DNA of 64,000 nt from Acidobacteriota bacterium. GTDB lineage: Bacteria; Acidobacteriota; UBA890; WLXD01. The position numbers and the translations under genes were made by a program. Below, in pieces: positions 1 to 64,000 of this stretch (position 1 is the stretch's first letter; every line of letters begins with the position of its first letter). The stretch covers positions 384,001 through 448,000 of the forward strand of contig CAXWPH010000014.1 of NCBI GenBank assembly GCA_963666055.2. Reading direction: 5' to 3'. The notes below the pieces were generated by a model. It saw nothing but the letters and a program-made list of their open reading frames with translations. It was not told the origin of the DNA and made no database searches.

Positions 1-1
1 C

Positions 2-664
2 GACCAGCGGCACCGTCTGCAGATCCGTCGACAGCTCGACCTGGAAGATGACGCGCCGCTCGTCGTCTTCGTCGGGTCACTGGTGCACCGCAAGGGTATC
101 GATGTGTTGCTGCGCGCCTGGTGCACGATCCAGGCGAACCGGCCGACGGCGCGTCTGCTGCTGGTGGGCCCCGACGCGTTCGACCCCGGTGACCCGAACC
201 GCGAGTTGCTGCAGCGTTGCTTGAAGGAACTGCCGTCGGCCGCCGGCGCCCGTGTCCATCGCCTCGGCGTCCGCGAAGACACCGAGGCAATTGTCGGCGC
301 CTCCGATGTGTTCGTTCTACCGACGCGACGCGAGGGCTTCGGTTCGGCGATCATCGAGGCCATGGCCTGCTCGCTCCCTTGCGTAGTTACCGAGCTGCCG
401 GGCATCACCGACTTCATCTTCGCCTCCCCGGCGGCGGCTGACCTGCAAGCGGACCCCGAAACCGACGGCGTGGTGGTGGCACAGGAGAACGCCGACGAGC
501 TCGCCACTGCGGTCTGCGGGCTGCTGGCTGACCCTGCCCTGCGCCGCTCCGTCGGCGACGCCGCTCGGGCTCGCGCAGTTGGGAAGTTTGACATGCGCAC
601 GGTCGCCGCCAGCTACCTGGCCTACTACGACGAGCTTCGCGCCGGTCGGGTGACCGATGGTTGA
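2..664 (+). CDS. Glycosyltransferase family 4 (GT-B), 5'-truncated by the window edge
   Basis: Frame is open from position 2 (..VVFVGSLVHRKGIDVLL..); C-terminal GT4 motif SDVFVLPTRREGFGSAIIEAMACSLP. Confidence 0.9.
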   Translation, partial: DQRHRLQIRRQLDLEDDAPLVVFVGSLVHRKGIDVLLRAWCTIQANRPTARLLLVGPDAFDPGDPNRELLQRCLKELPSAAGARVHRLGVREDTEAIVGASDVFVLPTRREGFGSAIIEAMACSLPCVVTELPGITDFIFASPAAADLQADPETDGVVVAQENADELATAVCGLLADPALRRSVGDAARARAVGKFDMRTVAASYLAYYDELRAGRVTDG

Positions 665-2267
665 AGGGCCAGCGCCCGAGGCTGCGCAAGCCAGGGACCG
701 AGAATCGACGCTGCTGGCGCGCGCCGCGCGCTCGATGTTCTGGAACGCGACGCTGCTGCCGCTGATCACCGTGTTCAACCTGGTCTCGTCGGTGCTCATT
801 CGCAACTATTTCGGGCTGGCATCGGGGCTGTATGACGCCTTGATCGGCGTCGTGAACTCACTGATGCTCTGGCCCGGGCTGGGGATTTCGGTCGCTTTCA
901 CACAGTTCATACCCGAGCTCGAGACGCGCGGCGATCGCCGCTCCGTCTGGGCGTTCATCCGCCGCGCCGGGGCACTGAGGCTCCTGTCACTGACGCTCTT
1001 CCTGGTGCCGGTGAACATCAACGCTGACGCCGTCGGCCAGTTCTTTCACCTCGGCGAGCACGGCGCCACTTTGGTGCACCTGGCCTCGCTGCTGGCGCTC
1101 CTGCGCACCGGACACGAGCTCGCCCTCAAGACGCTGCAGTCTTTGCTGTCGCACCTTGCCGCCAACGCCATCCAGCTCGCGCAGGCCATGCTCGTGGTGG
1201 CAGCGCTGACCATCACACTGGCAGCCGGCATGGGCATGCTGCAGCTCATGGTGGCGCTTATCGTGGCGTCGGCAGCGTTGCTGATCGTCGCGGCGAGCGT
1301 CGTTCGCTGGCGAGTCGCGCAGGTGGCGTCGGTGCCACAGCCCTGCGCCGACACGATCTCGGCTCCGCGACGCGGCGAGATCGTGGCGGGGATCAGCGCC
1401 CGGCGGTTCGCCGGCTTCTCGCTGTTCATGTACGCGCACGACACGATGAGCTACTTCGCATCGCCGGCGTTCGCCAGCCTGGCGATCGCAGCGTTGTACG
1501 ACACGCCAGGGCCGGTGGCGTTGTTCGCCACCGGCTTGCAGTTCCCGATGCTCGCCGTGGTAATCGTGTTGGCGGGCTTCCAGGGACTGTATCGGCCGCT
1601 GTTCGCGCGGCTGATCAAGGACTCGGAGCGCACCCGACTCCGCGCCACCTTCTCGGAAGTCAGCAAGGTTCAAGTAGCGCTGTTGCTACCGGCGGGCACC
1701 GGGCTAGCAATCATGGTCGGCGATCTCATTCCGTTGCTGTACGGTGATGTGTTCGCCGATTCCGTGCCGCTCGCGAGGGTGCTCTGCTTCTTTCTCTTCA
1801 GCGAAGCGATATTCAACCTGGGAACGATCGTCCTGTCGGTCGACCACCAGTACCGTTCGGTCATGCAGGCGCAGGCGATGCGCCTGCTGGGCGCTCCACT
1901 GTTCGTTTGGCTGGCGGCGCACGGCGACCTTCGCCTGGCGGCGACTGCGTTCGGCATCAGTCGGGTGGCCGCGACGCTGTTCGGCTATGTCATGGCACAG
2001 CGTCGGTTCGGAGTGCGCTTTCCGTTCGCGTTGGCGCTTCGCGCCGCGTTGCCGAGCCTCGCCATGCTGGCGATTCTGACCGCCGCCCGTTCGATGTGGT
2101 CGACGTCCTGGGTCGAGGTGGTCGCCCTGACAACGCTCGGCGTAGCGGTGGTGGCGATCGGCATGCGAGTGTTCCGCGTGCTCGGGCCGCGCGAGTTGGA
2201 CCTGATCGAGCGCGCGCAGCTGCCCGGACGCTCGACTATTATCGCGTGGTTGAAACCGCGCGCATGA
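657..2267 (+). CDS. Polysaccharide flippase (Wzx/MOP family)
   Basis: 536 aa, many hydrophobic segments, lies between glycosyltransferases, flippase-like LIPLLYGDVFADSVPLARVL. Confidence 0.75.
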   Translation: MVEGPAPEAAQARDRESTLLARAARSMFWNATLLPLITVFNLVSSVLIRNYFGLASGLYDALIGVVNSLMLWPGLGISVAFTQFIPELETRGDRRSVWAFIRRAGALRLLSLTLFLVPVNINADAVGQFFHLGEHGATLVHLASLLALLRTGHELALKTLQSLLSHLAANAIQLAQAMLVVAALTITLAAGMGMLQLMVALIVASAALLIVAASVVRWRVAQVASVPQPCADTISAPRRGEIVAGISARRFAGFSLFMYAHDTMSYFASPAFASLAIAALYDTPGPVALFATGLQFPMLAVVIVLAGFQGLYRPLFARLIKDSERTRLRATFSEVSKVQVALLLPAGTGLAIMVGDLIPLLYGDVFADSVPLARVLCFFLFSEAIFNLGTIVLSVDHQYRSVMQAQAMRLLGAPLFVWLAAHGDLRLAATAFGISRVAATLFGYVMAQRRFGVRFPFALALRAALPSLAMLAILTAARSMWSTSWVEVVALTTLGVAVVAIGMRVFRVLGPRELDLIERAQLPGRSTIIAWLKPRA

Positions 2268-2286
2268 GCTCCTGGCAGGCCCAGCC

Positions 2287-3489
2287 GTGAAGATCGCGAT
2301 GTACATGCCGGGGCTACGCCCGGGCTCGATGAGCTGGTCGATCTACCAAGACTTCGCCACCGCGGTTCGTGCTCAGGGCCCCGAGCTGACACTGCTCACC
2401 GATGTGCCCGACGGCTCACCTCCCGCAGCGTACGAAGGTACCCACTACCTGAGCACGAGCCGGAGCGCACGGTGGCTCGATAGCCTCGCCGCACCGCTCA
2501 CGCGCTGCCGTTCCTTGTTGAGCACATCGCAGGCGTTAGGCAGCTACCTACGGCAGCGACGCGACCTCGACCTGTTCTACTGCGAGATCGCCTATCCACT
2601 TGGCACGGCGATGAACCTGGCGCGACGCCGAACGAATTGGAACGGCGCCACCGTAGTGTGTCCCATGGGCGAGGACATACTGGTGGTGGAGGACGCAGCG
2701 TACGGCTTTGGCCGCTATCCCCTGCCCCGTCGAGCGCGAGACTGGACGTTGCGCAGCGCCGCCGCAATACGCTGTATCTCACCGATGGTGTGCGACCGCG
2801 TCGAGGCCTTCGGAAAGAAGTGCGCCGTGGTGCCACTGAACGTTGCCAGCTCCACGGTCGTTGCGGCCGGCAGACCGTCAGAGGCCATCGAGTCCGAGCG
2901 TCGCGCGGCTCGTGCCTCCCTGCGCGCTCGCCTGGCGTTGAATCGCGACACGCTCATCCTGTCGCTTGGCCGCCTTCACCCCTTCAAGGGCATCCATGTG
3001 CTCGTCGATGCCATGGTCGGGCTCCCCGACGCCGAGCTTCTCATCGCCGGTCCGTCGCTGAGAGTGCGCGGCTTCGGCGACTACTCGGAGTACTTGCTCA
3101 ACCGGGCGCGGCAGCAGGGGGTCGCCGACCGAGTCCGCCTCCTCGGCAGCGTTCCACACACCGAGGTAATCGAGATGCTGTCGGCCGCGGACGCCGTCGT
3201 CGTACCGTCGCTGCTAGAGTCGCTGAACCGCGTGTGCATGGAGGCGGCGGCCGCCGGTACGCCCTTCGTGGTCACCGAGACCACCGGCGTGGCGGCGTTC
3301 GTGCAGGAAGATGGCGTGGGAATCGTCGTACCACCACGGAACCCGGCCGCTCTCGCCAACGCAGTGTCGGCCATCGTCGACCACAGTTGGCAGCCCGACC
3401 GCGGTGCGGCGCAGCGCTTCGTCGCGCGTTTTTCGGCCGCAGCCGTCGCCGCACCGCTAGTGGAGCTGTTCGAGGAAGCGCTGTCATGA
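2287..3489 (+). CDS. Glycosyltransferase family 4
   Basis: MKIAMY start; LGRLHPFKG; ADAVVVPSLLESLNRVCMEAAAAGTPFV. Confidence 0.9.
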   Translation: MKIAMYMPGLRPGSMSWSIYQDFATAVRAQGPELTLLTDVPDGSPPAAYEGTHYLSTSRSARWLDSLAAPLTRCRSLLSTSQALGSYLRQRRDLDLFYCEIAYPLGTAMNLARRRTNWNGATVVCPMGEDILVVEDAAYGFGRYPLPRRARDWTLRSAAAIRCISPMVCDRVEAFGKKCAVVPLNVASSTVVAAGRPSEAIESERRAARASLRARLALNRDTLILSLGRLHPFKGIHVLVDAMVGLPDAELLIAGPSLRVRGFGDYSEYLLNRARQQGVADRVRLLGSVPHTEVIEMLSAADAVVVPSLLESLNRVCMEAAAAGTPFVVTETTGVAAFVQEDGVGIVVPPRNPAALANAVSAIVDHSWQPDRGAAQRFVARFSAAAVAAPLVELFEEALS

Positions 3490-5441
3490 GCCTCGCGGCA
3501 TCGGCGACCGCTGCGCTGGCGCTCCTACTGCCCGCTTGGGGCATGTATCGGTGGTCGCAGCGGCGGGGTGACGAGGTTCTCGAGGTGGCCATTGCCACTG
3601 CGTTCGGTCCGGTGGCCGCGCTGCCGCTGCTGTGGATCGTGGCGACTCAGCTGCGCATCGGCACGCTGCCGACCCTGCTCGCCGGCTCCCTCGCTGCAGC
3701 GCTCATGTGGCTGGCGACCGACGGGCCCATGAGCCGGCCGAAGCCAGCGCGGCTGGGCGCCATCCGGTCGCTGGTCTTGACGACTTTGGCATCGCTGTTG
3801 TTGTGCGCGGTGGCGTTCGTGCCCCACGGGCTCGAGCGCCGTGACGGCGTGCATCGCATGGCGATGACCGACTGGCAGAAGCACCTCATGCTGGCCGGTG
3901 AGATGACGCTGCACGATGAGTTTCCACCCGCCAATCCGTTCCTGCGCGGATCCGGTGCGTCGCCCTACTACCACGGGTTCCATCTGCTGGCGGCAGACCT
4001 CGCACGCGCCGCCGGCGGGGCGTCGGCGATCTACGCGGCGTTGCTGGCACTGACGCTGCTTACCGCGGCGGCCGTTCCGCTGACCGTCTACGTGGTGGCG
4101 AACGGCTTGTTCGACTGGCCCGGGGTGGCGCGGTTGGCGGCGCTGGGCGCCACCTTGCTGGCGGGCTTCGATCTGCTCGTGCTGCTGCTGCACACGGCGG
4201 TCAACGCGATAACCGTTTGGGGTGGCGAGCTAACGCTGTCAGGGCTCCGCGAGCTCGTCCCGTCCACACACCTGGACTACTGGCTGCAGCACAACGAGCG
4301 GCAGTTCAGCGCCCCCTATCTAGCGACGGTCTGGGCGCCGCAGCACGTACTAGCCGCCTGTGCCGGGGTGCTCGGCTTCCACTGGCTGTCGACCAAACCA
4401 CACGTCAGCAACAACCGGCTCGATGTAGTACCCGCCGCCATGCTACTCGCCGCAACCCCCATGCTGTCGGCCTACGTGGGACTGGCGGTGGCGAGCGGGC
4501 TGGCGGTGGCGTTCGCGGTGGCAACGACATCCGCCGAACGCGGGCGATGGCTGTCGGCCGGCGTCGTCGCCCTGTTGCTGGCGTTGCCGTTCCTGCGCCT
4601 CGGTGCTTCGGGCGCGAGCGGTCTCCAGCTGGCGCCGTCCGCGGCCGGCTCGTGGCGTAATGGCGCCTTGTTCACGGCGCTGCTCGGCGATGGCGTGGCG
4701 ACTCGAATCCTCGACACACCGGCGCTCTATGTTCTCGATTTCGGCATCATCGGAATCCTCGCGGTGCTCAGCATCCGCACGCTGCGCGGCACCTCGCCAA
4801 GCGCGCACCGAACGCGCGCCTTGGTGCTGGCGGGCACAATCGTGGTGCTTGCGGCGCTGGTGAGGCCGCCGGTCGGTGGACCCAACAACCTCTACGCACG
4901 CGGCCTGCTCCCCGTGTGGATGCTGTTGGCGCCGTTTGCAGCTGCCGAGTGGCAGCACCGCAGAAACCTCGCCTGGCGATTCGCTGCGGCGGTCTGCTTC
5001 GCCGGAACGCTCTATGCGGCAGTGGGGACGTTTGTCGAAGGCTATCTATTCTGGGCAAGCCCCGCCACGGCTGTACGGACAGCGCGTGCAGTGAACGAGC
5101 GCAGCGCGCCGGACGACGTGGTCGCCATGCCGGTGGCGCCTCTTCCGGGGCACGCCTACTGGTTGCGCAGGTCGGTAGCAATGTACGACGAGCGACACGC
5201 GCGCCTGTTCGGGGCCAGCGCAACGCAAGTGGCACAAGTCGAGGCGGCGCTGCGCCAGGCGTACGCCGCCGAGTCACCGAGCTCGGCGGCACAGAGCTTC
5301 GAAGCGCTGGGAGCCTCGATCGTGCTCGTGCCCAGCGACGCTGCCGTGCGGGCATGGGAGCGCTCCGATTGCTTCAGCGAGCTTTATCGAAATTCCGAGT
5401 GGCTCGCCGTTCGCGTCAATGGCGCCTGTCAGGACGATTAG
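3486..5441 (+). CDS. Multi-pass membrane protein, probable GT-C-fold glycosyltransferase (DUF2298-like)
   Basis: ATG at 3486 overlaps the upstream stop (ATGA), so the ORF-track start at 2637 is an over-extension; many TM helices; loop motif DWQKH..FPPANPFL..YYHGFH. Confidence 0.55.
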   Translation: MSLAASATAALALLLPAWGMYRWSQRRGDEVLEVAIATAFGPVAALPLLWIVATQLRIGTLPTLLAGSLAAALMWLATDGPMSRPKPARLGAIRSLVLTTLASLLLCAVAFVPHGLERRDGVHRMAMTDWQKHLMLAGEMTLHDEFPPANPFLRGSGASPYYHGFHLLAADLARAAGGASAIYAALLALTLLTAAAVPLTVYVVANGLFDWPGVARLAALGATLLAGFDLLVLLLHTAVNAITVWGGELTLSGLRELVPSTHLDYWLQHNERQFSAPYLATVWAPQHVLAACAGVLGFHWLSTKPHVSNNRLDVVPAAMLLAATPMLSAYVGLAVASGLAVAFAVATTSAERGRWLSAGVVALLLALPFLRLGASGASGLQLAPSAAGSWRNGALFTALLGDGVATRILDTPALYVLDFGIIGILAVLSIRTLRGTSPSAHRTRALVLAGTIVVLAALVRPPVGGPNNLYARGLLPVWMLLAPFAAAEWQHRRNLAWRFAAAVCFAGTLYAAVGTFVEGYLFWASPATAVRTARAVNERSAPDDVVAMPVAPLPGHAYWLRRSVAMYDERHARLFGASATQVAQVEAALRQAYAAESPSSAAQSFEALGASIVLVPSDAAVRAWERSDCFSELYRNSEWLAVRVNGACQDD

Positions 5442-5775
5442 CGCAGCGGAAACACACGGGCAAAGACCTTACCGTCGGCTCGCGCAGCACCATCGCTACC
5501 GACGTGGACGACGTGTGGAGGGTCCGCCTCCGTATCCAGCAGCCGGCGAACCAGGTCATGCGCGACGCCCACCATGTCGGAACGCTGCTGTTGCAAAGCG
5601 AGGTGGTAGCAGATCGGCGCAATTCGCACTTCGATCTCGAAGCCTGTCAGGGCGCTCTCGACGCTGAACAGGTAGCGTGCCGTCTCCACCATCGGATCGC
5701 GATCAAGCGCCTGCACCAGCCGAAGTTGATACGTCTTGCCCTTTGCGGCTTCCTCCTGCCAGGCGGCCTCGACCG

Positions 5776-5779
<4 letters not shown>
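5438..5779 (-). CDS. Hypothetical protein, last gene of the ligA operon
   Basis: 113 aa, natural composition, start overlaps the stop of the CMD gene. Confidence 0.6.
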
Positions 5780-8500
<2,721 letters not shown>

Positions 8501-8538
8501 TCAGTCCCCGTTTCACCGCACCGCGAGGAGGTGGGCCC

Positions 8539-10035
8539 GTGCAAGATACCTGGAGTCGGGTGACCGAGATGCTCGGCGGCAATCTGCCAGCGCTGCTGGC
8601 CGCACTTGCCGTTCTGGTAGTGGGGTGGCTGCTGGCGTTCGTGGTGGCGGCCGTCGTGCGCAGCGTCATGAAGCGTACGCAGCTCGACGACCGGCTGGCG
8701 CTGTGGATCGGCGACGACGACACGCTGCCGCACGACGCCTTCGAGCGCTGGATTCCTCGCCTTGTCTACTACGTCGTACTGCTGTTCGTGCTGGTTGCGT
8801 TCTTGCGCACGCTCGGGCTGGCCATCGTCACGGAACCTCTGAACGCCCTGCTGAGCGAGATCTTCGAGTTTACGCCGCGCATCGCCGGCGCTATCGCGTT
8901 GCTCACAGCGGCCTGGATCATCGGCACCGTGTTGAGGCTGGCGGTTTCGCGCATTCTCCAGGCGTCGAACTTCGAGGAGCGTCTGGGCTCCGCCGCGGCG
9001 CTCGACAGCTCGCGCCAGATCTCCATCGCCAAGACCCTTGGCGACTCAATCTACTGGCTCATCTTCCTGCTGTTCCTGCCGGCAGTTCTCGACACCTTGA
9101 ACCTGCAAGGGCTCCTTGCCCCGGTGCAGACAATGATGGATCGGGTTCTCGGGTTCCTTCCGAACCTGTTCGCCGCGGCGTTGATTGCCGCCGTTGGGTG
9201 GTTCATCGCCCGCATCCTGCAGCAGATCGTCGCGAACCTCCTCGCCGCTCTCGGTGTCGATCAGCTGGGCGAAAACCTCGGCCTCGGCACGCTACTCGGT
9301 CAGCAACGACTGTCGAGCGTCGTCGGGTTGATCGTCTACATCCTCATCCTGATTCCGGTGTTTCTCGCCGGGCTCGACGCGTTGCAACTGCGAGCCATCA
9401 CGCAGCCGGCGACCAATATGCTAGATGCCATTCTGCAGGCGATCCCGCTGGTGTTCGCCGCCGCCTTGCTGCTGTTCATCGCCTACATCGTTAGTCGAGT
9501 GGTCGCCGGGTTGATCGCCAACCTGCTCGCCGGTATCGGCTTCAACCATGTGCTCGCCCAACTGGGCGTCGGTCGCAGCGTCGAGGAAGGCGAGCGCTCG
9601 GCGGCGGAGATCGCCGGCTACCTCGTGCAGGTGTCGATCGTGCTCTTCGCTTCGGTTGAGGCGTCTCGGTTGCTCGGTTTCGACGTGCTCGCCGACCTCG
9701 TGGCGCAGTTCCTGGTGTTCGCCAGCCAGGTAGCTCTCGGCCTAGTAATCTTCGCCGTCGGGCTGTACTTGGCCAACCTGGCGGCACGAGTTATTCATTC
9801 GAGCGACGCTGCGCAGGCGAACCTGCTGGCGTTGGCGGCTCGTGTGTCCATCCTCACGCTGGCCGGCGCCATGGCGATGAGCCAGATGGGACTTGCCAGC
9901 GACATCATCAACCTCGCTTTCGGCATCATCCTCGGTGCCATCGCGCTGTCCATGGCGCTCGCTTTCGGCATCGGCGGCCGCGAGGTCGCGGCTCGTCAGC
10001 TCGAGGAGTGGAAGCGCGAGTGGGACGGTCGCTGA
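8539..10035 (+). CDS. CmpX-like / MscS-associated TM-helix repeat membrane protein
   Basis: GAGGAGG RBS before GTG 8539; repeated P.L.AA..+L.+GW helices; C-terminal ALAFGIGGREVA. Confidence 0.75.
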   Translation: MQDTWSRVTEMLGGNLPALLAALAVLVVGWLLAFVVAAVVRSVMKRTQLDDRLALWIGDDDTLPHDAFERWIPRLVYYVVLLFVLVAFLRTLGLAIVTEPLNALLSEIFEFTPRIAGAIALLTAAWIIGTVLRLAVSRILQASNFEERLGSAAALDSSRQISIAKTLGDSIYWLIFLLFLPAVLDTLNLQGLLAPVQTMMDRVLGFLPNLFAAALIAAVGWFIARILQQIVANLLAALGVDQLGENLGLGTLLGQQRLSSVVGLIVYILILIPVFLAGLDALQLRAITQPATNMLDAILQAIPLVFAAALLLFIAYIVSRVVAGLIANLLAGIGFNHVLAQLGVGRSVEEGERSAAEIAGYLVQVSIVLFASVEASRLLGFDVLADLVAQFLVFASQVALGLVIFAVGLYLANLAARVIHSSDAAQANLLALAARVSILTLAGAMAMSQMGLASDIINLAFGIILGAIALSMALAFGIGGREVAARQLEEWKREWDGR

Positions 10036-11366
10036 GATCGCCGCTCGCCTGGCTGCTCGCCGCAGGCTTGGTATTGAGCACGGGCTGCGGCGGGGCCCGT
10101 CCGCAGGTCGTTCCCGGCGAGAACCCGGAGATCAGCACGGCTCCCAGGGGGCTGGCGGAGTCGCTCGGGGCGTCGTTCGATGCCTATCGCTCGCCCGGTC
10201 TGGAACAACGGCAATTCGATCCAGCGCACTACTGGCGGACGCTGCTTGCCGTCGTTGATGGCGCGCCGGATCGATTTCGCGTCGCGCCGATCGGCACCAG
10301 CGTCGAGGGTCGACCGCTGCGCCGCATCGACTTCGGACGTGGCGACACCACGGTGATGCTGTGGTCACAGATGCACGGCAACGAGTCGACCGCGTCGCGG
10401 GCTCTGGTCGACGTGCTGCGCTTCCTGCTCGAGAACCGCCGGCATCCGATGGTGCGCCGCATCGAGAGACAGCTCGCCGTAACCATGGTACCCGTCGTCA
10501 ACCCCGATGGAGCTGTGCGCTTCGTTCGCCAGAACGCTCTTGGGATCGACCTGAACCGCGATGCTCGCCGCCTGGCCACGCCAGAGGCACGGGCGCTCAA
10601 GGCGGTGCGCGACGACATCGACGCCGACTGGGGCTTCAACCTGCACGACCAGAACGTCCGCACGCGGCTCGGCAGCACCGGCCGCGATGTGCGCATTGCC
10701 CTTCTGGCACCACCTCCGGGGCCCGGTGAGGTCACCGAGGTGAACCGCGCCGCGAGACGTATGTGCTCCCTCCTGGCCAGCGCTCTCGAGCCTATCGTCG
10801 ATGACCAGGTGGCGCGCTACGACGAGAGCTTCAACCCGCGCGCCTTCGGCGATTCGATGGCGCGTTGGGGAACGTCCGTCGTGTTGATCGAGTCCGGTGG
10901 CGAGCTTGGTGACCCACACAAGGAGATGCTGCGGCGCGCCAACTACGTGGCCCTGCTGGTCGCCCTCGACGCTATCGCCAGCGGCAGCTGGAGCAACGTC
11001 TCCCCACAGCGCTATCTCGATCTGCCACTCAACACCGCGTGGGTGTACGACCTGATCGTTCGCGGTGCGTCGATCGTGTTACCGGGGCGTGAGCCGGTGA
11101 GGGCCGACTTCGCGATCAACTACGCAGACACACTGTCCAAGGCCGGCGGCACGATAGTCGAGGTGGGCGACCTCGAGGAGGCCAAAGCGCTCGAGACCAT
11201 CGATGCCGCGGGGCTCTTTTTCTTGCCCGCGGCGGCCAGCCTTTCTCAGGAGGGCGGGCCGCACCTGCGCATCGGCGACCCAGCCGATGGGCTGCTGGCA
11301 CGCGACGTCCAGGGCACCGAAGTCGAGTGGCGCTTCGGCAACGAGCTCGCGACTGGATACCACTGA
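10008..11366 (+). CDS. M14 zinc carboxypeptidase, probable lipoprotein
   Basis: QMHGNE, NPDG, DLNRD, FNLHDQ motifs; lipobox-like LSTGC. Confidence 0.88.
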   Translation: MEARVGRSLRSPLAWLLAAGLVLSTGCGGARPQVVPGENPEISTAPRGLAESLGASFDAYRSPGLEQRQFDPAHYWRTLLAVVDGAPDRFRVAPIGTSVEGRPLRRIDFGRGDTTVMLWSQMHGNESTASRALVDVLRFLLENRRHPMVRRIERQLAVTMVPVVNPDGAVRFVRQNALGIDLNRDARRLATPEARALKAVRDDIDADWGFNLHDQNVRTRLGSTGRDVRIALLAPPPGPGEVTEVNRAARRMCSLLASALEPIVDDQVARYDESFNPRAFGDSMARWGTSVVLIESGGELGDPHKEMLRRANYVALLVALDAIASGSWSNVSPQRYLDLPLNTAWVYDLIVRGASIVLPGREPVRADFAINYADTLSKAGGTIVEVGDLEEAKALETIDAAGLFFLPAAASLSQEGGPHLRIGDPADGLLARDVQGTEVEWRFGNELATGYH

Positions 11367-11410
11367 TGAACTAGTGGCCTGATCACACGGCTGGAGCGTA
11401 CGTGCACGGA

Positions 11411-12811
11411 TCAGTCTAGTTGGAAGTCGTCTCCGAGCTCCGGCACCAGCACGTCCGCGCTGTGCTCGTCCCGTAAAGCACGCCCGAGCGCCGCTGCGGC
11501 CTTGGCTTCGCCGTGCACTACAAAGGTTCGCTTCGGCACGGTGCCCAGGCTACTGAACCATTTGAGCAGGCCGGCGCGGTCGGCGTGCGCCGAGAATCCC
11601 CGAATGCTCTCGATGCGCGCCCGAACCGGATACCAGTCGCCGAAGATGCGCACCGGATCGATCCCCGACTGAATGACGTGCCCGAGCGTCCCCCGTGCTT
11701 GGTAGCCGACGAACAGCACGGTAGATCGCGGGTCCGAGATGTTGTGCTTCAGGTGGTGCTTGACGCGTCCGGCAGTGCACATGCCCGATGCCGAGATGAT
11801 GACGGCCGGGTACCGGCTCTGGTTGATCGCCTTGGATTCGTCGACGCTAGTTACCAGCTTGAGGCCGTCAAACTCGAGCGGCTTGTCGCCCGAGCAATAC
11901 AGGCGGCGTGCCTCCTTTGAGTAGGCCTCGGGGAATTGGGTGAATACGCGGGTAGCCTCGACCGCCATCGGCGAATCGACGAACACCGGTATTCCTTGGA
12001 GCCGACCAGACTCGACCAGATCGTTGAGCCGCGCCAGGATCTCCTGTGTCCGCCCGACCGCGAACGACGGCACCACCACCTTTCCTCCCTTGCTCGCGGT
12101 ACGGCTGACGATGTCGTAGAGCAACTCGGTGGGATCCTCGGCGGCGTCACGATCGCGGTCGCCGTAGGTCGATTCGAGGATCATCACCTCCGCCGCCTCG
12201 ACCGGGGCCGGCCGCGACAGCAAACGCGCCCCGTCGGCGCCGAGATCACCGGAAAACGTCACGTGGCGGCAACCGTCCCCGTCGTCGATCTCGAGCTCCA
12301 CGATGCTGGCACCGAGGATGTGCCCCGCCATCGCGAACCGTACCCGCCCGATGCCATCCAGACGCTTCCATCGATCGAACTCGGTTTCGACGAACAGGCG
12401 GTAGACCGCCGCTGCATCGTCGGCGGTGTACAGCGGGGTGATGCCCGAGGCGTCCTTGCCGCGCTTCTTCAGCCGCTTGATCGTCCAGCGCGCGTCTTCC
12501 TCGTGAATATGTGCCGAATCAGCGAGAAGAATCTTGGCGAGCGCCACACTGGCCGCGGTAGCGTAGATCGAGCCCTTGAAACCGCCGCGCACCAACAGCG
12601 GCAGGCGGCCGCAGTGATCGATATGGGCATGCGATAGCAGCACCACATCGATCGAAGCCGGGTCGAACGGGAACGGTGCGCGGTTGCGCTCGTGCCGCTC
12701 CTTGCCGCCCTGGATCATGCCGCAATCCAGCAGCACGCGGCCGGCGGTGGTCTCGATCAGATGGCAGGAGCCGGTAACCTCACGCGCCGCGCCGTGAAAG
12801 GAGATACGCAT
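11411..12811 (-). CDS. MBL-fold beta-CASP ribonuclease
   Basis: GAAREVTGSC, SHAHIDHCG, AGHILG, ESTYG, FAVGRTQE, SASGMC, FSAHAD, VHGE. Confidence 0.93.
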   Translation of the reverse strand: MRISFHGAAREVTGSCHLIETTAGRVLLDCGMIQGGKERHERNRAPFPFDPASIDVVLLSHAHIDHCGRLPLLVRGGFKGSIYATAASVALAKILLADSAHIHEEDARWTIKRLKKRGKDASGITPLYTADDAAAVYRLFVETEFDRWKRLDGIGRVRFAMAGHILGASIVELEIDDGDGCRHVTFSGDLGADGARLLSRPAPVEAAEVMILESTYGDRDRDAAEDPTELLYDIVSRTASKGGKVVVPSFAVGRTQEILARLNDLVESGRLQGIPVFVDSPMAVEATRVFTQFPEAYSKEARRLYCSGDKPLEFDGLKLVTSVDESKAINQSRYPAVIISASGMCTAGRVKHHLKHNISDPRSTVLFVGYQARGTLGHVIQSGIDPVRIFGDWYPVRARIESIRGFSAHADRAGLLKWFSSLGTVPKRTFVVHGEAKAAAALGRALRDEHSADVLVPELGDDFQLD

Positions 12812-12830
12812 CGACGCCTCAGCACACGAT

Positions 12831-12866
12831 GACCGCACCCACCGCCACGCGGCAGCGGGTGCGGTC
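12831..12866 (-). terminator. Stem-loop downstream of dodecin (terminator or mRNA-stabilising hairpin)
   Basis: gaccgcaccc...gggtgcggtc inverted repeat, extendable with G-U pairs on the minus strand; no U-tract. Confidence 0.4.
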
Positions 12867-12891
12867 TCGAAGATCGGTAAGTAACGCCGGC

Positions 12892-13095
12892 TCAGTCAAC
12901 CCCGAAGGCGATCTTCACGGTCGTCTTGTAGCTGACGATCTCGCCGCCCTCGACCTTGGCGGTCATGTGCTCGACCTCGACCCCGGTGATGTTGTTGACG
13001 GTCTTGGACGCCGTGCGCACGGCATTCTCCGCCGCCTCGTCCCAGCTCTTGGGGGACGAGCCCACGATCTCGATAATCTTGGCAATCTCTGCCAC
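12892..13095 (-). CDS. Dodecin-family protein
   Basis: AGGAGG RBS then GTG; KIIEIVGSSPKSWDEAAENAV..YKTTVKIAF. Confidence 0.92.
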   Translation of the reverse strand: MAEIAKIIEIVGSSPKSWDEAAENAVRTASKTVNNITGVEVEHMTAKVEGGEIVSYKTTVKIAFGVD

Positions 13096-13228
13096 TGCTG
13101 CCTCCTGAAGGTGGGCTCCGAAAAGCCGGACTACGCCGCCACACCAGGCGCGGGCGCGCATCATAACATAGGGTTTTCGACCCCAAGCCGGCCCATCCCC
13201 GCCCCCGCGATGACGCTCACGGAGCCCG

Positions 13229-14593
13229 ATGAAGCACGCGCTCATGGCCCTCGAACGCATGGGGTTGTCGACGGATCTGTACGAATTGACGATGGCGCAA
13301 GCGTTTCTCGCCGCCGACATCGTCGAGCGCCGGGCGACCTTCGACCTCAGCGTGCGAGCGCTGCCGACGGAACGCGGCTACCTGATCGCCGCCGGGCTCG
13401 AGCAGGCGCTGGCCTACATACGCGACCTGCGTTTCCGCCCCAAGGCGCTGGCCTATCTCGAGGGCTCGGGACACTTCTGCCAGGAATTTGTCGACTACCT
13501 TGCGTCGATGCGCTTCACCGGCTCGGTCGATGCCATACCCGAGGGGACGGTCTACTTCCCACCCGGCCCCTTGCTTCGAGTCACCGCACCGATCATCGAG
13601 GCGCAGATCCTGGAAACCTACCTGCTGACCACGATCACGTTTCAGTCCATGGTTGCCTCGAAGGCCTCACGCGTGGTCGGTGCCGCCGACGACCGGACAG
13701 TCATCGACTTCTCACCGCGGCGCGACCACGGACCTCAGGCCGGGCTGCTGGCAGCGCGGGCGTCGTACATTGGGGGCTGTGTCGGCACCTCCAACGTGCT
13801 CGCCAACGAACAGTTCGGGATTCCGATCTTTGGCACCATGGCGCACTCGTTCGTGATGTTTCACCGCGACGAAGAAGAAGCGTTCCGGGTGTTCTCGCGC
13901 TCCTACCCCAACGATCCCACCTTGCTCATCGATACATTCGACACGCTCGAGGGCGCACGAATAGCGGTAAGGCTGCTGCCCGAGTTGGCGACGCGCGGCC
14001 AACGCCTTGCCGCCGTTCGACTGGACTCCGGCGACCTGCTCAAGCTTTCCGTGCAGGTGCGCGAGATCCTCGACGCCGGCGGCGCCAGCGATACGCAGAT
14101 CTTTGCCAGCGGCGACCTCGACGAGCACAAGATCGCCACCCTGGTGGCCGACGGCGCCAAGATCGACGGTTTTGGAGTGGGCACCCAACTCGGCACCAGC
14201 GGCGACGCCCCGACCCTCTCGAGCACGTACAAGCTGGTCGCCTATGAGGGCAACGCCGGCAACGAGGTTCCGGTGATCAAGCTCAGTGCCGCCAAGATAT
14301 CGCTGCCTGGCCGCAAGCAGATATGGCGTCGATACGACGATGACGGCAGGCTCATTGGCGACACCGTGGGGTTGGAGGACGAGGAACTGCCCGGCAAGCC
14401 ACTGCTGGTTCCGTATATGGCCAACGGCCGGCTGTTGCGGCGCGCTCCAGCGCTCGAGGAAATCCGCGCCCGAGCTACCGACCAAGTCGCCAGGCTCCCC
14501 GCCGGAGTCCGCAGGCTGCGCCAGCCGGAAGCTTATCCGGTAGAGATCTCTGTCCGTCTGGCGGCTCTGATGGAGCAGCTCCAGCGACGTTGA
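13229..14593 (+). CDS. pncB: Nicotinate phosphoribosyltransferase
   Basis: TDLYELTM, GTSNV, GTMAHS, LIDTFD, VRLDSGD, GFGVGT. Confidence 0.95.
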   Translation: MKHALMALERMGLSTDLYELTMAQAFLAADIVERRATFDLSVRALPTERGYLIAAGLEQALAYIRDLRFRPKALAYLEGSGHFCQEFVDYLASMRFTGSVDAIPEGTVYFPPGPLLRVTAPIIEAQILETYLLTTITFQSMVASKASRVVGAADDRTVIDFSPRRDHGPQAGLLAARASYIGGCVGTSNVLANEQFGIPIFGTMAHSFVMFHRDEEEAFRVFSRSYPNDPTLLIDTFDTLEGARIAVRLLPELATRGQRLAAVRLDSGDLLKLSVQVREILDAGGASDTQIFASGDLDEHKIATLVADGAKIDGFGVGTQLGTSGDAPTLSSTYKLVAYEGNAGNEVPVIKLSAAKISLPGRKQIWRRYDDDGRLIGDTVGLEDEELPGKPLLVPYMANGRLLRRAPALEEIRARATDQVARLPAGVRRLRQPEAYPVEISVRLAALMEQLQRR

Positions 14594-14778
14594 GACGATC
14601 GCCGGACGTGGCCATGGGAAGGGCACGTGGGCTACTTGGCACCAACCGCTGCAGGCGATTTGTGGGGCCGCCGGGTAGACAGTACGATGGACCTCGACGG
14701 GTGCGAGACGCCGCTCAACCTGCGAAGCCGAGGCGCTACCGATCTGTCGAGACCACCGCGCATGCACGGATGTGGGCC

Positions 14779-15930
14779 ATGACCGAGACGAAGGTCGAGA
14801 GCGAACCGAAGAAAGCCGCCGGGCTTGCCGGCATCGTCGCTGGCAAGTCGTCGGTGGGGTTCATCGACGGCAAGGTCGGAGACCTCCGTTATTTCGGTTA
14901 CGACATTCACGACCTCGCCGAGCACTCATCGTTCGAGGAAACCGTCTACCTGCTGTGGAACGGCGATCTGCCGTCGCGCGCCGACCTCGCCGACTTCACC
15001 ACGGTACTTGCCGCTCAGCGTACGGTGGACGCGGCCATCCTCGACTTCATTGCCGCCGTACCCCCCGACGTCACGCCGATGGGTCTGCTACGCACTGCAG
15101 TCTCGGCGCTGGGGCAGTACGACCCCGACGCCGAGGACATGTCCGTCGCCGCCAACAAGCGGAAGGCGGGGCGGCTAACGGCGCAGCTCGCCACCTTGGT
15201 GGCGGCGATTCACCGCAGCCGGCTGGGCCTCGAGACAATGGCACCGGACCCGGCACTCGGCCACGCCGCCAACTTCCTGTACATGCTGAACGGCGAGCGC
15301 GCCGACCAGGCCACGACGCGCGCATTGGACGTCGCGTTGGTGTTGCACGCCGACCACGGCTTCAACGCCTCGACGTTCTCCGCCAAGGTCACGGCAGCGA
15401 CACTCTCGGACATGCACTCGGCCGTAACCTCGGCGATCGGCACGCTGAAGGGCCCCTTGCACGGCGGCGCCAACCAGCGCGTGCGCCAGATGCTTGACGA
15501 TATCGGCACCGTGGAGCGAGTCGAGGAGTGGGTCGATGCCGAGCTCGAAGCGAAGCGAAAAATCATGGGATTCGGCCACCGTGTGTACAAAGTGGAGGAC
15601 CCACGAGCCCGTCATCTGCGCGAGCACGCGCGTGCGCTCCAGGGCACGCTAGACGGCAACACCGACCTGGTGGGGATCTCACAGCGATTGGTAGAGATCG
15701 TGGCGGAGCGCAAGGGCCTCGCCGTCAACGTCGATTTCTGGTCGGCTAGCCTGTACTCGTACCTAGGGGTTCCCCCCGACCTGTTCCCGATGATCTTCGC
15801 CCTCTCGCGCATCTCCGGTTGGACAACGCATGTGATGGAGCAATACGCCGACAACAAGTTGATTCGCCCGCGCGCCGAGTACATCGGGCCTGCACATCGC
15901 GCCTACGTCCCCGTCGCCGAGCGCGGCTAG
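14779..15930 (+). CDS. gltA: Citrate synthase (or 2-methylcitrate synthase)
   Basis: LHADHGFNASTF, GPLHGGAN, MGFGHRVYK.EDPRA, NVDF, LIRPR. Confidence 0.9.
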   Translation: MTETKVESEPKKAAGLAGIVAGKSSVGFIDGKVGDLRYFGYDIHDLAEHSSFEETVYLLWNGDLPSRADLADFTTVLAAQRTVDAAILDFIAAVPPDVTPMGLLRTAVSALGQYDPDAEDMSVAANKRKAGRLTAQLATLVAAIHRSRLGLETMAPDPALGHAANFLYMLNGERADQATTRALDVALVLHADHGFNASTFSAKVTAATLSDMHSAVTSAIGTLKGPLHGGANQRVRQMLDDIGTVERVEEWVDAELEAKRKIMGFGHRVYKVEDPRARHLREHARALQGTLDGNTDLVGISQRLVEIVAERKGLAVNVDFWSASLYSYLGVPPDLFPMIFALSRISGWTTHVMEQYADNKLIRPRAEYIGPAHRAYVPVAERG

Positions 15931-16197
15931 CTCGCGGCGAGCGGTGTCGAGACACCCTCGCATTGCGGCCACGGTGACCCGGTCTCGCCGCAGTTGGCCG
16001 ATCCCAGAACATTCAAGTCTCCCCGGAGCGGGGCGCTCATGGTCGATTGGTGCGGTTCGCGCTAAGCTTGCATACGGAGGGGGCGCTGTTGGGCTCGTCT
16101 ATTCACGAAGCTGTCCCGTCTAAGCCAGCAGAACCGGGGTCACTCTCCCCGCACCGAACCACGCGACCATGAATCTTTCTCGAGGAGGACAGCGCAA

Positions 16198-17829
16198 ATG
16201 AGCATCTGGAACACGACCGGACGCCTGGCCGCCACCGTCACGCTAGTCGGCGCGGGGCTGCTCCTGGGGTTGTCGATGGCTGGGAGCACGTCCGCCGTCG
16301 GTACCATGACCCAGCAAACGCAAAACGCCGTGGTCAGAGACGCTCCCATGCCGGACATGGTGCCGCAGGGGCTGTTCGTCGACGTTGCCGATCAGACCAG
16401 CCGCGCGGTGGTCTTCATCGAGGCCGAGCGTCCGCAGCAGCATCGAGCCACGGGCGGTCGCTTCAACGACTTCTTCGACAACTTCTTCGGCCGTGATCGC
16501 GACCGCGATGACGAGGAGCCCGAGCAAGACGAGTTCCAATTCGACGATCGTGCCCGGAGCCAGGGCTCCGGTGTGCTCGTCACTGCGGACGGCTACATCC
16601 TCACCAATGCGCATGTCGTGTCGGTGCTGAACACCGAGACCGCGGCGACCGACCTGGCCAGCTCGGTGCGGGTCACTCTGGCCGACGATCAGATCTTCGA
16701 GGCATCGATCATCGGTGCCGACCTGGGCACCGACATCGCCTTGCTCAAGATCGACGCGCTGCACCTTCCTTTCGTCCCGCTCGGCGACTCGGACCTGGTG
16801 CGAGTGGGCGAATGGGTGATGGCTATCGGTGCCCCGTTCGGGCTGCAGAACACCGTCTCCGCCGGCATCGTTTCGGCGCTCGGCCGCGCCAACCTCGGCG
16901 GTATGGCTCAGACGGCGTACCAGAACTTCGTGCAGACCGACGCGGCGATCAACCCGGGCAACTCGGGCGGACCGTTGGTCAACCTGCGCGGCGAGGTGGT
17001 GGGAATCAACACAGCGATCGCCACCGGGGGTGGCTTCAACCCGACCTTCAGCGGCGTGGGTTTCGCGGTCCCTGCCAACTTGGCTGGCCGAGTGATGGAC
17101 CAACTACGCGAGCATGGTCACATCATCCGCGGCTACTTGGGCGTCACCGTACAGGCGTTATCGCGTGACCTGATCGAAGGCTATGGGCTGGATCCCATGG
17201 TACGCGGCGCCATCATCAACACGGTCACTCCCGATGGTCCGGCGCTCGAGGCCGGCGTGGAGCCGGGCGACATCGTTGTCGGCACCGATGACGTTCCGCT
17301 GGAGAGCCAGCCGGACTTCCTACAGCGGGTCGCCAACAAGGCACCGGGCGAGGAGCTCGTGCTCAACGTGCTGCGCAACAACGAGGACGGCTACGACGAG
17401 GTCGATATCCCCGTGTTGCTTACCGAGCGTCCCGACGAGGCCGAGATTCTGGCCGGCCGGCTGAACAGTGGACGCGACGGTAACGATCGCGGCGATCGCG
17501 ACTCGCCAGACGACCGCGGGTCGATGAGCGGCCGCCGGCTGGGTCTACGGGTGATCGAGCTCACCGGTCGGCTGACGCGCCAGCTCGACCTTCCCTCCGA
17601 GGTCGACGGCGTGGTGGTGACCAGCGTGGCCCCGAACAGCCCGGCAGCCCGAGCGGGTCTTGGTCAGGGCGACGTCATCCGCCGCGTCGGTCGCATCAGG
17701 ATCTCCAGTATCGACGAGTTCGACGATGCGATCTCGGCATACGGGGACGGCGACGCCATGTCGATCTACTTCTACGACAGCAGCAGCGGCAGCAGTATCT
17801 TCGCTGCGCTGCGCGTGCCACGCGAGTAG
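16198..17829 (+). CDS. degP: DegP/HtrA (Do) periplasmic serine protease with two PDZ domains
   Basis: GAGGAGG RBS; signal peptide; TNAHVV, DIALLK, QTDAAINPGNSGGPL; two PDZ domains. Confidence 0.93.
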   Translation: MSIWNTTGRLAATVTLVGAGLLLGLSMAGSTSAVGTMTQQTQNAVVRDAPMPDMVPQGLFVDVADQTSRAVVFIEAERPQQHRATGGRFNDFFDNFFGRDRDRDDEEPEQDEFQFDDRARSQGSGVLVTADGYILTNAHVVSVLNTETAATDLASSVRVTLADDQIFEASIIGADLGTDIALLKIDALHLPFVPLGDSDLVRVGEWVMAIGAPFGLQNTVSAGIVSALGRANLGGMAQTAYQNFVQTDAAINPGNSGGPLVNLRGEVVGINTAIATGGGFNPTFSGVGFAVPANLAGRVMDQLREHGHIIRGYLGVTVQALSRDLIEGYGLDPMVRGAIINTVTPDGPALEAGVEPGDIVVGTDDVPLESQPDFLQRVANKAPGEELVLNVLRNNEDGYDEVDIPVLLTERPDEAEILAGRLNSGRDGNDRGDRDSPDDRGSMSGRRLGLRVIELTGRLTRQLDLPSEVDGVVVTSVAPNSPAARAGLGQGDVIRRVGRIRISSIDEFDDAISAYGDGDAMSIYFYDSSSGSSIFAALRVPRE

Positions 17830-17850
17830 CGACTCCAGACCGCTAGTCGA

Positions 17851-17880
17851 CGGGCCACCAGGCACCCGCCTGGTGGCCCG
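17851..17880 (+). terminator. Probable intrinsic terminator of degP; left edge of the variable region
   Basis: Perfect 13-bp stem cgggccaccaggc/gcctggtggcccg with a 4-nt loop, followed by acttgctt. Confidence 0.7.
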
Positions 17881-17941
17881 ACTTGCTTACCGCGTGTCAA
17901 GAAAGAGTGAGGTACGCTAGGGTCGACCAAGGGAGAGTCCT

Positions 17942-18168
17942 ATGGGGATCGAGCTTGAGCTGTACGTTCTTCTGGTGGTTCTTGGCGTCGGCACATCGGT
18001 ATTCGCGGTCTTCGAGGTGGAGACCGCGCGATGGCGCAAGGTGCTGAAATGGCTCATCCTCAGCGCCGGAACGGTCGGTCTGTACTACGCCGTGGGGCAT
18101 CTCGCGCTGGTGTTCCCTCTGAGTCTCATGACCGTGGGCACCGTCGTCCACTTCTCGTGGTGCCGCCG
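17942..18168 (+). pseudogene. Small membrane protein, apparently 3'-truncated and running into the GNAT gene
   Basis: Three TM segments up to HFSWCRR, then an out-of-frame read of the GNAT coding sequence to 18304. Confidence 0.55.
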
Positions 18169-18182
18169 AGCTGATCGGGTAC

Positions 18183-18893
18183 ATGGTCGCTCATCCGCGC
18201 TTCTACGGTGTCGTCGCCGAGTCCGAAGGTCGGACTGTCGGCAGCAACTTCATGGACGAGCGGGGCGAGGTCTTCGGCCTGGGTCCGATCACCGTCGATC
18301 CTGAGTTTCAAGACAGGTCGGTCGGTCGCCAGCTGATGCAGCACATGATCGATCGGACGACCGACAAGGGCGCGCCGAGCGTTCGTTTGCTCCAAGCGGC
18401 ATACAACAACGGCTCGTTGTGTCTGTACCAGAAGCTCGGCTTCGACACGTGCGAGCCGATCTCCAATCTCTGCGGCGAACCGCTGGGAATCGAAATACCC
18501 GGTCATGTCGTTCGGAAAGCGGACCTGGCGGACGTGCCCGCGTGCAACGAGATTTGCAGGAACGTGCACGGTTTCGATCGCAGCGGCCAGTTGGAGGATG
18601 CGATCGGCCAGGGGGGCGCGTCGGTGGTCGAGTGCGACGGTGCCGTTACCGGCTATTCAACGGGGGTCCTTTTCTTCGAGCACAGCGTCGCGATGACCAA
18701 CGACGCTTTGAAGGCTCTCATCGGCGCGGCGTCCGAGATTCCCCACCCGGGGTTCCTGCTGCCGGCGCGTAACGGCGAAGTCTTTCGTTGGTGCCTGGAG
18801 AATGGCCTGCGCCAAACGCAGTTGATGACCTTAATGGCGCGCGGACAGTACAGAGAGCCTGCCGGACCGTACCTGTGTTCGATCCTCTACTAG
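18183..18893 (+). CDS. GNAT-family acetyltransferase, probably lacking its N-terminus
   Basis: GPITVDPEFQDRSVGRQLM acetyl-CoA motif; SLCLYQKLGF; the start lies mid-domain. Confidence 0.8.
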   Translation: MVAHPRFYGVVAESEGRTVGSNFMDERGEVFGLGPITVDPEFQDRSVGRQLMQHMIDRTTDKGAPSVRLLQAAYNNGSLCLYQKLGFDTCEPISNLCGEPLGIEIPGHVVRKADLADVPACNEICRNVHGFDRSGQLEDAIGQGGASVVECDGAVTGYSTGVLFFEHSVAMTNDALKALIGAASEIPHPGFLLPARNGEVFRWCLENGLRQTQLMTLMARGQYREPAGPYLCSILY

Positions 18894-18907
18894 GCTCGCG
18901 CTGGCGC

Positions 18908-19014
18908 GTGGTCATCGGGAGGATTCGCCTGAGCCGTTGGCCGCCTCTTGTCGGATCAACGTGCTGCTCAACTGGTTCGACGAGCTGAAGCGGCTCGTGC
19001 CGACGGAGCCGTAG
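18908..19014 (+). pseudogene. Orphan 3' end of a kinase-propeller gene (3' stub 1)
   Basis: Translates ..RINVLLNWFDELKRLVPTEP*, almost identical in nucleotides to the K3 end (29931-29975). Confidence 0.85.
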
Positions 19015-19095
19015 CGCCGCCAGGCGACCGGCCCGAACAGGGCCGTACGAAATCGATGGATCCAATGGGATCCGGCGCCGGCCAAGTCGACTCCG

Positions 19096-19157
19096 TTGGA
19101 TCTCACACGCTCCAGCGATAGGCTTCAGGCGCTCCCCCACCTCCCTTTGGTAGCGCC
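19096..19157 (+). promoter_or_regulatory. Repeated kinase promoter/leader module, copy 1
   Basis: TTGGAT-N17-TAGGCT-N33-ATG; shares cgataggcttcaggcgctc with the other copies. Confidence 0.65.
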
Positions 19158-21836
19158 ATGGAACCCGGCACCAAACTAGGCCCCTACGAAATCACCGAGC
19201 AGCTCGGTGCAGGCGGCATGGGAGAGGTGTACCTGGCGCAGGACACGCGGTTGGGCCGCAAGGTGGCCATCAAGGTGCTGCCCGCCGAGTTCGCCTCTGA
19301 CCCCGAGCGCCTCGCCCGCTTCGAGCAGGAAGCCCGCGCCGCCGCCGCCCTGAACCACCCGCACATCGCAGCCGTTCACGATGTGGGCGTCGAGGACGGC
19401 ACCCACTTCATGGTGCAGGAGTACCTGGAGGGAGACACGCTCCGGGAGCCGCTGGGAAAGGGTGCGCTACCGCTCAAGAAGGCGCTCGGTCTGGCCACTG
19501 AGATTGCCGAGGCACTCGCTGCTGCACACGCCGCCGGGATCATCCACCGGGATTTGTAGCCGGAGAACATCTTCGTCACCAAGGAAGGCCACGCCAAGGT
19601 GCTGGACTTCGGCCTGGCGAAGCTCACCGAGGTGGCGGGGGCAGGCTCACCGGGCGGTGCAACACAGTCACCCACGATGATGGGGACGGTTGCTGGTCAG
19701 GTGATGGGCACCGTCGGCTACATGGCCCCGGAGCAGGTTGAGGGCTCCGACAAGATCGATCATCGGGCCGACCTGTTCGCTTTCGGCTGTGTGCTCTATG
19801 AGATGGCGACTGGAGATCGAGCATTCGCCGGGCGCAGCATCGCCGAGACGCTGGCACACATCCAGCACGATGACCCGCCGCCGATTCAGGATTCCGAGCA
19901 GTCTCTGCCCGACGAGCTGCAACGCATCGTACGCAAGTCGCTCGCCAAGGAGCCCGCCAAGCGTTACCAGACAGCCGGCGACCTGGTCGTCGACATACAG
20001 GCGCTCGGTACAGACGTGGAGTCAGGTGCGGCACTTCCGGCAACCCCTGTCGCCCAGGACACGACACGCGGCATCCCCTGGAAGCTGGCAGCCCCTGTGG
20101 CCAGCGCCCTTCTGGCAGCTTTCGGAGTCTGGGTCACGACCCCGTCGCCGCCTGAGTCCATCGTTCGCCGCTTCTTCATCGACCATCCACCAGAAGCTAC
20201 TTTCCAGATGATTTCCACCCTCGGTGTTGCAATCTCACCCGATGGCAAGTCGGTGGTATTCAACGCCAACCGGCAGCTTTGGCTCCGAGCGATTGACGAT
20301 CCGGTAGCCACACCCATCCGTGGCACGGAGGGAGCCACAGTGCCGTTCTTTTCACCCGATGGCCAACAGCTCGGCTTTTGGGGAGGCGACGGCCAGATCA
20401 AGAGCGTTTCGATCACCGGTGGTACGCCGGTGTTGCTGGGGCCAGCGCCTGTGCGTGCCTACGGGGCGAGCTGGGGAGATGACGGCTACATCTACTTCGG
20501 GCAGGGTGCCGGAGGGATCTTGCGTGTCTCAGACAACGGCGGTGAACCACAGCTAGTCGTTCAGATGGAAGAAAGCGAGCAGGCCCACGGCCCACAACTT
20601 CTTCCCGGTGGCGAGTGGTTGCTGTTTACGCTGGCGAGCGGCTCCAACTCGTGGAACGGGGCGAGCATTGTTGCGCAGCCGGTCTCCGGCGGCGAGCGCA
20701 AGAAGCTGGGCATTGTCGGCACCGATGCCCGCTACGTACCCACCGGCCACATCGTCTATTCGCTCGCAGGCAACCTGTTCGCGGTGCCTTTCGATGCAGA
20801 CAGCATCGAGATTACCGGAGGACCGGTGTCGATCGTCGAGGGGGTCCAACAAGCGACCGGCATCACGGGAGCAAGCCAGTACTCCTTTTCGGATCGCGGT
20901 GGGTTGGTGTACATGCCGGGTGGTAGCGGCGCTTACCAGCTCGCCTGGGTGGGTCGTAACGGTCAAGTCGACCCGCTGCCCTTCGAGCCGCGTTCGTCTC
21001 TCAACTTGGACCTCTCGCCGGATGGCCAGCGCATCGCGCTCGAAATCCAGGGAGATGATGGGGAGTCCGACATCTGGATCTACGAGGTCGAGCGAGGAGG
21101 CAGCCAGGTGGTGCTGACCACGGCGGGCAACAACCAACATCCCGTTTGGTCGCCCGATGGAGAGTGGGTTTTCTTCAGGTCGGATCGGAGCGGCAATAAC
21201 GACATCTGGAAGCGGCGGGCTGACCGGAGTCTCGACGCCGAGCTGGTGTTGGATACAGAGGCTCCCGTCTCACCGTCGTCGATCTCGGCGGACGGTGCGG
21301 TGCTGCTGTTTGACAGCGGGGTCTTATCGAATCTCGACGTGGGGTTACTGGCTCTCGATACAGATCAGGAGCCGGAAATGCTCCTCGCTACCGCCGCCGA
21401 TGAGGACAGAGGCGATTTCTCGCCGGACGGTCGCTTCTTCGCCTTCCGGTCGAACGAGACCGGACAACCCTCGGTGTATGTACGGGAAGTGTCGAGCGGT
21501 CGGACATTTCCGGTCTCTACGAGTACCCGTGGTGGTGGTTACCCTCGCTGGTCGCGGGATGGAAGGGAGATTTACTACGGCGCCCTCGGAGCTGGTGGCA
21601 TCCTGGTTGCGGAAGTGACGATGGAGCCGTTTTCAGCATCCGACCCTCTCGAACTCTCAGCCACCCGCAGGCGTCGCTTCGTCAACTTCGATGTCACCGC
21701 CGATGGACAGAGGTTCCTGGTGACGGTGCCCGCTGGTAGTGATGAGACTGGCGCGCCGGCATACGGCACACGACTCAACGTCGTCCTCAACTGGTTCGAG
21801 GAATTGAACCGGCTAGTGCCGACGGGCGGCTCCTGA
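19158..21836 (+). pseudogene. K1: Ser/Thr kinase-TM-PD40/TolB-like beta-propeller protein with an in-frame TAG at 19557-19559
   Basis: [29 protein letters not shown]; TM; SPDG repeats; both ORF-track pieces are in the same frame. Confidence 0.9.
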
Positions 21837-21955
21837 TGGTCGGCAAGACGCTCGGCCACTACGAGATCCTCGCCCCGCTAGGTGCAGGCGGGATGGGCCA
21901 GGTGTACCGCGCACGCGACACGACGCTGGACGCCCTTGCGGCAGCGGGGGTGTAA
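21836..21955 (+). pseudogene. Kinase 5' stub translationally coupled to K1 (equivalent to the K5 start)
   Basis: MVGKTLGHYEILAPLGAGGMGQVYRARDTTLD, then homology ends at ~21931. Confidence 0.85.
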
Positions 21956-22010
21956 CCGATTGAATCGGAGGTGGGGTGGCCGAACCGCCGCGTCACCGCG
22001 GGAGGCCCTG

Positions 22011-22592
22011 ATGTTGAATGGCAAGCATTGTCGATTGGCATCGACCATGGCCGCGCTGGTGGTGTTGTTCGCCGCACCGGTCACGGCCGACACCATCTAC
22101 TTGAAGTCCGGCCGCATGCTTCATACGGACGAGGCCCGCGTCGAGGGCGATCGCGTGATCTTCACCCAGTTCGGCGCCACCGCTGCGCTGTCCATGGAGC
22201 TGGTTGACCGCGTCGAGGACAACGACGAGATCGGCCCGGTGCCGTCGCCGCCGATGCCCGTTCGTCCGGTGCCTTCTGCCGGCGAGGACGTGGCCGCGGA
22301 TACGGAAACGGTGGCCGAAACGCCGTTGGCCGAGGACACTCGCGAGTACTGGTTCGGGAAGCGGATGGCGATCCGCGACGAACGCGCCGAGTTGCGCGAT
22401 CTACTGGCCGGACCACTGGACGGAGGGCTGCGGCGCATGCGCCGCGCGATGACGTTCGGGCACTACAACCTCACCGGCATCAACGAGCGCATCCAGCGCG
22501 TCGAGGACCGGCTCGAGGAGCTCGACGAGGAGGAGCGGCGATTGCGTCGTGAGGCTCGCCGCCGCGGCATCCCGCCAGGCTGGCTGCGCTAG
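22011..22592 (+). CDS. Secreted hypothetical protein with a C-terminal coiled coil
   Basis: GGAGG RBS; signal peptide ending APVTA-DTIYLKSG; acidic linker; coiled coil ending GIPPGWLR. Confidence 0.7.
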   Translation: MLNGKHCRLASTMAALVVLFAAPVTADTIYLKSGRMLHTDEARVEGDRVIFTQFGATAALSMELVDRVEDNDEIGPVPSPPMPVRPVPSAGEDVAADTETVAETPLAEDTREYWFGKRMAIRDERAELRDLLAGPLDGGLRRMRRAMTFGHYNLTGINERIQRVEDRLEELDEEERRLRREARRRGIPPGWLR

Positions 22593-22669
22593 ATCACCCG
22601 CCGCACCGACGGCGTGAGGACGCGGCTGCCCGTCGAGCGGGGCTCGTCTACCAGCTGCATTGGCGGCCG

Positions 22670-22787
22670 TCATTCTGCTCGTGGAACCACTCCTGCATGG
22701 CAATCGTGCGGCACAGGAAGGAACCGGGTAAACATCGTCACCAACTGGTTCGAGGAGCTGAAGCAGCTCGTGCCGACGGACCCGTAG
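22670..22787 (+). pseudogene. Orphan 3' end of a kinase-propeller gene (3' stub 2)
   Basis: ..NRVNIVTNWFEELKQLVPTDP*; left boundary approximate. Confidence 0.85.
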
Positions 22788-22823
22788 CGCTGTCAGCCTA
22801 GTCTCGCAAGCAGCGCCAGCTCT

Positions 22824-23342
22824 CTATCTCGTCCCCGCATAACCCCTCAGGCCGTCATACACTTCGACTTGGGACGCTTCGAGCAGGCTCCCGACCGCCA
22901 GATGGGCGACCAGGTGCGCAAAACGCAGCCGACCGTAAAGCTCGGCGATTGATGCCGTGGACTCGCGCAGTGCCGCTTCATCGACGTGACGGTGTGCGAA
23001 CTGCATGTTGAGGTGCCGCTCGGCCTCGATGATCTGCTCGCCGAGGTCGCGGGCCCGTTGCTGCATCTCGGCGAAGATCTCCTCGGCTCGTGTCTGCTGC
23101 TCGGGTGTTAGCCCGAGCTCAGGGGCGAGTTCGAGGACGTGCTTGGGCCCCGGGAAGTGATTCAGCTCGGCTGGCCTGGCTAAGCCCATCCCGTCGCCGT
23201 TGCGTAGCTGCTCAAGTTCGGTCGGCGTGAGGGAGGGAATTTCGGACATCTCATGTGCGGCGTGGAGCGAGCGCGGGGACTGCTCCTGGGCGATTCCCGC
23301 AATGGGAGGCGCGATGACAAGGAAGATCAACCAAGTGCGCAT
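22824..23342 (-). CDS. Spy/CpxP-like periplasmic protein (heavy-metal-resistance type)
   Basis: Signal peptide; GMGLARPAELNHFPGPKHVLEL..LGLTPEQ; C-terminal LL..QV..YD.LRGY. Confidence 0.8.
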   Translation of the reverse strand: MRTWLIFLVIAPPIAGIAQEQSPRSLHAAHEMSEIPSLTPTELEQLRNGDGMGLARPAELNHFPGPKHVLELAPELGLTPEQQTRAEEIFAEMQQRARDLGEQIIEAERHLNMQFAHRHVDEAALRESTASIAELYGRLRFAHLVAHLAVGSLLEASQVEVYDGLRGYAGTR

Positions 23343-23425
23343 GTTTCCTCCGGTGTGAGGGCTACGTTGTTACAGTTCACTGGTGTCGTCTGGTCAAGAC
23401 GCTATTCGGCGCTGTGCGCCGTGTC

Positions 23426-23441
23426 TGGAACAAAAGTCACA
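23426..23441. promoter_or_regulatory. Possible CRP/FNR-family operator between the divergent genes
   Basis: TGGAA-caaaag-TCACA versus consensus TGTGA-N6-TCACA. Confidence 0.35.
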
Positions 23442-23447
23442 TTCACA

Positions 23448-24124
23448 TGATGGGAATCGAACGGCTCGCCGAGATCCCTCTGTTCGCCGGTTTGAGCGAA
23501 TCGGCGCGCTGCGAACTCGCTGGCGGCGCCGTGGAGCGCGAGTTTGCCCGTGGCGAGACGATCTGGCTGGAGGGCGATGAGCCGCGCGGTTTGTTCTTCG
23601 TCGTATCGGGTCAGGTGCGGATTCTGGGCTCCCGCGGAGCGAGGCAATACGTGGTGCACACAGAGAGGACGGGCGCTACGCTGGGTGAAGTGCCGTTGTT
23701 CGCCCCTGGTGGATACCCAGCCACTGCGGTGGCGGCAGCGCCGACGCGCTGCATCGTCATCGGCATGCGCCCGCTTCGTGCCGCCATGGCGGCGGATCCG
23801 GTGTTAGCTTGGGTTCTGCTCGAGGGGCTCGCCCGTCGCGTGCGGCTGCTCGCGGCGCGGCTCGAGTCGCTCACGGCGGGAACTGTGCGCTCACGCCTGG
23901 CCGACTATCTGCTCGATCGGCTAGCGTTAGCACCCTCCGACTCCATCGAGCTCGGCGGCACACAAGAGGAGCTCGCCGAGGAGCTGGGGACCGTGCGCGA
24001 GGTCGTAGTCCGCGAGCTCGCGGGCTTGCGCCGGGAGAGGATACTCGAAGCCACCGGGCGCGGCGGTTTCCGCGTCGCCGACCCGGACAGGCTCGACAGT
24101 ATCGCCCGGCAAGACGACGGGTAA
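23448..24124 (+). CDS. Crp/Fnr-family transcriptional regulator
   Basis: IPLFAGLS, cNMP-binding fold (GEVPLF, YPATAVA), HTH TQEELAEELGTVREVVVREL. Confidence 0.92.
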
Positions 24125-24160
24125 CGGCGTAGTAACGGTGCCGTCCGCTTGCGTCTGCTG

Positions 24161-24222
24161 TTGGCTCTCGAACGGTCCAGCGATAGGCTTCAGGCGCTCT
24201 CCCACCCCTCTGTGGTATCGCT
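24161..24222 (+). promoter_or_regulatory. Repeated kinase promoter/leader module, copy 2
   Basis: TTGGCT-N17-TAGGCT-N33-ATG. Confidence 0.65.
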
Positions 24223-26866
24223 ATGGAACCCGGCACCAAGCTAGGCCACTACGAGATCGTCTCCCCGCTCGGTGCAGGCGGTATGGGCGAGGTATACCGA
24301 GCCCGCGACACGACGCTGGATCGTGATGTCGCCATCAAGGTGCTGCCGGAAGACTTCGCAAGCGATGCCAACAGGCTCGCCCGATTCGAGCGCGAAGCGA
24401 AGCTACTCGCCTCGCTGAACCACCCCAACATCGCCACGATCTTCGGGTTCGAGGAATCCGACGGGGTGCGCTTCATCGCCATGGAGCTGGTCGAGGGCCA
24501 AACCCTCGCCGAGCGCATTGAAGCCTCCGGACGCATCGAGTTCGACGAGGCGCTAGAGATCGCCCGGCGGATCGCCTTTGGCGCTAGAAGCAGCTCACGA
24601 GGCCGGCGTGATCCACCGCGACCTGAAGCCCGCCAACGTGCAGGTAGCAACCGCTGGCACCGTCAAGGTGCTCGATTTCGGGCTGGCCAAACCCCTTGAT
24701 CCCCAGGGGGCACCGGATCCGAGCGAATCGCCCACGATGATGGCGGCTACCGGGGCCGGCATGATCATGGGCACGGCTCCCTACATGAGCCCGGAGCAGG
24801 CACGGGGTCAGCCGGTCGATAAGCGGAGCGATATTTGGTCGTTTGGCTGTGTGCTGTACGAGATGTTGGCGGGGAAGCCGCCGTTTTCTGGCGAGACGGC
24901 CAGCGATGTCATGGCGGCGATCATCAAGGAGGAACCGGAGTGGGCATCGCTTCCGGAGGCCACACCGAGTGCACTCAGGCGACTCCTTGACCGATGTCTC
25001 ACGAAGGATCCGCATGAACGTCTCCACGACATTGCGGATGCTCGTATCGAAGTCAAACGCGCTATCGACGATCCAGAAGGCGGTATGTCTCGAGCAGACG
25101 GATCCGGTGAGGTCACGAAGCCCTTGTCGTACTTGGGTATCGGTCTTGCGGGCTTGGCAGCAGGGGCAGCGTTGGTGCTGGTGATCATGGGATGGTCAAC
25201 GGGTTCCTCGAGCACGGGCGGTGCGCCACGCCATGTCCGGCTGGCCGACATAGAAGGGTTGACCTACAGCCGGGACCAGATACAGATCGCCATCTCGCCG
25301 GACGGACGGCGCCTGGCGTTTACTCCGGTCGACGCTCCGATTCAGGTTCTCGACTTGGCCCTAGGCGACGAATTCGAACCGATTCCCGGCACGGAGGGCG
25401 CTATGAGCCCGTTCTTTTCGCCTGCCGGGCAACTCGGTTTCCAAGCGGTGAACAATCGGCTCACGTTGATTCCCCAAGGAGGCGGTCGTCCGCAGGCGGT
25501 TCCTGGGGCGACCTCAGCAAGGCTCACCGGCGCCTCGTGGTCTGGTGACGATCGGATCCTGTTCACTCCCGCCTTCGGAGGTACCGTAATGCAGGTGCCG
25601 GTCAAGGGCGGAACTCCTGAGCCGCTGTTCGAGTTCGAAGAAGGGGAGATCTCTCACAGCGGCGTGTCGATGCTGCCCGATGGCGAGCACGTGCTCTACA
25701 GCTTCTGGGACACGGATTGGCGAATCGGTGTCAGGTCTTTGACCAGCGGGCGCCGAACGATCGTGGTCGACCGCGGGCAGGCGCCGCGTTTCGCTCCCAC
25801 GGGGCACCTGGTGTTCGTTCGGGGCGACGCGCTGATGGCGGCGATGTTCGATCCGGACACTCTGGAAACCGGCGAGCCCATCCAGCTCCTCGATGGCGTT
25901 TTGGCGAGGGAATCCGACGGTGTGGCCGCCTATGCGTTCTCTGCCGAGGGCACCCTGGTCTATCTGGTGGCCGCTGGCGATCCTGAAGCGCGCTTGCTTC
26001 GGTTCGACTTCGACGGCGGGGTTCGGCCACTAAGTGACGTCCGCGCCGACTTTGGCACCGCTGACTACGGCGACCTGGACCTCTCGCCAGATGGGCAGCG
26101 GCTGGCCATCGCGATCAACGATCCTATCGAGGGCGAGGAGGTCTGGGTCTATGATCTCGACCGCGACGACATGGTGCCGATCGCCCAGGGCGAAGCCTGG
26201 GACCACTTTCCGGTCTTCTCGCCGGACGGGCAGAGGATCGCCTACTCGTCCGAACGGCTCGGGTCCGGGGACGTTTTCTTCCGCGCTGCCGACGGCAGCG
26301 GGCCGGAGACAGCAGCCATCGTCGGGCCGGTCTACAAGCAGGTCCGGTCATGGTCGCCCGACGGCCTGATCGCCGTGAGCCAGCGATCGAGGGAGAGCGA
26401 AGATACTTGGGTCTACCCCCTGGACGATCCTGACGCAGGGGCGCCTTTCGTGGCGACGATCGCCGACGAAGATCTTGCGAGATTCTCACCGGACGGCCGC
26501 TACATCGTCTACCAGTCGGACAAGACAGGCCGCAACGAAATCTACGTCGCGCCCTACCCGTCAGGACCTGATGTTTACGAGTGGAAGGTCACAACCGGCG
26601 GCGGCCTGCTGCCTCGATGGTCTGAAGATGGCACGCAGATCTTCTACCGGTCCGGCGCCAGCATCTTCGTTGCCGACGTCGTCGAAGAGGACCGGCTGCG
26701 CACTACATCGCCCCTACTTCTCCTGGAAGGCGTCGGGGATGGCGACTGGGACGTGTCCTCAGAGCGTCGGTTCTTGATCGCCGTGGAACCCCGCGATCTG
26801 CCGCAACCACACATGGTGTTCAATTGGTTCGAGGAGCTGAAACGCTTGGTGCCAACAGACCCTTAG
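24223..26866 (+). pseudogene. K2: Ser/Thr kinase-TM-propeller protein with a +1 frameshift at TTT 24577-24579 (real or sequencing error)
   Basis: ..ARRIA / LALEAAHEAGVIHRDLKPAN; the paralogues read GCC CTG GCG here; ends NWFEELKRLVPTDP. Confidence 0.88.
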
Positions 26867-26871
26867 CACGG

Positions 26872-27165
26872 CGTGGTGGAAGTGTGGCGGGCCTGGTTGC
26901 GGCGAGTTGGGGCCAGTTGGAATTCGGCCTGACGCTGGCGATGCTGCCGCGATCGTCGAGGAAGGCCAACGCCGCAGATAGCCCCAAATCGCCGTAACCC
27001 TTCGGGCGACAGGCCCGCCACACTTCCACGACGGCCACCCAGCGACCTTCGGTTCCGCTCGTCCGCAATGCCAGGACAGACACCAGTCATATATCTGTTT
27101 AAGAGCCCCGAGAAGGCCCCTCTACGGGCCGCCGGCAGCGTCACCGGCACTTCGGGCACTTCGGG
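26872..27165 (+). other. Highly structured intergenic element (candidate ncRNA or MITE-like element)
   Basis: 24-bp inverted repeat 26872-26895/27010-27033 (1 mismatch), nested 18-bp stem 26896-26913/26981-26998, four cTTCGg motifs. Confidence 0.55.
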
Positions 27166-27226
27166 GTCGACGGTCCGTCCGTGGACGTTAGAGGGCCACT
27201 GAGAGGCGGCATTCCGGCTTGTCCCG

Positions 27227-27288
27227 TGGACCCTCACCTGCCCTGGCGATAGGCTTCAGGCGCTCACCCACCCACCTCTGGTAACGCC
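27227..27288 (+). promoter_or_regulatory. Repeated kinase promoter/leader module, copy 3
   Basis: TGGACC-N17-TAGGCT-N33-ATG. Confidence 0.65.
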
Positions 27289-29975
27289 ATGGAACCCGGC
27301 ACCAAACTAGGCCCCTACGAGATCACCGAGCAGCTCGGCGCTGGCGGGATGGGTGAGGTGTACCGCGCTCGCGACACCAGCCTTGACCGCGATGTCGCCA
27401 TCAAGGTGCTGCCGGAAGACTTCGCAAGCGATGCTGTCCGGCTGGCACGGTTCGAGCGCGAAGCCAAGCTGCTCGCCTCCCTCAACCATCCCAACATCGC
27501 CACCATCCATGGGTTCGATGAGTCGGACGGTGTGCGCTTCATCGCCATGGAGCTGATCGAGGGTCAGAGCCTCGCCGAGCGGATAGAAGCCAGTGGCCGC
27601 ATAGATGTCGATGAGGCGTTAGAGATCGCTCGCCGGATCGCCCTGGCGCTCGAAGCCGCTCACGAGGCCGGCGTCATCCATCGTGATCTCAAGCCTGCCA
27701 ACGTGCAGGTCGCACCCGATGGCACCGTCAAGGTGCTCGATTTCGGGCTGGCCAAAGCCTACGAAGCGGAAGGCGGCGATCCGTCGTCCGACCTGAGCCA
27801 CTCGCCGACGATGATGGCCGCCACCGGCACTGGCGTGATCATGGGCACCGCTCCATACATGAGTCCCGAGCAGGCGCGTGGTCTGCCCGTCGACAAGCGC
27901 ACCGACATCTGGTCGTTCGGTTGCGTGCTCTACGAGATGCTCACGGGCAAGGCCGCGTTCGGTGGCAAGACCGTCAGCGACGTCATCGCCGCAATCATCG
28001 AGCGTGAGCCTGCCTGGGAGGCCGTGCCGAGAGCCACTCCGGCGATCGTCCAGCACGTCCTGCGCCGCTGCTTGGAGAAAGATCCGTCCCAACGTCTACG
28101 GGACATTGGCGATGCCCGCATCGAGATCATGAACACCATGGCGGGGTCCGATGTGGGCGTCGGTCTGACCGCTGGCCGCGCCGAGGCGACGCGGCCTTCA
28201 TGGTTGCGCGCAATACCTACACCCGTGGCGCTCGCCATGGCCGCGACAACTGCAGTGGCGGCGTGGGTACTGTCAGGCCCCGGCGGGGAGCCTCGTGAAG
28301 CCGTAGTGGTCGCCAGGTCCAGCATCGCTACTTCCGCGGACGTTCGGCTGCAGCACGCCGTAGCTCCTTCGCCACTGGCGATCGCGCCCGACGGTACGCA
28401 CCTGGTGTATGTGGGGGTCGATGACGGTATCAGCCGGCTTTACCTGCGCCCCATCCATGGGCTGTCAGCGACCCCTCTGAACGGCACCGAGGGCGCCTAC
28501 GGGCCGTTCTTCTCGCCGGATAGCGAGTGGTCGGCTTTGCCGCCGATGGCAGGTTGTTGAAGATCTCGGTCACCGGCGGGCCCCCGCTGCCAATCACCGA
28601 CGTCGAGTTGCTCCGCGGAGCCAGCTGGGCTCTTGACGACACGATCATCCTGGCACCAGGTCTCGAACACGGTTTGATGCGAGTGCCCGCAGCGGGCGGT
28701 GAGCCAGAAGCCATCACGACCGTGGAGGGCAACGACTCTCACCGCTGGCCGCAGGTGTTACCAGATGGGAAGACGGTGTTGTTCAACATGCTGACCAGCG
28801 GCCGGTATGACCAGTCGGCGATCGCGTTGCTGTCCATGGAGACCGACGAGATCACGGTGCTGCCGGTGGTCGGAACAGACCCTCACTACGTCCCGCCCGG
28901 CTACCTCGTCTTTGGACGCGGTGAGTCGCTGTTCGCTGTTCCCTTCGACGTGGACCGGCTGGAGGTAACCGGGTCACCTGCGTCCGTGATCGAGGGCGTC
29001 CTGGTCACCGTCGCCGGCCCTGGCTCCGTGTACTTTGCCGTCGCCGACACCGGGACCGTCGTTTATATGCCAGCGCTTCCGAACGAGCACAGCCTAGTTC
29101 TGGTCGATCGGCAGGGCCGAGAACAGCCGCTTCCGCTGCAGCCAGGTGCGTTCTCAGAACCACGCTTCTCGCCCGACGGACGGCAGATCGCCTACGTCTT
29201 GGCGGATCAAACCGACATCTGGGTCCATGATCTGGATCGGGGGACAACCGATCGATTCACCACCGATGGGGCCGACGATTACTCGCCGCTCTGGGCAGCG
29301 GACGGCGAGAGCTTGATCTTCAGCTCCGATCGCGCTGGCTATGGGGATCTGTTCCGCAAGCTGACGACCGGTGGCCCCGTTGCGGAGGTGTTGGCAACCA
29401 GCGGGAACTACAGATACCCGACTTCCCTAAGCCCCGATGGGCGCTTCCTGTTGTACACCGAACAGAGTAGCGCCACCGACTTGGATGTCTGGGTGCTCGA
29501 CACGATGGAGCCGGACGACCCCAGGCCGCTCGTACAAACGGAGTTCATGGAAGCAGCGGCGAGCTTCTCACCTGACGGACGATGGATCGCCTATGCGTCG
29601 GATGAATCCGGCAGGTCCGAGGTCTACGTGACGCCGTTCTCAAGCCAGGGCAGGCGCGTGCGGATCTCCACCCAAGGCGGGGTTTCGCCGCTTTGGGGGC
29701 CAGATGGCCGCCAACTGTTCTTCTGGTCGAGCGCCGGCATGCTCATGTCTGTTGCGGTTTCGCCAGCGGGCGAGCTCACTGTGGGTGAAGCTCGACCGCT
29801 GTTTGGCGGCGCGTACCTCACAAGCGATGTCTTCGGCGCCGAGCGAACCTTCGACATCGCACCGGACGGGCAGAGCTTCGTAGTGATCCGGCAGGACGAT
29901 CAGGGGCTCGACGAGATGGTCCTGATCACCAACTGGTTCGACGAGCTGAAGCGGCTCGTGCCGACGGACCCGTAG
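27289..29975 (+). pseudogene. K3: Ser/Thr kinase-TM-propeller protein with a -1 frameshift at GG 28529-28530 (real or sequencing error)
   Basis: Kinase motifs intact; FSPDSEW / VGFAADG is restored by adding one G; ends NWFDELKRLVPTDP. Confidence 0.88.
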
Positions 29976-30053
29976 CGCCCCTGAGCTGGCCGGCGCACAA
30001 CCGAACGCCCGATCTTGTGGGTAAGTTCGTGGATAATTGGCCACACCCGCTAA

Positions 30054-30077
30054 GGAGAGGTGGGCGATCATCTCTCC
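30054..30077. terminator. Hairpin between the convergent K3 and oxidoreductase genes
   Basis: ggagaggtg-ggcgat-catctctcc. Confidence 0.45.
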
Positions 30078-30080
30078 CGC

Positions 30081-32066
30081 CTAGGTCCTCTCCGCCCAAG
30101 GATACTGGAACTCGGGCCGGATGACGTCGGTGATCAGCTCTTGGACCGCACGGTGCGCCTGGTCGAACGCCGCCTGTGTAAGACACGTCGCGGCCGCGTC
30201 GGAGTTGGCGATGGCGATCCGCCCGAACCGCTTACGGCCCAATACCCAGGGAGCCTCGTCGTACCCCCAGTCGGGGTCGAAGAGGTCATTGTCCGCTCCC
30301 GCGTACCCGTGCGGCCAGCGGTTGACGAAGATGGCCTCGATGTCCCGGGCGGGATCGAAGCCTCCCTCCCCCAGGGCACGAGCAAGCTGATCCCTGATAC
30401 CACGCTCGAACGTCTCGAACGACATGGTCAGAAGCTCCTCCCGTGCGGCCCGCCACTGGTCCCGTACGGGAAGCCCCGGAGCGATCGGAGATGCCCAGAG
30501 CCTCAGAGAGACCGGTTCGTCGGGCAACTGGGCGGTCTGGTAATCCCCGAAGCTGTTGCTCCAATCGTCAAGACTGACACTTTCGAAGTACGCGCCCGGG
30601 CAATGGATACGCGCCACACCAAGCCGCTCGAACGCTCGCCAGTCGCGAACCATGACGTTGGCCGCAACGAAGGGTCTGCGCACCGCCATATGCAGGTGTT
30701 CTTTTTGGTCCTCCGGCAGCTCGGGACACAGATACGGGATCACCGAGTTGTAGCACGCCATCACGCAGGTGCCTGCGCGCACGCGATGCGCCTGGCCGTC
30801 CCTCACGTACGTGACGTCCACCGCGTTCGCCTTTGCCCGTTCGCCCACGTGGTGAGCGTTCACCACCGTGCTGTTGAGACGGATGCGCACGTCGTTTTCC
30901 GCCCGGTCGAGGGTCGAATACCGGACCCGCATCGGCACCGAATCGTTCATCGTGTCGCCCGGTAGCGAACCCGGAATCAGCCAGCGCACGAGGAGGCGGG
31001 CAATGCCAGCATTTCCGTCGGGGAAGTGCATGTCATCGAACGGATTCTCCAGCCCGGGGAATCCGTCTCTCGGCGGCGGCTCCCCGAGCCCGAGGCCCTG
31101 CAGCCCGGGTAAACCGCTGTACCGGAACGCAGCCCATCCGCTCAACGTATCGATACCGGCCGTGCCATTGGCATCCGGGCCGCGGCGCATGAAGAAGGGG
31201 ATCACGTCCGGGTCGACGCCGACGACGTTCAGCAGATAGTCCTGATAGCTCATCTTGCGGAGCCGAGCGATCTTCTCCTCCACCGACAATCCGGGGAAGT
31301 AATCCTCCTGCGTCTGGTACAGCTTCGCGATGTCCTTCTGCACCCGGTCCGAGAGCGGCGTCTTTCGAAGCCATTTCGTCCAGGCCTCCGGCTCGTCCGA
31401 TCCGGGTTCTCCTACCACCAGGCGATCTGCCCCGAACGTCTCCTCGTCGAACAAGATCGCGCTTCCCAAACCCCGCTCGCGCGCCCGGAAGTTACGTCCC
31501 ACGTTCGCACGCCCGTACACCTCCGCATCCAGACCGATGTCGTGGAGCAACTCCAGGCCTTCGTACGTATAGGCTCCCGTGATGTAGGCCGTACCGGCGT
31601 AGCAGATGACCTGGCGCCCGTCGACCATGTGCTCGTTCCGCTGCGCGTGCCCTCCGAAGTCGTCCTGGTTGTCCAGAATCAGGACCCGAGCCTCAGGCAT
31701 CGCCTTGCGGAAGTAGTAGGCCGCCCCGAGACCGCTCAACCCGCCACCCACCACGATCAGGTCGTACTCTTCCCCTGTTTCCTGCGGGTCGTCCCACGTC
31801 TCGCCGAACCGCATGCGATGAGCCACCTCGAACGACCCCGGATGGCTGCCCCGCATCCCCGTACGTGTCGGCGGATAGTACGTCTCCTGGCTCGGAGATT
31901 GATCGACGACTGGAGATGCGGCCGGAGCCAGCCGGGCATCGCGCCCCTGCGCCCCCACATCCCCCGGCACAAGGGCCGCTCCCGCGATCGCGATGCTCGT
32001 TCCGCTCACGAAGTCGCGACGGTTGATTTCCCGGTTCATGCCCAGCTCACGATCGCTCTTCTTCAT
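30081..32066 (-). CDS. Tat-exported FAD-dependent oxidoreductase (spermidine dehydrogenase SpdH-like)
   Basis: Twin-arginine NRRDFV; YYPPTRTGMRGSHPGSF; VVGGGLSGL; DDFGGHA; HFPDGN; NRWPHGYA. Confidence 0.85.
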   Translation of the reverse strand: MKKSDRELGMNREINRRDFVSGTSIAIAGAALVPGDVGAQGRDARLAPAASPVVDQSPSQETYYPPTRTGMRGSHPGSFEVAHRMRFGETWDDPQETGEEYDLIVVGGGLSGLGAAYYFRKAMPEARVLILDNQDDFGGHAQRNEHMVDGRQVICYAGTAYITGAYTYEGLELLHDIGLDAEVYGRANVGRNFRARERGLGSAILFDEETFGADRLVVGEPGSDEPEAWTKWLRKTPLSDRVQKDIAKLYQTQEDYFPGLSVEEKIARLRKMSYQDYLLNVVGVDPDVIPFFMRRGPDANGTAGIDTLSGWAAFRYSGLPGLQGLGLGEPPPRDGFPGLENPFDDMHFPDGNAGIARLLVRWLIPGSLPGDTMNDSVPMRVRYSTLDRAENDVRIRLNSTVVNAHHVGERAKANAVDVTYVRDGQAHRVRAGTCVMACYNSVIPYLCPELPEDQKEHLHMAVRRPFVAANVMVRDWRAFERLGVARIHCPGAYFESVSLDDWSNSFGDYQTAQLPDEPVSLRLWASPIAPGLPVRDQWRAAREELLTMSFETFERGIRDQLARALGEGGFDPARDIEAIFVNRWPHGYAGADNDLFDPDWGYDEAPWVLGRKRFGRIAIANSDAAATCLTQAAFDQAHRAVQELITDVIRPEFQYPWAERT

Positions 32067-32149
32067 TTCATGTCTCCTCGAGCGTCAAGGTGGGGGCAGT
32101 GAGACAGCGCCGCTGACGCAGTGATCGAAGAATTCCCTTGGGACAACAC

Positions 32150-32332
32150 ACAGCTGTAAAAGTTTGCCGTGGCCAGGCGATCCCAGTCTACTAGATGCCC
32201 AGACCGGGTCGATCCGGTGCCACTACGCTCCCGCGGTCCAGCAAGTTGCCGTTCTTCATTCCAAACTCGAAGGCCTCCTTGGGCATCGGCGCTTCGAAGT
32301 ACCGGGTCCGCTCATTGGCAAGCATCAGGAGT
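32150..32332 (-). pseudogene. C-terminal remnant of a mandelate racemase/enolase-superfamily gene
   Basis: Minus strand reads LMLANERTRYFEAPMP..GSVVAPDRPGLGI, then after a 1-nt shift VDWDRLA. Confidence 0.6.
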
Positions 32333-32368
32333 TCGATTCGCGACGACCCGGCGTGCCCGCCTCTCCCG

Positions 32369-32430
32369 TGGACCCTCGATTGCCGCAGCGATAGGCTTCA
32401 GGCGCTCACCCGCCCTACTTCGGGAGCGCC
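32369..32430 (+). promoter_or_regulatory. Repeated kinase promoter/leader module, copy 4
   Basis: TGGACC-N17-TAGGCT-N33-ATG. Confidence 0.65.
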
Positions 32431-35118
32431 ATGGACCCCGGCACCAAACTAGGCCCCTACGAGATCACCGAGCTGCTCGGCGCGGGCGGCATGGGCGAGG
32501 TGTATCTCGCCGAGGACACGCGCCTGGGCCGCAAGGTGGCCATCAAGGTGCTGCCCGCCGAGTTCGCCTCTGGCCCCGAGCGCCTCGCCCGCTTCGAGCA
32601 GGAGGCACGAGCTGCCGCTGCTCTGAACCACCCGCACATCGCAGCCGTTCATGACGTAGGCGTCGAAGACGGCACCCACTTCATGGTGCAGGAGTACCTG
32701 GAGGGCGACACGCTCCGGGAACCGCTGGGAAAGGGTGCGCTGCCGCTCAAGAAGGCGCTCGGTTTGGCCACCGAGATCGCCGAGGCTCTGGCAGCAGCAC
32801 ATGCCGCCGGGATCATCCACCGGGATCTGAAACCGGAGAACATCTTCGTCACCAGACAGGGCCACGCCAAGGTGCTGGACTTCGGCCTGGCGAAGCTGAC
32901 CGAGGTGGCCGCGACGGGTTCGCCCGACGATTTCACGCATTCACCCACAGCGATGGGCACTGCCGCCGGCCAGCTGATGGGCACTGCCGGCTACATGGCC
33001 CCGGAGCAAGTGGAGGGCTCCCCACAGATCGACCCATCGGGCCGATCTGTTCGCCTTCGGCTGCGTGCTGTACGAGATGGCCACGGGAACGCGACCCTTC
33101 GGTGGCAGGAACGTCGCCGAGGTTCTCCATCATCTGCTCAACAGCGAGCCCGAGCCGGTGAGCGACAGGCTACCACTGAAGCTGCAATGGACCCTCGACA
33201 AGTGCCTGGCAAAGGAGCCCGCTCGGCGCTACCAGCATGCCGATGATGTGGTGGTGGACCTGAAGGCGTTGGCCGGTGAGGTGGAGTCGGGTGCGGCACT
33301 TCCGACAACCCCTGTCGCCGTGGAAACGGCTCGCGGCATCCCATGGAAGCTGGCGGCCCCTGTGGCTGCCGCGCTCATGCTGGCGGTTCTTGCCACCTGG
33401 TGGACAATGCGACCGGAGCCCGGAAGCACCATCCGCCTGCAGCTCGACCCCCTCGTCGACACGATCCTGAGTCAGCTCGGCTCCGCAGTAGTGCTATCGC
33501 CCGATGGACGGCACGTTGCCTACGTCGAGGGTAGCAGGACGGGTGCAAGGGCGCTGTACCTTCGCGCTCTCGACCAGCAGGACTCGACGACACTCGCGTC
33601 GTCGGCAACCAGCGCGGGTTCGCCGTACCATCCCTTCTTCTCGCCCGACGGGCAGTGGGTAGGCTTTTCCACCACCACGGAGCTGAAGAAAGCGTCCATA
33701 GCCGGAGGCCCCCCGCAGTCGATCGCGCCGGTGGACCGTAACCGAGGTGCGGATTGGGGGCCCGACGATACGATCGTCTTCGCACCAACCTCCGCCAGCG
33801 GCCTGTCTCTCGTGTCGGCTGTCGAGGGTGAGCCGGGATCGCTCACCGAGCTTTCCGAGGGCGAGCGCAGCCACCGCTGGCCCCAGTTCTTACCCGGCGG
33901 AAAGGCCGTGCTATTCACTTCGGCGGAGACCGAAGACTTCGACAGGGCCAACCTCGAGGTCGTAGATCTCGAGACCGGCGAGCGCCAGGTCGTGCACCGG
34001 GGCGGCACCTACGGCCGATATGTGCCGACGGGCCATCTGGTGTATTCAAACGCCGGAGCGTTGTTCGCGGTGCCCTTCGACCTCGATACCTTGGAGACGA
34101 CCGGCTCGCCGCTACCCGTCGTCGAGAACCTCGCCGCCGACGCTGGAGGCGGGGTCTCGTTCGACTTCTCCGACACCGGGATGCTCGTCTATCACATGAG
34201 GGGTGGCGGCGCTTCGAGCGGTTTCCAACTCGCCTGGGTGGATCGTGACGGCCAAGTCGAGCCGCTGCCCTTCGAGCCGCGTCAGTCTCGGTACTTGGAC
34301 CTCTCGCCGGATGACCAGCGCATCGCGCTCCAAATCCCCGGAGATGATGGGGAGTGGGACATCTGGATCTACGAGGTTGAGCGAGGAGGTAGCCAGGTAC
34401 TGCTGACCACGGAGGGCAGCAACCAATTGCCCGTTTGGTCGCCCGATGGAGAGTGGGTCTTCTTCAGGTCGGATCGGGGTGGCGATAACGACATCTGGAA
34501 GCGCCGGGCTGACCGGAGTCTCGACGCCGAGCTGGTGTTGGATACAGAGGCTCCCGTGCACCCGTCGTCGATCTCGGACGACGGTGAGATGCTGCTATTT
34601 GTCAGCGGCCCCCAAGAGAGTCGTGACGTGGGGATACTGGCTCTCGATACAGGTGATACGGAATTGTTGGTCGATACCGCCGCCAATGAGGATTGGCCCA
34701 GTTTCTCGCCGGACGGTCGCTTCTTCGCCTTCATGTCGGGCGAGACCGGGCAATACGAGGTGTACGTGCGGGAGGTATCGAGCGGTCGGACATTTCCGGT
34801 CTCTACGAGTACCCGTGGTGGTGCTATCCCTCGCTGGTCACGGGATGGAAGGGAGATTTACTACCGCTCCCCCGTAAGCTCAGGCATCCTCGTTGCGGAA
34901 GTGGATTTGGAGTCGTTTTCCGCATCCGACCCTGTCGAAGTCTCGGACATCGTCATGCATGCAGTGTCCAACTTCGATGTCACCGCCGATGGCCAGAAGT
35001 TCCTGGTGACGGTGCCCGTTGGTACTGATGAGACTGGGGGCACGGCACCCAGCACACGACTCAACGTCGTCCTCAACTGGTTCGAGGAATTGAACCGGCT
35101 CGTGCCGACCGGCGGCTC

Positions 35119-35122
<4 letters not shown>
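32431..35122 (+). pseudogene. K4: Ser/Thr kinase-TM-propeller protein with a +1 frameshift at CCC 33033-33035 (real or sequencing error)
   Basis: QID / HRADLFAFG is restored by removing one C (compare K1); ends NWFEELNRLVPTGGS like K1. Confidence 0.88.
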
Positions 35123-37695
<2,573 letters not shown>

Positions 37696-37728
37696 CGGTT
37701 ACCTATCGTTGTCCCGGATTCTCTGCCG

Positions 37729-37788
37729 TTGGATCTCGTACGCCCTGACGATACGCTTCAGACGCTCACCCACCCCTCTGGGAGCGCC
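37729..37788 (+). promoter_or_regulatory. Repeated kinase promoter/leader module, copy 5
   Basis: TTGGAT-N17-TACGCT-N31-ATG. Confidence 0.6.
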
Positions 37789-37902
37789 ATGGAACCCGGC
37801 ACCAAACTAGGCCCCTACGAGATCCTCGAGCAGCTCGGTGCAGGCGGCATGGGAGAGGTGTACCTGGGGGCTTCCGTTATCGCATTGGCCACGGGTCACT
37901 AG
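37789..37902 (+). pseudogene. K6: kinase 5' stub; right edge of the array
   Basis: [26 protein letters not shown], then unrelated sequence and TAG. Confidence 0.88.
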
Positions 37903-38109
37903 AATCCAGAATCAAGTTTCATAGTCCAAAATCGACGCGCGAGGCCCCGGGGGAGCGTGGTAGTAACGGAGATTTACGTGCACAAGGACGAACGCAAGCT
38001 ACGCCTTGGGATGGCGCAGCGAAGCGCAGAATTGAGCAGCCAAACACATGCCGCTGGCACTGATTTGGCCCCAGAAACCGAACGAGCCTTTAGCGACGGG
38101 TAACGACGC

Positions 38110-38394
38110 TTACCAGCGGTTGACCACCTTGCGCTCGTCCTTTTGGTGTTCCACTTCGGCAAAGGCATTATCGCCGCCGGCGTCGAGGAAGTCCTCGAGA
38201 GCCGATAGACGGAACCGCCATTGACGGCCGACGCGCGTTGCCGGGATACGTCCCGCCTTCGCCATCCGATACACCGTCGACTTGTTGATGCGGAGCATGT
38301 CCGCAACATCTTCGACGGTCATGAACTCGCCAAGAACACGCAGCGACCGCGGCCGCGCCTGCTCGTCGTACTGGCTGTCTCTTGCTCGTTTCAT
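38110..38394 (-). CDS. Excisionase/BldC-like (HTH_17) DNA-binding protein
   Basis: AGGAGG RBS; FMTVEDVADMLRINKSTVYRMAKAGRIPATRVGRQWRF. Confidence 0.9.
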   Translation of the reverse strand: MKRARDSQYDEQARPRSLRVLGEFMTVEDVADMLRINKSTVYRMAKAGRIPATRVGRQWRFRLSALEDFLDAGGDNAFAEVEHQKDERKVVNRW

Positions 38395-38404
38395 GTCGTG
38401 CCTC

Positions 38405-40780
38405 CTATCCACTCGCTGTCTGGATGTCCGTGTGGTTGGGAACGTCGCTGTCGCTGACCGCCACTTGCAGGTACTCTCGCGCCACTAGGTCAAGGAACGC
38501 GCGCGCGACCTGCGGGTTCCAGTGTCGTCCGATCTCCTGTTCGATGAAGCCGCTGGCGCGGCGCATGCTCATCGCCGGGCGCTGCGCACGCGCTGATATC
38601 AAGGCGTTGTAGACGTCGCAGATACCGACGATCTGGGCGCCGAGCGGAATAGCGTCGCCCGCCAGGCGGCGCGGGTAGCCGCTGCCATCCCAGCGCTCCT
38701 GGTACGCACCCACGATATCCGCGACTTCGCTGAGTCCCGGCAAGGATGCCAAGATGTCGGCGCCCTCTCCGGGCACTCGCTCGACGATGCCGCGCTCGTC
38801 GGCGCTGAGCTCGCCTTCCTTGGTGAAAACCTCGGCCGGCAGCTTGATCTTGCCAATATCGTGCAGATGTCCGCTAATCTCCACCGTCAGGCCGTAGTCT
38901 TGAGATAGTCGCAGCTCGCGGGCCAGCTGGCCACAGAGCCGAGACACCTGCAACGAGTGCTCCTCGCTGTGCGGGTCGAAGAGCTCAACCGACTCCATCA
39001 GCGCGGCGATAGTTTCGCGCACCGCCGGCGCCTGAAGGCCAAGCATTGACCGACGCTTCAGCTCCCCGAGCTGCTCGTTGAAGCTCTCGATGGCATTCGG
39101 AACGATTCGACGCGTCTGCACATGGACAACCGCTTCGTAGAGCTCCGCCTCGTCCTGATCGAGCTCGGCCATGCGAATGCGATGACCGCCGCGGCCCTTG
39201 GCCAGATACATGGCCTGATCGGCTGCCTCGAGCAGCGTTTCGACCGTGTCTCCGTTGCCGGGGAACTCGGCGATTCCGATCGAGGCCCGAACGTTGAACG
39301 GCGCGTCCCACTCGAGCCCCGACAGCTCGTTGAGCATGTTCTTGAGCTCCTGCTTGGCATCGGCGCGTGAACCGTGCACCAGCGCCACGAACTCGTCACC
39401 GCCGTAGCGGCACATCGCCAACGCGTCGGGGAAGGTGTTGCGGAGGCGGTCGCCCAGCTCGGTAATGGCGCGGTTCCCGGCCATATGGCCGTGTTTGTCG
39501 TTGACCTGTTTGAGGTTGTCCATGTCGATCACCGCGATGGTAAGCGGCGCCAAGGTCCGCGCGTTCTCGGCCGACAGGGTGTTCTCCGCCTCCTCGGTGA
39601 ACGCCTGGAAGTTGAGCAGGCCGGTCAACCCGTCGATACGGCTTTGCTGTCGAAGCTGTTGCAACAAGCCGCGGCCGCGGATGAACGACGCAGTCATCAA
39701 TGCCGACGCCCAGCAGAAGTCGCGCTCCTCGTCGTCGAAGACACGGTCGGCCTTGCGATCACGCAGATAGAACGCGCCGAACACCTGCTCGTTGGCCTTG
39801 ATCGGCACCACCAGGAAGCTGTTGAAGGAGCTCGCGTTCGGCAGGAAGGTGGTTACCTTCGCCCACAGCTCCTCGGGCTCACCGCGACGAAACTCGGTGA
39901 TCTCGCCATGCGCCAGGGTTTCCTGAAGCTCGGGGTATTCGCGGATCTTGATGGGGCGAACCTCCACCGAGGAGTCATCGCTGCTGGCGGCCACGTAGCC
40001 GGTCTCGTCGTCGCCGCTGAACACCACCAGCGAGCACCGATCCACACCCACACCCTTTTGCACACGCTTGCTGATCTCGAACAACACGTCGCTGTCAGAG
40101 GCGGCGGCACCCACCAGGCCAAGACGTCCGATCTCCGATAGTGCGCGCAGCCGGTACTTGTCGCGCGCCAGTGAGCGCGCATGCACGGACACCGATTGCA
40201 TTCGAGTGGCGATCGTCTGGGCGCGACGCTTGTGACGCTTGGCCTCGTCGCCGATCAAGGCGAAGACAAACCCCAGCCCGCACAGGAAACCGAGCCGCAC
40301 CAGGTATTGCGGATCGGTGAACACCTCGTTGCCGACCTCGCGAAACAGCAGCGCACCGTAGATCGCCGCCACCAGCAGGCTGTGAGCGCCGGCGGCGACC
40401 GGACCCAGGCTCTGGGCGGCGAACGTCACCACCACCAGGTAGACGAGGAAGAACTCCGTGGAGGCGTTCTCCACCAGAACGATCGCCCCCGAAACGATGC
40501 CGATGTCGATCAGTGACACCAGGCTACGCAGCGCCTTGCTGCGGTTCTTGTGAAGCGCCCAGGTGGCCAGCAACGTAAAGCCCAACACCCCGCCCACGAA
40601 GCTCTGCTTGAGCGCCGGCACGATCGTGTCGGGGGCGTAAAAGAGGACGGTGTAGCAGACCGCGAGAGCGAGCACCCAACGCGCGATCAGCACCGGATTG
40701 CTGACCAGCCGGGCAGCCTCGGGCTCGGCGTCTAGCATCTCACCGAATGCCAGCTTCTCTTTGGATTGCTTCCTGTTCAT
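38405..40780 (-). CDS. Membrane-bound GAF + GGDEF diguanylate cyclase + degenerate HD-GYP protein
   Basis: N-terminal TM bundle; GAF; DGLTGLLN..RYGGDEF; HDIGK..ERWDGSGYP. Confidence 0.9.
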   Translation of the reverse strand: MNRKQSKEKLAFGEMLDAEPEAARLVSNPVLIARWVLALAVCYTVLFYAPDTIVPALKQSFVGGVLGFTLLATWALHKNRSKALRSLVSLIDIGIVSGAIVLVENASTEFFLVYLVVVTFAAQSLGPVAAGAHSLLVAAIYGALLFREVGNEVFTDPQYLVRLGFLCGLGFVFALIGDEAKRHKRRAQTIATRMQSVSVHARSLARDKYRLRALSEIGRLGLVGAAASDSDVLFEISKRVQKGVGVDRCSLVVFSGDDETGYVAASSDDSSVEVRPIKIREYPELQETLAHGEITEFRRGEPEELWAKVTTFLPNASSFNSFLVVPIKANEQVFGAFYLRDRKADRVFDDEERDFCWASALMTASFIRGRGLLQQLRQQSRIDGLTGLLNFQAFTEEAENTLSAENARTLAPLTIAVIDMDNLKQVNDKHGHMAGNRAITELGDRLRNTFPDALAMCRYGGDEFVALVHGSRADAKQELKNMLNELSGLEWDAPFNVRASIGIAEFPGNGDTVETLLEAADQAMYLAKGRGGHRIRMAELDQDEAELYEAVVHVQTRRIVPNAIESFNEQLGELKRRSMLGLQAPAVRETIAALMESVELFDPHSEEHSLQVSRLCGQLARELRLSQDYGLTVEISGHLHDIGKIKLPAEVFTKEGELSADERGIVERVPGEGADILASLPGLSEVADIVGAYQERWDGSGYPRRLAGDAIPLGAQIVGICDVYNALISARAQRPAMSMRRASGFIEQEIGRHWNPQVARAFLDLVAREYLQVAVSDSDVPNHTDIQTASG

Positions 40781-40849
40781 CGGGGCTGGCCCTTGCTGGA
40801 GTCTGGAGTGCTAAGGGGAGTACCTTTGTGCATTGGACAGGAAGATAGC

Positions 40850-40945
40850 TGAAAAGGCTTTCTTAGCTCAAGCTTATTCTTTAGTAGTTTATATTAATCT
40901 TTAATCTTCAAATCTTATTTTTAATAACTAGAACAGATCATAACA
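40850..40945. promoter_or_regulatory. Very AT-rich tract upstream of the GGDEF operon with three AATCTT repeats
   Basis: ttagtagtttatattaatctttaatcttcaaatcttatttttaataactag in otherwise GC-rich DNA. Confidence 0.5.
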
Positions 40946-41188
40946 GCGCACAGAGGCACCCATCCGCGGCGCTTGGTGGCCGCGTACGTCGTGGCAGGCC
41001 CGTTGTTGGCCGCTCCTGACCGTCGATGCCGCACCATCGGCGCGGCCGGCGTCAGAACGCCTTCAGATAGGTCAGCTTGACCACGCCGGTGCGGCGACGC
41101 CACAGCGTCTGGCGCGGATCGATGAGATCACGGGCAAGTGGCGGCGAGAGCTGCCGGCTCCGACGCCGGCGCGCTGCGGCAAAGCGTC

Positions 41189-42400
41189 TCAGTCGTAGCG
41201 CAACGCCTCGATCGGGTCGAGCCGCGAGGCCCGACGCGCCGGGTAGAAGCCGAAGACGATGCCGATGAGGGCCGAGAAGCCGAAGGCCAGGCCGACGGAG
41301 TTGGCCGACACCAGCATCTGCCAGCCGGCCGACTCGGCCATTTGCTGCGAGGTGAAGTAGCCCAGGGCGATGCCCATCGCGCCACCGAGACACGACAGCG
41401 CGATGGCCTCGATGAGGAACTGCAGCTGGATGCTGCTGCGGCGCGCCCCGATCGCCTTGCGGATGCCGATCTCACGGGTGCGCTCGGTAACCGACACCAA
41501 CATGATGTTCATGATGCCGATGCCACCCACAATCAGGCTCACCCCGGCGATGCCGGCGAGCAGGAAGGTGAAGCTCTCGGTGGCCGACTGCATGACGTTG
41601 AGAAACTCGGTTTGCCGGGTGATCGAGAAGTCGTTTTCGACCCCCGGGCGCAGCCGATGCTGGCGTCGCAGGATGCTCTCGATCTCCGCCATCGCCATGG
41701 TGAGGTGCTCTTCCGACAGCGCCTCCACGGTCATCGAGCTGATCAGCTCGGTGCCGAACAGCCGCCGCTGGGCGGTGGACATGGGGATGATGATGATGTT
41801 GTCGCGCGAGAAGAACGAGCTGCCGCCCTTCTCGCCCATCACGCCGATCACCTCGAAGGCGATGCTCTGGATGCGCAGCTCCTCGCCAATCGGATCGATG
41901 TTGGGCGGGAAGATAGTGGTGGCCGCCTCCGAGCCCAGCACCGCCACCCTTCGATGGCCCTCCTGCTCGGTGGGGGTGAAAAAGCGCCCCGCGGCCAGCG
42001 GCCAGTTCTCCATACGCAGGTAGTCGGCCCAGGTGCCGGTGATCGAGCTGGTGCCCTGGGTGTTCTTCCACTCCACTTGAACATTGTTGCGCGACAGCGA
42101 CGGCACCACCGCCTCGATCGAGGTGGCCTTCTGCTGCACCGCGTACGCATCTTCGACCTTCATCTGCGCGCCACGGTGCGAGAAGCCGCGGCGAAAACCG
42201 GAGCCGGCGCGCACCGTCAGACGGTTGGCACCCAGGCCAGCGAGCTGGTCTTGCACCGATGCCTGCGCCCCCTCGCCCAGCGCCACCATGGTGATCACCG
42301 CCGCCACACCGATGATCACCCCCAACATGGTGAGCATCGAGCGCATCAGGTTGGTGCGCAGCGAGGTGAGCGCCACGATGAGGATCTCGAAGCCGAGCAT
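41189..42400 (-). CDS. MacB-like ABC transporter permease
   Basis: RSMLTMLGVIIGVAAVI; VGGIGIMNIMLVSVTERTREIGIRKAIGA; LDPIEALRYD. Confidence 0.95.
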   Translation of the reverse strand: MLGFEILIVALTSLRTNLMRSMLTMLGVIIGVAAVITMVALGEGAQASVQDQLAGLGANRLTVRAGSGFRRGFSHRGAQMKVEDAYAVQQKATSIEAVVPSLSRNNVQVEWKNTQGTSSITGTWADYLRMENWPLAAGRFFTPTEQEGHRRVAVLGSEAATTIFPPNIDPIGEELRIQSIAFEVIGVMGEKGGSSFFSRDNIIIIPMSTAQRRLFGTELISSMTVEALSEEHLTMAMAEIESILRRQHRLRPGVENDFSITRQTEFLNVMQSATESFTFLLAGIAGVSLIVGGIGIMNIMLVSVTERTREIGIRKAIGARRSSIQLQFLIEAIALSCLGGAMGIALGYFTSQQMAESAGWQMLVSANSVGLAFGFSALIGIVFGFYPARRASRLDPIEALRYD

Positions 42401-42420
42401 TAGCGCGCTCTCCTAGGCCA

Positions 42421-44100
42421 TCAACGACGGCTCGTGCCGGGGATCGAGCTGAAGCGCGAGAAGCGGTCGCGCAACGCCTGCTGCGACATCAACAGCGACG
42501 TGGAGGGCAACAGCACCACCTCGTCGCCGGGCCGCAGCCCGGAGACGATCTCGGTGAACTCCCAGTCCTGCACACCCATCATTACCTGGCGCGGCGCGAT
42601 CTGGCCGTCGGCCATCACAAACACCACCGCCGGCTGCGGCGCGCGACCGATACCGAACGCGTCCATCGACACGGTGTTTCCGGCCCGATCGTTACCCCCT
42701 GTCCCGCCGTCGAACCCGCCGTCGCCATGGTCATCGCCGCCGGGCCCTCCACCGCCGGGCCGGCCGCCTGAGCCGCCGTCGGGACGCGAGTTGCCACCCC
42801 CGCGGTTGCCGAAGCGCGACCCCATCTGCTGACGCATCTGGGTACGCTGCTTGTCGGTGAGGTTGTCCATGTACTTGCGGCGCTCTTCCTGGCTCATCGA
42901 GCGCATCTTGCTGAAGTCGAAGTCCTCTTCCTTGCCGTCTTCCTTGTCGCCGGCGCCCGAACCAGCGGAGTCCGCGCCGGGTTGCGCAACGGCGTTGCCG
43001 CGCTCCCCCGGCCCCGCCTCGTCGGCGTAGGCGGCGTTGGCCACCAAACCGCCGGCCGGCGGCTGGCGATCGTCGTCGGCCATGTTCCTGCTGCCCGAGC
43101 GCAGCTGATCCTCATCGAACGGAATGCCCAGCAAGCCCGCCACGGTGCCCGCATCGCGCATCGTCTTCACCGACTCGTTGGGCACCGCGATCACCTCATT
43201 GCGCCGGTGGATCACCACCTCCACATCGGCGTTCATGCCCGGCAGCAGCAAGCCGTCGCGGTTGGAAACGCGCGACAGCACCGGAAACGTCGTCACCTGG
43301 TTCTGCACCACCGCCTGCGGCTCGATCTTGATCACCTCGCCGATGAACGTGCGCTCCGGATACGCCTCCACGGTCATCTCCACCGGCAATCCCGGCTTCA
43401 CCCGGCCGATGTCGATCTCGTCGACCAGGGTGCGCACCTCCAGCACCGTCAGGTCGGCCATCTCCACCAGCGTGGTGCCGCCCTGCACGCTGTTGACCGA
43501 CGACTGGATGATCACGCCCTGCTCCACCGTCTTGCTGATAATCGTGCCGGCGCTGGGCGCCCGCACCGTGGCGTCGTCGAGGCGCTCCTCGCGCAGCTTG
43601 ATCTCCGCCTGGGCGCGCAGCAGGCTGCCCTTGGCGGTGGTGTAGTTCTGCTCCGAGGTATCCAGGTCCTGCATCGAAACCAGGTCCTGCTCCGACAGCG
43701 CCTGGGCGCGGTTGTACTGCCGCTCCGACACATCCAGACGAACCTGGGCCGACTCCAGGTCGGCCTGCGCCTGCGCCAGCTCCTGATCGAGCGTCTCGGT
43801 GTCGATCTGGGCAATCAGCGCGCCGGCTTCAATCCGATCGCCGAGCTCGGCCGGCATGCTGAGAATCTCCCCCGCCGCCTTGCTCTTCACCTGCACGATG
43901 CGCACCGGCCGCAGCGTGCCGGTGGCCGACACGCTCACCGTAATATCGCGAATCTCCGCCGCTTGAGTAGGAACCTCACCCAGCCCCTCCTCCTCCTCGG
44001 CAGCCTGGCGCTCCTGCCAGTACATCCAGCCGAAGTAGCCCACCCCGGCCACGATGGCCAGCGTGACTACCTGCTTGAGTAGCTTGATGACAGTCTTCAC
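42421..44100 (-). CDS. MacA-like efflux periplasmic adaptor with a Gly-rich insertion
   Basis: N-terminal anchor; VSATGTL, VKSKAAGEI, VRAPSAGTI, LLPGMNADV, EIVSGL. Confidence 0.92.
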   Translation of the reverse strand: MKTVIKLLKQVVTLAIVAGVGYFGWMYWQERQAAEEEEGLGEVPTQAAEIRDITVSVSATGTLRPVRIVQVKSKAAGEILSMPAELGDRIEAGALIAQIDTETLDQELAQAQADLESAQVRLDVSERQYNRAQALSEQDLVSMQDLDTSEQNYTTAKGSLLRAQAEIKLREERLDDATVRAPSAGTIISKTVEQGVIIQSSVNSVQGGTTLVEMADLTVLEVRTLVDEIDIGRVKPGLPVEMTVEAYPERTFIGEVIKIEPQAVVQNQVTTFPVLSRVSNRDGLLLPGMNADVEVVIHRRNEVIAVPNESVKTMRDAGTVAGLLGIPFDEDQLRSGSRNMADDDRQPPAGGLVANAAYADEAGPGERGNAVAQPGADSAGSGAGDKEDGKEEDFDFSKMRSMSQEERRKYMDNLTDKQRTQMRQQMGSRFGNRGGGNSRPDGGSGGRPGGGGPGGDDHGDGGFDGGTGGNDRAGNTVSMDAFGIGRAPQPAVVFVMADGQIAPRQVMMGVQDWEFTEIVSGLRPGDEVVLLPSTSLLMSQQALRDRFSRFSSIPGTSRR

Positions 44101-44267
44101 CGCCCCACCTCGAGGAATGGAGATTGTGCGTCAGGAGAGGAAACCCCGATGACAATAGCGTGCCTGGTGGCATGGTGGGGGCACAAGTTAAGAGGTGTAA
44201 AGAGTTGTAAAGACGAGCACAAGTCCCCACAGCTCTCCGTCCACAAGGATGAGCTGGTCGGTCTTTC

Positions 44268-46987
44268 CTACTCAAGTCCTCGCGGAGCTCCTTGCCAAAC
44301 AGCCCCGGCCCAACGGAAGGGCTCGCTAGGGTATCGTTCTCGCAGCGCCCTTTTCGCCGTCGCGAGGCTGGCCGCCCCGATTCTGGTCCGCCAGCGGAAT
44401 AGAAGAGCTGTGCGAGCTCGCCAGCAGTGCGCTCGTCCAGTGGCCACAGGCTACCGACTACGTTGCGGCTCCCCGCGGCCATGAAAGCATCGGCGAGGCT
44501 CGTCGGAAGCCCGCCTAAGTCGCCCGCGCCGAGAATCGTCGCCCGCGCTGTGTCGCAGCCGAGGAGCACCACCGTCGCCCCATCAAGATCGAGCGCAGCG
44601 ATCTCAGCGAAACTCAGGAAGCCGTTGTGCGAGGCGGACGAGCGCAACGTTAGCCCACCCGCATCCTTTCCGGCGCTCGGCGAACGTGAATGACCGCCGA
44701 AATGGATCAGGCTGCTCTGCGGCGCATGGTCTACGAAGGCTGCCTCCGTGGCATCGGCTCCCAGGAATGCCCGACCCAAGGTGCGCACGAGAATACCTTC
44801 CACTTCGGGCAAGGCAGTTGCCCTCCCGCTCGGTATGAACGCCACGGCCAAATGTCCGCGCGGCCGGCGATGCATCGAACGATCCAGGTCAGAAATCGTA
44901 CGCGAGCGGGCGAATACGATCCCATCCCCGTAAAAGCTGTTGACTGGCGCCATGGAAGGCAACGAGTCCAAAGGGAGCGTTGCCAACCCTCCACCTGGAA
45001 GAACAATAAGAGTCTGTAGCCCATCGAGCCAACCTACAGCCTCGACTTGATGCATCGTCAATCGAGCAAGTTGCCTTCCGAGCAGTCTCCAGGCGCTGTT
45101 CGGACGGGCGGTGCTTATGCTCTCAACCCAAAGATCAGCGGCACCCTGAATCTCAGCGGCCGATGCTGCCAGCCGCATCGCATGCACTTTCGACGACCGT
45201 ACTAGCCATACCCAAGCCTCAGTACCCAAGAACCGAAACGTCACTACTGCTTCGTCTGCCTGCAGATGGGTTTGGAGATGAGCCAATCGGATCGACCGTT
45301 CGTCGCGAAGGCTACTTCGGGATCGATCAAGAGCCTCTAATCCCGCCGCCCACCTCCCGGCGTCAAGCTCAAGGCGTGCCCGACGCCGTCCGAGGCCTTC
45401 CCACGCGGACAAGGCACTCAGCCGGGTCGCAAAATCACCTACCTCTGCGATCCATTTCCCGAGTTCCACCTCTGCCCTGGCGTAGGCCTGCACCGCGAAC
45501 TCCGGTCGCCCCGCTTTCTCGGCTAACACAGCATCCGCCGTTGCCTGCGCCAAGGGGAAGGGGGCGCCGCTCGACGGAAGATTAGAGACAAGATCCGGCG
45601 AGTCGAGCTCCCACCAACCCAAGTCGGCGTCGCCGATCTCCAGTTTGGTAAGTGTGACCAGCGTGCGTGCAGAATCCGACGCACGCATCGCGCTGAAGTG
45701 CGCTTTGCGCAGATGATCGACTACCTCTGCTTGCCGAGAGGAAGCCGACGCGAGGCGGGCGCGCTCGAGCCAGATCCGTGTTTCGAGTTCCGCCGAAGAC
45801 TTGGTCTCGCCGAGTGCCGCCAGCCGCTCGCTCGCCTCCGCGGTTCTGCCAAAAGCACGCAATGCCGCGACTCTCATGAGTTCAATACGAGTCGCGGCGT
45901 CATGGCGCCCCAGCCGGTTCGCAGCCCATGCGCCGCGATCGAGTGTCTCCTCCAACGCTTGCCAGCGACCGAGAAAAAGGAGCAACGGTGCCGCGACATC
46001 AGCGAACCGCCCGATCAGAATGGGTGAGCTGTCGTGTCGTGGGATCGCGGCGAGCCGCTCGTAAATGGCAATCGCTGGCTCCAATTCGCCCCTACTCCAG
46101 AGCTCGGCAAGACGCTGCAGCCGGCAGTCGACAGCTAGCTGCGGGGCAGTTCCAACGAGCGCATCGCAGACTGTCGGGAAGCCGTCGCGATCCGCGAAGG
46201 ACTGAAATGACTGAACGAGGCTCAAGTACACTCCCCGCCGATCGCCGGCAACAATCGATCGGCGTCTCGCCTCGCGTGCGAGCGTCGACGCACGTTGCAT
46301 CGAGCCTTTCGCGGAGTCGATCGCGGCGACGACAGTTAGATAGTCGGCGAGCCCAGAGACGGACCCCGACGCCACAGCTTCGCGCAACCCCTCCCACGCC
46401 AGCTGGGCGCCGCGCTGCGGTAGCGCCGCCGATACTAGCCGGACGAACCGGTAGGAATGGGCATGCTGCTCGGGGTACCCGAGATGAATCGACTCGGGTA
46501 GAGCATCCCCGAGCTTCGCGAACGCATCAACAACGCTGGCGGGGCCGCTCCTAAGGAGTCCGGCCACCGCAGTCAACACTACGGCGTGCCGGCGCGCGCG
46601 CGCGTGCGATCCAGGACGCAGAGCAAGCATCGATACTTTATGTTCATGTCCGAGCTCCAGCGACAGTTCGGCCAGCGCTGCGCGAACGGCAATGCCGGGG
46701 TGCCGCCTGTTCATCGCCAACGCAACCTGATGCGCCTCTGCTAGCAACCCGATATCCGATGCCACCGACGCGTACCCGAGGCCTGCTCGCAGATTCCGAG
46801 GCTCCCGGATCATGGTGTGTGCGTACTTCGACAACGCTCTCCGCGACTGGCCGCGCTGTCGAGCCCGAGCCGCCTCCTCTATGGCTGCGCTTCCGGGCAA
46901 GGTCGGCAGTGCACTGCCCCACAACACCGGAAGATCGACTCGCGCGCCACCGCCGTCGGATGCTCCTGCAACGAAGAGGAGGAGCAC
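44268..46987 (-). CDS. TPR-like/helical repeat + CHAT (caspase-HetF) protease; -1 frameshift at CCCC 44375-44378
   Basis: Catalytic LIHFGGHS and VVLLGCDT, AFMAAGSRNVVGSLWPLDE; adding one base restores SLATAKRALRERYPSEPFRWAGAVWQG..* ending at 44268; start uncertain. Confidence 0.85.
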
Positions 46988-47027
46988 AGCGAGGTATAGA
47001 TTGCCGACCGTTGAGGAACTCCTCCAG

Positions 47028-47720
47028 CTACCGATAGCTCATTTCCGTTTCCCCCATTCCCGAACGGCCGACGCGCGAGTGGCCAGCCCAAGCGTCGACC
47101 GCCCAGTACACTCGCGGCGTTCCCGAACGAATCGATAGATCAATCGCGGTGGCTCGTGACGTGAGCGTTCGCTCGGCCAACAGCCGACCTTCACTGTTCC
47201 AGGCGCGCACGGTATAGCGATCTACGCCCGGTACTGCACGCCAAACCAGCCTCAAGGTCTCCGTCGCGGGCTCGAAAGTCGCGGTGGCTATCAACATCAT
47301 CGTTTGCCCACGCAGTTCGCCACCCTGAGGGAGCTGCACCGGTGTTGCCAGGAAGGCCCCGATGCCCACGCCGAGCCCCGCGAGGATCGCGGCCACGACC
47401 CGGCGAGGCCGGTTCCGGATGAAGGAGGGTTGAAGGGCTGGCGAGACTTCGGGCCGTCCGTGCGGAGGGCGGCGAGGTGGCCTGGCCACTGGTGGGCCGA
47501 CGCTGCCAAGCAGTTCGACACCTGGCTCTGCCGTCGGGTCGAAGATCTCGTCAGCACATGTCCTGAGCAGCGTCGCAACGGCATCGAGTTCGCCGGCAGT
47601 TCGAATGCAGTTTGGACACTGACTCAGGTGGCGCAGACCAACGGGATCGGAGGAGAGAACCCATTCGGCCAACATCTGGGGCTCTGGGCACGCCGGGGTC
47701 CGCGATGCGGTCGAGCTCAT
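47028..47720 (-). CDS. Zinc-finger (ZAS) membrane anti-sigma factor with an extracytoplasmic beta-sandwich-like domain
   Basis: CP..HLSQCPNC (HxxxCxxC); TM VVAAILAGLGVGIGAFLA; GELRG; L.W..VPGV..Y.V; overlaps the sigma stop. Confidence 0.78.
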   Translation of the reverse strand: MSSTASRTPACPEPQMLAEWVLSSDPVGLRHLSQCPNCIRTAGELDAVATLLRTCADEIFDPTAEPGVELLGSVGPPVARPPRRPPHGRPEVSPALQPSFIRNRPRRVVAAILAGLGVGIGAFLATPVQLPQGGELRGQTMMLIATATFEPATETLRLVWRAVPGVDRYTVRAWNSEGRLLAERTLTSRATAIDLSIRSGTPRVYWAVDAWAGHSRVGRSGMGETEMSYR

Positions 47721-48598
47721 CTGAGCGCCTCCATCAGTGCCGGCCGGGTGCCAAAATCGCCAAGTCGGAGGCCCGCAGCGAGCAGGTCTTCGCGAAGTGC
47801 AGCCAAGCCCCTCGCCTGAAGCTCATACACCTGCTTGTAGTTCCCTATCTCGAGAAATACGGCGATCTTTCGCGCCGACATGCCGTGGCGGAATCGTAGA
47901 CTCACAGCGGTCCGCTCGGCGTTCGACAGCCTCCCTATGGCTTCGCGGAGCACAACCACGGCACGCTCCTGGGTCACCAGCTCCTCCGGGGCGACCGTGG
48001 AGACGGCCAGTTCGCGAACTCTCTTGGGTTCTCCGTCCCGCGGCTCCGCGTCCAGCGACACCATGCTGCCGCGTCCCGGGCCAGCGAGGGTCAACCGCCA
48101 GTGATGATCACGGCTGAGCGTCTCGCGGATGACCGCTAGACTCTCCTCTACGTCCGTTTCCGTGCACTCCATCCCGTGATTGGTCCGCAACATCTGCGCA
48201 ACCTCATGGGCCGAGTACCCCTCCCAGTAGTAGTAGCGAAACACCATACGACGTACCTGCGGCAAGGCCTGGACACCTAGGTACATGCGTCGTCGACCAC
48301 GCGAAGTCCGAATCCACTCGCGACCGAGATTGAACGTCACGGCAGCCAACCAGGTCGTGAACTTGCAAGCGCCGCTAGGACCGCTTCCCCTGAACTGCTT
48401 CACTCGCCTGCAATCCTCGGCCCTTAGCCGTTCGCAGATATGAGCGTAGATCTCCATTCGCTCGTCGTATTGCCGTGTCAAACGCCGGATACAAGCGAAC
48501 AAGAACGGTGAAAACTCTTCGATGAATGGTTTCCATGCCGCCGCGCCGTGACGGAAAACCTCCGCAACCGCATCAGGCAAGGCGGCCGGTCGATACAT
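47717..48598 (-). CDS. Atypical sigma-70-family (ECF-like) factor with two region-4-like segments
   Basis: Region 2 KFTTWLAAVTFNLGREWIR; LPQVRRMVFRYYYWEGYSAHEVAQML and LSNAERTAVSLRFRHGMSARKIAVFL; start uncertain (frame open to 48832). Confidence 0.82.
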   Translation of the reverse strand: MYRPAALPDAVAEVFRHGAAAWKPFIEEFSPFLFACIRRLTRQYDERMEIYAHICERLRAEDCRRVKQFRGSGPSGACKFTTWLAAVTFNLGREWIRTSRGRRRMYLGVQALPQVRRMVFRYYYWEGYSAHEVAQMLRTNHGMECTETDVEESLAVIRETLSRDHHWRLTLAGPGRGSMVSLDAEPRDGEPKRVRELAVSTVAPEELVTQERAVVVLREAIGRLSNAERTAVSLRFRHGMSARKIAVFLEIGNYKQVYELQARGLAALREDLLAAGLRLGDFGTRPALMEALR

Positions 48599-48967
48599 GT
48601 CTCCCGACGATTCCGCTCTCGCATCGCCGACAGGGTCGCTCGCATTTGCCCGCTTCGGACTGGCGCGCGACACGCCCCGGCACGGTGCAGTGGGATCTGG
48701 ATCTTCAGTCAGAGGTTCAGTCGGCACCGGGTAACTCGCCTTCGCCTGGGGTGCATCACGCCCGTCGTGACCCTCATCAGAGATGGACGGCCATCGAGCC
48801 AATGGTTCTCCGTAGAAAGCAGCTAGCGCCACGGATTCCGACCGATTCGGCCACTATTACATGCAACCCTTCGAGGCACCGGCGCCACTTACAACCGAAT
48901 CGTCGGGTAGCCGCGCCTGCGGAGCGCCGCGCCCGACCCATGAGACTCTCCCTGCAAGGTGGCGACG

Positions 48968-49498
48968 ATGCGACTCGCTAGATTGACGCGGCTCCCGCAC
49001 ATCGGCCTGATCCTCGGACTCTTGACAGCCCCCGCGTTGGCACCAGCTGCAGAGCCCGACGCCGCGAGCCGGCTCTTCGAACGCTTCAAAGCGCTCGAAG
49101 GTAGCTGGCAGGCCGAAAGCACCGCCGGCTGGAACGAGGTGAGCACCTTCGAGATCATCGCGCGCGGCTCAGTGGTGATGGCCTCCGTGTCGTTCCGCGA
49201 TGCTCCCGACCGCAAGATGGTGACGATGTACTACCTCGACGGCACGGAGCTGGTCGCGGTGCATTACTGCGAGGCTCGCAACCAGCCGGCGCTGCGGGCC
49301 ACCGAGCTCGATGCCGAGGCCGGCACGGTTACCTTCACGTTTGCCGGTGGTGGCAACATTCCGACGCGCGATTACGGGCACATGGACAGCGCGGTCTACC
49401 GCTTCATCGACGAGGACAGCTTCACATCGCGCTGGACTTGGTTTCAGGACGGCGAGGAACAGTGGCTCGAAGATGTCGAGTATCGGCGCATCGACTAA
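48968..49498 (+). CDS. Secreted hypothetical protein (beta-barrel/lipocalin-like)
   Basis: Signal peptide; FERFKALEGSW; MVTMYYLDG..HYCEARNQP; GHM. Confidence 0.75.
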   Translation: MRLARLTRLPHIGLILGLLTAPALAPAAEPDAASRLFERFKALEGSWQAESTAGWNEVSTFEIIARGSVVMASVSFRDAPDRKMVTMYYLDGTELVAVHYCEARNQPALRATELDAEAGTVTFTFAGGGNIPTRDYGHMDSAVYRFIDEDSFTSRWTWFQDGEEQWLEDVEYRRID

Positions 49499-49514
49499 AC
49501 GCGACCCGCGACGA

Positions 49515-50045
49515 GTGAGCAACGACGAGGCGCCCGACCGCTTGCTCGTGGAAGCCTATCTGCGCGGTCGCTCGGAGCGGGCCTTCAGGCAACTGTACCG
49601 GCGGCACACGAGCTCGCTGTATCGGTTCGCGGTGCTGCGAGTGGGTGCCGACAGCGCCGAGGATGTGGTGCAGGAAACCTGGATTCGGGCGGCGCGCCAG
49701 CTCCACCGGTTCCAGTGGCAGGCCTCGTTGCGTAGCTGGCTCACCGGCATCGCGCTCAACTGCTGCCGCGAGGTCTGGCGGAAACAGCAGCGTTCACCTC
49801 CGCCAGCGGCCGCGAGCCAAGCTCTGGCACGCGGCGAGAGTCTGCGTCTCGATCTGGCGCGTGCGGTGGAGGAGCTGCCGGAGCGCGCTCGCGAGGTGCT
49901 GCTACTGCACGACGTTCAAGGCTTCACGCACCTGGAGATCGGCGCCACTCTCGGCATCGAGGCGGGCACCTCCAAGAGCCAGTTGTTGCGGGCGCTCCTC
50001 GACAGCAGCCCCCTTGACCAGAAAGGAACACCCCGACATGGATGA
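49515..50045 (+). CDS. ECF sigma factor
   Basis: AFRQLYRRH, AEDVVQETW, SLRSWLTGIALN, LHDVQGFTHLEIG..GTSKSQL; probable GTG start at 49515. Confidence 0.92.
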   Translation: MSNDEAPDRLLVEAYLRGRSERAFRQLYRRHTSSLYRFAVLRVGADSAEDVVQETWIRAARQLHRFQWQASLRSWLTGIALNCCREVWRKQQRSPPPAAASQALARGESLRLDLARAVEELPERAREVLLLHDVQGFTHLEIGATLGIEAGTSKSQLLRALLDSSPLDQKGTPRHG

Positions 50046-50604
50046 TCAGCTGAGTGGAGAGGAGCGTGAGCAGCTCGCGGCAATCGGCAAGCACTTGCAC
50101 CCTCCGGCCGGGTTGGAAGACCGAGTGGCGGCGTCGCTGCGCCAGCACAAGCTGATTGCGGCGCCACCGGGATGGTCGCCACTTTGGCGCCTGACCGCGG
50201 CGGCAGCAGCGGCGACCGTGGCATTCGCGGCGTTCGCCCTCGGGGTGCGATACGAACGCTCCGGCCCGGCGCCGGCGCCCGAAGGCCGCCGCTTCCTGCT
50301 CATGCTGCTGGAGCCGGCCGACGCGCCGTTGCCCGCCGCCGAGGAGGCAGCGCGGGTTGTCGAGTATCGCAACTGGGCCGGCGAGCTGGCACAAGACGGC
50401 ATGCTGGATGCCGGCGAGAAGCTCGCCTGGGACGGCAATGTGGTGGGTGGCACCGAAATCCCGGTGGCGGCCGCTGTCGAGCGCGTCACCGGCTTCTTCA
50501 TCGTCCGCGCCGAGTCACTGGATGAAGCCCTGGGGCTGGCGCGCGCATGCCCCCATGCGGTGCACGGCGGCCGCGTGGAGGTGCGCGAGATCGAGCCCAC
50601 CTGA
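50038..50604 (+). CDS. Putative membrane anti-sigma factor with a C-terminal YCII/DGPF-like domain
   Basis: PPAGLEDRV, TM, then RFLLML..Y..WA.EL..GEKL..GFFIVRAESLDEA..A..CPH..GG.VEVREI. Confidence 0.8.
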   Translation: MDDQLSGEEREQLAAIGKHLHPPAGLEDRVAASLRQHKLIAAPPGWSPLWRLTAAAAAATVAFAAFALGVRYERSGPAPAPEGRRFLLMLLEPADAPLPAAEEAARVVEYRNWAGELAQDGMLDAGEKLAWDGNVVGGTEIPVAAAVERVTGFFIVRAESLDEALGLARACPHAVHGGRVEVREIEPT

Positions 50605-50831
50605 GCCGCCAGGTGGCCGATAGATGCCCCGCTCCTCCGGGGTCGGATCAGCGGCGCTGCAGGGTGCTCGTGCGAGAATGTCGAAGCCGTTCGCCGGTTC
50701 TCCGCGACAGAGAGCGCACTCCAGATCGGAATCTTGCGTCCAGGCTCGTCTATTAGGGCGAGTGGATCCAAACCGGCGGCGACACGTCCCGGTCGGGACC
50801 CCTGCGGACCAACCTCGGGGAGATCAGCGCC

Positions 50832-53060
50832 ATGCCAAGAGCTCATACAGAGGAGCCATTCGAGCGCAGCTGCGATGCGCTCGTAGTTCAGGTCGGTCGG
50901 GCGGAGCCGGACGACGCCAGCGCCCTGCGACTTGCCCGCCAGGTGGTTCGCCAAACGCTGCGCGGCAAGTGGCGCGTCCAGCCGCTCGGTGCGGGCTCGC
51001 GGGACTTCGAGGTGCGCCGCGCTCGCGCCGACAAGAGCATCCGTATCTCGACCGCCTGGAACCTGACCAGCAAGCTCAACGCGCACCGCGACGTCATCGC
51101 GGCGGAGCCGGCATTCGTGCTGCCGGGTCACGCGCCGGACGAGGCGCAGGTAGGGAAACTCTTCACGCAGGCCGAGCAGCTGGCAGCGAAGAGCAGCGGC
51201 GACAATGCTGACCTGCCCTGCGCCAAGGTAGACAACTGGGCCATCAAGTTGGTCTCCGCCGACGACGCCTGGAACCTGGTGCCGACCGACCCCAGCGGCC
51301 GCGCCATGGGCAAGGGCGTCATCGTCGGTCACCCGGATACCGGCTACACGCAGCACCCGGAGATCCTACCGATCAAGGCGCAGGGTGGGCGGCTTCGCGT
51401 TGCCGATGGCTACGATTTCGAAGACGGCAAGAAGGACCCACGCGACCCTCTCGAAGACGGCGTGCTGGAAAACCCGTCGCACGGCACCAGCACCTCGAGC
51501 GTGATCATGAGCGGTATCGGTGCGCCGGTGGCGAACGCCATGGCAGGCCCGGCAGCCGTAACCGGGGTGGCGCCGCTCGTCGAGCTCGTCCCGATTCGGG
51601 TGACTACGAGCGTCGTTCTGCTGTCGTTTAGAAACCTTGCCAAGGGCATCCTCCACGCCACGGCGAAAGGTGCCCACGTGATCTCGATCAGCTTGGGCGG
51701 GCCGCTCCGGTCCGGCTTTCTCGAGCGCGCCATCGAGCACGCCGTCGACAGCGGCGTCGTCGTTCTGTCCGCCGCGGGCAACGTATGGCCCTGGGTCGTC
51801 TACCCGGCGCGGTTGGATCGAGTGATCGGTGTCGGCGCCTGCAATTGCGAACGGGAACGCTGGTCGAAGTCGGCGCGCGGCTCGAAGGTGGATGTCTCCG
51901 CCCCGGGCGCGGCGGTGTGGCGGGCGAAGACCGAGAAGGCCCACTCGGGTAGCCCGTTCGACGTGAAACCCAGCTCGGGAACGTCATACGCGGTCGCAGT
52001 GGTGGCGGGCATCTGCGCTCTATGGCAGGCGCACCATGGCCGCAAGCGGCTGGTCGACAAGTACGGCCTCCCCCGCTTGGCGGCCGTGTTCAAGGAGATT
52101 CTCATCAATCATGGGGTCGATACGCCGCCGGGCTGGAACACGACCAAGGACGGCGCTGGGATCGTCAACGCCGTGAAGGTGTTGAGCGCCACGCTACCGA
52201 ATAGGGCGCCGGCAGGCGGGATGAAGACATTGGCGGGCGGCGGCGCACCGCCGCTCAGCGGCCGGCTCGAGCCCTTCGTGCCGCACTTTCCGGACGTCGA
52301 TCGTGCCGGGCTACGCGCGGCGCTGATCGACTTCTTGTCGACCGACGAGACCAGCCTCGGCGCAGTGCTCGCCAGGCACGGACACGAGCTGCTGTTCCAT
52401 GTGACCACCAATCCCTCGGTGCGTGAAGCGCTCGGCGCGAAGGCGACCAACAAGATGCCGAAGCGCAAGACGCCCAAGAGCGTCCTGGCGGCGGACAAGT
52501 CGTTCACCGACTGTCTATCGCGCGGGCTGCGCAAGCAGATCGGATCGAAGACTTCACCGGGGCCGAGCCCGGCAGCCCCCAACGGCACGGCGCAGCCATC
52601 AGGCGGTGGCACAGGGGGAAGCCCGCCTGCATCGCCAGGCTCGATGAAGCTGATCGTGACCAACAGGAAGGCGATGCGCAGCAAGCACGGCAACGCCGGC
52701 TGGAAGAGCATCGCCGGGGCAATCCAGGCGATGGTCGCGGCCGACCGCGCACGAGGCATTGCCACCCGCTTGGTGGCGCTCGACAGCGTTACGCGTGCCG
52801 CGGTCGAGGGGATGTCGGTGCGCGACGAGATTGCCTCGCGCGGTGGGCGCTCGCTGTCGGTAGCGGCGGTATACGGAGCGCTCGACCGCTTGGCGCGTGG
52901 CGGGCTCGTGCAGTCGCGCCTGTCGGAGCCGACCCCCGAGCGGGGCGGGCGATCCAAGAAGCACTTTCGCATTCGGGCGGCCGGGGTTCGGGCGCTGCGC
53001 AAGGAGCGACAGCTCATGGAGCGCATGTGGAAGGACGTCAAGCTGACGGCCCAGCCATGA
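50832..53060 (+). CDS. S8 subtilase fused in frame to a truncated second domain and a PadR C-terminal fragment (probable deletion chimera)
   Basis: DTG, HGT, AAGN, GTS catalytic motifs; from ~52809 Pad[29 protein letters not shown]. Confidence 0.85.
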
Positions 53061-55809
53061 AGCAGCGCCGTTCGACCCCGCCTCCGCCATCCGGTCGCAG
53101 CGGGCTGGGACTACGCCCGGAGCCGGGGTCGGGGCCGCGCCCGCCGCGGCTCGCCAGCCTGATTCTGTCGCTCGCCCTGCACCCGGACGATCGCGACTTC
53201 ATTCTCGGCGACCTCGAGGAGGCGTTCCGGCGCCGCGCCCGAGTCGGGCGAGCCGCCGCAATCCTCTGGTACTGGGCGCGGCTGCCCGCGAACACGGCAT
53301 CGAGCTTGCGCCGGCGTGCCGTGGGCAGGGCTAACCCTTCGGGGCGAGGACATTCCGAACAGCGGAGAGAGAGACAGTCGATGACCGACGTGCTCATGCA
53401 GGACTTCATTATTTCCGCCCGCGCGCTGCGGCACCGTCCGGGCTTTGCGCTGGCGGCGGTTCTGACGCTGGCCCTCGGCATTGGTGCGAGCACGGCGATC
53501 TTCTCGGTGGTGCGGGGAGTGCTGCTGAAGCCCCTGCCCTATCCGCAGGCCGAGCGTATCGGAGTCCTGTGGCACGAGTTCGGTAGCGCGCCCAGAATCT
53601 GCCGCTCGTGCACTCCCTGGACTTGCGCGACTATCGGGATCGCACCGAGCTTTTCGAGACGTTCACCATGGCCAGCGGGTTCGAGGCGATTCTGGATGAA
53701 GACGACAACCCTGAGATCGTCGACGTGGCCAACGCGGAGGCTGGCTTCTTCGAGTTCTTCGGAGCATCGCCGATCCATGGTCGAACGTTCTCACGAGAAG
53801 ATGACTCGCCCGGCGCCGCACGTGTGGCGGCCCTCAGCCACCGACTCTGGGTGCGCCGCTTCGGGTCCGATCCCGCCGTCATCGGCGATGTGATCGCGGT
53901 GAACGGGACGGCCATGGAGGTCGTGGGGGTCCTACCGGCGACGTTCCGGTTGATTCTGCCACCCGAGGCACTCTTCCTGCGGGATCCCGACGTGTGGACC
54001 ACGGCGCGTATCGACGCCGCCAACGAGCCAGCCCGCAACGTCACCTTCTACACTGGCTTCGGTCGACTCAAAGCGGGCGTGACCTTCGAGCAGGCGCAGC
54101 AGGAGCTCGACGTCGTCGAAGCCCAGCTGAAGGCCGAGCATCCGGTGCACGCCAGCGCCAACCTGCAAGCTCGCATCGTTCCCCTGCTGGAGGATGTGGT
54201 CAAGAACGCCGAAGCGACACTGTTTCTACTGTTGAGCGCGGTGGGGTTCGTGCTGGTGATCGCATGTGCCAACGTGGCGAACCTGCTGATCGTACGAGGC
54301 CATGCTCGACGGCAGGAGTACTCGCTCAGGACCGCCCTCGGTGCCAGGAAAGGCAGCCTCGTGCGGCTGGCCCTCGTCGAGAGCGCGATACTGGCCGGGG
54401 CCGGAGCCGCACTGGGCGGACTGCTGGCCTGGGGGTGCGTGGCGGCCTTGAAAGTGGTGGGCTCGGCCAGCGTGCCGCGGCTCGAGTCGGTGCAGATGGA
54501 CGGCATGGTGCTGCTGTTTGCGGTCGGCGTAACGGTGGGAAGCGCCACGCTGTTCGGCCTTGTTCCGGCGCTCAGGACAACGGCGAGCGATCCGGCAATG
54601 GGGTTCGCCCGCTCCACTGCTGGACGGCGCGACCGACGCTTTCGAGACATGCTGATCGTCGGGGAGATCGCCGCAAGCCTGATGCTGCTCATCGGCACCG
54701 GCTTGATGGTCAGGTCGTTCGCCGAGCTGATGTCGGTGGAGCCCGGCTACTCCACCAAGGGCGCTCTGACCTTTCGCGTGTCACTCCCCGCCGAACGGTT
54801 TGCCGACAGCGAATCGCGTCGTGCCTTCGTCGACGAGCTGTCCACCGGCCTTTGGCGCCTTCCGGGGGTGACCGGGGTGAGCGCTATCGACCAGCTGCCG
54901 CTGACCGGCTCGGGGCCAATGCAGCCTTTCGCCTACGACGAGGAGACCGCCTCCAACTGGGAGAGCGTCAGTGCCGATGCGCGCTCCGTCGTGCCCGGAT
55001 TCTTCGAGGTCGTCGGCGCCGAAGTCGTTTCAGGCCGCCTCTTCGACAGCACCGACCTCGGCGGATCCGCCGTGGTGATCATCGACGATCAGCTTGCCGA
55101 GCGGGCTTTCCCCGGCCAGGAAGCGGTTGGTCAGGCCCTCCAGGTCGGGCCGAATGCGGCGCCAGAGGAGCAGCGCTACACCCAGGTGGTCGGGGTGGTG
55201 TCGCATCTGCGCCTCCACGATCTGAGTCGGCCGCATAATATGCAGATCTACTGGCCGATGAACGGCTCTCGCCGCTTCAGCGTCATCGTCCGTACCTCGG
55301 GTGATCCGAACGCGCTGGTCTCTGGAGTGCGGGCCGAAATGAGCCGACTCGCCCCCGGGGCTCCGGTCGAGGACATCCGCGCCATCGAAGAGCTGGTAGG
55401 TGACGCGCTCGCGCCTGCCCGACTGGCCCTGGGAGTCATGACCGCGTTCGGCATGGTGGCGATGCTGCTGGCGGCGGTAGGCATCTACGGCGTGCTGTCG
55501 TACGCCGTTGCGCAGCGCACCCGCGAGATCGGCATTCGCATGGCGCTGGGACAGAAGCCCGCCGCCGTTCGTTGGGTCGTGCTAACGGAGGGAGGGCGCC
55601 TGATCGCAGTAGCGGTGGCACTGGGCCTGGCTGGCGCGGTTGCGATGAGCAGGTTGGTTGGCACCCTGCTGTACGAAGTGACGCCGGTCGACCCGCTCAC
55701 CTACCTCACCATGACCGCAGTGCTGGTGTTGACCGCCGGACTGGCCTGCTGGGTGCCAGCGGGTCGGGCTACGCGCGTTGATCCGCTCATCGCCCTACGG
55801 GGCGACTGA
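53057..55809 (+). pseudogene. ADOP-type duplicated ABC permease with a frameshift near 53588 (real or sequencing error)
   Basis: [45 protein letters not shown]; one added G joins the two ORFs. Confidence 0.88.
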
Positions 55810-55889
55810 GGGCAGATCCCCGCTCGAGGTTTGCTGCCTTCGACCGGCGACCCTGAGTTCCTTGCTGCGGGCAAACGAGACGCCGCCCC

Positions 55890-58511
55890 TCACTCACCCC
55901 TGAGGGCCTCCACCGGATCAGTGCGGCTGGCGCGGTACCCGGGAATCGCGGCGGCCAGCGCGCCCGCCCCCAGCAAGACGAGGCCGGCGAGCGCGAAGCT
56001 TGCTGGGTCCGTGCGCTCCACCCCGAACAAGAAGCTGGCAAGAGCTCCCGCGAAGATGATCGAGGCAACGATACCGCCCAAGATCCCACCCACGACAGGG
56101 ACGATTCCCCCCTGAACCACCTCTCTGAGGAGTACCGCGGGCTGAGCTCCGAGCGCCATTCGGATGCCGAACTCGGCCTTCCGGCGCGTTACCGAGTAGG
56201 ACACGACTCCGTAGACACCGACCGTGCCGAGAACCAGTCCGAGCAGTGCGAAGAGGCTCAGGAGGAACCGGATTCGCAGCGGCTCGACCATGGCATCCGC
56301 AACCACTGCTTGCATGGAGGTGATGCGGTCGATCGCCACGCCGGAGCTCAGTCGGCGGATGAGCCCGCGGGCCTGGGCCGCCAGCGCCGTCGGTTCGATG
56401 TCTGTCCGAAGGACAAGCACGTTTCCGGATGCGGGCGCCAGCTGGGCTTTGGGCCGATACATCGCCATGGTGTTGGGTCCTACGAGGCCGTACATCCGTA
56501 CCTCTTCGGCAACCCCCACCACGGTGACCGACTCGGTGCCCGATATGCGGTCGCCCACGCGCTTGCCGATCGGGTCCTGTCCGGGCCACATGGTCGCTGC
56601 GAAGGAGCGGCTCACCATTGCCGTCGGCATCGCATCCGGGCCGTCGCGATCATCGAAGGCTCTACCCTGCACAATCTCGATCCCCATGGCTTGGAAATAG
56701 CCCGGTGACACGGTGCGCCACATGCTGTTGGGGCGCCGCTCGTCGCGCAGATCGGGTCGGTCCTCCACACCGACGGGGCCCTGCCAGCCGCCGTCGCGAA
56801 TCGGCAGCCGGTTGATCAGCCCGGCGGCCTGCACGCCCGGAAGGGCGGCGCCTTGTTCGACGACCTGCTCATGGAAGGCTCGTAGGGAGGCGTCGTCCAT
56901 GGTCTGCTCCGCCAACACATCCAATACCAACACCCCCTCGGGATCGATGCCCGAATCGAGCGATTGCAGGTGCGACACACTACGAACCAAGAGGGTCGCA
57001 CCGGTCACCAGCATGACCGCCAGCAGCACCTCGGCAACAACGAGCGCGCCCTGCATCCGCCCGTCGGGTGCGGCGTCGCCGCCCTGTCCGCGTGCGCCGC
57101 CGAGCGCTCCTTCGAGACGTCCAGCAAGTAAGCCCCGGATGGGAATGGCGGAGACCACGCCGCCGACCGCCAAGGAGAGCGCCAGGGCCACGGCGAACGT
57201 CGTCCAGTCGAGCGACAGCGTCTCTTGAAAGCCACCCTGAAGCGGAAGGCTCGCCACCAGCAGATCGAACAGCCCCACAGCAAGGGCCATTCCCACCGCA
57301 CCCGCCAGCAGCCCCAGGGTCAGCGATTCCGTGAGGAGCTGCCTCGCCAATCGAACGCGTCCGGCCCCGAGTGCGCTTCGTACCGCCAGCTCGCCACTCC
57401 GATCGCAGGTGCGCGTCAGGGTGAGCGCCGTTACGTTGGCGCAGGCCATCAGGAGAACCAGCGCTACCGATCCCAGTAACAGGAGCACTGCGGGGCGTAC
57501 ATCCCCGAGCAGGTGCTCGCGGAGCGGCGTGAAGTAGGCTCCTTTGGTCTTGTCCCAGGCATCCGGATAATCGAATCGCTCGCCGAGCGCCGTCGTCATC
57601 GACACCAGCTCCGTCTCGAGCTGGCTCGGCGCCACGTCGGCGCGAACCCTGCCGATGAGCTCCAGCCAGCCGTTCCCCTGGTAGTTCTGGTCGTCCGGAT
57701 CGCGCACCAGCGGAACCCACAGGCGGAATTCTGGAGTGGGGAAATAGAAACCCTCGGGCATCACGCCAACGACGGTGGTCGAAACACCACCCAGATCAAT
57801 CCGGGTGCCGAGGATCGCCGGGTCGGCGCCGAACTCCTGACTCCAGAGTCCGTGACTCAGCACCGCGACCGGCTCGGCCCCGGGCTGGTCGTCTCCAGTG
57901 ACAAAGGTGCGGCCCAGGTGCGCTGGGGTTCCGAGCACGTCGAACAGAGTCGCGGTGCCCTCCAACAACGTCACCAGAGTGCTGCCATCTCGTCCCCGGA
58001 GCGTGTTGCCGTTCTGACCGTAGGCGGCGAAGCCCTCGAACACGCTGACTCGCTCCTCCAGATAGTCGAACTCGGAGCCGCGCCAGTTCTGGGCACTCCA
58101 GAAAGTCAGGAGGCGCTCCTCGGCGTCGAAGGGGAGCGCCCGCAGCAGCACCCCGTCGACTACGCTGAACAGGGCTACCGTTCCGCCGATGCCGAGCGCC
58201 AGAGTCAGCGTCGCCAGCGTGGTGAAGGCAGGATGCCTGCGGAGCTGACGGACGGACTGCCTGAGATCCCACAGGGTCACGTCGACCATCCCGACACCCC
58301 ACGACGCCCGGACAAGCTCTCGTTGGGAATCCTTCCCGCCGAAGCTCGCATGAGCGCGACGGCGCGCCTCCTGCGGTTCCAATCCGCTGGCAAGGTTCTT
58401 CTTGGCCTCCATCTCGAGATGAAACGCCATCTCTTCGTCCAGCTCGCGGTTCATCTCGGAGCGGCGAAATATCGCCCGCAGCCGCCACCTCAGATTCGAA
58501 AGCCAGCGCAT
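55890..58511 (-). CDS. ADOP-type duplicated ABC permease
   Basis: ELDEEMAFHLEM, LALGIGG, MACANV, EFGIRMALGA, DPVEALRGE. Confidence 0.93.
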   Translation of the reverse strand: MRWLSNLRWRLRAIFRRSEMNRELDEEMAFHLEMEAKKNLASGLEPQEARRRAHASFGGKDSQRELVRASWGVGMVDVTLWDLRQSVRQLRRHPAFTTLATLTLALGIGGTVALFSVVDGVLLRALPFDAEERLLTFWSAQNWRGSEFDYLEERVSVFEGFAAYGQNGNTLRGRDGSTLVTLLEGTATLFDVLGTPAHLGRTFVTGDDQPGAEPVAVLSHGLWSQEFGADPAILGTRIDLGGVSTTVVGVMPEGFYFPTPEFRLWVPLVRDPDDQNYQGNGWLELIGRVRADVAPSQLETELVSMTTALGERFDYPDAWDKTKGAYFTPLREHLLGDVRPAVLLLLGSVALVLLMACANVTALTLTRTCDRSGELAVRSALGAGRVRLARQLLTESLTLGLLAGAVGMALAVGLFDLLVASLPLQGGFQETLSLDWTTFAVALALSLAVGGVVSAIPIRGLLAGRLEGALGGARGQGGDAAPDGRMQGALVVAEVLLAVMLVTGATLLVRSVSHLQSLDSGIDPEGVLVLDVLAEQTMDDASLRAFHEQVVEQGAALPGVQAAGLINRLPIRDGGWQGPVGVEDRPDLRDERRPNSMWRTVSPGYFQAMGIEIVQGRAFDDRDGPDAMPTAMVSRSFAATMWPGQDPIGKRVGDRISGTESVTVVGVAEEVRMYGLVGPNTMAMYRPKAQLAPASGNVLVLRTDIEPTALAAQARGLIRRLSSGVAIDRITSMQAVVADAMVEPLRIRFLLSLFALLGLVLGTVGVYGVVSYSVTRRKAEFGIRMALGAQPAVLLREVVQGGIVPVVGGILGGIVASIIFAGALASFLFGVERTDPASFALAGLVLLGAGALAAAIPGYRASRTDPVEALRGE

Positions 58512-58520
58512 GAATGCCTC

Positions 58521-58853
58521 CTAGTTCGCTTCGACGATGCGTTCGACGGCACCCGCGAGCCGAGCCCAATGTTGCAGCTCCGTTCCCAGGCGGCGTTGCC
58601 CGGCGCGCGTGATCAAGTAGTAGCGCGCCCGCCGGTTGTTGTCGGTCACGCGCCATTCAGATTTGAGCCATCCCTGCCGGGTCAAGCGATGGAGCGACGC
58701 GTAGAGCGAGCCCTGGTTCACCTGAAGCTCATCCTCGGAGATCTGCTGAATGCGCTCCGAGATTCCCCATCCGTGAATAGGCTCGAGCGACACGACCTTG
58801 AGGATCAGCATGTCGAGTGTGCCCTTGATCATGTCGGGCTTCCGACTTCCCAT
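58521..58853 (-). CDS. PadR-family regulator (acidobacterial type)
   Basis: KGTLDMLILK..HGWGISERI..QGSLYASLHRL..NNRRARYY.IT. Confidence 0.95.
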   Translation of the reverse strand: MGSRKPDMIKGTLDMLILKVVSLEPIHGWGISERIQQISEDELQVNQGSLYASLHRLTRQGWLKSEWRVTDNNRRARYYLITRAGQRRLGTELQHWARLAGAVERIVEAN

Positions 58854-58925
58854 ACTCGCTCCATGTCCTGGTCGATGGCGTCCGTTCCCGGAGTTCCGCG
58901 CTTGTGCTCCACGGCGCTCGACACT

Positions 58926-58948
58926 CTCCTCTCGGTAAACAGGAGGAG
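58926..58948. promoter_or_regulatory. Imperfect palindrome upstream of padR; candidate PadR operator
   Basis: CTCCTC-tcggtaaacag-GAGGAG. Confidence 0.4.
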
Positions 58949-59017
58949 TCAATGATTGGACGCTACCACGAACCGAATGGTTGGATCTCGCCGCCGTGCC
59001 ACGAGTTCCTTGCTGGC

Positions 59018-59346
59018 GACTATTCCCAGTCCGTTACCGAGCGCCTTCATGAATTCGGGATCCGCAAAGCCCTCGGCGCCGAAAGCGCCGACGGGCTACG
59101 CCTGACCGTTCACGAAGGGCTCCGCATCGTCGCGTGGGGAGCGCCACTCGGCCTCTCGGTGCTGTGGCGTTGAGCCGAGCGCTAGCGGGACTGATCTATG
59201 GCATCCCCGCGACCGACCCTCTGACCCTCATCGGGGTGGCCGTGGGCCTGCTGGAAGTTGTCATGGCGGCAAGCTCGATTCCCGGCATGCGAGCCATGCG
59301 CGCCGACCCAGCGGCAGCGCTCCGCGACCGATCGGGATTAGCCTAG
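59018..59346 (+). pseudogene. Degraded 3' remnant of a third ADOP permease
   Basis: SQSVTERLHEFGIRKALGA.. frameshift ..LIYGIPATDPLTL..IPGMRAMRADPAAALRD. Confidence 0.82.
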
Positions 59347-59645
59347 TCTGATCAACCGCGGCAGCATTCGGTGATCCGCTCCGGGTGCATTTGGCAAGAG
59401 CTTTGGTCGCCGATGGTGCCGGGTCAGTCGGCCTGGTACACCGCCGTGCGACCCCAGAGTCGGCCGAACCTTCGCGACGACGAGCTGCCGTCGGTGCGAT
59501 TTCACTACGTGGTGAGAGCCCTTCTATTCCGCTAAGCTGAGCAGCTATTGCGCAGCACCGCCGACGGCAGGCCGGATCAGTGGAAGCGCTGGTCGTCGGC
59601 CATCGTGCTTGCTATCGATTCGGCCACGTCGAACCGAGAGCTCGA

Positions 59646-61814
59646 ATGCGTGACGTGTGGGCCCATCTCAAGGCCGACCCAATAATCAGAATCACGGGCC
59701 TGCTCCACATCGGCGTCGTGCTGGTGTACTGGACACCCTTGCTGTCGAGCCGGCAGCCGCCCAACCTCGATCACTAACCTGACATGGTTTCTTGCGTCCT
59801 CGCCGTCGGGGCACTTCTGTACGGAGTGAGACAGATCAAGCACCCGGAGGAACGAAGGTTTTGGTTATTGATCGCCTTTGGGCTCGCGGGCTGGTTGGTA
59901 GTCGAGCTCTTGTTATTCTTCGCGCCCGATGTTGAGGCAATGCAGCGCCAGACCAATGAGGGACTTCTGGCTTTGCTGTATTACGCAACGCTTTTCGTGG
60001 CAGTTGCAACGAACCCTCACCTAAAGCCCGGATGGAGCAGGGGAAACACACGGTATTGGACTGCGGGCGCCGCAAGCCTCGTCTTCGCACTGGGATCAAT
60101 AGCCTATGTTTTTCTCATTCAAACAAAATTCGTCCGCGGTGCTGAATCCTTTGTGCCGAATCAACTCACGTACCTTTTTCACGATCTCTTGGCCGCTGGA
60201 ACTTTCGCGTACCTCAGCAGAACGTGCGGGAGCATTCGTTGGAGAAACCTTTACGCCCTAATGGCAGTGGCGTCGGGTCTGTGGGTTTTTCGGACCTCTT
60301 CCGAACTCCTGGTGAATTCGGGCATAGTGCCGCTTGTATACGATCGAATGATCTTCAACTCTGTCGTGCCCTACCTGCCGATCCTCGCAGCCGCACGATT
60401 GCGGCACTACGCAGCTCCCCAACAAACGCCTGCCAAAGACGACCATCGGGTCTCTCGACAGAGTCCACTAAGACTTGGAGGCTCGCCGATCCTGTATCTC
60501 GCGGTAATCCCGGTATTACATTTCGGCGGCTACTGGACAGGTGTCTTTAATCCGGACGCGAGGCTATATCGAGAGTTCCTAGTACTGGCTGTGATTCTTG
60601 TCCTCGTAGTTCTAGCCTTCGTGAACCAGAAGCAGCTGGAGTCGGAGCGGCGAATCCTCGAGGAGCAGGCGCGCCAATCGCAGAAGATGGAAGCTGTCGG
60701 CACTCTTGCTGGAGGAGTGGCCCACGACTTCAACAACATGCTCACGGCCATCATTGGTAACGCCGAGCTTCTACGGAGCGACGATCTGAACCTCACCGAC
60801 CGGCAGCGCGCAGAGGTCGAGGAGATCAGGAAAGCCTCGGAGCGTGCCACCTCTTTGACCCAGCAGCTCCTGGCCTTCGGCCGTCGGCAGATGCTGGCGC
60901 CCGAGGTAGTCGATTTGAACGCCTCCGTGGCCGAAATGCAGAAGTTGCTCCGCCGCTTGATCGGCGAGGACGTCGAGCTGATCACCGAGCTCGACTCTGC
61001 GCTGGGCAGCGTCAAGGCCGACCCGGCACAGATCGATCAGGTGATCATGAACCTCGCAATCAACGCCCGAGACGCGATGCCCGAAGGCGGTGAGATCAGG
61101 ATCGGGACGGCGAACGCGGATGTGGACGAGGCCGAGGCACAAGTGCAGGACGGCATGGTGCCGGGCCGCTATGTGATGCTGGTGGTGAGCGATACGGGTT
61201 CCGGCATGGACGCGGAGACCCGGGAGAAGATCTTCGAGCCCTTCTTTACCACCAAGGACACGGGCGCAGGGACGGGTCTGGGACTATCGACGGTCTACGG
61301 GATCGTCAAACAGAGCGACGGCTTTATCGGCGTTGATAGCGAGCCGGGGCATGGCACGACGTTCAAGATCTACCTGCCGCGGGTCGATGAGCCCATCGAG
61401 CCGCCCGAACCCAGCACTGTCATCTCGCTGCAGGGCATGGAGACTGTGCTGCTGGTGGAAGACGAAGAGATGTTGCGCGCCCTGGCCCGCCAGGTCCTCC
61501 AGAGGAAGGGGCACCGGGTTCTAGAGGCGCCGGGGGGGCCAGAGGCCGTCGAGATCTTCGAGCGGCACGAGGGGCCGATCAACCTGCTGCTAACTGATGT
61601 GGTCATGCCGAAAATGAGCGGCCACGAGCTGGCGAAGCGGTTGACCATGCTGAGCCCGGAGCTGAAGGTGCTGTATATATCGGGCTATACGGAAGAGGCC
61701 CTCGTCGACCGCGACCTATCGAATCAGGGGAGGGCTTTCCTTCGGAAGCCGTTCACGTCGGACGCGCTGGCGCGCAGCGTGCGCGAGCTCCTGGAGCGTC
61801 CCGGCAACGGGTAG
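59646..61814 (+). CDS. Membrane hybrid histidine kinase (TM sensor-HisKA-HATPase-REC, CckA-like); in-frame TAA at 59775-59777 near the N-terminus
   Basis: [53 protein letters not shown]; same-frame upstream ATG at 59646, restart ATG at 59784. Confidence 0.9.
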
Positions 61815-62045
61815 AGCACGGCGCGCTACCCGTGCTCCTCGCGCCCGCGCGGTGCTGATGTCAGCCTGCCGGAGGCGCGGCGGGCGATCGAGGATACGGC
61901 GGGGGCGCGGAGGAAAGGATGAGCGACGGCGACACCGAAAAACCCCGGGCCATCCCGTGGCGTAAGTTCTTGGAGACTATTCCGCCGAACACACACCACG
62001 TGGTTTTGCACCTGACAACAAGGACGATCAGTGGGACCGGCGAGG

Positions 62046-62073
62046 GGAAGAAAGCCAGCGGGTAGCGCATCCA
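62046..62073 (+). promoter_or_regulatory. Possible ECF-type autoregulatory promoter giving a leaderless mRNA
   Basis: GGAAGA-N16-CATCCA, 7 nt before ATG 62081; no SD sequence. Confidence 0.3.
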
Positions 62074-62080
62074 ATCAACG

Positions 62081-62770
62081 ATGAGTCACGGCCAGATACC
62101 CAACGAGGCAGATGTCATTGCGGGCTGCAGGCGCGGCGCTCGATGGGCCCGGCAGGCCCTCTTCGAGCGCCATCACCGGGCGATCTACCGGTTTCTGATC
62201 GCTCAGTGCGGCGATACAGCGCTCGCGGAAGACATGACACAGGAGACCTTTCTGCGCGCTTACGAGGCCATGGCCACATTCCGGGGCGATGCGCGCGTGA
62301 GCTCTTGGATGACGCGCATCGCGCTGAACTGCCTGTATGAGGTACACCGACGCCGAGAGGTAAGGCGCCGCTACGTCGAGGGCATTCCTCGGGCTGATCC
62401 TCGGGGCGGCTGGGTCACGGGAGGCATCAGTCGCAGCGAGGAAGCGCGCTTGCAGCGCGATCTCGTCCGCCGAGCCCTGGCTCGGTTGGATCCCGACGAC
62501 GCCTCCATCATCGTGCTGCACGACCTGCAGGGCTACCGATACCGCGAGCTCGCTACCGCGCTGCAGATCGCCATTGGCACCGTAGGCTCGCGGCTGAGCC
62601 GCGCGCGCCAACGGCTGCGGGCCATCGTCAACGAGATTTCGCGACCGCCGGAAGAAAGCGACCTCGCTGCACATCCAACATCCGAATCCGAGGCAACGGA
62701 GTCGGGCGACGGGGTTGAAAGCAATTCACCGTCGACAGCATCCCATCGTGTGGTTTGGAGCGAGCCATGA
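62081..62770 (+). CDS. ECF sigma factor
   Basis: LAEDMTQETFLRA, SSWMTRIALN, LHDLQGYRYRELA..GTVGSRLSRAR. Confidence 0.93.
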   Translation: MSHGQIPNEADVIAGCRRGARWARQALFERHHRAIYRFLIAQCGDTALAEDMTQETFLRAYEAMATFRGDARVSSWMTRIALNCLYEVHRRREVRRRYVEGIPRADPRGGWVTGGISRSEEARLQRDLVRRALARLDPDDASIIVLHDLQGYRYRELATALQIAIGTVGSRLSRARQRLRAIVNEISRPPEESDLAAHPTSESEATESGDGVESNSPSTASHRVVWSEP

Positions 62771-63630
62771 GCAGTGCCCGCACACAGTGCGAAGAAGTCC
62801 GGGAGCTCGTTGGTGCGTTCGTCGATGGAGAGCTCGAGCGATCGTCTGCCTCGGCGGTTGAGGAGCATCTGATCGGTTGTCGCAGCTGCGCGCTGCTTCG
62901 TGACGACCTGGTGCGACTCCGTCAGGCCGTCGCAGAACTCGAGCTGCCCGAGCCGGAGCCGGTGAGGATGTGGGCAAACATCGAGCACCGTCTGGCGGAG
63001 CAAGAGCCCACCGCCGTTGGGGCATGGCTGGGCAGCGGACCTGGGGGCTGGAATCGGCAGTTGGTCCTCGCAGCCGCTACCTTCGCCGTCGCCTTTGGGT
63101 TGGGTGTGGCTTATCCCTACGTTTCGGCGCGGCTGCGTCAGCCGGCTCCGGCCACGTTGAATCAACCTCCCCTGACATTGACGGTTGGTGACTACGTGCA
63201 GCAGGTGTCGGGAGGATCACCCGACGCCTTCTGGATACGCTACGGGGCGATCGATACTCAGCCGGGCGCGCTCGCCGACAAGCTCGACTTTCGACCGAAC
63301 GTGCCCGATCGATTGCCGGGCGGCTTCCGAGTTACGAGCGCCAAGCTGCTCAAGGACGCGTGCTGCTACACGGTCCAACTTCGCTACGAGTCGCCGTCCG
63401 GCGTGCTCGATGTGTTCGAGTGCCACGATGATCACCCGGTGTCCTTTGGCGACGTGGAGGCTCGGCGAGCTGAGCTTTCGGGGCTCGCCTACACCAGCCT
63501 CCGTTGGGCCGGCACCAATCTCACGGCTCAGATATTCAACGACGACAACGTCAACATCATTGTCGTCGGCGAGCTCGAGCCAGACCTCGCCGACCGCGTA
63601 GTGCAGGGGTTCCGGGATGCGAGCGACTAG
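62767..63630 (+). CDS. zf-HC2 membrane anti-sigma factor
   Basis: CEEV..FVDGEL..HLIGCRSC; TM; extracytoplasmic domain with P..LPGGF and DACC. Confidence 0.88.
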   Translation: MSSARTQCEEVRELVGAFVDGELERSSASAVEEHLIGCRSCALLRDDLVRLRQAVAELELPEPEPVRMWANIEHRLAEQEPTAVGAWLGSGPGGWNRQLVLAAATFAVAFGLGVAYPYVSARLRQPAPATLNQPPLTLTVGDYVQQVSGGSPDAFWIRYGAIDTQPGALADKLDFRPNVPDRLPGGFRVTSAKLLKDACCYTVQLRYESPSGVLDVFECHDDHPVSFGDVEARRAELSGLAYTSLRWAGTNLTAQIFNDDNVNIIVVGELEPDLADRVVQGFRDASD

Positions 63631-64000
63631 GCTCCTCGTCTTTCTCGCCGTCGCGGGCGCCGCCTATGCGGCCGCCGTCTTCGACCCCCGGCCTTCCGGC
63701 GAGGGCGTGGCTACCTCTTCCCTTTCCCTACCCGCGGCTTTCGACCGTGAGCCTCTACCTGCCGGCTACGACGGCGTGGAGCTAGACGGGATGCCGTTCG
63801 TGGCCGCGGAGTTGCACGGAAAGGTCGTGCTGCTGGACTTCTGGGCGGTGTGGTGTGCTCCGTGCATCACCGCCGTGCCGAAGCTCAATGGACTGCAGGC
63901 AGAGTTCGGCGGCGATGAGTTCGAGGTGATCGGCTATGCCGTGTACTCCGGGCCGGGCGAGGACGTCGCCAGCTTCGCCCAACAACACGGCATCGAGTAC
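63617..64000 (+). CDS. TlpA-family thiol-disulfide oxidoreductase, runs off the window end
   Basis: Signal anchor MRATRLLVFLAVAG; GKVVLLDFWAVWCAPC; not in the ORF track because no stop lies in the window. Confidence 0.9.
   Translation, partial: MRATRLLVFLAVAGAAYAAAVFDPRPSGEGVATSSLSLPAAFDREPLPAGYDGVELDGMPFVAAELHGKVVLLDFWAVWCAPCITAVPKLNGLQAEFGGDEFEVIGYAVYSGPGEDVASFAQQHGIEY

Follow-up and report, generated by a model that had tools for sequence, protein, structure and literature searches.

A predicted proteolytic switch built from a sigma factor, a membrane anti-sigma and a separate TPR-CHAT protease in Acidobacteriota

The window, a 64-kb stretch of an Acidobacteriota genome, carries on its minus strand three overlapping or abutting genes that code for a sigma factor, a zinc anti-sigma factor and a TPR-CHAT protease (Table 1). 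The first-pass annotation had singled out this trio as a linked unit, and comparison bore it out: of 26 genomes from the bacterial order, 12 contain the sigma subfamily of the cassette, and in 10 of these 12 the genes follow one another as sigma, anti-sigma and CHAT, with CHAT as the third gene. Acidobacteriota is the title of six of the seven records with the cassette's sigma factor. The cassette is under purifying selection, with dN/dS values of 0.10 for the sigma factor, 0.33-0.35 for the anti-sigma and 0.17 for CHAT. Within the bacterial family, five of the seven members with any trace of the cassette hold a broken system, and such repeated losses show that it is dispensable there. In genome G005 CHAT has been lost along with the transmembrane (TM) helix, the Arg-Gly motif and the FN3 domain of the anti-sigma, possibly in one deletion. 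The anti-sigma and CHAT are separate open reading frames with a stop codon between them in every orthologue examined; a programmed frameshift fusing them at this stop was ruled out by eye, because the preceding codons vary within the genus and no re-pairing is possible.

Table 1. Features of the cassette and its surroundings, in positions of the window
Feature	Positions	Strand	Basis or remark
Candidate autoregulated ECF-type promoter, function inferred	48786..48811	-	-35 hexamer 48811-48806, -10 GGCCGTC 48792-48786
Atypical sigma-70-family factor, 336 aa	47717..48727	-	Pfam, profile alignment
Single-pass anti-sigma, 230 aa: ZAS, TM, linker with RG, FN3-like domain	47028..47720	-	Model, profiles
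CHCC zinc anti-sigma motif (C11, H31, C35, C38)	47607..47690	-	Sequence; zinc binding predicted
Predicted TM helix of anti-sigma	47340..47405	-	Helix 98-123 in G003 orthologue model; hydropathy
Arg137-Gly138, candidate P1-P1' site in flexible periplasmic linker	47307..47312	-	Conservation, enrichment
Periplasmic FN3-like beta sandwich	47043..47300	-	Foldseek, profiles
TPR-CHAT (separase/caspase-like) protease gene	44268..47035	-	Pfam CHAT E 7e-24; frameshifted; start codon uncertain
Signal-peptide-like N-terminus: hydrophobic stretch, then S-DGG	46961..47035	-	Hydropathy
Invariant Glu, first helix of caspase core	44804..44806	-	Where Arg-specific clan CD proteases carry their S1 acids (inferred from topology)
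Catalytic His codon	44690..44692	-	Invariant in 12/12 orthologues
Catalytic Cys codon	44555..44557	-	Invariant in 12/12 orthologues
Genuine frameshift in CHAT gene	44375..44378	-	G run lacks one base relative to G002
Conserved direct repeat upstream of macA; context, outside the switch	44197..44212	-	In 7/8 CHAT-macA intergenic stretches

The block had also been described as richer in A/T than its neighbours. In overall GC this difference is weak (0.61-0.65 in the trio versus 0.63-0.68 in the neighbours). Third codon positions show it clearly (0.65-0.70 versus 0.79-0.91), and by this measure the trio ranks in the bottom 2-7% of 1,657 open reading frames, roughly called, from part of the genome. 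Recent horizontal transfer is an unlikely source of this bias, because the orthologues have low third-position GC too (equally low in G002-G004) and synteny at this locus holds across the order.

The sigma factor consists of a sigma2 region, an extra sigma4-like helix-turn-helix and a sigma4 region; Pfam r4_2 was matched twice, and the middle part matched sigma4 in hhalign with a probability of 62% (E 8e-5). Its start is likely the GTG at 48727, common to G002 and G003, rather than the previously assumed ATG at 48598, which is present in G000 only. Upstream of the sigma genes, GGCCGTC was observed in 14 of 15 stretches (about 460 nt each, and related to one another), 13 times at the aligned position, as against 0.09 occurrences expected per stretch. 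A weight matrix of this motif gave 190 matches scoring above 12 over G000; nearly all of the top 40 are intragenic and score above the native site, and hence no regulon targets can be named. The co-oriented macAB genes, previously suggested as a target, gain no support in that role: they lack the motif, do not adjoin the cassette in four genomes (G011, G014, G020 and G022) and have their own conserved upstream repeat, which is likely to be part of the macA promoter. Between CHAT and macA the list of terminator-like sites has no entry, and transcription may read through from the former into the latter.

The anti-sigma of the window has no Pfam match itself, and several of its relatives match zf-HC2. 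The model of the G003 orthologue shows a three-helix N-domain, one TM helix, a low-confidence linker (pLDDT 55-61) holding the sequence GELRG, and a beta sandwich. The latter matched FN3 domains in Foldseek with rmsd values of 2-3 A, and a profile search with the anti-sigma likewise recovered fn3-repeat proteins.

Intact orthologues of the CHAT gene span about 920 codons, and the model of the intact G002 protein found Myxococcus DdvA as its best fold match (E 1.6e-12). The His/Cys dyad, reported earlier as intact, is indeed kept in the window copy, and 30 of the 31 linked CHATs have both residues; in the remaining one, that of G008, His is changed to Tyr. Of the sites alpha1, L4 and L5, which make up the acidic S1 pocket in Arg-specific clan CD proteases, the CHATs carry acidic residues at alpha1 and L5, which by topology are the positions binding the P1 Arg in MALT1 and gingipain and are common to CHATs generally; the alpha1 Glu was found in 27 of 27 CHATs and thus does not single out Arg specificity.

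In 10 of 11 CHAT orthologues the best or second-best hydropathy window falls on the N-terminal hydrophobic stretch, which is followed by DGG in 9 of 12, and a C-terminal hydrophobic anchor has been added in several other linked CHATs. The earlier suggestion that CHAT is exported is consistent with these features, since it and the outer part of the anti-sigma are both predicted on the periplasmic side, CHAT by hydropathy. No ATG, GTG or TTG precedes the signal-like stretch in the four genus members (4/4), which share the ATC at 47035 as their sole candidate start. This lack of a canonical start, together with a soluble variant beside a TM-less neighbour in G038, would suit a cytoplasmic, Craspase-like CHAT acting on the cytoplasmic linker of the anti-sigma or on the sigma factor. 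However, we regard that arrangement as highly improbable, given the prominence of the N-terminal stretch, the C-terminal anchors of other linked CHATs and the position of the conserved Arg-Gly, which lies outward of the TM helix.

In the window copy of CHAT, a frameshift swaps the last 35 residues, comprising the final helix and a near-invariant final strand, for a tail of 133 residues that runs into macA. The first-pass annotation had asked for this indel at 44375 to be verified. Contigs of three read runs (X1, X2 and X3) span 43900-48900 without gaps and those of X7 and X5 cover the frameshift site gap-free, representing up to four samples from two studies, one of which may be the source of the assembly; an assembly error is ruled out by the run contigs. 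The runs listed as holding this DNA include none from RNA. As the indel is genuine, the protease of this genome is probably inactive, and the window copy is the wrong one to express.

In the linker of the anti-sigma, Arg137 and Gly138 are invariant in 12 of 12 relatives (19-61% identity, the anti-sigmas having been located via neighbour genes), and the pair is retained even in orthologues without the zinc cysteines (G006, G009, L066 and L067). Arg-Gly, the pattern predicted beforehand, was counted within 50 residues of the TM helix in CHAT-linked anti-sigmas and in unlinked zinc anti-sigmas of the same genomes: 22 of 29 linked proteins possess it, versus 8 of 53 unlinked ones. With the 10 orthologues set aside, the linked count falls to 12 of 19, against the unchanged 8 of 53 (p 1.6e-4, an overstatement given that the sequences are related). 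Five control dipeptides showed no enrichment. A hydrophobic residue followed by Arg-Gly, a pattern picked post hoc, segregates further (17/29 versus 1/53). Arg-Gly is absent in 7 of the 29 linked anti-sigmas and off-position in several that were counted; some other linked anti-sigmas instead show R-D, R-E, R-S or R-V by eye. The motif precedes unrelated-looking ectodomains and is found in both fused DdvA-like proteins examined (L083 and L099), arguing that it is not a folding residue of the FN3 domain. Within CHAT itself, an N-terminal Arg-Gly was seen in only 4 of 12 orthologues, and no invariant copy follows the Cys. The conservation of the motif at which the first-pass annotation tentatively placed the cleavage is upheld, and its enrichment is specific to CHAT-linked anti-sigmas.

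Taken together, these sequence features make it reasonably probable that the cassette is a two-protein version of DdvS-DdvA, in which CHAT, predicted to be exported, would be the site-1 protease, cutting the anti-sigma after Arg137 ahead of RseP, whose gene is present in the genome. In the resting state the ZAS domain would keep the sigma factor at the membrane and the FN3 domain would block RseP, like the DdvA ectodomain. Binding of a periplasmic signal to the TPR part would then align the His/Cys dyad, and the cut at R/G would shed the FN3 domain, leaving a stub of about 10 residues. RseP would next cut the TM helix, and the released sigma factor would transcribe at least its own operon. The proteolytic switch read from this locus at first pass is thereby partly supported; it had assumed that one CHAT cut frees the sigma factor, and given that the nearest system is a membrane anti-sigma, DdvA, acting with RseP, a single cut appears insufficient and a second, intramembrane one would be needed. 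The linked anti-sigmas devoid of Arg-Gly and the genus without a canonical CHAT start point against a site-1 role.

The enrichment of Arg-Gly would also be accounted for if it were a docking or pseudo-substrate motif that occupies the S1 pocket of CHAT with no productive cut, CHAT being a sensor or bulky cap that on release leaves the anti-sigma open to RseP or another protease, or the anti-sigma restraining the protease. The gingipain prodomain Arg provides a precedent, and the resting state of the DdvA dyad and the steric block formed by the DdvA ectodomain (PMC11506125) agree with it. Nevertheless, the retention of His and Cys in nearly all linked CHATs, the small residue after Arg, which suits a scissile bond, and the coincidence of the sole dead dyad (G008) with loss of Arg-Gly in its anti-sigma, albeit in a single case, render docking unlikely. 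CHAT could also be an output of the sigma factor and, as an exported protease, cleave other targets, with the cut at or near Arg-Gly of the anti-sigma made by an unrelated protease or by the anti-sigma itself. The location of CHAT downstream in an operon behind a candidate autoregulated promoter would fit, and self-cleaving anti-sigmas exist (discussed in PMC11506125), but the rarity of the motif in unlinked anti-sigmas and its persistence where anti-sigma and CHAT form one chain make this distinctly improbable. Extending the site-1 reading, we tentatively propose, at somewhat less than even confidence, that CHATs are a widespread and so far unrecognised class of site-1 sigma proteases. They would read one Arg-Gly-type linker code, sited immediately outside the membrane and before interchangeable ectodomains (FN3, TPR, other beta domains or the fused TPR-CHAT), in split and DdvA-like fused systems, and the present case would be a periplasmic protease-substrate pair of the separase kind.

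Of anti-sigmas that have a periplasmic TPR-CHAT, DdvA is the one that has been characterised. Its CHAT activity has never been observed, dyad mutants have no phenotype in the absence of the signal, and its self-cut is a proposal that its authors expect to validate only after the signal is found (PMC11506125). In the split form enzyme and substrate are separate and a candidate bond is named, so that cleavage can be tested in trans, and the Arg-Gly of the fused relatives predicts the position of the self-cut in DdvA-like proteins. If correct, the site-1 reading would provide a substrate and a non-CRISPR role for the large, mostly uncharacterised CHAT protease family. The split form was not found in the literature searched, which comprised mostly openly accessible papers with incomplete supplements.

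Among known systems, DdvS-DdvA of Myxococcus xanthus, with structures 8rot and 8rw5 in the PDB (PMC11506125), is the closest. It shares an ECF-type sigma gene directly upstream of a CHCC zinc anti-sigma with a three-helix N-domain, one TM helix leading into a flexible linker (here predicted), a separase-type periplasmic TPR-CHAT with His/Cys (here with predicted export and in the G002 model, the window copy lacking the last helix and strand), and the availability of RseP, which removes DdvA after loss of its TPR-CHAT part (PMC11506125). It differs in that TPR-CHAT is fused to the anti-sigma, whereas here it is a separate gene, with the fused forms L083 and L099 in the same phylum. Furthermore, the last domain of the anti-sigma here is FN3, the sigma factor has the extra sigma4-like helix-turn-helix, one specific bond is conserved as a candidate for scission, and no CBASS or CRISPR genes lie near the cassette, whereas DdvS-DdvA controls a CBASS/CRISPR island. 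Two M. xanthus DdvA paralogues in Table S7 of PMC11506125 likewise lack such islands. The supposition of a CRISPR-independent system agrees with the absence of an array from the window and the location of cas1 on another contig; PADLOC on 13 proteins returned only generic kinase and permease matches.

DdvA with RseP, being also the best fold match, displaces the type III-E Craspase, formerly taken as the model, in which Csx29 cuts Csx30, the holder of CASP-sigma (PMC10028731). The TPR-CHAT fold and the relief of a sigma inhibitor by a cut in a flexible loop are shared. However, Craspase is cytoplasmic, is RNA-activated through Cas7-11 and acts on a soluble anti-sigma, unlike the TM anti-sigma and predicted signal-like CHAT N-terminus seen here; Csx29 enzymes cleave after Met or Leu (PMC10028731), and the CRISPR locus with Cas7-11, Csx30 and Csx31 has no counterpart at this locus. 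ECF54 of Actinobacteria also pairs an ECF sigma with a nearby TPR-CHAT gene, but according to the supplement of PMC7826278 it lacks an anti-sigma and has a subtilase, and its +1 gene codes for a carboxypeptidase-regulatory-like protein, while here +1 is the TM zinc anti-sigma. The SAVED-CHAT/PCaspase/PCc-sigma system of Haliangium (bioRxiv 10.1101/2023.06.23.546230) similarly clusters a CHAT protease with a sigma factor, yet it is a cOA-activated CRISPR cascade in which a second caspase cuts the sigma factor itself, with no membrane zinc anti-sigma. The cassette also resembles canonical regulated intramembrane proteolysis, represented by DegS/RseA/RseP and by RsiW (RseA-DegS and RsiW being cited in both PMC10028731 and PMC11506125), in its single-pass class I anti-sigma and in the two-step proteolysis predicted here; it would differ in using as site-1 enzyme a clan CD cysteine protease encoded alongside the anti-sigma.

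All three genes are encoded on the minus strand in the arrangement described by the first-pass annotation, and the predicted anatomy of the anti-sigma likewise bears that description out. The CHCC motif of a zinc anti-sigma is present. In the model of the orthologue from the compared genome G003, three helices are followed by a TM helix, a linker of low confidence that carries the Arg-Gly pair, and a high-confidence β-sandwich, the proposed outer domain, which matches FN3 domains. Zinc motifs vary among the orthologous anti-sigmas, with two in tandem in the sister family and genome G005 (among loci L037, L040, L041, L042, L043 and L205), a single one in this genus and no such motif in G006 or G009; the TM-RG-FN3 portion is kept. 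The sigma factor comprises sigma2, an extra sigma4-like HTH and sigma4, and its two sigma4-like domains could possibly be linked to the tandem zinc motifs. Its most likely start is the GTG at 48727, giving a product of 336 aa, because G002 and G003 share this codon and lack the previously proposed ATG, and because the longer frame contains a conserved promoter-like motif.

Coordinates of the features discussed (window positions unless a locus is named)
Feature	Position	Strand
Sigma gene	47717-48727	-
Anti-sigma gene	47028-47720	-
TPR-CHAT gene	44268-47035	-
CHAT frameshift	44375-44378	
Stretch lacking a canonical CHAT start	47035-46987	-
macA upstream direct repeat	44197-44212	
Second ECF sigma and TM/YCII-domain partner	49311-50604	+
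ABC-permease gene split over two frames	53027-55809	
Subtilase in frame into PadR domain	50832-53060	
Gap-free contigs of three runs	43900-48900	
X1 and X2 contigs without indels	41501-54900	
G038 soluble variant	L094:4315-9299	
Kinase and/or response regulator beside sigma	L037:4152-6736; L041:2-742; L043:2715-3449	
280-aa sigma with split cassette (G009)	L035:3487-10931	
280-aa sigma with fused protein (G033)	L083:4976-5815	

The CHAT of the window is the only one found in its genome, G000. A model of the intact G002 orthologue (mean pLDDT 71) gave DdvA of Myxococcus xanthus as the best fold match, followed by Csx29 and separase. Of the 31 linked CHATs, 30 have both residues of the His/Cys dyad, and the remaining one, from G008, is paired with an anti-sigma without RG. 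Linked CHATs have acidic residues at the topologically placed alpha1 and L5 positions, which bind the P1 Arg in MALT1 and gingipain according to the available text of PMC4357240; the same acids are common to CHATs generally. The hydrophobic N-terminus reported earlier ranks first or second among the hydrophobic segments of the protein in 10 of the 11 orthologues. None of the four members of this genus (the window, L031, L032 and L033) has an ATG, GTG or TTG upstream of the signal-like stretch, and the sole shared start candidate is an ATC overlapping the last codons of the anti-sigma, so that export of the CHAT is here uncertain. The genome encodes rseP. That the CHAT acts in the cytoplasm is a reading to which we give very little credence. 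Six linked CHATs (L036, L039, L048, L049, L050 and L095) end in a hydrophobic C-terminal anchor. Genome G038 has a soluble variant, in which a sigma, a TPR-CHAT without signal stretch and a TM-less zinc-finger-like protein with R-S in its linker are followed by a subtilase-like gene; this neighborhood resembles that of ECF54.

The neighborhood conservation sought for the trio was found. Twelve of the order's 26 genomes, a set with many incomplete members, encode the sigma subfamily; the anti-sigma follows it in all 11 genomes individually examined, and the CHAT is the third gene in 10 of the 12, the others being G021, whose contig ends ~1 kb behind sigma, and G005, which lost the CHAT. Acidobacteriota stands in the title of six of the seven records that contain this sigma. 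At least 9 of 16 metagenome loci, several of them duplicates, hold all three genes, and 4 loci end early. Elsewhere in the phylum the cassette recurs around different sigma types, where the ectodomain may be FN3, TPR or of another kind; two of these are fused as in DdvA. A second type of sigma, 280 aa long with an inserted central segment, accompanies a split cassette in G009 and a fused DdvA-like protein in G033. In sister-family loci sigma has as its divergent neighbor a gene for a Ser/Thr kinase, a response regulator or both.

Arg137 and Gly138 of the anti-sigma are invariant in 12/12 sequences; in a wider set of 28, gathered with a profile containing the motif, R is found in 28 and G in 26. 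As an unbiased test, we compared 30 anti-sigmas adjoining CHAT matches (these numbered 66, but many had no usable flanks; G004, the soluble protein of G038 and a truncated one of G040 were excluded) with 90 control loci selected by Pfam zf-HC2, which gave 235 matches across the same set of 41 genomes. Visual comparison with the CHAT match list placed the controls away from CHAT genes. We dropped one linked sequence without a usable TM call, any control in which the motif, a TM or 50 outer residues were missing, and, by hand, one CHAT fusion and three two-TM controls. An RG no more than 50 residues from the TM is present in 22/29 linked versus 8/53 control anti-sigmas, and in 12/19 versus 8/53 without the 10 orthologues; some counted matches are off-position, and kinship among sequences inflates the p values. 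The two sets did not differ in this way for the dipeptides GR, RA, RP, PG and EG. Seven linked proteins have no RG in the 50-residue stretch, and by eye such proteins often have R-D, R-E, R-S or R-V immediately ahead of the ectodomain. Five linked CHATs with a C-terminal anchor have 'PLRDD' in L5, four of them paired with an aromatic-R-D/E anti-sigma instead of RG, possibly an enzyme-substrate covariation. The motif might alternatively serve for docking or as a pseudo-substrate, which we consider unlikely.

The anatomy, the conservation and the enrichment are direct observations. For the mechanism we rather favor a proteolytic chain, every catalytic and regulatory step of which we infer: a signal would activate the CHAT, which would cut the anti-sigma after the linker Arg; the FN3 domain would be lost, RseP would make a second cut, and the sigma would be released, followed by autoregulation. 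GGCCGTC stands upstream of sigma in 14 of 15 stretches, against a chance expectation of 0.09 per stretch, and in the 13 in register a partly conserved hexamer sits 16 bases before CGTC. ECF promoters have a CGTC-type -10 consensus, and these elements fit ECF autoregulation; no regulon was readable from the upstream motif in G000. That the CHAT is instead an output of the sigma seems improbable to us. The macAB genes, earlier suggested as a target, gain no support as one: upstream of macA a separate repeat is conserved in 7/8 stretches, the sigma motif is missing there, and macA does not adjoin the cassette in G011, G014, G020 and G022. This repeat, with a 10-base period, resembles a response-regulator box; the permease encoded after macA lacks an ATPase domain. 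The window's other ECF sigma, encoded with a TM/YCII-domain partner 0.5 kb off, is also present in G002 and G003. The proposed independence from CRISPR is supported, with no array in the 64-kb window and cas1 on another contig, and PADLOC returned only generic kinase and permease matches.

The G000 copy of the cassette is decaying. Its CHAT frameshift, which the earlier annotation wanted verified, is real: gap-free contigs of three runs span it and two more cover the site, from up to four samples in two studies, one possibly the source of the assembly. After Gly886 a 133-residue tail running into macA replaces 35 residues, the last helix and strand of the CHAT model, in which at least 90% of orthologues share the Trp, Ala, Gly, Val, Trp and Gly positions; with this part removed, the protease is probably inactive. 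The dN/dS values (CHAT 0.17, anti-sigma 0.33-0.35, sigma 0.10) speak for purifying selection on the trio until recently. Of the supposed A/T-richness of the block, a low GC3 is clear, shared with the orthologues, and the overall excess only slight. The split ABC-permease and the subtilase-PadR run-on are both genuine, since the X1 and X2 contigs match without indels, and would fit a broader decay of genes in G000. The cassette is broken in five of seven family members with any trace of it: besides G000, G002 has a putative one-base insertion in sigma, in G004 an IS-like element has taken the place of both sigma and the greater part of the anti-sigma, G005 has no CHAT and an anti-sigma cut back to its zinc domains, and G006 has an in-frame stop in FN3, as in L057, L069 and L070. 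It is intact in G003 and G009, and the four complete trios of the sister family (G011, G014, G019 and G022) look intact. Damaged database CHATs include P0009 (transposase-fused), P0051/P0054 (one split CHAT) and P0052 (shifted before Cys).

The cassette is a real, conserved and undescribed split variant of the DdvS-DdvA switch; the literature searched describes no split cassette, though subscription papers and supplements may. In the available text of PMC11506125, DdvA is one chain with CHAT self-cleavage proposed within residues 129-140, the RseP step was shown and CHAT activity not observed, and the accessible part of Table S7 has no Acidobacteria entry. The cassette would work alike, yet its components are separate genes rather than a fusion. 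Craspase (PMC10028731), the Haliangium cascade (bioRxiv 10.1101/2023.06.23.546230) and ECF54 (PMC7826278), as far as their available text describes them, are more distant from it than DdvA. The split variant offers a testable candidate cleavage site.
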